This document shows positions 1 to 37,936 of a stretch of 37,936 bases of DNA, piece by piece. A program made the position numbers and the translations under genes. The DNA lies in IMG/VR virus record IMGVR_UViG_3300049173_000140, positions 1 to 37,936 of that record, one strand, 5' to 3'. Within the stretch, counting starts at the first letter, position 1. The number at the start of each line of letters is the position of its first letter. The DNA comes from a virus. Its lineage: Duplodnaviria; Caudoviricetes. The notes under the pieces were generated by a model. That model was not told where the DNA came from. It ran no database searches and was given only the letters and a program-made list of their open reading frames with translations.

Positions 1-1
1 C

Positions 2-172
2 GTTTCAGCAGGTGTCGTCCGATTGTTGCATGAGGAAGCAGCATCCAACCTGCAAATGGGGTCGTATGTCAATCTTGTGTTCTCAGACGCTTGCCAAGTC
101 GAAGACATCCACCCACATTTGGCCCTTGCGGCACAGCTCGCTCAGGCTCTTGAAGGTTGCGAGAAATGGTGA
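2..172 (+). CDS. 3' end of a gene truncated by the window edge (hypothetical, probable moron)
   Basis: Frame 2 is open from base 2 (VSAGVVRLLHEEAASNLQMGSYVNLVFSDACQVEDIHPHLALAAQLAQALEGCEKW) to TGA at 170-172. Lower GC than the lysis genes and convergent on them. Confidence 0.5.
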   Translation, partial: VSAGVVRLLHEEAASNLQMGSYVNLVFSDACQVEDIHPHLALAAQLAQALEGCEKW

Positions 173-236
173 ATGACGGTGGAAATTGCGCTTCAACGAA
201 GGAATGCCATGCAAGGCATGTCACGGCCGTTCGGCC

Positions 237-806
237 TCACGGTGCGCGCGACATCTGCGAAGCCGACGTGATGACTGCGCGGTCGTTGCCGATGATCCCG
301 AGCAACAGATCTACTTCGGCGTCTCGCTGTTCAACGATGATTCGACCGCTTCGAAGTAGCTTTGCACCTCGTGCAGCCAGGTCTGCGAGGATCGCGGATC
401 GATCTGCGACACGCTCGCAGGCAGCGGGGTCGCTTGTGGCTTCGTCCCGATCACGGGCGGCGAAGTCGGCGAATTGCTGGCGCATCCGCTCAGCATCGCC
501 AGCAGCAGCGCGGCGGCGGCCATCGAGCGCGGCCAGTTTCTGTTCGTAGGCATTGACGTTCTCCTGTTGAGCTTTGGCATGGGCGGCCTGCATCGCGAGC
601 ACGCGCTGCAGGTCTTCGAGCGAGGCAAGCGCGCGGCGGGTGTTCTCGGCCTGGCGGTCGAGCTTTTCATCGGCGACGGCCCTCTGTGCCTTGGACACAT
701 CGGCCCTCGCCTTCAGCACCTGGGTGCGCTCGATGCCCGCCACGGCGAGCGCCAGCGTCAGCAGCAGCGCCCAGAGCCACGAAGGCACGATGTCGAGGAA
801 CTTCAT
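237..806 (-). CDS. Rz: i-spanin (Rz-like), 189 aa
   Basis: ATG at 806 overlaps the endolysin stop. N-terminal TM (WLWALLLTLALAVAGI) followed by a long Ala-rich coiled coil. Last gene of the lysis cassette. Confidence 0.85.
   Translation of the reverse strand: MKFLDIVPSWLWALLLTLALAVAGIERTQVLKARADVSKAQRAVADEKLDRQAENTRRALASLEDLQRVLAMQAAHAKAQQENVNAYEQKLAALDGRRRAAAGDAERMRQQFADFAARDRDEATSDPAACERVADRSAILADLAARGAKLLRSGRIIVEQRDAEVDLLLGIIGNDRAVITSASQMSRAP
311..553 (-). CDS. Rz1: o-spanin lipoprotein (Rz1-like), 80 aa, embedded in Rz in another frame
   Basis: AGGAG 7 nt before the ATG at 553; signal peptide AAAALLLAMLSG|C lipobox; Pro-rich segment after the Cys. Confidence 0.85.
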   Translation of the reverse strand: MPTNRNWPRSMAAAALLLAMLSGCASNSPTSPPVIGTKPQATPLPASVSQIDPRSSQTWLHEVQSYFEAVESSLNSETPK

Positions 807-1387
807 TGGCTCAGCACCTTGTACGCACGCGCCGTGATCGCCTTGCGCTCCGCAACCTTCAGTCGCGCCGGGCCGTTCACACGCCCGGTCACCTCGTAGA
901 CATCGCCGCGCTCGGCGGCCGGCAAGCAGTCCTTGAACACCGCGAAGAACCAGCATGCCGACTGCGCCGCGTACTGCGGCTGTAGCAGCAGCTCGGGATG
1001 GCGGCGGAAGTCCACCCCAAGCGCATGGCCCGCGGCGATGTAAGCGTCTTCCCAGGTGAGCTGGATGAGGCCGCGGCCGTGGAAGCCCTTGTAGCGAAGC
1101 ATGCTCAGCCCACGGGGATTGCGCACGTACTCTTCGGCCCGATAGCCACCCGTGACGAACAGGCTCGGGAAGATCTCACGCAGCCGCGCCGGCGTCGTGT
1201 AGTGGAGGTTCTCTTCGACCTTCTGCAGCGCATCGGATTCGATGGCGAGCTGCCCGAAGAAGACCGCCATGGTGTCGGCGGTGTGAATGCCGAAGCGATT
1301 CATACCGTCCGCCAGGTGCAGGGTGTAGCGCTCGGCGTCGGCGCGTGCGGCGCCGGTGCAGTCGATGAGGGTTTGCGTGTCGATCAT
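803..1387 (-). CDS. Endolysin, glycoside hydrolase family 19 (chitinase-like), 194 aa
   Basis: Motifs FFGQLAIES, EENLHY, FHGRGLIQLTW..Y, SACWFF and VTGRVNG are typical of phage GH19 lysins. Start MIDTQ overlaps the upstream stop. Confidence 0.9.
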   Translation of the reverse strand: MIDTQTLIDCTGAARADAERYTLHLADGMNRFGIHTADTMAVFFGQLAIESDALQKVEENLHYTTPARLREIFPSLFVTGGYRAEEYVRNPRGLSMLRYKGFHGRGLIQLTWEDAYIAAGHALGVDFRRHPELLLQPQYAAQSACWFFAVFKDCLPAAERGDVYEVTGRVNGPARLKVAERKAITARAYKVLSQ

Positions 1388-1776
1388 GGTTTCTTGAGTT
1401 CCTTCGCCGCGGTCTTCGCGGCCTGGTTGGCGGTTTGGGCGGCGGTCTGCGCCGTGCTCGCGGCTTCGCCCGCGGTCTGCGCGGCGCTCGCTGCGGTGTC
1501 GGCCGCGCGGTTGACGCGGCCGGTGAGGGAAGAGAGACGGTCGCCGAAGGCTTCGCGCAGCCGGGCGATCTCGGCGAGGTGGTCGTCGCGCTGGCGCGTG
1601 AGCTGCGCTTCGGCGGTGCGGGCGGCCCAGAAGTAGCCCGAGCCGAAGCCGCCGAGGAACAGGCTTCCGACGACGCCCACGGTTTCGAAGAACCGGCGCC
1701 ACTGGCGCGGCGGGCGCACGCGCGGCAAGACTTCGAGTGCCGCGCGATCCGAATCGATGTGCGACTCACTGTGCAT
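1384..1776 (-). CDS. Single-TM membrane protein with Ala-rich coiled coil (holin/antiholin candidate), 130 aa
   Basis: TM VGVVGSLFLGGFGSGYFWAA; AAQTA-type repeats; overlaps both neighbours; directly upstream of the endolysin. Confidence 0.7.
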   Translation of the reverse strand: MHSESHIDSDRAALEVLPRVRPPRQWRRFFETVGVVGSLFLGGFGSGYFWAARTAEAQLTRQRDDHLAEIARLREAFGDRLSSLTGRVNRAADTAASAAQTAGEAASTAQTAAQTANQAAKTAAKELKKP

Positions 1777-2134
1777 GGATCTGCTCCTTCAGTTGGCGAA
1801 CCTGCTCGCGCAAGAGGCCCAGCTCGGCGGTCTGCGCGGCCAGGGTTTCGCTCATCACCTTGAACTGCCCTTTCATCTCCCACACCTGTTCCAACGCTTC
1901 GTTGCGCTCGGCCGCGAATTTGTCGGCGCGCTCTTCGGCCCTGACCCGTGCGGTGCGTTCGCCTACGAGCAGCGCCTGCCAGGTCGCGAGCGCGGCAATC
2001 TGCCCGGAGCTGTCCGCCCGCTCCTTCGCCTCGGCGGGCTGCTTGGCGCGCCACACCTGATACCCGCCCGCCGCAGACAAGATCAAAAAAACGATCTGCG
2101 CGATCGGATTTGTTGCCAGGTCGCCCACGTCCAT
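1766..2134 (-). CDS. N-terminal TM plus coiled-coil protein (holin candidate), 122 aa
   Basis: Start MDVGDLATNP; TM IAQIVFLILSAAGGYQVW; heptad-rich C-terminus; first gene of the lysis cassette. Confidence 0.7.
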   Translation of the reverse strand: MDVGDLATNPIAQIVFLILSAAGGYQVWRAKQPAEAKERADSSGQIAALATWQALLVGERTARVRAEERADKFAAERNEALEQVWEMKGQFKVMSETLAAQTAELGLLREQVRQLKEQIHAQ

Positions 2135-2154
2135 GCGTTGCCTCTGCTCTCTCG

Positions 2155-2379
2155 TTAAATTTCGACCTGCACGAACGGCATCGCGGGCGCCTGCCCTTCG
2201 ATCACGCCGTCGCGCACAAAGACCTGATCGCCCACCGCACCGACGCCGCGCGCCGTGAGCACGCCGCCGCCAGGCAGCGCTAGGCGCGCGACTTCGCCGT
2301 CGATGGCGGTGATGGTTGCGACCTGCAGCGGATAGCTCGGCAGCAGGGCCAAGAAGGCGGCATAGACGTTGGTTGCCAC
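2155..2379 (-). CDS. Small phage tail-associated protein, 74 aa
   Basis: GTG start after GGAGG; ATNVYAAFLALLP...GDQVFVRDGVIEGQAP; last gene of the tail block. Confidence 0.75.
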   Translation of the reverse strand: MATNVYAAFLALLPSYPLQVATITAIDGEVARLALPGGGVLTARGVGAVGDQVFVRDGVIEGQAPAMPFVQVEI

Positions 2380-2381
2380 GC

Positions 2382-4271
2382 TCACACCTCCACATGCGTT
2401 TCGAGCGTGATCGACTGGCGCAGCACCGGCCGCTGCCAATCCACCGCCGTGCTGCGCACGAGTCCGAGGTGCGTCTCGGCGCCGTCTTCGTAGCGCACGA
2501 AGGCGCCGGGCAGGATGACCCCCGTCTCGGGCCGCACCTGAAGCCGAAGGCTGACGTTCGCCTGTGCGCCGGTGTCGGACAGCACGGCGATGCCACGCTG
2601 GGCCACGGCAACGCTGTGCGTGGTCAGCGCGTGCGTGACCATGGGCGCCACGCTGTCGCCGGCCGTGGTGCTGCGCGTGACTTGCCCCAGCACGCCGGCC
2701 GCATTGGTGCCCGCCACAAAGACCCGGTTGTAGGCCGGCTTCGTCTGCAGCTGGATGCCCTCGACCGCCACCGCCGCTGCAGGCAGCACCACATCGGGCA
2801 TCAGCGTGGCCCAGTGCCATGGCGCGGCCGGGTAGCGCGGCATCACGCGCAAGGTCGCCTCGGTCGCGTGCGGCTGCACGATGGCGCCGGCGGCGCTGGC
2901 GATGTCGAGCACCGCGCCGATGTGGCTCCCCTGAAAGTCCCACGTCCCGCCCGGCACGGTCCAATCGGTCACACCGAAGTCGATGCCCCAGCCGATGGGA
3001 ACGCCGTTGTTGGTCAGCGCGAGGTCGAGCAACTGCGCGATGCTGCGCGCCGAGGCGGACGCGTGATTCAGGATCGGCGCATAGGGTGCATCGAGCAAGG
3101 CGGCACGTCCCCTGCCCTGCACCTGCACCTTGCCATCGCCAAAGCGACGATCCCGGCCGCAATCGGTCGCGCTCAGCCGGTACGGCACGCCGTTGACCGT
3201 GGCGAGGATCTCGACGGGCGCCGCATGAATGCCGCGCCGGATGACGGGCCACGCCTCGCGCGGCAAGGTGGCGCTCCAACGCCAGGTCCAAGAGTCCGCA
3301 TCAAGGCTCATGGAAAAGGCCAGGGCCTCGATGACCTCGCCGCTGTCGATGCGCACGAGGCTGATGCTGTTCTGCACGATGTAGGCCTCCAGAATGGACA
3401 CGACGACGGTTTCGCCGGTGCCGGGCGACGGCAGATGCCGCTCGCAAATGAAAATGAGCGTCGTCGCGTGCTTCTGCAGCGCGCGAAACACGAGCGTGGT
3501 GTCGGGCACATAGCAGGGATCGACCTCGGGCGGCACGATCACCGAACGCCCCGGCAGCGGCTGCATGGCCGCCTGCCACCGCGACACGCGCCCGATGTCA
3601 AGCTGGGCGGCAGCGCCAAAGCCCGCCCCATGGCGCCGCTCGGCGCGCACGGCCTCTTGCCAGCGCGCGCGGGCGCCGCGCCGCATCCGCTCGGCTTCCT
3701 GATGCCGCAGCCCGACCGGTGCCATCGCCAGGCGCTCGGCCTCCCGCCAGCGGGCCGCAACCTCCGCGCGCGCCCGCACCGCCTCCTGATGGCGCAGGCT
3801 GGCCGTGGACCCTAGTTGATCTGCCGCCTGATAGCGCAGCACCGCGGCGGCACAGGCGCGAAGCACGTCCTGCCAGGCCGTCGAGACGCCGGCGGCCAGC
3901 GGTGCGGACTTGTGCCACGCGGCCGACCGGTGCGCACGCGCGCGCGCCGCGCTGTGATGCGTCGCCGCGGCGCCGCCTGCGATCTGCTGGGCGATCTGCC
4001 AGCCCGCCGACACCTTGCCCATGAGCGGGCGCGACACCGCACTCGCGTAGTTCGATGTGCCGCGCACCATGAAGGCCGGCAGCGGGACCGAGCCGCTCGC
4101 TGTCGCATAAGGCGGCCTCGTGACCATCGCCGTGCCGGACACCATGAACGCCGGCAGCGGGATGCGGCCGAGCGCGTAGGCCGCGCTGGTGGCCTCATCC
4201 GGCTCGCCGAACACCAGAACGTTCGGTGGCCCGTCGAGCGGCGGCTTTCCAAAGATGAGGTCTTCAACCAC
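2382..4271 (-). CDS. Phage tail tip/hub-like structural protein, about 629 aa
   Basis: GTG start overlaps the upstream gene end. Trp-spaced repeats in the N-terminal half and a hub-like C-terminal half (FSMSLDADSWTWRWSATL, PAYNRVFVAG). Position in the tail operon. Confidence 0.75.
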   Translation of the reverse strand: MVEDLIFGKPPLDGPPNVLVFGEPDEATSAAYALGRIPLPAFMVSGTAMVTRPPYATASGSVPLPAFMVRGTSNYASAVSRPLMGKVSAGWQIAQQIAGGAAATHHSAARARAHRSAAWHKSAPLAAGVSTAWQDVLRACAAAVLRYQAADQLGSTASLRHQEAVRARAEVAARWREAERLAMAPVGLRHQEAERMRRGARARWQEAVRAERRHGAGFGAAAQLDIGRVSRWQAAMQPLPGRSVIVPPEVDPCYVPDTTLVFRALQKHATTLIFICERHLPSPGTGETVVVSILEAYIVQNSISLVRIDSGEVIEALAFSMSLDADSWTWRWSATLPREAWPVIRRGIHAAPVEILATVNGVPYRLSATDCGRDRRFGDGKVQVQGRGRAALLDAPYAPILNHASASARSIAQLLDLALTNNGVPIGWGIDFGVTDWTVPGGTWDFQGSHIGAVLDIASAAGAIVQPHATEATLRVMPRYPAAPWHWATLMPDVVLPAAAVAVEGIQLQTKPAYNRVFVAGTNAAGVLGQVTRSTTAGDSVAPMVTHALTTHSVAVAQRGIAVLSDTGAQANVSLRLQVRPETGVILPGAFVRYEDGAETHLGLVRSTAVDWQRPVLRQSITLETHVEV

Positions 4272-4674
4272 CGAAGACCACCTCGCCGATGAAGAAGGTG
4301 CCGCCCTGATAGAGCTTCGCCTCGGGGTCGCCCTCGGGCGGGTTGACGACAACGAGCTTCACCTGCCCGGTGCCCGAGGGACCGCTCATGCTGAAGTCGG
4401 CCACCCAGGTGCCGCCGGCCAGCTCGACCCGGCCCCACGTCGCGATGCCGGTTGCGAGGGCCATGTCGCCCGCACTGTCGGCCTGCGCGAGCGCGAGCTG
4501 CCCATCGGTGACAGCACCCGCTGGCTGCGCGAGTACGGCCGCGGCCAGCAGCGTCGTGCCTGGGCCGCCTTCCGCCGGCTGGGCGCCGCTGTAAACCAGA
4601 AAGCGGGCGCCCTCGCCCAGATAGGCCAGAAGGCCCGGCCCTTGCAGCATGGCATTGATGGCGAGCACGTTCAT
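4264..4674 (-). CDS. Phage tail-associated structural protein, 136 aa
   Basis: Overlaps both neighbours; beta-rich ALATGIATWGRV motif as in virion proteins. Confidence 0.75.
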   Translation of the reverse strand: MNVLAINAMLQGPGLLAYLGEGARFLVYSGAQPAEGGPGTTLLAAAVLAQPAGAVTDGQLALAQADSAGDMALATGIATWGRVELAGGTWVADFSMSGPSGTGQVKLVVVNPPEGDPEAKLYQGGTFFIGEVVFGG

Positions 4675-6164
4675 GCCATCAGCTCCACCTTGCCATTGGC
4701 AAGCGTCAGCCCATCGGTGATGACCGCCCGTTTGCCGTGGGCCAGGTAGTAAGCCACCACCGTGTAGCTCTGCAGCTCGTCGATGTACTGGAAGTCATAG
4801 CTGCCGTCCGCCTTCGACCACTGCTCGCGCACCACGAGGTTGCCCGTCTCCCGCATCAGCACCACACGGCATGGGTACGGCTTGTTGAGCGGGTTCACGT
4901 AGTCGAGCGTGAAGCCTCGCACGCGGCCAATGCCCTGCCCGAGCACGCCCGTCACGAAGTCTCTGCGCCCTCGCAGATTCGATGGCCGGATGCTCACCGC
5001 ACCGTAAGGCAGCACGATGCTTGCCGCGGACGGCGTGTTGCTGGGTCGAGAGATCCCCGTGCGACCGCGAACACGATTGCGCACGATCTTCCCGCCATCG
5101 GCCATGGAGCGAACCTGCGCCTCCGTCAGCGCGGTGTTCCACCATGCGACCTCGTCGCACACTGTGCCCACCGTCGTTGTCCCGTTCCCCATCGCCACGG
5201 TGAGGCCGATGGTGCTGTTGCGCAGAGTCCCGCCCGGACTGACGGCCCCGACCCCCACGAGGTCGCCATTGAGGAAGATGCGCAGACCTTGGCCGGGTAT
5301 GTACTGGCCCACGAATTCCGCGACAGTCCCGTAGGTGTAGGCCCCCACAGCGCTGTTGGCCGCCCACGCCGTGCCTTGGTACACCGCTGTCACACCGACC
5401 CGGCCTGTGGCCGCCACCACCCCCATGCTGATGGACCATCCATCTCCGAACCCGTCGCGCCCGCGCTGCGCCACCGAAAACCCGGCAGACGGTCCCTTCC
5501 CGATGACCCGCACGGTCCACGCGCCAGCGTAAGCCGCGCCGAAAGGATCGGGCGTCAGCACCTGTGCATCGGTCGTGGCGAAGTACAGGGAGCCGGTGCT
5601 GTCGCCGATCAAGCCCGCCTGCGGTGTGATCGTGCCGCTGCCGACGCCCGTGCGTCCGTTGCCCGTGGCGTCCGCGTAGGTCGTGCCGCTCGTCTCGTCG
5701 AGCTTGTAGTAGAGAAGCGGCGAAGAAGCGAGCACCTGTGTGGACTGCGCAGCCTCGCTGGCAGTCTTCGTGCGCGCACCCGGCCACGAGATACCCGCAT
5801 ACGTGAAGGAGTCGGTCCACGTGGTCGCGTCATCGGACCACTGGAGCACGGCGATCAACAAGAACTTCGCCGGGTCGATGCTTGATCCGATCCGAATATC
5901 GGTCACATCCTGGCCGCCGCCGGAACCGAAGTCCCACGACAGCACCAGCGTCCTCAGATCGGCCGCGCTCCACGTCGCGCCCGTGCTCGTGTCGTCATCC
6001 TTGAGGTTCGCCAGCGACCCGGTGGCCGGCGCCACGTTGCTGGTCAGCGTGGCCGACGCATCGACCCGCGTCGTGGCTGCGAGCAGTTGGAACTCGGTGA
6101 TGTCCAGCCCGGCAAGTCCGTAGGCCTCCAGACCGAGTGCGCGCCAATAGCGAGGTGCGGCCAC
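4671..6164 (-). CDS. Tail fibre/receptor-binding protein with LamG (ConA-like lectin) domain, 497 aa
   Basis: LamG signatures PLLYYKLDETSGTTYADATGNGRTG, LRIFLNG and DEVAWWNTALTEAQV. N-terminal RYWR...EFQL beta-sandwich. C-terminal WSKADGSYDFQYID domain. Confidence 0.75.
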   Translation of the reverse strand: MAAPRYWRALGLEAYGLAGLDITEFQLLAATTRVDASATLTSNVAPATGSLANLKDDDTSTGATWSAADLRTLVLSWDFGSGGGQDVTDIRIGSSIDPAKFLLIAVLQWSDDATTWTDSFTYAGISWPGARTKTASEAAQSTQVLASSPLLYYKLDETSGTTYADATGNGRTGVGSGTITPQAGLIGDSTGSLYFATTDAQVLTPDPFGAAYAGAWTVRVIGKGPSAGFSVAQRGRDGFGDGWSISMGVVAATGRVGVTAVYQGTAWAANSAVGAYTYGTVAEFVGQYIPGQGLRIFLNGDLVGVGAVSPGGTLRNSTIGLTVAMGNGTTTVGTVCDEVAWWNTALTEAQVRSMADGGKIVRNRVRGRTGISRPSNTPSAASIVLPYGAVSIRPSNLRGRRDFVTGVLGQGIGRVRGFTLDYVNPLNKPYPCRVVLMRETGNLVVREQWSKADGSYDFQYIDELQSYTVVAYYLAHGKRAVITDGLTLANGKVELMA

Positions 6165-6168
6165 TCAA

Positions 6169-7365
6169 TCACCTCCAGGGACCGGTGATGTCGAGAAATG
6201 CGACACCGGTGTTGGTAGCGGTCGAGGTCTGCGAGAACGTCGTGTTGCTCGTCGTCACCGCCATCAGGTTCCGGCCCACCACAAGGCCGCTGCCGGGCGT
6301 GCGGTCGTTCATCTTGAGGGCGTTCCAGACACCCGGTTGAGGCGTCCGGTAGAACCCGGGCATCTTGGCGCGCGGCGTGTTCACACCGGCAACCGCCAGA
6401 TACGTTTCGGCAAGCCACAGCCCTCCGTCAACCACGGAGGGGAAAGCTCCCATCGAGTCGGTGATGCCGGAGATCGTGGCGCCGCCAGCGCTGCTGAACG
6501 AGAAGATGTTGGCGACCGTGGCCGACCCCAACGCGTGATAGTCGCGAGGGCACGCGGAAACCGTGGCGTCGGCCCCCGTGCCTACGCCACCCGACACCAT
6601 GTTGGTGGGGGTCGACGTGTTGGAGTAGTTCAGCACGCACGAATACGGGTCGCCTCCGGGCCTGAAGGCGATCGGGTCACCGAAACAGCGCGTGGTTCCG
6701 ATCTGAAAAGTGGACCCCGACGAATATGCCGCCAGCACCGTGAGGTAGAAGATGCGGCCGTCGCCATGGAGCGACCAAGCCACCGGCGTCGAGTTCGCGT
6801 TCACCGACTTCGCCCAATATCCGCCCCCCGCCATCTGCGCGGCCGTGGGGAATGCCCCCACCCCGGTATTGATGTCGCTCATAGACTCATAGCCGACCAC
6901 GCGCGCGAAGGTCGTGGCCGTGTCGTCGATGCGCAGACAGAAACCCGCAGAGGCCGGGTCGCTCGACTTGTAGGCCGCAAGACTGGTCCCGCTGAAAGGC
7001 TTCGTGAACCCGAGCGGCGCCATCTTGAAAGTGACTGCACCGGAGGCCACGCCATCGGCGGCAACCGTTGCGAACTTCACCACGCCAGGCGCCACCGCGG
7101 TGACCTTCTGCTCGCCGTTGAGCGCCGCGATGCTGCTGCCCGCCACGACGATGACCGAATCGACTTGCGCGCTGTGCGAGCCCGTGAAGGCCAGCGTCGC
7201 AATGCCGCCGGCCACGGTCAGACCGTTGGCGCTCTTGAGGTCGAAGCCGTTCACGAGCACGGCATCGAGCAGCGCAATCAGCGAACCTGCCGTTCCGCTG
7301 AGCGCAGGCGCGCCCGTCATGGTGTTGTTGAAGAATTTGACGCTGGTATCGACTACGGAAGTCAT
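6169..7365 (-). CDS. Phage tail fibre-like structural protein, 398 aa
   Basis: N-terminal GAPALSGTAGSLIALLDAVLVNGF motif of virion fibre-type proteins; Gly/Ser/Thr-rich; ends DITGPWR. Confidence 0.75.
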   Translation of the reverse strand: MTSVVDTSVKFFNNTMTGAPALSGTAGSLIALLDAVLVNGFDLKSANGLTVAGGIATLAFTGSHSAQVDSVIVVAGSSIAALNGEQKVTAVAPGVVKFATVAADGVASGAVTFKMAPLGFTKPFSGTSLAAYKSSDPASAGFCLRIDDTATTFARVVGYESMSDINTGVGAFPTAAQMAGGGYWAKSVNANSTPVAWSLHGDGRIFYLTVLAAYSSGSTFQIGTTRCFGDPIAFRPGGDPYSCVLNYSNTSTPTNMVSGGVGTGADATVSACPRDYHALGSATVANIFSFSSAGGATISGITDSMGAFPSVVDGGLWLAETYLAVAGVNTPRAKMPGFYRTPQPGVWNALKMNDRTPGSGLVVGRNLMAVTTSNTTFSQTSTATNTGVAFLDITGPWR

Positions 7366-7382
7366 GCTCTCTTGCTCTCTCT

Positions 7383-10300
7383 TTAGGGACGGTCCACGCC
7401 GATGAGGACCAGAATCTCGAAGCTGTCATCGAGCACCGTCTCGGCGCCCATCTGCACGGTGCGAATCGGCACGAAGGGGAAGGTCGCGGCGACGGTGTTG
7501 AAGCGGATGAGTGCGCCGGCCGGCCAGCCGTTGCCGAAGCCAGCGGCCGGGATCGTCAGGTAGGGCACGCCCGAGGGGCCGAGCGGCGAACAGTCGGCCG
7601 TCAGGCTCTGGCCGGTCACGACCTGCCCGACGTGCTCGCCGATCAGGTTGTAGGAGTTGCCGCCCGCATTGATCTGAATGCGCCAGCGCTCGGTAACGGC
7701 CCCCTTGTTGGTGACCGTGATCGGGTGGTCGATGTCGTTGAAGGTCGCATCGGCCGCACTGCCGATGAGGCTGTCGGACCATGCCCCGGTCCAGGTCTGC
7801 TGATCGAACAACAGCGACACGCGCGCCTTCACGTCGCCCATGCGCAGCCCGCTGCTCACGTAGCTGTCGCCGGCCGTGTAGTCGTGGGAGATCCGGCCGG
7901 CGAACGCCAGGCGGCCATCGATGCCGACATCGGACACGGTGAGCATGTCCTCGACACGGTGCTCGTAGACCACGGGCTGCGCGTAGCCCGACACGTCCGT
8001 GAAGGTCACCGTGCCGGCATCGAGGTTGCGCGTATAGCCCGTCTCGATGGTCACCCCATCGGCGCCGATGATCCGCGCGCGGGACAGCCGCTCGCGGCCT
8101 GCGCTCAGCGTCTGCCCGTTCGCCACCACCGCCGGCGGCAGCTGCTTGGTGTTGTGAATCACCGCGAGCTCGCCCTTGCGGAAGATCGGCACGCGCCCAT
8201 CGGCCGGCAGGCGCACCGGGTCGAGGCCCAGCAGCGTGGCATCGACCGGCAAGGTGGTGAAGGCCACCGCGTTGTAGCGGATGGTGCTGGCGAAGACCGG
8301 GACCGGCTTCCAGATCTTGCCGTCGCTGCCCACGGCATCGGGCGAATACCAGACGGCACCCTCGTTGCCCGCGGCCGTCACCCAGTCGCCGAAGCGGACC
8401 TTGCCGACACCCGTCGCGTGGTCGAAGGTGCCGTGCACGTTGGTGCCGTTGATGAAGCCCGCCGCGTCGGCCGTCACATTGATGGTGCCGCCGTTGAGCT
8501 TCGTCGCCAGGAGCTGCAGCGAGCCCGGGCTGATCGGCGCCACCGGCGTGCGGAAGACCACGTATTCGACCGGCTGACCGTCGAGGGTCGTGAGCAGGCT
8601 GTTCACCACGACGTTGCTCGATGCCGCCGCCGGCCAGGTGTTGAGCGAAGCCAGGTTCGTGGCGTAGTCGTAGCTGCCGGCCAGCGTGGCCGCGCCGGTC
8701 GCCGGGTCCAGATCCGTGTACAGCGCGCCGGCGCGGTCGAAGTAGGTCTTCCCGCCGAGCGTGAAGTTCACCGAACCCGGCACGCCCATCTCGCTGAAAT
8801 TCGGCAGCAGCCGGATGGAGAGCTTCGGCTGATTGAAGACCTGACTCGTCGTCGTGCCGGCGCCCGCCACCCGGAAATTCGCCGACACCAGCGCGCTCGC
8901 GTCCGCCGGCAGCGAGGCATTCAGGATGGCGTAGGTGTAGCCCGTGAGCGTGTTGCGGTAGAAGCCCGGCAGGTTGGGCGACAGCACAGTGCCGAGCACG
9001 CCGGACGGATTGACGGCCCATTGCGGCACGGCCACGCTCACTTGCGCCTCGGGGAACAGGGTCGCCACGCCGCTGGCGTAGTCCAGCGTGCCGAACGACA
9101 CGCCGAGGCCATCCCTCAGGTTCCCGGCGCCGTCGTCGGTCACGGTCTTGGTGGCCGCGAAGTTCTGCGGCACCCATTGGTCGGCCGGCACGCCCCCGGT
9201 GGACTGCAGCACGAGGTTCCAGTCGAGCGCGAGCGAGCGCGGCGCGATGTTGGTCTGGCCCAGGTTCAGCGTGATCGACCCATCGACGTTGCGCGCCGGC
9301 GCCGCGAAGGTCTTCGAGGACGGCTCGCCGTGGCTGTAGCCCACCGTGAAGGCGACGGCCGAGCCCGGGAGCACGTTGGGCTTCAGCTCGATGGTGCCGC
9401 CCGCATAGGAGACGGGGCCGGTGGCGTCGCCGGCGAGCACGCCGCTGCCGTTGTCGCTCGCATGGCGCGCGGTGCCGTCGTTCCAGTCCACCGACACGGT
9501 GCCGTACTGCGCCGCCTGGTGGTCGAGCGCGAGCAGGATCGACAGCGCCGCCGGGAGGATGCCGCTGCGGTCCTTGTAGTTGACCTTCGCCGCCCAGGTG
9601 TAGATCACCTCGCTGCCCACGTCCGGCAGCACGCCGAGGGTCGGTAAGGCCGTGCCGGTCGCATAGTCCACCGTGCCACTGCCGATGCTGGAGCTGGCGC
9701 CCGAGAGGCGACCGCCGCCGTCGTCGGCCAGCTCATACCAGTTGCCGCCGGCGCGGTAGGCCACGCGCAGCGAACCGGGCGCCGGCGGCGGCAGGATCGT
9801 CAGCGGGTAGTTGATGCGCCGGCTCTCGACGGTCACGACGATGGACGCCGAATCGGCCAGCTCGATGGGCGCACCGGCCGGCCGGAAGGTGATCGTCTTG
9901 TTGCCGGTGATCGCGGGCGCGTCGCTCGCGAAGGCCATCGAGCCGCCGGCGTAGTTGACGCTGCCGACAGTCAGCGCACCCAGCTTCAGGCGACCGCCAT
10001 CGTCGGTGAGCGTGCCGGCCGAGGTGACCACCGACAGCGAGCCCGGATAGACCGGGTTGCCCACCACGATGACCGCATTCGGCCCGAAGGCCACGCCCGT
10101 GGTCAGCGAGACGGTGCCCGTGCCCGAGGCGACGAGCGAGGTCGCCGACCCGGCCGCGCTGGTGTCCACGATGGGAATCTCGGTGGTGGCACTCGGCACG
10201 AGCTGGGTGTCGATGTGCTCCACCACCGCCGAGAGGTCGCCCGTGGTGACGTTCTGCGCAAGCTTCGAAATACCGTAGAACTTCGAGGCATTCGCCACCA

Positions 10301-10964
10301 GCATCTTGTTGATCGCCGCGGCGGTGGGGGTGCGCTCGAAGAGGCGGTTCGCCGAAGTGCCGGTGTAGTCGTTCTTCAGGCCGTCCACCAGCTCGCAGAC
10401 GCACACCTGCGCCGGGTAGTCCACGAAGGAGCCGCCGGTGCTGTAGCTGTAGGTGCGCTGTTCCACGGCGACATCCGAGACGCGGACGTATTCCGTCTTG
10501 CCGCCGCCGCTGATCTGCAGCGTGCCGCTGATGGCCGGCGGCGTCGCGCCGGGCCGCTGGAAGATCTGCAGCGAGCGCTGCCCCTGCACATGGTTGGACA
10601 GCAGGTAGCCGTTGAACTCTTCGCCGGGCGAGGTGTAGGCCTCGATCCGGTTCTGGATGCTCGCGCGGCGGTCGAAGAAGTCGCCGGTCGCGAACAGCGT
10701 CGCGCTCACCTTCGGGTCGGCCGGCGCGCGCGAGATGATGACCACACCGCCGAGCGCCGTGTCGGTGTTCAGGGTCTGGATGACCGCGGCAATCTTCATG
10801 ATCGACACGTCGCCCTGCGCGCGGTCCACGGCCGAGATGTCCTTGAAGATGGCATTGGCAGCGCCATCGGGGATGACGTTCGAGGTCGGCGCACCGCCGC
10901 CCTCGGGCACGTCATCCATGACTTGGGTCGCCACGAGCTTGATATCGGATTCGAGAATGGTCAT
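7383..10964 (-). CDS. Large tail (tip/central fibre-like) structural protein, 1193 aa
   Basis: Start MTILESDIKLVATQVMDDVPEGGG; repeated G.VDYATG-like beta modules; two genes downstream of the tape measure. Confidence 0.85.
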   Translation of the reverse strand: MTILESDIKLVATQVMDDVPEGGGAPTSNVIPDGAANAIFKDISAVDRAQGDVSIMKIAAVIQTLNTDTALGGVVIISRAPADPKVSATLFATGDFFDRRASIQNRIEAYTSPGEEFNGYLLSNHVQGQRSLQIFQRPGATPPAISGTLQISGGGKTEYVRVSDVAVEQRTYSYSTGGSFVDYPAQVCVCELVDGLKNDYTGTSANRLFERTPTAAAINKMLVANASKFYGISKLAQNVTTGDLSAVVEHIDTQLVPSATTEIPIVDTSAAGSATSLVASGTGTVSLTTGVAFGPNAVIVVGNPVYPGSLSVVTSAGTLTDDGGRLKLGALTVGSVNYAGGSMAFASDAPAITGNKTITFRPAGAPIELADSASIVVTVESRRINYPLTILPPPAPGSLRVAYRAGGNWYELADDGGGRLSGASSSIGSGTVDYATGTALPTLGVLPDVGSEVIYTWAAKVNYKDRSGILPAALSILLALDHQAAQYGTVSVDWNDGTARHASDNGSGVLAGDATGPVSYAGGTIELKPNVLPGSAVAFTVGYSHGEPSSKTFAAPARNVDGSITLNLGQTNIAPRSLALDWNLVLQSTGGVPADQWVPQNFAATKTVTDDGAGNLRDGLGVSFGTLDYASGVATLFPEAQVSVAVPQWAVNPSGVLGTVLSPNLPGFYRNTLTGYTYAILNASLPADASALVSANFRVAGAGTTTSQVFNQPKLSIRLLPNFSEMGVPGSVNFTLGGKTYFDRAGALYTDLDPATGAATLAGSYDYATNLASLNTWPAAASSNVVVNSLLTTLDGQPVEYVVFRTPVAPISPGSLQLLATKLNGGTINVTADAAGFINGTNVHGTFDHATGVGKVRFGDWVTAAGNEGAVWYSPDAVGSDGKIWKPVPVFASTIRYNAVAFTTLPVDATLLGLDPVRLPADGRVPIFRKGELAVIHNTKQLPPAVVANGQTLSAGRERLSRARIIGADGVTIETGYTRNLDAGTVTFTDVSGYAQPVVYEHRVEDMLTVSDVGIDGRLAFAGRISHDYTAGDSYVSSGLRMGDVKARVSLLFDQQTWTGAWSDSLIGSAADATFNDIDHPITVTNKGAVTERWRIQINAGGNSYNLIGEHVGQVVTGQSLTADCSPLGPSGVPYLTIPAAGFGNGWPAGALIRFNTVAATFPFVPIRTVQMGAETVLDDSFEILVLIGVDRP

Positions 10965-10966
10965 GG

Positions 10967-11362
10967 TCAAACGGTGATGAGTCGCACGGTGGCGATGTAG
11001 GGGTAGTCCTCGGCGGGCAGCTCGGGGCGCGCGAGCGGCTTGCCTTCGATGGGCAGGCCGGGGGCAAACTGCACGTTGAAGCTGCGGCCATCGGCCAGCA
11101 CGAGCGCGTGGGTGCCGGTGGCGTCGGACTCGGCCAGGGCCTGCAGCGCCGTGAGCGCGCCACGGCGTATCCATCCGGCCTCGACCTCGCCTTGCAGCGT
11201 GATCGGCCGGCCCGCCAGGCGCACGCCGGCATCGATGAGCGCCGCGCCCGTGAGCGAATACTCGAGACTCTTCTCGACGCGGCTCCAGCCGAACTCATCG
11301 ACCCAGACCATGCCGCGCGGGATCTGCAGGCCGGCGAGCGTGTGAAACTTCGAAGCGGCCAT
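10967..11362 (-). CDS. Distal-tail-like protein, 131 aa
   Basis: WVDEFGW...YSLTGAALI...GRPITL; immediately downstream of the tape measure. Confidence 0.75.
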   Translation of the reverse strand: MAASKFHTLAGLQIPRGMVWVDEFGWSRVEKSLEYSLTGAALIDAGVRLAGRPITLQGEVEAGWIRRGALTALQALAESDATGTHALVLADGRSFNVQFAPGLPIEGKPLARPELPAEDYPYIATVRLITV

Positions 11363-11364
11363 GT

Positions 11365-14082
11365 CTATCGGCCCGGACGGTTGGACGACGTACCGGCCGC
11401 GGCGCCGAGCTGCGCGAGCAGCCCCTCGATGGCGTCGGCGCCGGCCGCGTCGGTGTGGACCGTGCCGTAGTCCCGACCGTTGAGGTTCAGGTGCAGGTTC
11501 ACGGTGCGGTTGGATTCGGGCTGCGGGATCGTGGTCGGCGTGCTGCCTTTGCCGAAGAAGGTTTCCTTCTCGGCCGCCTTGAGCAGCGCATAGCTCAGCG
11601 TGTCGCCGCCGTACTTCTTCTGGCCGGGGTTGTTGAAGAACTGGACGTTGCCCTTCTCGTCGGCGAACTCCCGGGCGATGCGGCGCGCCGTCGCGTCGTC
11701 GTTCACGCCGGCGTTCTTCAGGAACGCGGCAATGCCGGTCAGGGTGCCCAGGTCGCTGCCGGCGTTGACCGTCTTGCCGTTCTTGTCGGTCGAGAAGCCG
11801 CTCGCATCGCGACCGAGGCGCTTGTTCTCCAGCGCGGTTTCGCGCTCCTTCAGGGCGTTGGCCTTCTCGCGCGCCTCGATGTCGCGCTCGCGGGCACTCG
11901 TGACCTCGCGCAGCGCGCCGGCCAGGCCGTAGGCCGATTGCATCGCGTCGTTCTGCGCGTCGCGCAGTTTGAGCGTGGAGCGCCCCGCGCTGTCGAGCAC
12001 GACCTCGAAGCCGCGCATGGCCGCCTGTGCCTGCACCCAGCCCGGGGCGACGCCATTGCCCGCCGCGATGGCCGCCTCGGCGGCGCGCTTCCACGCCTCG
12101 CCCAGGCCGATGGCGGTCGCCTGCCCGCTGTCGCGGATCAGCTCGAAGTCGCGCAGCGCGGTCTTCGCGACCGTCTCCAACTCGACTTTGGTCTGCACGC
12201 CCGCGCGCTGGAAAGCGGCGGCAATCTCGGCCGCGGCCTCGGCCTGCGCCTTCTTGTTGGTGGTCGCCGCTTCAGCCGCGGCATTGTTGGCCTTCTTCAG
12301 CTCGTCGAGTTTCTGCGCGGCCAGCTCCAGATTCTTGGTTTCGATGGCTTGCGCGTATTCGGCCCGCAGGCGCTCGACCGTGGCCCGGGCTTCCTCGGCC
12401 TTCACCTTCTGCGTTTCGGCGGCGCTGGCGGCCTTCTGGCCGGCTTCCTGCGCGCTGTCGCCGGCGGCCTTCATCTCCGCGGCCATGTCGGTGAACGCGG
12501 CGGCGCCGCCGTCGGCCGCGACCGTGGTCGTCTCGGCGCTTGCGGTCAGGCCTGCCCATCCGGCGCGCGCCTGCTCGGCGCCCTCGGCCGCGCGTTCGAA
12601 GGCGTCGCTCGCCTTCTCGCCGAAGGCATCGGCCACCGCGCCGGTGGCCTCGGCCGAGCGTCGCACCTCTTCGGCCGCCGCCTTGAAGGCCGCCGACAGG
12701 TCGCCGAAGGTGATCTTCGCGAGGCCCGCAATGATGGTCGCGAGGCCCGTCTGCACGGCACTGACCACGGTTGCCATGCCCTCGGCCATCTTGTACATCG
12801 CCGAGAGAACCACGTTCGCGCCCGCCGTCATGACGCCCCAAACGGCCTGCACAACGCTGCCGGTGGTTTGCGCCTTCTGGCCGAAGCTGTCGAGCAATGC
12901 CCCCGCACGGTCGGCCAGCGCCTGCGCCTTCGCCACCAGTGCCGGGACATCGACACTCGCGACGAACGCCTGCACCCACTTGATGCCGTTCTGGAACGCT
13001 GTCGCCAGCGCGGCCCCGAACTTGCCCACGGTGCCATCGGCGACCGCCGCGCGCAGGGCGCCGGACAGTTGTTCGACGCCATCCTTCAGCACCGGAAGAA
13101 TCGGGGTCGTCAGTGCGTTGAGCGTCGAATCCCACGCGGTGCGCAATGCGTTGATCGCGCCATTGAGGTTCGACTGCATGACCGCGGCGGTGTCGGCCGC
13201 GCTGCCTTTGGCGTTCTCCAGCTTCTTGGTCAGCACGTCGAGCGAATCGACGCCCTGATTCAGCAGCGCACGCAATGCCGGCCCGGCTTCCTGCCCCACG
13301 GCCGCAATGGCGCGCTGCCCGGCCGGACCCGCCGCGGCCAGCTCGTGCAGCATCTTCTCGAAGTTGCCCGTCGTGATGCCGGCAGCGGCCAGTTCCGTGC
13401 GGAACTTGCTGGCCGGGTCGGAGAACTGCGCAAAGATGCTGTTCAACGCCGTGCCGGCGCGGCTTGCATCGATGCCGGCATCGGCAAACTTGCCGACGAT
13501 GGCGACCGTGGATTCGAGGCTCAGCCCGAGCGTGTTTGCCAGCGGGGCCGCGTAGCTCAGCGCTTGCGCCAGGCCGGCGACGCTGGTGTTCGTGGCGCTG
13601 GCGCCGAGCGCGAGCACGTCGGCGACGCGGCCTGCATCCGCAAACGAGAGGCCCAGGCCGTTGACGATCTTCGTCAGGTACTCGGCCGAGGTCGCCAGCT
13701 CCACATCGCCGGCACGCGCGAGCTGCATCGCCGATGGCAGCGTGGCGATGGCGTCGCGCACGCTGAGGCCGGCTTTGGCGAGGTTCTCCAGCGCGCCAGC
13801 GGCCTCCAGTTCGGTGAACCCGTACCGAGCATCGGCCGCCGCTTCTCTCACGGCCGTCCGCAGCTCGCGCATCTCGCCGGCGGTGGCGCCGGTGGCCGCC
13901 TTGACGCGGCTCAGCGCCTGCTCAAGGTCCGCACCTCCCTTGATCCAACCCGCAAAGGCCTGGATGCCGAAGTAGCCGAGCACCACGGCCGCGAACGCGG
14001 CAAGGCGCGCCTGCAGCTTGTCGAACACCTTGGACGCATCGTCCTTGGCGTTGATCACGATCTGAATCGGCTTGAAGGCCAA
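11365..14082 (-). CDS. Tail tape measure protein (TP901-type), 905 aa
   Basis: TTG start with AAAGG upstream; Ala-rich helical protein; core motifs LAKAGLS, ADVLA, LAQALSYAAP, AGIDASRAGTAL. Confidence 0.93.
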   Translation of the reverse strand: MAFKPIQIVINAKDDASKVFDKLQARLAAFAAVVLGYFGIQAFAGWIKGGADLEQALSRVKAATGATAGEMRELRTAVREAAADARYGFTELEAAGALENLAKAGLSVRDAIATLPSAMQLARAGDVELATSAEYLTKIVNGLGLSFADAGRVADVLALGASATNTSVAGLAQALSYAAPLANTLGLSLESTVAIVGKFADAGIDASRAGTALNSIFAQFSDPASKFRTELAAAGITTGNFEKMLHELAAAGPAGQRAIAAVGQEAGPALRALLNQGVDSLDVLTKKLENAKGSAADTAAVMQSNLNGAINALRTAWDSTLNALTTPILPVLKDGVEQLSGALRAAVADGTVGKFGAALATAFQNGIKWVQAFVASVDVPALVAKAQALADRAGALLDSFGQKAQTTGSVVQAVWGVMTAGANVVLSAMYKMAEGMATVVSAVQTGLATIIAGLAKITFGDLSAAFKAAAEEVRRSAEATGAVADAFGEKASDAFERAAEGAEQARAGWAGLTASAETTTVAADGGAAAFTDMAAEMKAAGDSAQEAGQKAASAAETQKVKAEEARATVERLRAEYAQAIETKNLELAAQKLDELKKANNAAAEAATTNKKAQAEAAAEIAAAFQRAGVQTKVELETVAKTALRDFELIRDSGQATAIGLGEAWKRAAEAAIAAGNGVAPGWVQAQAAMRGFEVVLDSAGRSTLKLRDAQNDAMQSAYGLAGALREVTSARERDIEAREKANALKERETALENKRLGRDASGFSTDKNGKTVNAGSDLGTLTGIAAFLKNAGVNDDATARRIAREFADEKGNVQFFNNPGQKKYGGDTLSYALLKAAEKETFFGKGSTPTTIPQPESNRTVNLHLNLNGRDYGTVHTDAAGADAIEGLLAQLGAAAGTSSNRPGR

Positions 14083-14194
14083 CGGGAAACCTTTGGAAGT
14101 GAAGTGAGAGGGGACCGGTGCGGCGACGGTTGACGCTTCCTGCGAAGCGCCAGGCGTCGCCGCCGCTCAGTGCGAGCGGCGGCGGGATGGGCGG

Positions 14195-14983
14195 TTAGAC
14201 CTCCAGCGGACGGCCATCGACGAAGATCGCGACGCCGTTCGGCGGCGTCAGCACCTCGATGTCGAATTCCATCTGCACATAGCCGTCGTCGCTGGTGATG
14301 AGCGACAGGTCGCCGGTGGGGGCGAGCGTCACGAGCGGGCAGTAGGTGTCGCTCTGCTCGCCTTCGGCGACGTTGGAGAGGACGCGCAGCGCACCGCGCA
14401 GTTCGGCCTTGTCGCCGGACTTGATGCTCAGCCAGGTGGTTGCCGGCTTGGAATACGCGACCTTGATCTTTCCGGCGGGGATGCCACCACCCGCGAGGAT
14501 CTGCAGGCGGCCGAGGGCCGCATCGACCGTGTAGTCGGTGCCCAGTTCGTAGGGGTCGCCGCCCGCCTCGGGCGTGACCACCACGGCCGTGACCTTGCGC
14601 GCGCCGGCCGGGTTGGCGTCGGTGCGGCCGAGCTGGTAGAAGCGGCCCGGCGTGACGGCGATCTCTTCGGCGGCGACGGCGCCGGTGGCCTGGGTGACCG
14701 TGGACTTCTCGCCCGAGATGAACATCGCGCGGTTGTCCGCGCTCATGTTGTCGCAGGTGATCTTGCCGGTGCGGTCGATGCGCACGACGCGGTTCGCATC
14801 CTTCACGCCCGGGCCGGATTCAGCGCTGTAGTGCGGCGCCTTCTCGGTCGCGATGTTGAGCGTGACGGTCGGGCAGTTGCCGAGGTGGCGCTCGCCGGTG
14901 AGCTGGTCGGCCGCGTCGAGCACGTCAAAGAAGACGCGACCGCGCGGAATGATGTACTGAGACTTTTCGAAGATGTTTGCCAT
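14195..14983 (-). CDS. Major tail (tube) protein, 262 aa
   Basis: MANIFEKSQYIIPRGRVFF...ERHLGNCP; GGAG upstream; lies between the neck genes and the tape measure. Confidence 0.8.
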   Translation of the reverse strand: MANIFEKSQYIIPRGRVFFDVLDAADQLTGERHLGNCPTVTLNIATEKAPHYSAESGPGVKDANRVVRIDRTGKITCDNMSADNRAMFISGEKSTVTQATGAVAAEEIAVTPGRFYQLGRTDANPAGARKVTAVVVTPEAGGDPYELGTDYTVDAALGRLQILAGGGIPAGKIKVAYSKPATTWLSIKSGDKAELRGALRVLSNVAEGEQSDTYCPLVTLAPTGDLSLITSDDGYVQMEFDIEVLTPPNGVAIFVDGRPLEV

Positions 14984-15003
14984 GATGGCTCCGTGGATTG
15001 GGT

Positions 15004-15414
15004 TCACTCTTGGCCGAAGTAGCGGCCCGTTGTGGAGAAGAGGAGCTCGATGCCGATGAAGCCTTCGAGCGGGTACTGCGGCGGCGCGAAGCGCACCAGC
15101 GACAGCGCGCCCCAGCGCCGGCCGCCGGCGGCTCCGGGCTCCCAGTTGTGCAGCGAAGCGATGACGCCGGCGAAGGCCGCATCGAGCAGCAGCGCCGCGT
15201 CGGGGCCTTGTTTGGCGCTGAGCAGCACCTGCCAGCCCGGCTGCAACGCGACCGCGCCCGCCTTTACGTCCGACACGGCGCCGGCGGCGAACATGACGGA
15301 GGCCAGCGCATGGCCGGGCCGCTCGCCCTTGTCGGACGTGTAGCCCTTGACGGTCCACGCGGCGGCCAGGGTCTCGCGCAGCCGATCGACGATGACGGGT
15401 TCGAGAGCCAGCAC
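15004..15414 (-). CDS. Tail terminator/neck protein, 136 aa
   Basis: GTG start (VLALEPVIVDRL) after GGGAG; between the head-tail joining gene and the tail tube gene. Confidence 0.65.
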   Translation of the reverse strand: MLALEPVIVDRLRETLAAAWTVKGYTSDKGERPGHALASVMFAAGAVSDVKAGAVALQPGWQVLLSAKQGPDAALLLDAAFAGVIASLHNWEPGAAGGRRWGALSLVRFAPPQYPLEGFIGIELLFSTTGRYFGQE

Positions 15415-15416
15415 GG

Positions 15417-15713
15417 TCAGGCACTCCCAAGGGTCAGGCGGACAAAGCCGGCGCCATCGGCGTCCGTGCGCATGACCTCGTAGGCGGTCCCGCGAACAAG
15501 GATGGTGTCGCCGCGCACCACGCCGCCCAGATCCGCCACCGCACCCGAGCATTCCGGTGCGCGCGCATCGACCTGGCCGTCGAACAGATGCGAGGCCGGC
15601 TCGTCGAAGATGACGGCCACGTCGCGGCCTGCCACCGTCGCGATGGCGTTCGCCAGGTGGCCGAGCACGCCGGCGTCCACCATGCTTTCGATCTGGGCAA
15701 AGGGAGCGTCCAT
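15417..15713 (-). CDS. Head-tail joining protein (gpFII-like), 98 aa
   Basis: GAGG upstream; VAVIFD...RGDTILVRGTAYEV...DGAGFVRLTL beta-barrel pattern; follows the capsid gene. Confidence 0.75.
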   Translation of the reverse strand: MDAPFAQIESMVDAGVLGHLANAIATVAGRDVAVIFDEPASHLFDGQVDARAPECSGAVADLGGVVRGDTILVRGTAYEVMRTDADGAGFVRLTLGSA

Positions 15714-15726
15714 CGCCACGCCTCGC

Positions 15727-16740
15727 TCAGCGCACCTTGGCCGAGAACGACGCGTTGACGCGGTACGGCACGGGCAGCGGCGCCGACTGCAGCAGCAGGA
15801 TGCGCACGGCGGGGTCCTTCTCGACCCACGACTTCGAGAAATACGGCACCGCCTGAAAGCCGGCTTCCTCGTCGCGGATCGCGCCATAGGCCCGCGCGCC
15901 TTCGAGGTCCGGGCTGGTGATGAGCACCGTGTAGTCGGGCAGGTACGGCACCAGCGCTTCGGTCACAGGGTCTTCGTACCAGCCGGCGTACACCCAGATG
16001 TCGAAGTCGCCGATGTTGCCCATGTAGCGACCGCCCTCGCCCACCACCGTGGCGTTGAGCTTGTCGTTGCCGCGGAAGCGGTCGAGCAGCTTCTGCACCG
16101 AGGGGGCCGCGCTGAAGAGCTGCCAGGCCTTCACGTCCATCACCAGCGTGTTGGCCGCGGCGCCCGAGTGCTGGGTGACCAGCATCGACCACTCGTTGAC
16201 ATCTTCGAGCGGATCGACACCGGCCTCGCCCCAGCGCGCGCCCGCCGACAGCGCCTTCGTCAGGTCGGCATGGCGGCCGAAGTCCACGACCACGGCCGGA
16301 TATTCCTCGCCCACCACCGTGACCTTGCCGGTGCGCAGCGCCTCCACCGCCATGACCTCCTGTCGGCGCGAGAGCATCTCGAGTTGGTCCTGCAGGTCGC
16401 CGGCGAGCAAGGCCTGCTGACGCTGCGCCGGCGACAGCTCGCCGCCGATGCGCTCGCCGATGGCGCGCTTGAAGGGGCGCGCGCTGTCGAAGACGCGCTT
16501 GTCCTTCACATAGGCGGGCTTGAAGGTGCCGGTCTTGAAGCCCTTGGACTGCACGACCTTGCCGGCCACGATGGGCGCGACGAACGGCGCCAGGCGCCGG
16601 CGGCCGTTGGCGACATCGAAATGGATGTCCTCGCTCGTTTCGGTCTGCAGGTCGCGGAAGAACGAGTTGAGGATGAACGGTGCCGGAGCCGGCAGCTCAG
16701 CGATGACGCGCGCGAGCACGCCGGTGGAAAAGATGTCCAT
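15727..16740 (-). CDS. Major capsid protein (lambda gpE family), 337 aa
   Basis: AGGAG RBS; LAPFVAP, FKPAYVKDK, RRQEVMAVEALRTGK, VDFGR, LLQSAPLPVP. Confidence 0.93.
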   Translation of the reverse strand: MDIFSTGVLARVIAELPAPAPFILNSFFRDLQTETSEDIHFDVANGRRRLAPFVAPIVAGKVVQSKGFKTGTFKPAYVKDKRVFDSARPFKRAIGERIGGELSPAQRQQALLAGDLQDQLEMLSRRQEVMAVEALRTGKVTVVGEEYPAVVVDFGRHADLTKALSAGARWGEAGVDPLEDVNEWSMLVTQHSGAAANTLVMDVKAWQLFSAAPSVQKLLDRFRGNDKLNATVVGEGGRYMGNIGDFDIWVYAGWYEDPVTEALVPYLPDYTVLITSPDLEGARAYGAIRDEEAGFQAVPYFSKSWVEKDPAVRILLLQSAPLPVPYRVNASFSAKVR

Positions 16741-16777
16741 GAAAGTCTCTCCTGTGGGATGTGTGGTGTGAAGCCGC

Positions 16778-17155
16778 TCAGGCCATGTCGGGCAGCAAGG
16801 TGATGCCCTTGGTACGCAGGCTTTCGGTGAGGCCACCCACCGTGTGGCCGGCGCCGATCACGAGCGCGCTCACGTTGAAGTCGCCGCGGGCGTAGCCGAG
16901 CGCTTCACGGTCGCCGCCGGTGGCATCGACCGTTTCGGCCAGGATCAGGTCCGGCGCTTCGCTGCCATCGGTGGCGGCGGCTTCGCTCACGGTGTGCTTC
17001 TTCGAAGCGGTGATGACGCCCAGCACCGTGCCGGCGGCGTACGCGCGACCCGCCAGCAGCGTGACCTTGCGGCCCACGAGCAGGTGCGCATTGCCTGCCA
17101 CGAGCACCTTCGAAGACGAAACGCCTTCGCTCTTGAATTCAGCGCGATAGTCCAT
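16778..17155 (-). CDS. Head decoration protein (lambda gpD family), 125 aa
   Basis: AGGAG RBS; AGTVLGVITAS, DGSEAP.LILAE.VDA, GDFN; between protease and capsid. Confidence 0.85.
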   Translation of the reverse strand: MDYRAEFKSEGVSSSKVLVAGNAHLLVGRKVTLLAGRAYAAGTVLGVITASKKHTVSEAAATDGSEAPDLILAETVDATGGDREALGYARGDFNVSALVIGAGHTVGGLTESLRTKGITLLPDMA

Positions 17156-17190
17156 GTCGAGAACTCCTGTGTTCCTGTGTGTGGGGGGAA

Positions 17191-17613
17191 TCAGCGCGCG
17201 CCGCGGAAGCTCGACACGATCTGGCTCGCGAGCGCGGCCTCGTCGGCGGCAGCGCCCGTGGCGGCCTCGACGCCGGACACGTCGGGATTGCCCAGCGTGG
17301 CCATCGCGGTGGCGAAGGCGTTGGCGGAGCTGGCGGGCGTGGCGGCCGGGGCCGCGCCGAGGAGGGCGCCGGCCTGCTCGACCGTCAGCCCGCTGGTGAC
17401 GCACTGGATGGCAAGCTGCGTGCGGCCGGCGGCGGCGTCGTGCGCGAAGATGCCGCTCACGCGGGTGCGCTCGGCCTTGGCGCCTTCGTCGCGACCCTCG
17501 GCGCGCGCGGCATCGACGTGGGCCTGTGTGAAGGCCGGGGCGGCCGGCGGGGTGCCGGCGGTGGCTGCTGCGGCTTGATGACCGCCCGCCTCGTTGGTGG
17601 TGGTGCCAGACAT
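17191..17613 (-). CDS. Nested in-frame scaffold protein (Nu3-like), 140 aa
   Basis: AAAGGAG 5 nt before an internal ATG (MSGTTTNE); Ala-rich; AERTRVSGI motif; same arrangement as lambda C/Nu3. Confidence 0.7.
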   Translation of the reverse strand: MSGTTTNEAGGHQAAAATAGTPPAAPAFTQAHVDAARAEGRDEGAKAERTRVSGIFAHDAAAGRTQLAIQCVTSGLTVEQAGALLGAAPAATPASSANAFATAMATLGNPDVSGVEAATGAAADEAALASQIVSSFRGAR

Positions 17614-18540
17614 TGAAACTCCTTTGTCGTTGGCGTTGGATCGGGCGGTCGGCCCGACAGGAAAGGACCGGCTGCGTTGGGCAGCCAGCTCGGAAATGAG
17701 TTGGTCGGTGGTGGCGATGCGGTCGGCCAGGCCGGAGGCCACGGCGGCGACGCCCGAATAGCTGGCGGCCTGCGTCTTGCGCACGGCGGCTGTGTCCATG
17801 CCGCGATGACGGGCGACCGCATCGACGAACATCGTGTAAAGGCCGTCGATCTCGGCCTGCCAGGCGTTGCGCACGTCCTCGGGCAAGGGCTCGTAGGGGT
17901 TGCCGTCCACCTTGTGGGCGCCCGCAAAGATGTGCGTCACGGTGATGCCGTCCTGGTCGAGCGCGCGCGAGAAGTCAACGTGCCGGGACACGACGCCGAC
18001 AGAACCTGCGTAGCCGGTGGCGGTCACGGCCACTTCATCGGCCGCGCTCGCGCCGAGATAGGCCGCCGACAGCGCCATGCCGTCGGCAATGGCCTGCATG
18101 GGCTTGCGTCCGCGCAGATCGAAGACACGTTGCGCGTACTCGAAGGCGCCTTGCGCCTCGCCGCCCGGGCTGTCGTAGACCTGCAGCACCGCGTGCACGT
18201 CGGGATGGCCCATCGCGTCTTCGAGGTCGGCGGCCAGGTCGTTGTAGCCCACCAGAAAGGTGCTCTCGGCCATGTCGAGCCGGCTGCGGTGCAGGAGCGC
18301 GCCGTTGATGCCGAGCACGGCGACGCCATCGACCACGCGGTAGCCGCGGTCGCTCTGCTCGCCGCGCCGCGTCGAGAACAGCTCGGGCGCCAGCATGCGC
18401 GAGCCGTCTGCGGCGGCCACGGCCAGCGGCCTCGCGCCGAGGAGCCGGTCGCTCAGGCCGGCGATGATCGCGTCGAGCTTCTGGGGGTGGATCAGCAGCG
18501 GCGTGTTGAAGATGCGCGCGGCGATGTGGGGGTACTTCAT
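17191..18540 (-). CDS. Prohead protease, S49 family (lambda gpC-like), 449 aa
   Basis: DSPGGE, ALSAAY, AGSVGV, GAHKVDGNPYEPL, GLADRI. Confidence 0.92.
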   Translation of the reverse strand: MKYPHIAARIFNTPLLIHPQKLDAIIAGLSDRLLGARPLAVAAADGSRMLAPELFSTRRGEQSDRGYRVVDGVAVLGINGALLHRSRLDMAESTFLVGYNDLAADLEDAMGHPDVHAVLQVYDSPGGEAQGAFEYAQRVFDLRGRKPMQAIADGMALSAAYLGASAADEVAVTATGYAGSVGVVSRHVDFSRALDQDGITVTHIFAGAHKVDGNPYEPLPEDVRNAWQAEIDGLYTMFVDAVARHRGMDTAAVRKTQAASYSGVAAVASGLADRIATTDQLISELAAQRSRSFPVGPTARSNANDKGVSMSGTTTNEAGGHQAAAATAGTPPAAPAFTQAHVDAARAEGRDEGAKAERTRVSGIFAHDAAAGRTQLAIQCVTSGLTVEQAGALLGAAPAATPASSANAFATAMATLGNPDVSGVEAATGAAADEAALASQIVSSFRGAR

Positions 18541-20165
18541 GCGGTGGTTTCCTCGGTCTGGCCGTTGCCGCCGCGCTTGTCGGATGCGTCGTCTTCATCC
18601 GTGCGGTTCGCCTGCCCGCTCGCGGCCATCGCAACGGCAATGGGCTGCGCGGTGTTCAGGCCGCGCTCGGCGGCCATGCGCATCTCGATGGCGCGCTGGT
18701 CCATGACTTCCTCGAAGTCGTCGCCCTGCTCGGCGCATTCCTTCTCCAGCGTCGAAATGCCGGTTTCGATACGGAGCGCCGCGGCCTGCGCTTCCTTGAC
18801 TGGATCGACCCAGCCCCGGCCGCCGAAGATGAAGCGCGCCCGCACGTAGGCGTAGCGGTTCTCGTAGAAGCCCGGCGCTTCGATCTCGCCGGCGTTGATC
18901 GCCTCTTCGAGCCACAGCTCGTAGATGGCGCGCAGCCAGTAGTCCGACAGCCAGCGGCGACGGCCATGGAAGTAGCGCCAGGCTTCGAGCAGCGCGGCGC
19001 GCGCGCTGCTGTAGTTCGTCTTGCTGAAGTCCTTCAGCAGCAGCTCATACGGCAGGTTCATGCCGGCCGCGATGTGGCGCAGCGAGGCGAGCATGAAGGC
19101 CTCGAAGGCCTGATTGGGGCGCCCGGGCGTGAAGCTCGACAGGCGCGCACCGGCAGGCAGCGGAATGACCGCGGCGCCCTTGAGCTGGCGGATGTTGCGG
19201 GTCTGCGCGACCGAAGCGTTCCAGGCATCGCGCGGGTTCTCGCCAAACAGTTCGGCGGCAGAGGCCGGGTCCAGATCGGATTCGAGGAATGCGGCGACCA
19301 GCGAATTGGCGAGGCTGGCCTGCAGCTCGTTGGCAGCGTACTTGCCAGCCATGTGGAACTCGCGCATGACGGCCGTGACCACGGGCTTGCCGCGCGACTG
19401 TCCGGTGCGCTCCTTGTCATGCAGATGGATGACGCGGCGCCGGCCCCACGGCGTGAAGGCGGGGATGCGGTCCCACTCCATGAGTTGCGCGTCGCGCGTC
19501 ATGCCGTAGAAGCCGAACGCGAAGGCATCGCCCGGGTGCCGCTTGAGGACGTGGTACGCGACCGGCGCGCCCCACTTGTCGAACTCGATGCCCTTGCGGA
19601 TGTCCTCGCGGTGCTCCATGCCGATGGGGGTCGCGAGCCGGTCGGACTCCACCATCATCAGTCGCGTGTTCCAGCGCGTGCCGGGCCGCGGCAGCCACAG
19701 CGGCAAGCCGAGGGCGTCGCCGTTGAGCATCGCGCCACCCAGCGCCTGAAGGGTCAGGCCGAGCAGGTTCTGCGTGCGCGCCGCATCGCACTCGGTGGTC
19801 TCGGCCCACGAGCGGAACTTGGCTTCGGTGATGTTGCCCCACTCCCGGGCCTTCTCGCGGGTCCAGCCGAGCAGCCGGTAGTCGGGCGCGGCACTCAGGC
19901 GCAGCACGGCGCCGACAATGTTGTCGCGCAGCGTCTGCATGCCGCCAGCCATCAGGCCGTTGTTGCGGCCGAGGTCGCGGGAGCGCGCGGTCAGCGTGTC
20001 GAGGTCGGGCAGCAGATCCGCATCGGCGCTGCCGCCGACCGGATTCCAGTCGCGCATCGCCAGGTCGCTGCCCGAGGCGGCATCGTGGGCGGCCATTGCG
20101 GCGCCAGGGCGCGCCGAGGCGCTCGCACTTGCAGCCGGATGGAATCGACGTGCGCGGCGTGCCAT
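18537..20165 (-). CDS. Portal protein (lambda gpB family), about 542 aa
   Basis: RSRDLGRNNG, GQSRGKP, DFSKTNYSSARAALLE, GRGWVDPVKEAQA. Start could instead be the GTG at 20198. Confidence 0.93.
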   Translation of the reverse strand: MARRARRFHPAASASASARPGAAMAAHDAASGSDLAMRDWNPVGGSADADLLPDLDTLTARSRDLGRNNGLMAGGMQTLRDNIVGAVLRLSAAPDYRLLGWTREKAREWGNITEAKFRSWAETTECDAARTQNLLGLTLQALGGAMLNGDALGLPLWLPRPGTRWNTRLMMVESDRLATPIGMEHREDIRKGIEFDKWGAPVAYHVLKRHPGDAFAFGFYGMTRDAQLMEWDRIPAFTPWGRRRVIHLHDKERTGQSRGKPVVTAVMREFHMAGKYAANELQASLANSLVAAFLESDLDPASAAELFGENPRDAWNASVAQTRNIRQLKGAAVIPLPAGARLSSFTPGRPNQAFEAFMLASLRHIAAGMNLPYELLLKDFSKTNYSSARAALLEAWRYFHGRRRWLSDYWLRAIYELWLEEAINAGEIEAPGFYENRYAYVRARFIFGGRGWVDPVKEAQAAALRIETGISTLEKECAEQGDDFEEVMDQRAIEMRMAAERGLNTAQPIAVAMAASGQANRTDEDDASDKRGGNGQTEETTA

Positions 20166-20166
20166 C

Positions 20167-20394
20167 TCAGACGATGTAGATGGGGCCACGCGAGCCACCG
20201 CCGGAGCGGCGGTCGAGCTCTTCGCTCACGGCAGCGATTTCCTTGCGGATCTCGGCGACGTTTTGCTGGTACTGGACGGAACGCCCGTTGTGGGCGGCGG
20301 AGGTGGGAGCGGTCAGCCGATCCTGCAGCGACGCCACGAGGCGCGTGCGGGTGGCTTGAAGTTCAGCAACTGAGAGGTGGCGGTAAATGCCCAT
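20167..20394 (-). CDS. Head-tail adaptor, gpW-like, 75 aa
   Basis: Helix-hairpin (NGRSVQY)-helix pattern ending RGPIYIV, just upstream of the portal. Confidence 0.8.
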   Translation of the reverse strand: MGIYRHLSVAELQATRTRLVASLQDRLTAPTSAAHNGRSVQYQQNVAEIRKEIAAVSEELDRRSGGGSRGPIYIV

Positions 20395-20620
20395 GCATGC
20401 GATGACAACAGTTCATCGCGGACATTTCCGCTGGACAAATTCACAAAATCACGTCCACCCAGAGCCGCCCACCTCCATGCGATCACTCGCCATGCACGGA
20501 ACTCAGCAATCGGAATGACCATCGAAGCTATTTGCCGCGCTCTTTCCGGCCTCCCCTGAACGTGGTGGGGACGCCCTTCGCCGTTTGGTCTAATGCAGGT
20601 GAACGGAATATTGGGATCCC

Positions 20621-21505
20621 ATGGCAAACACCCGTCTTTCCAAGGCCTTGTGCAAAGTGGTTGGCGAAGTCATCCAGACGACCGGCGGACACCCCACTCT
20701 AGACGCGCTATTCTTGTCCTCGGGGGCGCCTGGAGAACCGCCCCCCCTGGCCCATCATTCGAAATGGAAGGAATGGCTGTTCCGTGCCGGTCAAGATGAA
20801 AACACGGACAGCCTACAAGTGCTTGGGAATGTGCTTGAAGAGTACATGGACGCAGCGCCTGCAGCGGGATCCGAGGCACATGCCACATGGGTGGAGAATC
20901 GAGCGCGTATCGAGGCTGCTCTTGTCAACGATGGGCTTCGCTACTACCGGCTCGGCAGAGTACTACCTCAAGCGCAGTTCTCCGGGATCGACGATGGAAA
21001 TTCCGGTTCGCCACGGCCGGTTCCATCGAGGCCGAGCGACGTTGACGAGGTGCTCCAGGTTATCGTGAAGGGCCTAAGGCGCGCGATGCATCCACTCACG
21101 TATCGTCGAAAGGGGGCGCAAGAGCTACGGTTCTCAAACGAGTACGACGTGCAAGATCTGCTTCACGCACTGCTAAGGCCTTGGATCCTTGACGTTCGCC
21201 CAGAAGAGTACACGCCGAGCTATGCAGGTAAGAGCACTCGCATGGACTTCCTCCTTCCCGCGCATGAGTTGGTCATCGAGACAAAATATGTTCGCGATCG
21301 AATGCACGCGAAAGCTCTTGGTGAAGAACTCATCGTCGACATCGCCCACTACGCCCGACATCCGGAGTGCAAGAAGCTGTGGTGCGTTGTGTACGACCCA
21401 GAGCATTTCATAACGAACGCAGAAGGCTTACGCGCAGATCTTGAAGGAACGCGTGTCACGAACGGCCAGAGCATCATGGTGCGTCTATTCGTGCTAAGTT
21501 TGTGA
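20621..21505 (+). CDS. PD-(D/E)xK nuclease (REase_DpnII-MboI-like C-terminus) with AbiJ-N-like helical N-terminus; candidate anti-phage protein, 294 aa
   Basis: NEYDVQDLLHALL, EEYTPSYAG, RMDFLL, VIETK, EELIVDIAHY, VYDP. N-terminus has LDALF..SGAP...SK..EWL and IEAALVNDGLRY. Opposite strand to the late genes, lower GC. Confidence 0.75.
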   Translation: MANTRLSKALCKVVGEVIQTTGGHPTLDALFLSSGAPGEPPPLAHHSKWKEWLFRAGQDENTDSLQVLGNVLEEYMDAAPAAGSEAHATWVENRARIEAALVNDGLRYYRLGRVLPQAQFSGIDDGNSGSPRPVPSRPSDVDEVLQVIVKGLRRAMHPLTYRRKGAQELRFSNEYDVQDLLHALLRPWILDVRPEEYTPSYAGKSTRMDFLLPAHELVIETKYVRDRMHAKALGEELIVDIAHYARHPECKKLWCVVYDPEHFITNAEGLRADLEGTRVTNGQSIMVRLFVLSL

Positions 21506-21512
21506 GGAACAT

Positions 21513-21797
21513 ATGTTCAACATTCTCAAGCAGATACCCCAGCCCAATGTCTACCAGATGTGGTTCGCAACTCAACCGCGGACGCTATGGATCACACGTA
21601 CAACTTGGACCAACCTATGTGCTCGCGTGATCTCCGTCGGCGAAGCCAAAGGGCCTGCACCCTACTACGGCAACCCTAAAGTCATCGCAGATATCTACAA
21701 CGTGGCCGGTCAATGCACACAGCGTGGCGCAGAGATCAGCGTTCCTGGCACTTACAAGACTTGGCGGCAGATCTCGGAACCCCATTGGGCCAAGTAG
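21513..21797 (+). CDS. Hypothetical protein, 94 aa, aromatic/beta-rich
   Basis: GAGGA RBS, 7 bp after the nuclease stop; non-shadow composition (NVYQMW, PYYGNP, PGTYKTW). Confidence 0.75.
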   Translation: MFNILKQIPQPNVYQMWFATQPRTLWITRTTWTNLCARVISVGEAKGPAPYYGNPKVIADIYNVAGQCTQRGAEISVPGTYKTWRQISEPHWAK

Positions 21798-21921
21798 CCC
21801 AAGCGATGGCAAGCCTCGTAAAGCAACCTGTGTTCGAAACATCGCGAAGGCCGACTCGACTGATCCGTCTCTGGCAATTCGTGAAGATTAGATGCACGGC
21901 TGCCTGCCCTTTACGGCAAGT

Positions 21922-23157
21922 TCAACTCTCAAGTTGCAGGCAAGCGGAATCTAGAACAAAGTGCAGACGCAGGCGCGTCAGAATATCGGGTGTCATTCCG
22001 TCGATGTCGTCAAACGATTTTGCCGCGCTCATCCGTCGAAAGAACGCATGCAGCTGCGTCGCAGTTCGTGGACTCACGCCCAAGACTTCCTGAAATGCCT
22101 GCCAAGAGCAGACACAGGGATCAATCTTTTCGATTTGACTCGGCACTCCTAACAGATGTGCAAGATTGCGGAGGCTCGTCACTGAAAGCGCCAGGCCCGT
22201 CGGATCCGCCAGATTCGAAAGGCGACTCAGTCGATCCTTAATGGTCTCGACTTCCCTGGTAAGCTTACTTAGCGCTTTCTCAAGCCGCTCCGCTTGAATC
22301 TGCAAGTCCGTTTGCTCCTGCAAGGTGCCATTGAGGCTGTTCAAATCGATCTCGAAGCGATCCGTGATGCGCTTCTGCGTGCCATGATGAAAGTAGGACG
22401 CGTCAACTCGAAACTCGCGCACGTGCCGAGACGCGCCCGCTAGAACGGTTGGCCCCGTGCCATAGAGAAAGCTAAGCTTCTTTTTCGGAAGCAAGCTTCG
22501 GATCCCTTGAACGAATGCACGCGGTTCGCCATGCTCCCAGTACAAGGGCGGCTCGATCGCAAAGTGGATATCGGAAGCTGCAGCGTCGCCGACGTTCTCT
22601 ATGACGACCTCCAAGAGCATTCCTCTGACTACGTCGACGCGAACCGAAACCAGTGCGGCCACAAGCACTCGACGGTTGCGAACGTCGTTGATTTCATAGT
22701 CCTCCATGGGAGACGACTTGAAATTGTGGCGCTTGAAGTAGCGCTTTGTGATTCCGTCCTGATGTGGGCCGCGTTCGCTGCGCGGTACAGACACAACGTA
22801 AACCGAGCGTTCGACGTTCAGCTGTATCTGGGAGATCCGGAGGCCCTCAAGCCGAGGCGCCACATTGGACTGAATGATGTCTTCGAGTCGTTCTTTGGTC
22901 CACTCTTTATGGTCGACCCCTCCATCCATCCTCGATGGCTTGTGATCTTCTTCGGCGATGCCATAGATGATGACGCCGCCGTCGGAGTTGGCGAACGCCG
23001 AAACGTCCTTCGAAATCTCACTGCGCCCCTTGTCCGCCATGAGTGCGTCACTTCGCTTGAATTCGAGGTGAATGCTCTCGGTCAGGCGCCGCTCGATGAT
23101 CGCCTGAAGCTCTTCAAGAGTCTGCGGGTGGGCGTAGGGAAGCAAGAGGTTCGACAT
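21922..23157 (-). CDS. Schlafen/AlbA_2-domain protein with C-terminal Ig-like, coiled-coil and HhH-like regions, 411 aa
   Basis: TESIHLEFK, ISKDVSAFANSDGGVIIYGIAE, GPHQ, RYFKR (AlbA_2). Start MSNLLLP with GGTGGA upstream. Confidence 0.85.
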   Translation of the reverse strand: MSNLLLPYAHPQTLEELQAIIERRLTESIHLEFKRSDALMADKGRSEISKDVSAFANSDGGVIIYGIAEEDHKPSRMDGGVDHKEWTKERLEDIIQSNVAPRLEGLRISQIQLNVERSVYVVSVPRSERGPHQDGITKRYFKRHNFKSSPMEDYEINDVRNRRVLVAALVSVRVDVVRGMLLEVVIENVGDAAASDIHFAIEPPLYWEHGEPRAFVQGIRSLLPKKKLSFLYGTGPTVLAGASRHVREFRVDASYFHHGTQKRITDRFEIDLNSLNGTLQEQTDLQIQAERLEKALSKLTREVETIKDRLSRLSNLADPTGLALSVTSLRNLAHLLGVPSQIEKIDPCVCSWQAFQEVLGVSPRTATQLHAFFRRMSAAKSFDDIDGMTPDILTRLRLHFVLDSACLQLES

Positions 23158-23446
23158 AGGTCCACCGAGAAGTAAAACATCGTAGTTCACTACTAGGCCC
23201 GAACTTCCGCTTTCGGTCAACGGTAAGTCGACCCGAAATCCATCGATTTCGGATGTTTCAAGAGACGAGCAGAGAGCGCGCCTTCGGCGATAGGAGCGAC
23301 CAGCTCGAATTGACCTTGGACCCATCGTCGCTGAGCGATCTCCGAACTGACCTGAGTGCGAGGCGCTCAGCGTTAGGATCGGGCGTAGCGAGTCTCGACG
23401 CCAACCTCCCGCATCACGACGCACCTAACTGAATCCAAAGCTTGGC

Positions 23447-23743
23447 TTACCGCCCACTCGCAAGAATCCTGCGCAAATGTCTCGGGGTCATCTCGAACTC
23501 GCGCGCCAGCTCGAAAAGATTGCTTCCATTGAACCGGCGGACGATTTCCTGATGGACTCTCTGGCGATCACGCGCGCTGCGCTTTGGTAAGTAGACATGT
23601 GCACCGCCCAGGCGCAGCAAGATCCGGTCAACCAGCGAGGCTGCCGCCTCATTGGGTGTTGCAATGCCGAAGCATCGTGCCATCGCGCGCGCTTCCTCCT
23701 CGATGATGGCAAGTGGTTCGTCGTTGGGAATTGAGGCCGTCAT
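23447..23743 (-). CDS. Mor/C-family transcription activator, 98 aa
   Basis: LGGAHVYLPK...EIVRRFNGSNLFELAREFEMTPRHLRRIL matches the Mu Mor/C pattern. Confidence 0.88.
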   Translation of the reverse strand: MTASIPNDEPLAIIEEEARAMARCFGIATPNEAAASLVDRILLRLGGAHVYLPKRSARDRQRVHQEIVRRFNGSNLFELAREFEMTPRHLRRILASGR

Positions 23744-23744
23744 A

Positions 23745-25802
23745 TCAGTTCAAGGCAATGGGAGAGAAGATGTCCACATCTGCTGCGGTGGACGCCGTAG
23801 GCAGGGGGGATGGAGTGATCGGATGCGATGACTTCGTGTCTGGCAGAGGGATGGTCACCCTGACGCTGGTAGGCGCACTGGCGTTGGAAAAGAGATCCCG
23901 AGGCGGCTGCACCGCGGCTTCGAGTTCGCCCCACCGCTTGTCCGAATGGTTGTGCAGTCCGAGTCCGAAGGCCGCATGCAACGCATAGTTGCGGTTATCG
24001 AGCACCTCATTGCGCGGCCGGCGCTTCACCCAGCGATAGGCCTCTTTGCCGTTCACCTTGGCAAGAATGCGCTGCTCGGACGTGAGCTGCTCGTACCACT
24101 CACGCGGCAGCTCTTGGCTGAAATGCACGAACCCAGGCCCGGCCTTCTCGATGGCGAGCTGGCCGAGCAGCAGATCCTTCGCGGTATCGACACCGACATT
24201 CCACAGCTTGATGCCGTTCGGGATCTTCTTGCCGTTGAACCGCACCTCCTGCGGACTGCTCGGGCCGAGGACATGGATGTTCTCTTCGCCACGCCCCTTG
24301 ACTGCACGCAGCTTCGGCAAGTGATGTTGGTTCTTTCGAACCCAGTTGTAGACAGCCTGCGTCTGGTCGCTGGAGTCGATGGAGATGGCGCTCAGGCCCA
24401 TGCTCGCGCCGTGCCAGGCCTGCTTGTAGCGCCGGTTCAGGTACTCGGTCACCGGTAGCCAATCGTCTTCCGAGGCGGGATTGCCGTGGATGACGTGGTG
24501 GTCAACGATCCACGATTCGAGTCCGCGGCCCCAAGCCCACACGTCGATTTCCCATCGGTCGCGCTGCACGTCCACGCCGGCCGTGAGCACAAGGCCACCG
24601 ACGGGCACCGTGCGCAGCGCATATGGCTCGGCGCGCGCCTGCAGCGCATGCTCGTCGGTGCGCTCGCCGGATACCTCCCAGGTCTCACCAAGCGTCTCAT
24701 TGACGAAGAGCTGCATGGGCCCGGTGTCGCCGCTGGCGAGCGGGCCGAGTGCTTCCTCGAATTCCTTGACGATGCTTTCCCAGGTGCGCTGCGGGCTGTA
24801 GGCCGCCCAGATATGCAGGCCCAGGGACTTCGGAGGCCGAGTCGGCATGCCGGCGCTGTCGCGCCAGATGCGATCCGGGCCGTAGCGCTTGCCGGTCTTG
24901 CCACACACCCACGAGCCGAACAGCGGCAGATCGCTCGGCAGGTAGTCGTTCTGGCGGATGGATTTGTGGCAATGGGGGCAGACATGACGAACGCTCTCGG
25001 GCTGGCCCCGCTCCCACTTGAAGCCGTAGAGCTTGTCCTTGCCGCCCCACATGAGCGGATGCTCGACGCCGCAATGCGGGCAGTCGATGTGAAAGCGCAC
25101 ATAGCCTTCGGCGTTGTCGACCGCGCGCTCGACATGGCAAAGGCCCTTGACGCCCGGTGTCGAGCCGCCGACGAACTTCGGATAGGGCGCGCCTTCGAGC
25201 CGGCCCTTCGCCAGGCCGCCCGGGTCGCCCGACTTCTCGATCAACTGGTCGAACGCCGACCATTCGTCGAGGATCGCGATGGCCACCGTAATGCGACGGT
25301 AGGCGCGCTTGGCCTTGCCGCCGAGCAGATGGAGAACGCTCTCGCGGAATTTCTTGAGCTTGATGGTGTCCTCGACACCCCTGCCCTGCTTGCGCGCTGC
25401 GCGCACTGCCGGCACGCCGTCTACCGGGTCGAGGATCGGGTCGATCTCACTCTTGACGTAGCTGTCGCGGTCGTCGTCAGTGGGCTGCCACAGCGCCTGC
25501 TTGCGGCGGCGGTGCGCGATGTTGTAGGCGACGAAGGCGCTGATCATCTTCGTGTAGCCCACGCGCTTGGACTTCATCACATCGAGTTCCTCGATGCGGT
25601 CGTCGCTCATGCAGTCGAGGATGCCGACCTGAAAGGACCAAGCGACCCAGCCGCCCTTTTGGTGCGAGCTTTCTCCGGCGAGCTTGAAGTGCTCGGCCGC
25701 CCAGTCGCTCAGGCGCTGGAAGGCCTCCGCGCGAAGACCGCTCAGGCCGATGCGCACAGCGCCGATGGCGGCGTCGAGTGTTTCACGCGAAACGGGCTTC
25801 AA
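23745..25802 (-). CDS. terL: Terminase large subunit (lambda GpA family), 685 aa
   Basis: MKSKRVGYTKM Walker A variant, AILDE Walker B, GSTP, CPHC twice, LTAGVDVQ, RNEVLD. Confidence 0.95.
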   Translation of the reverse strand: MKPVSRETLDAAIGAVRIGLSGLRAEAFQRLSDWAAEHFKLAGESSHQKGGWVAWSFQVGILDCMSDDRIEELDVMKSKRVGYTKMISAFVAYNIAHRRRKQALWQPTDDDRDSYVKSEIDPILDPVDGVPAVRAARKQGRGVEDTIKLKKFRESVLHLLGGKAKRAYRRITVAIAILDEWSAFDQLIEKSGDPGGLAKGRLEGAPYPKFVGGSTPGVKGLCHVERAVDNAEGYVRFHIDCPHCGVEHPLMWGGKDKLYGFKWERGQPESVRHVCPHCHKSIRQNDYLPSDLPLFGSWVCGKTGKRYGPDRIWRDSAGMPTRPPKSLGLHIWAAYSPQRTWESIVKEFEEALGPLASGDTGPMQLFVNETLGETWEVSGERTDEHALQARAEPYALRTVPVGGLVLTAGVDVQRDRWEIDVWAWGRGLESWIVDHHVIHGNPASEDDWLPVTEYLNRRYKQAWHGASMGLSAISIDSSDQTQAVYNWVRKNQHHLPKLRAVKGRGEENIHVLGPSSPQEVRFNGKKIPNGIKLWNVGVDTAKDLLLGQLAIEKAGPGFVHFSQELPREWYEQLTSEQRILAKVNGKEAYRWVKRRPRNEVLDNRNYALHAAFGLGLHNHSDKRWGELEAAVQPPRDLFSNASAPTSVRVTIPLPDTKSSHPITPSPLPTASTAADVDIFSPIALN

Positions 25803-26371
25803 ACGGATGCCCCCGTGGTTGCGAGCATCCCTGCGGGTTCGTCGTCGTCTTCGGCCTCTTCGTCGTCCTCGCCATACGCATCCTCAACCCGTTCGGCCAC
25901 CAGTTTGGCAGTCGAGCGAATCCATTCGTTGCGCGCCGACGCGACGATCTGCATCACGGTGGCCTTCGCTTCGTCTGGCAGATCGGGACACGTCCGGCGC
26001 AAAGCGCCTTCCAACTGCTCGAAGCGATCCACCACCGCGCTCGATGCGGTGCTGAGCACATCGGCCAGCAGTTCGACCGGCGCGTACTCCCCGCGCGCGG
26101 TGGCGTTCTTGATTTCCTGTGCCTCTCGCTGGCTGCGCGCGAGCGCGGCGCGCTCCTGCACCAGGTCGAGTCCGCCCATCTCGGCCGACATGCGGCCGGC
26201 CGCCACTTCGCGCTGACGCTGGCAGTAGGCATGCAGCCATGCACGCGCCGTCTCGCCGCGCACGATGACACCCTCGCCGACAAGCTGGCTGACCTTCGCT
26301 TCGCTGACGCCGATCATTTCCGCGAACTCGGCCTGCGTGACCTGCACATTGAGTGCTTCGATGACCTTCAC
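25799..26371 (-). CDS. terS: Terminase small subunit (Nu1-like), 190 aa
   Basis: N-terminal HTH (TQAEFAEMIGVSEAKVSQL), ERAALA coiled coil, RGEY; stop overlaps the TerL start. Confidence 0.85.
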   Translation of the reverse strand: MKVIEALNVQVTQAEFAEMIGVSEAKVSQLVGEGVIVRGETARAWLHAYCQRQREVAAGRMSAEMGGLDLVQERAALARSQREAQEIKNATARGEYAPVELLADVLSTASSAVVDRFEQLEGALRRTCPDLPDEAKATVMQIVASARNEWIRSTAKLVAERVEDAYGEDDEEAEDDDEPAGMLATTGASV

Positions 26372-26408
26372 TTAACCCCCTTAGGAAGTGCGCTGAACAG
26401 TCCGAGCA

Positions 26409-26451
26409 CGCGGTTCGAATTACCCGTATCCAGTGCTCTCAGGAGGGACCC
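26409..26451 (-). other. Putative cos site (cosQ-like GGGTCCC and cosN-like TACG-GGTAATTCGAAC-CGCG)
   Basis: Same layout as lambda GGGTCCT...TTACG-GGGCGGCGACCT-CGCG, just upstream of terS. Confidence 0.7.
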
Positions 26452-26501
26452 GCTCCTTTTGTCGGCGGCGCCCCGCGGGGCGGACATGCCTTGCCAGTAC
26501 T

Positions 26502-27287
26502 TCATTCGCCCACCAGCTTTCGAACGTGATAGCGGATGCGCCGCTCGATGTACGGCTGAAGGTCCGCACGCTCGGCCACGCGCTCGCGACTGATGCGCGA
26601 TGCGTAGGTGCCGCCATGCACAAACATCAGCACGGGCCGCACGATGAACCCGTCTTGTCCCGTCGCAGCCCAGATGCCAGGCGCGAGGTGCCGTGTCGAG
26701 TCGCCGCGCAGATGACCATGGGCCACGAAGAAGCGCACGCCCTCCCGGTCCTTGGTGCCCTTGTGCAGACGGGCCTTGCGCTTGTCCGTCATGTTGGCCC
26801 GGTAGCCCTGCTCGCCCATCGCTTGGAAGTAGGACAGCAGGCGCACGAGGAAGCCGCCGCGTACGTTGCCACGCCCGTCATCGCTGCCGGGAAATGGCGT
26901 GGCAGGGATGGCCGTCTGATAGCCAGCGGGCAGGATGCCGATGCGGCGCAATGCCGCCTCGCTGCGTTTGTCTCGACGTGCACCGCCGAACTCTTGCGCC
27001 TGCAGGATCTTCTGCGGGTCCACGCCCTTGCCGCCGAAGTAGGTCGGCTCAATCTCGACGGCCAGCCGCTCGGGCGTGGCCTTGCGCACGTACACGCTCT
27101 TGAGGATGTAGGGCGTGGGGCGGTCGAACTGCTCGCGCATCTCGCGCTGCCACTCGCGCCGCGCACGAAAGCCGCCATCGCTCAAGCCATCGGCATAGGC
27201 TTGTTTGGCCTGCTGGCCCGAGAGCTTGGCGAGCTGCGCCTGCACGCTCGCGAGGCCGGCACCATCGAAGCCCACCGTCACGCGCAT
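26502..27287 (-). CDS. Phage hypothetical protein (possibly tail-completion-like), 261 aa
   Basis: GGGGAGG RBS; overlaps the rep gene end; FDRPTPY motif; basic. Confidence 0.75.
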   Translation of the reverse strand: MRVTVGFDGAGLASVQAQLAKLSGQQAKQAYADGLSDGGFRARREWQREMREQFDRPTPYILKSVYVRKATPERLAVEIEPTYFGGKGVDPQKILQAQEFGGARRDKRSEAALRRIGILPAGYQTAIPATPFPGSDDGRGNVRGGFLVRLLSYFQAMGEQGYRANMTDKRKARLHKGTKDREGVRFFVAHGHLRGDSTRHLAPGIWAATGQDGFIVRPVLMFVHGGTYASRISRERVAERADLQPYIERRIRYHVRKLVGE

Positions 27288-28201
27288 ACCGCCTCCCCTG
27301 CCTGCTCGGCCGCACGCCTCACCCTCGCGGTGAAGGCGAGATAGGTTTCGCCGCGCCCGACCGAGAAGGCCGCTTCGTCCCATGGTGCCAGGCCCAGCGC
27401 ACGCGCCTTCGCATCGATGCCGCTGCGCGTCTCGTGCCATGCGCCAGCCGCAGGGGCAGACAGGGGCGCGCGAGGCTCGTCTCGCCACCGTTCATTGCGA
27501 AGCCAGGTGGCGAACTCGGGCACGAACTCTCCGTCGTCCTTTGTCCACCTCTTGCTAAGCCTTTGGGCCTCGATGGCCGTGCGCATCGCTTGCTGCTGCG
27601 CAGCGGTGGGCGCCATCCGCCGGTATCGACGTTCGGCCTTCAGCCGGTTGTCGTGGTTCGGGTAGATCGCAAAAAGCTCATCGAACCCGCTCGCCCCCCC
27701 GCCGGGGGGTAGGGGGGATTGGTTCATTGATGGTTCTGAAGATTCGGGTGTCATAGCTGTGACACCCCTCTCGTCTCCGGTGACACCCCTCTCGTCCGTG
27801 GTGACACCCCTCTCGGGCTCTGAGACGGGTGTCAGATTGACACCCGTGTGGATAACTTCGGCTGGCGGCGCATCGTCGAGGGGTGTCAAATTGACACCCC
27901 TCTCTGGCGGCGGCACTTCGCCGCCTTCGATCCACTCGGGGCAGATGCGGTATTCGTTGGTCACGCCCGGCCGGCCGGTCGCCGTCTTGACCTGAATCAG
28001 CCATCCGGTCGCCACCATCCGGCGGATCTGCCGCTGGACGCTGCTGCGGCTCTGCATGGTCTTGCGGGCCAGCTCATCCACCGAGGGCCAGATGCGCCGG
28101 CCGTCATCGCTGGCGTGGTCGGCCATCGCGAGTGCGAGCAGTCGCTCCATGCCGCCCGATGGATAGCGGTCAAACACCATCGACATGACTTTGATGCTCA
28201 T
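27278..28201 (-). CDS. Phage replication initiator (N-terminal winged HTH, O-like), 307 aa
   Basis: LLALAMADHASDDG..IWPSVDELARKT.QSRSSVQR; FDELFAIYP; ATWLRNERW; internal iterons. Confidence 0.88.
   Translation of the reverse strand: MSIKVMSMVFDRYPSGGMERLLALAMADHASDDGRRIWPSVDELARKTMQSRSSVQRQIRRMVATGWLIQVKTATGRPGVTNEYRICPEWIEGGEVPPPERGVNLTPLDDAPPAEVIHTGVNLTPVSEPERGVTTDERGVTGDERGVTAMTPESSEPSMNQSPLPPGGGASGFDELFAIYPNHDNRLKAERRYRRMAPTAAQQQAMRTAIEAQRLSKRWTKDDGEFVPEFATWLRNERWRDEPRAPLSAPAAGAWHETRSGIDAKARALGLAPWDEAAFSVGRGETYLAFTARVRRAAEQAGEAVCA
27746..27904. repeat. Replication origin iterons with a DnaA box
   Basis: TGACACCC(CTCTC) at 27760, 27781, 27802 (21-bp period), 27838 and 27892. Inverted GGGTGTCA at 27746, 27827 and 27881. 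TGTGGATAA at 27847-27855. Confidence 0.85.
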
Positions 28202-28241
28202 GGCGTTGTGCGCCCTCCCCGGCCTGGTCGATTCGCTTCGT

Positions 28242-28772
28242 TCACGCCTTCGGTTCCTCCCGCATCAAGCCGCGCAGCATCGCCAGCGCATGCCCCACGC
28301 TGGCGACCGTCTCGGCCGCGTGGTGCTCCGCCTTCCGCATCTGGTTGCGCGAGACGCCACCCGCGCGGCGCGTCAGCGCTTCGCCGAGGGCCTGCACGTA
28401 GTCGGCAAACTCCATCTGCAAGCGCATCAGGGTATCGAGCGGGTCGCCCTCGGAGTGCGCCGGCGTCGAGCGGATGCAGACGTGTCCCAGCTCATCGGCC
28501 ATGGCGTGCAGGATGCGGTAGTCCCGGCTCTGCCACTGCATTTCGATGGCGTCGCGCAGCGTGAGGTGGTGCGTCGTGTTCTGCAGGTTGACTTTGTGCG
28601 TCAACGTGTTGGGGTTGTGGCCCATGCGCTTGGCAAGGGCCACGATGCCGCCGTCGTAGCCGTGCGCAGTGTCGTAGGCAGCGACGGCCGCATCGTGGCC
28701 GTGCAGCTTGTCGGGCACGGGTTCATCGGCGCCATAGCCGTGCGCCTCGTCAATTGAGATAGTCGTTCTCAT
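28242..28772 (-). CDS. Phage regulatory CII-family protein, 176 aa
   Basis: YDGGIVALAKRMG..PNTLTHKVN...THHLTL, D.RILHAMADELG; GAGG RBS; between cro and rep. Confidence 0.8.
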   Translation of the reverse strand: MRTTISIDEAHGYGADEPVPDKLHGHDAAVAAYDTAHGYDGGIVALAKRMGHNPNTLTHKVNLQNTTHHLTLRDAIEMQWQSRDYRILHAMADELGHVCIRSTPAHSEGDPLDTLMRLQMEFADYVQALGEALTRRAGGVSRNQMRKAEHHAAETVASVGHALAMLRGLMREEPKA

Positions 28773-29067
28773 GCAGACCTCAGTAAAAGTCACCCCCGAC
28801 ACCGCGGAAGCGGTGACCGCCCCCACGCTTGCGGAGCGCATTGATGCGATCGAGCAATTCCTTCAGCAGCTCGTGCTCTTGCTGGAAGTCGAGCCGGCTC
28901 TGAATCGCGAGACCGTCGCCGCGTGGATCGAGATAACAAACAGCAGCGCCAGCGCCCACGGGCTGCAGTCGGCACGCGAGCGCGCAGCGATGGAGCAGCT
29001 TTGCACTCGCGTTCTGAACTTTCCGCTCGACGTGGAAAGAGCAACGCCGGCAGCGCAGCCGTCATGA
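28771..29067 (+). CDS. Hypothetical helical protein, antisense to the early operon, 98 aa
   Basis: Amphipathic helices (LAERIDAIEQFLQQLVLLLE); composition unlike a shadow ORF; RBS weak. Confidence 0.55.
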   Translation: MQTSVKVTPDTAEAVTAPTLAERIDAIEQFLQQLVLLLEVEPALNRETVAAWIEITNSSASAHGLQSARERAAMEQLCTRVLNFPLDVERATPAAQPS

Positions 29068-29299
29068 ATTCGCCCGTAGCCGCGGCATCGTCTATCGCGA
29101 CTGAAGTGCCAGGCCCGCCACCAGAGGGACGCGGCTCAAGAGGTAAGGTCGCACCGGCTGGATCGGCCGGCGGATCACGTCGGGTCGAGTCAAACCGCAC
29201 CGCGATGCGCAGGATGCTGAACACCTTGAGAATCCTGACGGCCTCGTGGATGCGGTCGAGCACGCTCAAGTCCCGGAATATCGCCGCCCTATCCTTCAT
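28790..29299 (-). CDS. Hypothetical protein, 169 aa (C-terminal half antisense to 28771-29067)
   Basis: ATG overlaps the upstream gene end. N-terminus MKDRAAIFRDLSVLDRIHEAVRIL looks protein-like; the C-terminus looks like a shadow frame. Confidence 0.35.
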   Translation of the reverse strand: MKDRAAIFRDLSVLDRIHEAVRILKVFSILRIAVRFDSTRRDPPADPAGATLPLEPRPSGGGPGTSVAIDDAAATGEFMTAALPALLFPRRAESSERECKAAPSLRARVPTAARGRWRCCLLSRSTRRRSRDSEPARLPARARAAEGIARSHQCAPQAWGRSPLPRCRG

Positions 29300-29522
29300 G
29301 CGGACCTTTCGCGCCCAGTTTCTCGCGCGCCTCCCGCAGGAAGTACGAGGCGTACTCTGGGTCTTCGTGAATGCGGTCGTGCTCCGCAAGCAGATCACCA
29401 TTGGGATGGAAAATCTGAAGAACGTCCCGGCGCAGTTCGCCCTCCCCGCGCTGGCATTCAACGAGGACCACCTCCGCAACCCTTACAGAAAATGGCGGCA
29501 TAGCGCATGGCAACGAACTCAT
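29289..29522 (-). CDS. Small phage hypothetical protein, 77 aa
   Basis: VVLVECQRGEG...VLQIFHPNGDLLAEHD beta pattern; ATGA overlap with the upstream ORF. Confidence 0.6.
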   Translation of the reverse strand: MSSLPCAMPPFSVRVAEVVLVECQRGEGELRRDVLQIFHPNGDLLAEHDRIHEDPEYASYFLREAREKLGAKGPHEG

Positions 29523-29815
29523 GGCCCGAGATCCTTTCGACGTGTGATGAAATTGAACGGTTGCTCGACGGGGCCGCACCGGTTGCAGACTCGGCTCGTC
29601 TCAACCGGATCACCTTTTTGTGCGGATACCTGGGCACCGACTCCTACATTCGGGAGAAGGCGAATCGCTTGGCATCTCGCGCCACGATCTACTTCAGTGC
29701 CAGGCGCCATGCCAGTGAACAAGGCGGCGCTGCTGGTGTCATGCAGGAGATGCGCTATCGGTTGCTCTCCTCCATTCGAGAACAGGCCAACTGGCTCGCA
29801 CGCAGCCAGAGTTAA
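29507..29815 (+). CDS. Hypothetical helical protein, antisense to the early operon, 102 aa
   Basis: WPEILSTCDEIERLL, YIREKANRLASRATIYFSARRH; protein-like composition. Confidence 0.55.
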   Translation: MATNSWPEILSTCDEIERLLDGAAPVADSARLNRITFLCGYLGTDSYIREKANRLASRATIYFSARRHASEQGGAAGVMQEMRYRLLSSIREQANWLARSQS

Positions 29816-29914
29816 CTCGGGGTGCCTTTCGGCACTGCCGAAAAACCGTTCGACCTCGTCGGCCACAACAGACGACATCAGCGCCGCATCGCGGGAGCCG
29901 CGCACTCTATTCAT
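29519..29914 (-). CDS. Hypothetical ORF coupled to cro, 131 aa
   Basis: GGAAGG RBS; start overlaps the cro end; stop overlaps the next ATG; mostly antisense to 29507-29815. Confidence 0.4.
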   Translation of the reverse strand: MNRVRGSRDAALMSSVVADEVERFFGSAERHPELTLAACEPVGLFSNGGEQPIAHLLHDTSSAALFTGMAPGTEVDRGARCQAIRLLPNVGVGAQVSAQKGDPVETSRVCNRCGPVEQPFNFITRRKDLGP

Positions 29915-30176
29915 GTGCACCTTCCCCGACCACACGCGCGCCCTCGCCTTGCGCAACGGCCTGTGCGCGCAACACATCCCATGCGACGTCAGGCCGAAGC
30001 TCTTCGCAGCGCACGGCACCAGAGGTCAAGCGCTCAATGGACGGGCAATGCTCAGCGGGCACGCGCCGCCCTTCGTCTTTCCACTGACCAACGGCGGCCT
30101 TGGTAACGCCGAGCGCATTCGCAAGTGCGGTTTTGGAGCCAACAACTTTTGCAGCTCTGTCGACGGGGTGTTCCAT
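29907..30176 (-). CDS. cro: Cro-like repressor (YdaS family), 89 aa
   Basis: GSKTALANALGVTKAAVGQW, VPAEHCPSIERLTSGAVRCEELRPDV; divergent from cI. Confidence 0.9.
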   Translation of the reverse strand: MEHPVDRAAKVVGSKTALANALGVTKAAVGQWKDEGRRVPAEHCPSIERLTSGAVRCEELRPDVAWDVLRAQAVAQGEGARVVGEGAHE

Positions 30177-30202
30177 GCTTGATCCTGTGGCAGCTTCCGC
30201 AG

Positions 30203-30270
30203 AGTCTAGTATTTCTAGACAATCAGTTCAAGTATTACTTGCCTCAAGAGGTCAAGTTTTTCTTTACGAT
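30203..30270. promoter_or_regulatory. OR-like region: three operators, cro promoter and cI promoter
   Basis: Operators TCTAGTATTTCTAGA (30205), TCAAGTATTACTTGC (30228), TCAAGTTTTTCTTTA (30252). Minus-strand TTGAAC-N17-TAGACT. Plus-strand -10 TACGAT at 30265-30270. Confidence 0.8.
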
Positions 30271-30276
30271 CAAGAA

Positions 30277-30948
30277 ATGGAGTTGAAAGACTGGGTGCGC
30301 GCTGCCCGAAAACACAAAGGATGGACGCTTGAGCAGCTTGGCGACGCCATGGGCCGGAGCAAGGCAACGGCAGGGTTTTGGGAGAACGGGAAAACCGCTC
30401 CCAGCTTTGTGCAGATCCAGAAGATCGCAGAGGTCACCGGATACCCCCATCCGTTCGGCCGGGAGAGCGCCGGCACGCCGCCGCCGCCGAACGAGCTCGC
30501 CCCACAAATGCCTGATGGAGCAATCCTCGTTGACCCAACAAAGCCGCATCGCATATGGGTTGTCGGCAAAGGCGCCGGCGGTTTTTCAGAGCGAATTTGG
30601 AGCGATGGAGACCATCCAGTGGGGGCAACGGATCAATACGGGCTCGTTGCGAGTACAGACCCTCACGCCTTCCTCGTGGAGGTTTCCGAAGAAAGCATGG
30701 TTCCAAAATACACCCCTGGCGATTTCGCGCTGGTAGAACCAGGGACGGTGCCTGAACTGGAAGACGATGTGCTGGTGCGGCTGACCTCCGGCGTCACGAT
30801 GATTAAGCGCCTGCTTTCGCAGCGCGGCGCTTACCGGTTTGGCAGCTACAACACCTCGGTGGTGCTTCACTATCGGTTTGAGGATGTGGACTGGGTCTAT
30901 TACATCGCGCATCCGGTGCCACGACGAAAGATCACCTCCCTCTGGTAG
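30277..30948 (+). CDS. cI: CI-like repressor (XRE HTH + S24 peptidase), 223 aa
   Basis: RAARKHKGWTLEQLGDAMG...WENGKTAP HTH; ESMVP catalytic Ser and IKRL catalytic Lys. Confidence 0.92.
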   Translation: MELKDWVRAARKHKGWTLEQLGDAMGRSKATAGFWENGKTAPSFVQIQKIAEVTGYPHPFGRESAGTPPPPNELAPQMPDGAILVDPTKPHRIWVVGKGAGGFSERIWSDGDHPVGATDQYGLVASTDPHAFLVEVSEESMVPKYTPGDFALVEPGTVPELEDDVLVRLTSGVTMIKRLLSQRGAYRFGSYNTSVVLHYRFEDVDWVYYIAHPVPRRKITSLW

Positions 30949-30974
30949 CAGCGACAACTCAGCACCATTTTTTG

Positions 30975-30997
30975 AGCCGCCATCAGGCGGCTTTTTT
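30975..30997 (+). terminator. Rho-independent terminator after cI
   Basis: AGCCGCC-atca-GGCGGCT followed by a T run. Confidence 0.85.
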
Positions 30998-31015
30998 CTC
31001 GCCAAAGCCGTCACG

Positions 31016-31078
31016 TCAAGAAATACTTGTCACTTAGCTAGTTTTGCTTGACTCGATAAGTCTAGTTATTCTAGACTT
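31016..31078 (+). promoter_or_regulatory. OL-like region: three operators and early promoter
   Basis: TCAAGAAATACTTGT (31016), GCTAGTTTTGCTTGA (31037), TCTAGTTATTCTAGA (31061); TTGACT-N18-TAGACT. Confidence 0.8.
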
Positions 31079-31119
31079 CGATCCGAGCGCTGCATCCCGC
31101 AGCCACCTTGGAGATGACG

Positions 31120-31314
31120 ATGGCGAAACTCCCCGCGACGCGCAGCTACCGCTGCTTCTTCGTTCCCCGCGATGGCCTCGGCCACCTCGCCCCCTCAGAC
31201 ACCGGCGCACGCCCCTTCGTCCAATTAAAGGCCGCGAATGCCGAAGCCGCCCTCATAAGCGCACAACACGTCACCGGGTGCCCGATCTCTGAAGTCGAGC
31301 GCATCGAGGGCTGA
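31120..31314 (+). CDS. Early hypothetical protein, 64 aa
   Basis: GGAGA RBS; first ORF after the OL promoter. Confidence 0.7.
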   Translation: MAKLPATRSYRCFFVPRDGLGHLAPSDTGARPFVQLKAANAEAALISAQHVTGCPISEVERIEG

Positions 31315-31318
31315 CGCA

Positions 31319-31669
31319 GTGGCCCGCGCTCAAATCAACCACGCCACCGACAGCCGCGCCGCATCGCGCCACGCGGCCACCAGCTCGGCGCGCGTGGACA
31401 TCTGGATTCGCACTATCGGTCGGCGCCGCCAGGCGTTCTACCGCTGCAGCGCCGCAGGCGTTGCCAACTGGCAAGCCATGGGCGTGCCGCTCGCCAACAA
31501 GGCGCTGAGGCTCGGCAGCATCAGCTTGCCCCGCATCTCCGACGCGACCGTCGAGGCCTACACCGAAGGCGCACCCGCGCATCCGATGGCGGTCGAGTTC
31601 GCCGAGCGCGCACGCGCGCTTAACGGCGAAATCGACGCCATCAACGCCGCCGCACGAGGTGGGACATGA
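31319..31669 (+). CDS. Early hypothetical protein, 116 aa
   Basis: GAGG upstream of GTG; stop overlaps the next ATG. Confidence 0.65.
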   Translation: MARAQINHATDSRAASRHAATSSARVDIWIRTIGRRRQAFYRCSAAGVANWQAMGVPLANKALRLGSISLPRISDATVEAYTEGAPAHPMAVEFAERARALNGEIDAINAAARGGT

Positions 31670-31866
31670 ACGCGCCCGTTCGTCGCACCCCCGCAGCCAA
31701 GGCACTCGCCCGTGCGATGAAGTCAGCCCAGGAGCGCGGCCATATCAGTTGGCACTACGTGGCCGGTTTCCTCTCGGCCGAGCACCCGTCACTCTCGAAG
31801 GAAATCGAAGCCTTCGAACGTGCGCGCATCGATGCCCTGCTCTCGACAGCAGGAAGTGCAGCCTAA
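31666..31866 (+). CDS. Early hypothetical protein, 66 aa
   Basis: GAGGTG RBS; ATGA and TAATG overlaps. Confidence 0.65.
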   Translation: MNAPVRRTPAAKALARAMKSAQERGHISWHYVAGFLSAEHPSLSKEIEAFERARIDALLSTAGSAA

Positions 31867-32138
31867 TGGCCTTCCTCTTCCGCTGTCCCGAGTGCCGCAC
31901 GCGGCGGCGCAGCCATGGCCTGTTCACGCGGCACCTGCGCGAAACCGGCCATCGTCTGTGCCGGTGCGGCGGATACCACTACGAGCACCGCCCGGGTTCG
32001 CCGTTCTGCGAGCGCAACCCCATGAGCGCGGCGCTGCTCGCGAGCCGCTACGGCGCCTCTGACGAAGAGGTGACCGACATCGCGCTCGAAATCGTCCTGA
32101 CCACTCGCGGGCGCAGTGCCCTGCACTGCCCCTTCTGA
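31866..32138 (+). CDS. Cys/His-rich (zinc-binding) small protein, 90 aa
   Basis: CPEC-x12-H-x5-H followed by CRCGGYHYEHRPGSPFC; TAATG overlap. Confidence 0.7.
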   Translation: MAFLFRCPECRTRRRSHGLFTRHLRETGHRLCRCGGYHYEHRPGSPFCERNPMSAALLASRYGASDEEVTDIALEIVLTTRGRSALHCPF

Positions 32139-32147
32139 AAGGCCGGC

Positions 32148-32309
32148 ATGCGCTCGACCTCATTCCAAGAAACCGGCGTTGGCCTCATGAGGACATCGCC
32201 CGTCAAGCCCGTCCCGGGCTTCCTCGCGACCGCTGCCGCGCTGGCGGTCTTCATCGTCCTGCCCATCGTGCTCGCCGCGATGTGCGTCTACGGCTGGAGC
32301 ACACCATGA
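32148..32309 (+). CDS. Small single-TM protein, 53 aa (or 40 aa from 32187); not in the ORF track
   Basis: MRSTSFQETGVGLMRTSPVKPVPGFLATAAALAVFIVLPIVLAAMCVYGWSTP; stop overlaps the next ATG. Confidence 0.6.
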   Translation: MRSTSFQETGVGLMRTSPVKPVPGFLATAAALAVFIVLPIVLAAMCVYGWSTP

Positions 32310-32473
32310 TCGTGATCGTTTCCCCTCGCCCACGGCGCCCCAAGCAGCCGCAACGAACCGGCCCCGTTGGCGGCCTCATCGACAGCCGCTTTCAGTACAC
32401 GCCAAGCCTCGCCACCGACATTCGCAAGACCTTCAAGCGCATCCGCGCCGAGCAGCGAGGGGCGCGGCCATGA
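32306..32473 (+). CDS. Early hypothetical basic protein, 55 aa
   Basis: GGAG RBS; FQYTPSLATDIRKTFKRIR; ATGA overlaps at both ends. Confidence 0.65.
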   Translation: MIVIVSPRPRRPKQPQRTGPVGGLIDSRFQYTPSLATDIRKTFKRIRAEQRGARP

Positions 32474-32811
32474 CGACGACAACGACCGGCGTTTTCTTCG
32501 TCGGCAAGGACCGCCCAGGGCGCCCCGCCGTCAGCGAGCACAAATCCGATGCGGGCGAGTTCGTGCTGAAGATGCGCCTCATCGACAACCAAGGTCCGCG
32601 CGCCGTTGAGGTCTATGTCGTGCGCTGGATCGGCCCCGCTGCCGCCGCGTGGCGCGCCCAGCACCGCGACCTCAAGGCGGGCGATGCGCTGCGTCTGGAA
32701 CTCGCGAATCCGCGTTCGATGCCAGGTGCACAAGCGCCAGAGATCCACGCGGCCATCAAGGCGTGCGAGCTGCTGCCCGCACGCGCCCCCGCCATCGCCC
32801 AGGCCGCATAG
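32470..32811 (+). CDS. Hypothetical protein, possible OB-fold/SSB-like, 113 aa
   Basis: Beta-strand pattern with VVRWIGPAA...LKAGDALRLE resembling SSB (V..WG..AE...LKKG..V.V). Confidence 0.6.
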   Translation: MTTTTTGVFFVGKDRPGRPAVSEHKSDAGEFVLKMRLIDNQGPRAVEVYVVRWIGPAAAAWRAQHRDLKAGDALRLELANPRSMPGAQAPEIHAAIKACELLPARAPAIAQAA

Positions 32812-32841
32812 CGCCGCGGCATCACTCACCCAAAGAACACT

Positions 32842-33039
32842 ATGCCCTTTTCTGTTACCCCGCTCGCGACCATCGAGCACGAAGCAAAGGCAGCGGCCGA
32901 GCGCGGCGAGACGCCGAATGAAGCCTGCCGCTATCCCTTCGATGACCCGGCCGGACAAGCCTTCCTCCGCATCTACAGCGAGCACCGCGACGCTCTGCGC
33001 GCCCGCGCAGCGCATCACTCATCGGAGGACGGCGCATGA
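32842..33039 (+). CDS. Early hypothetical protein, 65 aa
   Basis: AKAAAERG...ACRYPFDDPAGQAF; stop overlaps the next ATG. Confidence 0.65.
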   Translation: MPFSVTPLATIEHEAKAAAERGETPNEACRYPFDDPAGQAFLRIYSEHRDALRARAAHHSSEDGA

Positions 33040-33752
33040 CGTGGATGCTCACCAGCACGGGCGCCGAATACCACCTCGCCGGCCCGGGCGCACTCGCCGC
33101 AAACGGTCGTCCCGTGGACATCCGAGACGTAGCCCACCACCTCGCCATCGTGAACCAGTTCAATGGCGCCACCACGCGCCCGTACAGCGTCGCGGAGCAC
33201 AGCCTGCTGTGCTGCGACATTGCGCGGCACGCCGGCGCCTCGGTGTTCGTCCAAATGGCCGCGCTGATGCATGACGCACATGAGGCCTACACCAGCGACC
33301 TCATCAGCCCGGCAAAGCTCGCCGTGAACAGCTTCAGCATGGGCGCGGGCAGCATTGCCGCGTGGGCGCTCTTCGAGGCCGAACACGCCAAGACGGTTCG
33401 CGAGCACTTCAAGCTACTTTCGGTGTTCGCCGGCCACAAGACCTTGCTGCGCTCTATCGACTTGCAGGCGCTTGCTACCGCACGGCGCGACCTAATGCCA
33501 TTTGATCCGGCGCGACATCTGCCATGGGCGGTTCTGGGCGACAACACGGTGCAACCCATGGCACCCGCCGATTGGATTCGCCTCGACACGCCCGAGCGCG
33601 AAGCAGCGACATGGAAAGAATGGCGCGAGCAGTTTCGCAATCGCTTTCTCGAGTTGCAGGTGCAGCGCAATCTCGCGGGATTGGCAGCGACAAATACGGA
33701 AACTGCCTCTCGTCACTCGGTGGACTCGCAGGCAAGGAATAAAACCTCATGA
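33036..33752 (+). CDS. HD-domain phosphohydrolase (YfbR/YfdR-like nucleotidase), 238 aa
   Basis: DIRDVAHHLA...FNG, YSVAEHS, ALMHDAHEAYTSD, conserved D in IDLQALAT. Confidence 0.85.
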   Translation: MTWMLTSTGAEYHLAGPGALAANGRPVDIRDVAHHLAIVNQFNGATTRPYSVAEHSLLCCDIARHAGASVFVQMAALMHDAHEAYTSDLISPAKLAVNSFSMGAGSIAAWALFEAEHAKTVREHFKLLSVFAGHKTLLRSIDLQALATARRDLMPFDPARHLPWAVLGDNTVQPMAPADWIRLDTPEREAATWKEWREQFRNRFLELQVQRNLAGLAATNTETASRHSVDSQARNKTS

Positions 33753-33836
33753 GTCCGCCCGAATTCATCTCAACAACGCCTTTCCCCGCGGTGTATGCAT
33801 CGCGCATGCCAACCTCAATCAAGAATCGGAAAACTA

Positions 33837-34028
33837 ATGAACGAAAAACTTCTCGTCCCCGCGGTTGAAGCCGCGAAGATGCTGTCCATAGGCCGCTCCA
33901 CTTTCTGGAACAAAGTGAAGCTGAAGCAACTCCCGCAACCGGTGAAATTCGGGGGCGTCACCCGTTGGCGCGTATCGGATCTTCGCGCCATTGTTGATGC
34001 CCGAAGCGATCCGGAATCGGCGATCTAG
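33837..34028 (+). CDS. AlpA-family DNA-binding protein, probable excisionase, 63 aa
   Basis: EAAKMLSIGRSTFW...LPQPVKFGGVTRWRVSDL. Confidence 0.85.
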   Translation: MNEKLLVPAVEAAKMLSIGRSTFWNKVKLKQLPQPVKFGGVTRWRVSDLRAIVDARSDPESAI

Positions 34029-34099
34029 ATCGAGCCAGACTTATACGTCACGCTGAGGTTTTCTCGTCGGTGCTCAATGATTGAATAAATGGATGACGA

Positions 34100-34462
34100 T
34101 TAAATTTCGTCATCCATTTCCTTGAGTAGGTCCTCAACGATATCTCCAATCCCTCTAGCGGTTCTTCTCGCATCACGATAAAGATTTTGCATGACTTTGA
34201 ATGATCCGGGCAAAACATCCTTTAGTTCATCATCATTCACCGAGTCAATCCAGTTATTTGTATCTTTCAGATAAATTCCAAAATAGTAGTCAGGATCAGT
34301 AAATGGATCGTCTTCATCCTCTCGATGAACAGAGATCGACACAAAGTACTTTCCCAAGCTTGCCCTAAAAGAATTACTAGCGTCCTCCTGCCAGTGAACA
34401 CCGCCAGCCCTCGATTTTTCAGACAGCCGATTAATTAGCAACGCAATTCGTTCAAGTTCCAT
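34100..34462 (-). CDS. Hypothetical acidic protein (low-GC moron), 120 aa
   Basis: Clean ORF in AT-rich DNA; start overlaps the upstream gene end by 11 nt. Confidence 0.8.
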   Translation of the reverse strand: MELERIALLINRLSEKSRAGGVHWQEDASNSFRASLGKYFVSISVHREDEDDPFTDPDYYFGIYLKDTNNWIDSVNDDELKDVLPGSFKVMQNLYRDARRTARGIGDIVEDLLKEMDDEI

Positions 34463-35054
34463 GCTTCACCTTAGTCAATCTTAGTGCATCCACATTGTCG
34501 GCAAGCTTATTTGTGCGCTGAGCCAGCTTTCTCCTTACGTTGTGTCGCTTTTCCTCATCTTTGATGTGCTCCAATGCCGGCGGTTCTTCGCGAAGAGTAG
34601 TTTCAATTTCGCTCATCAATTCCACGAGAGCTGTATTATTTACTTCTATTGCCTTGACTTCGACGGCAATGGCAACCGCATGGTCCTTGGACATTTCGAG
34701 ATAACCCCAATTGTCTGTACGGTAAACATCCCTAATTGCCCTTAGTCTTCCCGAAAGCTCAGAAAGACGCGTTGCTGTCTCCAGTTGATCGCGATTTTTT
34801 ATTGCGGCCGCCGCGGCTTTTTGGGCTGCTGCCTTCGCCGCCTTAGCTTGTCTGTAAGTCAGCCACGTTAACAAAAGTCCTATAAGACCGGCGATGTCGC
34901 CGATGTGATAGTTAGTAAGCATTGGGCCTACTACTCCAAGCCCATCGATTGGACTTCCAACTTTTACCGCTACCTTAGAGTCTGGGGCAATATTTATTGG
35001 GGGCGCCGCACCTGAGTTGGAATTTGCATTCGCCAAAGTCACCTCGGGATTCAT
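34452..35054 (-). CDS. Hypothetical single-TM helical protein (low-GC moron), about 200 aa; start uncertain
   Basis: TM IGDIAGLIGLLLTWLTY, then AKAAKAAAQKAAAAA and a helical bundle. Alternative starts at 35093 and 34923. Confidence 0.75.
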   Translation of the reverse strand: MNPEVTLANANSNSGAAPPINIAPDSKVAVKVGSPIDGLGVVGPMLTNYHIGDIAGLIGLLLTWLTYRQAKAAKAAAQKAAAAAIKNRDQLETATRLSELSGRLRAIRDVYRTDNWGYLEMSKDHAVAIAVEVKAIEVNNTALVELMSEIETTLREEPPALEHIKDEEKRHNVRRKLAQRTNKLADNVDALRLTKVKHGT

Positions 35055-35243
35055 TGTGGAATTGATATCCGACTGCTGCGAGCTGCCAGACACAAAGTGT
35101 TGCAGCGTTCAATGTAACCCAGTATGAGAACGCATGGCAGCACAGCCCGGGCATGTTCAAACCCTGGCCGCGAACTACGTTACGTGTTCACAAGAGCAGC
35201 CACCTCGGACGCGCACAACAGGTGGCGGGGTACGGAGCCGTGC

Positions 35244-36398
35244 TTAGTCAGCGCTCGTGGACACCGATCGCTGAGCCGCATCCAGCCAGTCGGACCACCA
35301 CTGCATCAGCTCGCAGCGCTGGGAGAGGTATTCCGCGCGGTTGTATGCCGCACGCACCGCGTCGGTTTCCTTGTGCGCAAGTTGACGCTCGATCACGTCA
35401 TGAGGAAAGCCAGAGCGCTCGTTAAGTACCGTCGATGCAAGAGCCCGGAAACCGTGCGCCGTCATGCGGCCACGGTAGCCCAGACGATACAAAGCAAAGA
35501 GAAACGTGTTCTCCGACAGCGGGTGTCCCGGACGGATCGGCGAATCGAGTACGAGCGCCCCGTCACCGCTCATCTTGTGCAGGGTCGCTAGGATCGCCCG
35601 AGCTTGCCGCGACAGTGGCACCACATGCGGAATGCGCATCTTCATGCGCGCTTGGGGCACGACCCACACCTCCCCCTTCTCCTTCAATTCGCTCCACTGC
35701 ATGCCGCGCAGCTCACCAACGCGTACGAACGTGTGCGCCATCAGTTGGAGGCCGAGTCGCGTCACCGAATCCTCGTAGCCATCAATGGCGCGCATCAGCT
35801 CACCTGCCTCTTCCGGTGGAATGCTCGCCATCGGCTTCTTGGTCTTGCGAGCGATGAGCACACGAGTCAACCCGGCTGCACCGTGCTGCTGCAGCAGACC
35901 CGTGTCCTGCGCGAAATCGAAGACGGCCGAGATGCGGCTCGCGACGCGATGCCCGGTTTCAATCTTTCCGCCGGCCTGTGCAGCCCGCACCACCGCAACC
36001 AACTCCGACCGCCGAATGGTATCGATAGGCCGCGAGCCGAGCTGCGGGAATGCGTACCGCTCTAGCGTGTTCTGCACCTGAATTTGATGCTTGCCGTTGG
36101 AGAGGGTCGGCAGCTTCGCCTTGAGCCAGTCGCGAGCCACGGTCTCAAAGGTCGGTGCCGTTGCTGCGGCCGGCGAGCCCTCACGAGCCGCTGCGTGCTC
36201 TTTCCGCGCTTCAGCTAGGCTCACTCCAGGGTACAGACCATAGGTCTTGGTCTTTTGCTTTCCGCCAGCGGTGTAGTTTGCTCGCCAACTCTTTGCGCCG
36301 GTGGGCGAAACGAACAGATAGAGGCCATGCGCATCAGCGAGCTTGTAGGCCTTTTCGCGCGGTTTGGCGGCGTCAACAGCTTTAACAGTAAGGGTCAT
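35244..36398 (-). CDS. int: Tyrosine integrase, P4-like with arm-binding domain, 384 aa
   Basis: KAYKLADAHGLYLFVSPTGAKSWR; catalytic R (FVRVGEL), K (RMKMR), HGFR, LAH, Y (AAYNR). Confidence 0.96.
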   Translation of the reverse strand: MTLTVKAVDAAKPREKAYKLADAHGLYLFVSPTGAKSWRANYTAGGKQKTKTYGLYPGVSLAEARKEHAAAREGSPAAATAPTFETVARDWLKAKLPTLSNGKHQIQVQNTLERYAFPQLGSRPIDTIRRSELVAVVRAAQAGGKIETGHRVASRISAVFDFAQDTGLLQQHGAAGLTRVLIARKTKKPMASIPPEEAGELMRAIDGYEDSVTRLGLQLMAHTFVRVGELRGMQWSELKEKGEVWVVPQARMKMRIPHVVPLSRQARAILATLHKMSGDGALVLDSPIRPGHPLSENTFLFALYRLGYRGRMTAHGFRALASTVLNERSGFPHDVIERQLAHKETDAVRAAYNRAEYLSQRCELMQWWSDWLDAAQRSVSTSAD

Positions 36399-36500
36399 GG
36401 TATCGGCTAGAAAATACCATGGTTGATGCCACGTTTGAAGCTTGGCTAGGGACAGTCTGCGCCAGCCTCCGTTAGACCAGAAAGGATGTCTCTCCCAATG

Positions 36501-36536
36501 AAAAAGTCCCGTCGCATGAACCGCGCGGGACTTCTT
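36501..36536 (-). terminator. Probable terminator downstream of the tRNA
   Basis: AAGTCCCG...CGGGACTT inverted repeat followed by a T run on the minus strand. Confidence 0.6.
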
Positions 36537-36557
36537 AAAACTTGCTCAGATCGATTC

Positions 36558-36645
36558 TGGCGGAGAGTGTGAGATTCGAACTCACGGACGATTTCTCGTC
36601 GGCAGTTTTCAAGACTGCTGGTTTAAACCACTCACCCAACTCTCC
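36558..36645 (-). tRNA. tRNA-Ser (anticodon TGA), 88 nt, integration site
   Basis: GGAGAGTTGGGTGAGTGGTTTAAACCAGCAGTCTTGAAAACTGCCGACGAGAAATCGTCCGTGAGTTCGAATCTCACACTCTCCGCCA: acceptor stem, anticodon arm GCAGT-CTTGAAA-ACTGC, long variable arm, TTCGAAT loop, encoded CCA. Confidence 0.97.
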
Positions 36646-36676
36646 GGAACCGTCGATTTTATGCTGACCTGCGCCC

Positions 36677-37936
36677 TCAACCCTCGGGCAGGAAAAGCGT
36701 CTGCAAGTCGCTCAGAAAATCCAGCCCGCGCTCGGTGGGCCACACGCGGTGCAGGTCACGCGCGATGAGGCCCTTGCGCTCGGCTTCTTCCATCCCTTTT
36801 TGGATGCTGGTCATGGCCAGCCCGGTGCGCTCGCAGAACTGAGGCAGCGTAAAGCCTTCTTTCAAGCGCAGCGCGTTCAGCATGAACTCGAACGGCAGGT
36901 CGGCGAGCGCGACTTCTTCGCTCTGCGACACGGCGGCGCCTGCGCGGGCGTTGTCCATGTACAGGCGCGGTTCGCGAAAGCGCACCTGGCGCACGATGCG
37001 ATGGGCAAAGCTCAGCTTGCTGTGGGCGCCGGCGCCAATGCCGAGGTAGTCGCCAAACTGCCAGTAGTTGAGGTTGTGCGCGCAGGAGTGGCCGGGGCGC
37101 GCGTAGGCTGAAACCTCGTAGCGTGACATGCCGCTGGCGGTGGTGCGCTCGGTGATGCGGTCGAGCATGGCGTAGGCCACGTCGTCTTCGGGCAAGGCCG
37201 GCGGAAATTTGGCGAACCAGGTGTTGGGTTCGATGGTGAGGTGGTACACCGAGATGTGCGGCGGCGCGAGCGCCAGCGCCTGGGTCAGGTCGGCATCCAG
37301 GCCCTCGATCGTCTGGCCCGGCAGGGCGTACATCAGGTCGAGGTTGAAGGTGTCGAATGCGCTCGCGGCCTCTTCGACGGCGGCAATTGCCTGTGCGCGA
37401 TCGTGCACGCGGCCCAACGCCTTCAGGTGCTCATCGTTGAAGCTCTGCACACCGACCGACAGGCGCGTGACGCCCGCACTGCGGTAGGCACGAAAGCGGT
37501 TGCGCTCGAAGGTCCCGGGGTTGGCTTCCAGGGAGATCTCGCAGTCGGGCGTGAGCTTGAGGCGGGCGCGCACGTCGCCCAGAAGGCTGTCGATGGCCTG
37601 GGGCGAAAAGAGGCTGGGCGTTCCGCCGCCAATGAAGATGGTGTGGACGGTGCGGCCCCAGATGAGCGGCAGCGCGGCGTCCAGGTCTGCAATGAGCGCA
37701 TCAAGGTAGGCGGCCTCGGGAATGCCTTCGGCCTCGGCCTCGCTGGTGGCGCGCCACTCGTGCGAATTGAAGTCGCAATACGGGCACTTGCGCAGGCACC
37801 AGGGCAGGTGGATGTAGAGCGACAAGGGCGGCAGTGCAGCAAGTTGCAGCGGGCCAGGCCGCATCCAGTGCAGCACGTCGTTGGCCTGCGGCGCGCCCGC
37901 GGCTTGTGCCGGCTGAATGGGAAACACAGTGGCCAT
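36677..37936 (-). CDS. hemW: Radical SAM heme chaperone HemW (host gene), 419 aa
   Basis: LSLYIHLPWCLRKCPYCDFNSH (CxxxCxxC), IFIGGGTPS, YEVSAY, HNLNYW, GIGAGAH. Confidence 0.95.
   Translation of the reverse strand: MATVFPIQPAQAAGAPQANDVLHWMRPGPLQLAALPPLSLYIHLPWCLRKCPYCDFNSHEWRATSEAEAEGIPEAAYLDALIADLDAALPLIWGRTVHTIFIGGGTPSLFSPQAIDSLLGDVRARLKLTPDCEISLEANPGTFERNRFRAYRSAGVTRLSVGVQSFNDEHLKALGRVHDRAQAIAAVEEAASAFDTFNLDLMYALPGQTIEGLDADLTQALALAPPHISVYHLTIEPNTWFAKFPPALPEDDVAYAMLDRITERTTASGMSRYEVSAYARPGHSCAHNLNYWQFGDYLGIGAGAHSKLSFAHRIVRQVRFREPRLYMDNARAGAAVSQSEEVALADLPFEFMLNALRLKEGFTLPQFCERTGLAMTSIQKGMEEAERKGLIARDLHRVWPTERGLDFLSDLQTLFLPEG

What the first reader, a model, noticed from the sequence alone, without database searches (positions are those of the whole stretch)
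21922..23157. Schlafen nuclease fused to Ig-like, coiled-coil and ComEA-like helix-hairpin-helix regions
Seen: the AlbA_2 domain keeps the E-x4-E-x-K motif (ESIHLEFK). It is followed by a beta-sandwich pattern (LEVVIENVGDAAASDI...FRVDASY...RFEIDL), a heptad stretch (QAERLEKALSKLTREVETIKDRL) and a C-terminus (KIDPCVCSWQAFQEVLGVSPRTATQL...SFDDIDGMTPDILTRLR) resembling the double HhH of ComEA-type DNA-binding domains. Known: Schlafen domains cleave tRNA, and from memory bacterial Schlafen-sensor fusions mediate phage defence. Inference: a four-part effector that may read both a protein and a nucleic-acid cue. I do not recognise this architecture.
Basis: partly seen in the sequence, partly recalled or inferred. 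Interest (0 to 1): 0.75.

Follow-up and report, generated by a model that had tools for sequence, protein, structure and literature searches.

The report
Prophage Schlafen with portable sensor arm
A prophage carries, in a slot where related phages keep anti-phage systems, a Schlafen-family gene of an already catalogued but untested layout that likely protects the host by cutting tRNA when its predicted sensor arm meets a phage protein; the end of that arm has lost the usual DNA-binding residues, and the same arm also occurs behind a predicted membrane helix in other proteins.

Summary
The four-part anatomy is real: Schlafen domain with E27-E32-K34, Ig-like sandwich, heptad helix and ComEA-type double HhH. 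It is not unrecorded. Supplementary Table 2 of PMC13056530 lists five 'pSlfn.Immunoglobulin-related.HHH' proteins among 232 pSlfn5 members, and two of the five came up as full-length homologues. None of the five was among those tested.

The nucleic-acid-cue idea fails its motif test. The second hairpin glycine survives in 4 of 120 homologues versus 15 of 16 ComEA-like controls, and the DNA-facing positions are acidic, as in protein-binding NusA AR2.

The gene lies in a swappable prophage slot where 15 of 26 related phages examined carry defence-gene hits (Dsr2, Lamassu, Thoeris).

New here: the Ig-coil-HhH arm is portable. It also occurs without Schlafen behind a predicted membrane helix and on different Schlafen lineages.

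Best reading: a single-gene anti-phage tRNase switched on by a phage protein; the trigger is unknown. Earlier scan notes report similar terminase-portal slots on other DNA, none this protein.

The parts
21922..23157 (-). Whole gene, 411 aa: Schlafen + Ig-like + coiled coil + PTGLxLS helix + acidic double HhH (pSlfn5, Ig.HHH layout)
   Evidence: GC 0.555 and GC3 0.65 against GC3 0.83-0.88 in terminase and portal
22672..23127 (-). Schlafen/AlbA_2 nuclease domain (about residues 11-162)
   Evidence: PF04326 27-151, E 4e-16; structure matches 3lmm Z 12.2, SLFN11 7fex Z 11.8
23056..23079 (-). Catalytic motif E27-x4-E32-x-K34
   Evidence: intact in 119 of 120 homologues; equivalent residues are required in RorSlfn5 and CbCash
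22333..22665 (-). Ig-like beta-sandwich (165-275), predicted sensor
   Evidence: AlphaFold2; VIA-align Z 6.0-6.7 to Ig-type sandwiches; column entropy 2.12 against 1.40 in the nuclease
22210..22308 (-). Heptad helix (284-316), predicted coiled coil
22150..22209 (-). Conserved PTGLxLS motif and helix (317-336); low-confidence loop at 319-321 in the monomer model
   Evidence: G321 and S325 invariant; entropy 1.77; pLDDT under 50 at 319-321
21955..22131 (-). ComEA-type double HhH (343-401) with hairpins G-h-D/S and G-h-T-x-E/D, lacking the DNA-binding signature
20457..23448 (.). Exchangeable cargo slot of the prophage, GC 0.56
   Evidence: flanks 90-95% identical to L086, L087 and L116 up to 20456 and from 23449-23592 on; cargo different in each
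20621..21505 (+). Second cargo gene, helical N-terminus + DpnII/MboI-type restriction endonuclease domain; probably an independent cargo
   Evidence: PF18742 E 1e-45; PADLOC Aga_Helical-REase E 9e-31; no homologue in the 85 Schlafen loci L001-L085
21513..21797 (+). 94-aa ORF of no known family within the cargo
   Evidence: no Pfam, PHROG or PADLOC hit; not in the 80 phage loci or 85 Schlafen loci
23447..23743 (-). Mor-family gene, upstream border of the slot, directly after the terminase large subunit (23745-25802)
   Evidence: PF08765 E 1e-12; GpA terminase domains
20167..20394 (-). Small conserved gene before the portal, downstream border of the slot (head-tail-joining gpW-like; label by position and recall, no family hit obtained)
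   Evidence: translation; conserved before the portal in close relatives; portal PF05136

Best explanation
This is a prophage-borne, single-gene Schlafen protein that likely defends the lysogen by cutting tRNA after its predicted Ig/coiled-coil/HhH arm binds a protein of an infecting phage. Shown: the domain order, an intact catalytic motif, the place in a swappable defence slot, the loss of the DNA-binding signature in the HhH, and the reuse of the same arm on other N-terminal parts. Inferred from RorSlfn5 and CbCash: (1) the resting protein is an oligomer with the nuclease shut, likely held by the coil and the PTGLxLS element; (2) a phage protein binds the arm, most likely the Ig domain, with the acidic HhH as a second protein-contact or assembly surface rather than a DNA clamp; (3) binding brings the Schlafen domains into register; (4) metal-dependent cuts in tRNA loops slow translation and lower phage yield. 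The trigger is unknown. It should be absent from, or altered in, the resident prophage, because the gene lies in the same direction as the late genes.
For: Catalytic motif intact in 119 of 120. Same layout as catalogued pSlfn5 Ig.HHH proteins: Desulfonema magnum 35% over residues 11-397, E 2e-74, and Agrobacterium T29 24.7% over 12-376, E 7e-14, both at the coordinates the paper lists. All 5 of 5 catalogued members have a defence gene within 10 kb. In RorSlfn5 the Ig-like region sets specificity, binds a phage tail chaperone and switches on Mn-dependent tRNA cleavage (PMC13056530). Slot: 0 of 80 related phage loci carry this gene; 15 of 26 slots examined hold PADLOC hits at E<=1e-10, among them Dsr2, Lamassu, Thoeris, PifA, PD-Lambda-5 and AbiL. 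HhH: second glycine in either hairpin 4 of 120 versus 15 of 16 ComEA-like and 11 of 11 Tex controls; D/E at 362 in 94 of 120 and at 391 in 104 of 120; mean net charge -3.0 versus +1.5. The hairpins align with those of NusA AR2, a protein-binding double HhH. The arm, acidic hairpins included, is kept behind a predicted membrane helix with no nuclease. Patchy spread: the tail was found in 0 of the 400 other genomes of one carrier's family, and one copy is broken by an IS.
Against: No activity was tested for any Ig.HHH member. Five of seven pSlfn systems tried in E. coli, and two of three pSlfn5 proteins, gave no protection against the phage panel. pSlfn5 is a fold-level grouping; the RorSlfn5 sequence could not be obtained here, so homology of its sensor to this one is untested. 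Only 11 of 35 genomic loci had a PADLOC hit among the nearest ORFs, two of them generic domains, with no background control. The query's own HhH is less acidic than the family's (net 0; S362, R364). The NusA likeness is weak (probability 39%). Ig and HhH Z-scores are only 5-7.
Confidence: 0.62

Rival explanations
1. Dual-cue sensor: the Ig domain reads a phage protein, the HhH binds DNA or RNA, and both are needed.
For: ComEA-type fold and remote sequence likeness. The query keeps R364 at the K62-equivalent position and has net charge 0. A four-repeat HHH_3 protein with G-M-D hairpins exists, although its DNA binding is unknown. SLFN11 and SAMD9 are activated by nucleic acids (PMC13056530 discussion).
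Against: G-h-G kept in 4 of 120; K/R at the K63-equivalent in 0 of 120 and at the second-hairpin lysine in 3 of 120; acidic residues there instead. ComEA G60E and K62/63A lose function.
Confidence: 0.12
2. The acidic HhH is an internal brake that sits in the tRNA-binding groove, as NusA AR1-AR2 blocks RNA binding by NusA; the trigger pulls it off.
For: Acidic hairpins like NusA AR2; NusA auto-inhibition described in PMC6614801 (passages).
Against: The same acidic tail is conserved in 12 of 12 aligned membrane-helix proteins that have no nuclease to inhibit. Genes ending right after the coil exist (L022, L042) and would be constitutively toxic under this model, unless they are dead.
Confidence: 0.1
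3. The HhH tail is dispensable scaffold; only Schlafen and Ig matter, as in plain pSlfn5.
For: Tail-less and tail-swapped relatives: L022 nests among full forms (99/97 support), L041 carries a different C-terminal domain. Tail entropy is 2.25.
Against: 119 of 119 best homologues cover the tail (these were chosen by whole-length score, so the count is biased). The tail travels with the Ig to the membrane-helix family and keeps near-invariant residues (F355, E357, L359, A366, F400).
Confidence: 0.1
4. Not anti-phage defence: a stress or prophage-maintenance toxin, or an inactive relic.
For: 30.4% of pSlfn genes have no defence neighbour; the slot also holds an Rhs/immunity pair and a HipA-like gene in relatives.
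Against: Intact catalytic motif; no conserved partner or antitoxin gene in 35 loci; defence-rich slot.
Confidence: 0.06

Closest known systems
pSlfn5, variation 'pSlfn.Immunoglobulin-related.HHH' (Perez Taboada et al. 2026, PMC13056530, Supplementary Tables 2 and 3; five proteins, 389-417 aa)
   Same: Same domain order and size; two of the five are full-length homologues of this protein.
   Different: Only listed there: no mention of the coil (0 hits for 'coiled' or 'helical' in the main text), no test, no statement on the HhH. The other three proteins could not be checked.
RorSlfn5 (Raoultella ornithinolytica, WP_069476174.1), the tested pSlfn5
   Same: N-terminal Schlafen with Ex4(E/D)xK followed by an Ig-like region; single gene; similar size (382 aa).
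   Different: Annotated Schlafen + Ig only (its relative PagSlfn5 as Ig + Ig), without HhH. Its trigger is the tail assembly chaperone of T5-like phages; this protein's trigger is unknown. Sensor homology was not testable.
CbCash (PMC13462974)
   Same: Same nuclease and E-D/E-K triad; activation by re-ordering an oligomer is the model for steps 1 and 3.
   Different: Its sensor is Csx15, which binds cA4, and it goes with type III CRISPR; here the sensor arm is Ig-coil-HhH, in a prophage.
ComEA / Tex double HhH (Pfam HHH_3)
   Same: Fold and spacing of residues 343-401.
   Different: No G-h-G hairpins, no lysine pair, acidic.
NusA AR2 (acidic double HhH that binds proteins; PMC6614801)
   Same: Hairpins G-V-D and G-L-T-x-E align with the family's G-h-D and G-h-T-x-E; score above 100 of 100 shuffles.
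   Different: Weak overall match (39%), six-residue insertion, not among the 50 structural rows listed; a parallel, not an ancestor.

Membership tests
pSlfn5 (Schlafen-Ig) | Schlafen domain PF04326 of more than 100 residues | tested here: met
   residues 27-151, model 1-117 of 118, E 4e-16
pSlfn5 (Schlafen-Ig) | Catalytic Ex4(E/D)xK motif | tested here: met
   E27, E32, K34; 119 of 120 homologues
pSlfn5 (Schlafen-Ig) | Fused immunoglobulin-like domain (fold-level) | tested here: met
   AlphaFold2 all-beta domain; VIA Z 6.0-6.7 to Ig-type sandwiches
pSlfn5, Ig.HHH variation | Full-length homology to the catalogued members | tested here: met
RorSlfn5 orthologous group | Sensor homologous to the RorSlfn5 C-terminal region | not testable with these tools
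   no tool returned the RorSlfn5 sequence
pSlfn5 (Schlafen-Ig) | Activation by a phage protein (T5-like tail assembly chaperone in RorSlfn5) | not testable with these tools
   needs escaper phages or co-expression
pSlfn5 (Schlafen-Ig) | Mn-dependent tRNA cleavage; oligomer in solution | not testable with these tools
   needs biochemistry (cleavage assay, SEC-MALS)
ComEA-type DNA-binding HhH | Double HhH fold | tested here: met
   top three of 48,161 chains are ComEA/Tex HhH, Z 5.5-6.2, rmsd 2.7-2.9
ComEA-type DNA-binding HhH | Pfam HHH_3 match at the curated cut-off | tested here: not met
   no hit for the query; 2 of 120 members match at E<=0.5, best 0.027
ComEA-type DNA-binding HhH | G-h-G hairpin motif | tested here: not met
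   4 of 120 versus 15 of 16 ComEA-like controls; query has G-V-S and G-M-T
ComEA-type DNA-binding HhH | Basic residues after the hairpins (V. cholerae K62/K63) | tested here: not met
   mean 0.22 K/R at four positions versus 1.38 in controls; the query keeps only R364
ComEA-type DNA-binding HhH | Sequence-independent DNA binding | not testable with these tools
   needs EMSA
NusA AR-like protein-binding HhH | Acidic hairpins and sequence likeness to AR2 | tested here: inconclusive
   hairpins align, probability 39%, 7.9 bits against a shuffle maximum of 0.9; several ComEA/Tex controls score as well or higher
Cash (CRISPR-associated Schlafen) | Fused Csx15 Rossmann-like cA4 sensor | tested here: not met
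   the region after the nuclease is predicted all-beta, then helical; the CbCash match covers only the nuclease

The most novel reading that the evidence does not exclude
The Ig-coil-PTGLxLS-acidic HhH arm is an undescribed portable phage sensor that bacteria plug into either a tRNA nuclease or a membrane effector. Its HhH has been turned from a DNA clamp into acidic bait that mimics a NusA-AR-like host surface, or DNA, and catches a basic phage regulator such as an antiterminator, while the Ig domain reads a structural protein: a two-protein AND gate.
Probability: 0.2. Interest if true: 0.72.

Novelty: new member of a known kind. Interest (0 to 1): 0.4.

Why it matters
Schlafen phage defence and this very layout are already on record, so the gene itself is a new member. 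Its value is as a handle on open questions. The authors of PMC13056530 state that it is unknown whether the nuclease or the sensor drives oligomerisation, and how the trigger activates the nuclease. This subfamily has separable parts (Ig, coil, motif, HhH), natural tail-less and tail-swapped forms, and a nuclease-free membrane version, which allow clean swap experiments. The membrane-helix proteins (16 clusters) are a candidate defence family; a five-term literature search found nothing on them. The Mor-to-portal slot is a ready source of further candidate systems, several without any family hit.

Tried and rejected
Homodimer prediction (two copies with alignment A1): no answer (ipSAE 0.02 in both runs, controls not folded); not used as evidence either way.

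Foldseek of the tail against the PDB gave no match at E<=0.001; profile search of PDB sequences with the tail gave only designed helical proteins. NusA AR domains are not among the 50 rows of the tail's structure search, which does not exclude them. Foldseek against viral models gave only partial, low-TM matches. Protein atlas: hits under 0.9, leads only.

Longer fusions (721-2055 aa) of the arm: none at E<=0.001, weak evidence. No match in GenBank phages; the viral-contig scan gave 4 loci, none matching beyond residue 243. No sigma-70-like promoter, and terminators at chance level, in 20100-23900. Sequencing runs: no RNA holder listed. No conserved partner gene in 35 loci; the one cluster spanning 8 loci was not identified but includes a generic AAA-HTH hit. 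The neighbouring REase gene is rejected as a partner.

RorSlfn5 could not be obtained for comparison: supplement searches gave accessions only, and the genome-family search did not reach it. The roughly 258-aa 'Schlafen-less' hits start at the family's internal MEDYEI methionine and were treated as fragments. Two of 30 control loci were extracted in the wrong frame and dropped, and one long-frame locus was left unclassed. An early note that L041 keeps the PTG motif was wrong.

Literature: 'Schlafen' + 'helix-hairpin-helix' gave 4 papers, none on this protein by title or abstract (listing only); 'Slfn5' + 'tail assembly chaperone' gave only the one study and its preprint; two searches for the Mor-portal slot gave 0 and 1 unrelated paper.

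Full report
What is there. The finding is one ORF, 21922-23157 on the minus strand, 411 aa. Pfam calls only the Schlafen domain (27-151, E 4e-16). A homologue search gave 676 hits among 8000 scored candidates; the best 120, including the query, were aligned as A1. AlphaFold2 on A1 (mean pLDDT 89, pTM 0.60) shows a Schlafen fold, an all-beta domain (170-271), one long helix (284-316), a short helix (326-336) and a helical C-terminal domain. The structure search placed residues 2-164 with Schlafens (Z up to 12.2), 163-282 with Ig-type sandwiches (Z 6.0-6.7, rmsd 3-4.3) and 342-403 with ComEA (Z 5.9). A separate model of residues 310-404 (38 sequences, pLDDT 76.5) ranked ComEA, Tex HhH and ComEA first, then the PolC and Pol III HhH regions (Z 6.2, 5.8, 5.5, 4.8, 4.4); Foldseek's best was also ComEA but at E 1.1. 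The catalytic motif is intact in 119 of 120 sequences and the heptad has 9 of 9 hydrophobic a/d positions.

It is catalogued. Of Perez Taboada et al. 2026 (PMC13056530) I read parts 1-4 of 10 of the main text (abstract, results, discussion, first methods), section 16 and passages, and parts of supplementary files 21, 22 and 24. They group 232 of 5,930 prokaryotic Schlafens as pSlfn5 (Ig-like). They show that RorSlfn5 is a hexameric, Mn-dependent tRNase activated when its C-terminal region binds the T5 tail assembly chaperone. Their Supplementary Table 2 lists five pSlfn5 proteins as 'pSlfn.Immunoglobulin-related.HHH', each with at least one defence neighbour. Two surfaced independently here as full-length homologues at the listed coordinates: Desulfonema magnum (35%, residues 11-397) and an Agrobacterium plasmid (24.7%, 12-376). 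The tested proteins (Ror, Pag, Sfo) are annotated without HhH. The paper's figures are not held, one supplementary cell was cut, and Supplementary Data 3 of the Cash paper (PMC13462974; passages and section 11 read) was not opened; these may say more about this layout. Preprint supplements are closed.

Does the HhH read nucleic acid? In V. cholerae ComEA, function depends on the GIG hairpin and K62/K63: G60E is non-transformable and K62/63A does not bind DNA (PMC3879209, passages). As controls I took 30 HHH_3 loci from 20 genomes, dropped 2 read in the wrong frame and left 1 unclassed, leaving 16 short-frame ComEA-like and 11 Tex-like domains (classes assigned by frame length). The second glycine is present in either hairpin in 4 of 120 family members against 15 of 16 and 11 of 11. 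Position 362 is D/E in 94 of 120 and position 391 in 104 of 120, where controls often carry lysine (K/R in 8 of 16 and 11 of 11 at the latter). Mean net charge is -3.0 against +1.5 (Mann-Whitney p 3e-7; sequences are related, so this is descriptive). The query itself is milder (net 0; S362, R364, D391). A recalled likeness to NusA's acidic repeats was tested: AR2 aligns hairpin to hairpin, weakly (39%, E 3e-4; above 100 of 100 shuffles, but no better than several ComEA controls). AR2 is a double HhH that binds SuhB and the alpha-CTD (PMC6614801, passages). I infer a ComEA-derived fold reused for protein contact.

The arm is portable. A profile of the tail over 1.84 billion representatives gave 223 hits, 150 listed: 56 full-length Schlafen fusions, 84 fragments of the same family and 10 others; the 73 unlisted were not seen. 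Of the 10, one is a four-repeat HHH_3 protein, seven look like mis-started or frameshifted fragments, and two (P0180, P0201) have a hydrophobic N-terminal segment in place of Schlafen. P0180 has a family of its own (17 hits, 16 without a Schlafen annotation), matching the query over residues 165-404 at 99.95%. All 12 aligned members have a hydrophobic 19-mer starting at residues 7-26 (Kyte-Doolittle 1.9-2.7; the query's first Ig strand scores 1.92, so the membrane helix is predicted only) and keep the acidic hairpin (12 of 12). The one locus obtained (L196) lies directly after a tRNA-Thr gene with no Schlafen upstream, and is frameshifted in the tail. A tree of 54 Schlafen domains puts three arm-bearing proteins (L014, L026, L034) inside the clade of short Schlafen forms with other C-terminal regions (97/97), and a tail-less form (L022) inside an arm-bearing clade (99/97); well-supported branches force at least five changes (midpoint root for drawing only; fragments, frameshifted genes and part of the short forms were left out). 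L041 has another C-terminal domain after the coil, and L013 is split by a transposase.

Context. The window is a lambdoid prophage: integrase near a tRNA-Ser, repressor, CII, terminase, portal, head and tail genes. The gene lies in a GC-poor 3-kb block (20457-23448) between a Mor-family gene and the small gene before the portal; three close phages are 90-95% identical on both sides but differ inside. Of 80 loci fetched by the terminase (best 80 of 155), none has this gene or the neighbouring REase, and 36 have a Mor hit. I examined 26 of the 36, leaving out four that repeated another locus's slot size, five whose contig ends before the portal and one with a weak Mor hit and a short gap. Fifteen of 26 hold PADLOC hits at E<=1e-10 (Dsr2 twice, Lamassu, Thoeris, PifA, PD-Lambda-5 twice, AbiL, restriction-modification and others), two more have weaker hits, and others carry PIN, NACHT, Mrr or DUF4062 domains. 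No background control was run. In cellular genomes the family is scattered over many phyla without a fixed partner; 11 of 35 loci had a PADLOC hit among 129 nearest ORFs, and the tail was found in 0 of 400 other genomes of one carrier's family. A close homologue's cluster (P0002, 82% identical) includes a Variovorax protein, which fits a Comamonadaceae-type host.

Mechanism. Shown: anatomy, motif, slot, loss of the DNA-binding signature, portability. Inferred from RorSlfn5 and CbCash: an inactive oligomer, binding of a phage protein to the arm, alignment of the nuclease domains, tRNA cleavage and reduced phage yield (0.62). Rivals: protein plus nucleic-acid cue (0.12), HhH as internal brake (0.10), dispensable tail (0.10), no defence role (0.06). 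Against the main reading, most pSlfn systems tried in E. coli gave no protection, and homology to the RorSlfn5 sensor could not be tested.

Verdict. A new member of a known kind: pSlfn5, Ig.HHH layout, catalogued and untested. Interest 0.40. The acidic HhH and the membrane-helix version of the arm were not found in the searches made and are the part worth following.

Noticed in passing
P0180 family (P0264-P0278), P0201; locus L196:619-1152: Nuclease-free proteins of about 289 aa: predicted membrane helix + the same Ig-coil-PTGLxLS-HhH arm; the one locus seen follows a tRNA-Thr gene. Candidate membrane-effector defence family.
   Followed up: partly
window 20457-23448; L086-L165 between Mor and portal: Exchangeable slot of 0.8-6.4 kb holding Dsr2, Lamassu, Thoeris, PifA, PD-Lambda-5, AbiL and others; several cargo ORFs have no Pfam or PADLOC hit (L087:12053-14788, 912 aa; L113:2199-3536, 446 aa; L165:10496-13095, two ORFs; L157:6731-8086).
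   Followed up: partly
window 20621-21505 (+): Helical N-terminus fused to a DpnII/MboI-type endonuclease domain, with no methyltransferase next to it; likely a second stand-alone defence gene.
   Followed up: partly
window 21513-21797 (+): 94-aa ORF without any family hit or homologue in the loci fetched.
   Followed up: partly
L041:7989-9416: Schlafen-Ig-coil with a PDC-M14B-like C-terminal domain (E 2e-6) in place of the motif and HhH.
   Followed up: partly
L013:7989-10057: Homologue split by a transposase inserted in the coil region.
   Followed up: partly
L092:10585-15606: Rhs-repeat protein with an Imm21 immunity gene in the same prophage slot.
   Followed up: no
L129:11905-13323: TIR domain fused to a DnaB-like helicase domain in the slot.
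   Followed up: no
P0250: Protein with a hydrophobic N-terminus and four ComEA-type HHH_3 repeats whose hairpins read G-M-D or G-I-D rather than G-I-G; DNA binding unknown.
   Followed up: partly
window 34100-35093 (-): Second low-GC patch (0.46 at 34001-35000) beside the integrase, with two ORFs (213 and 120 aa) lacking Pfam, PHROG and PADLOC hits; possibly another cargo slot.
   Followed up: partly
window 35244-36645: Integrase next to a tRNA-Ser(TGA) gene at 36558-36645, followed by a HemN-like host gene: likely the attachment site.
   Followed up: partly
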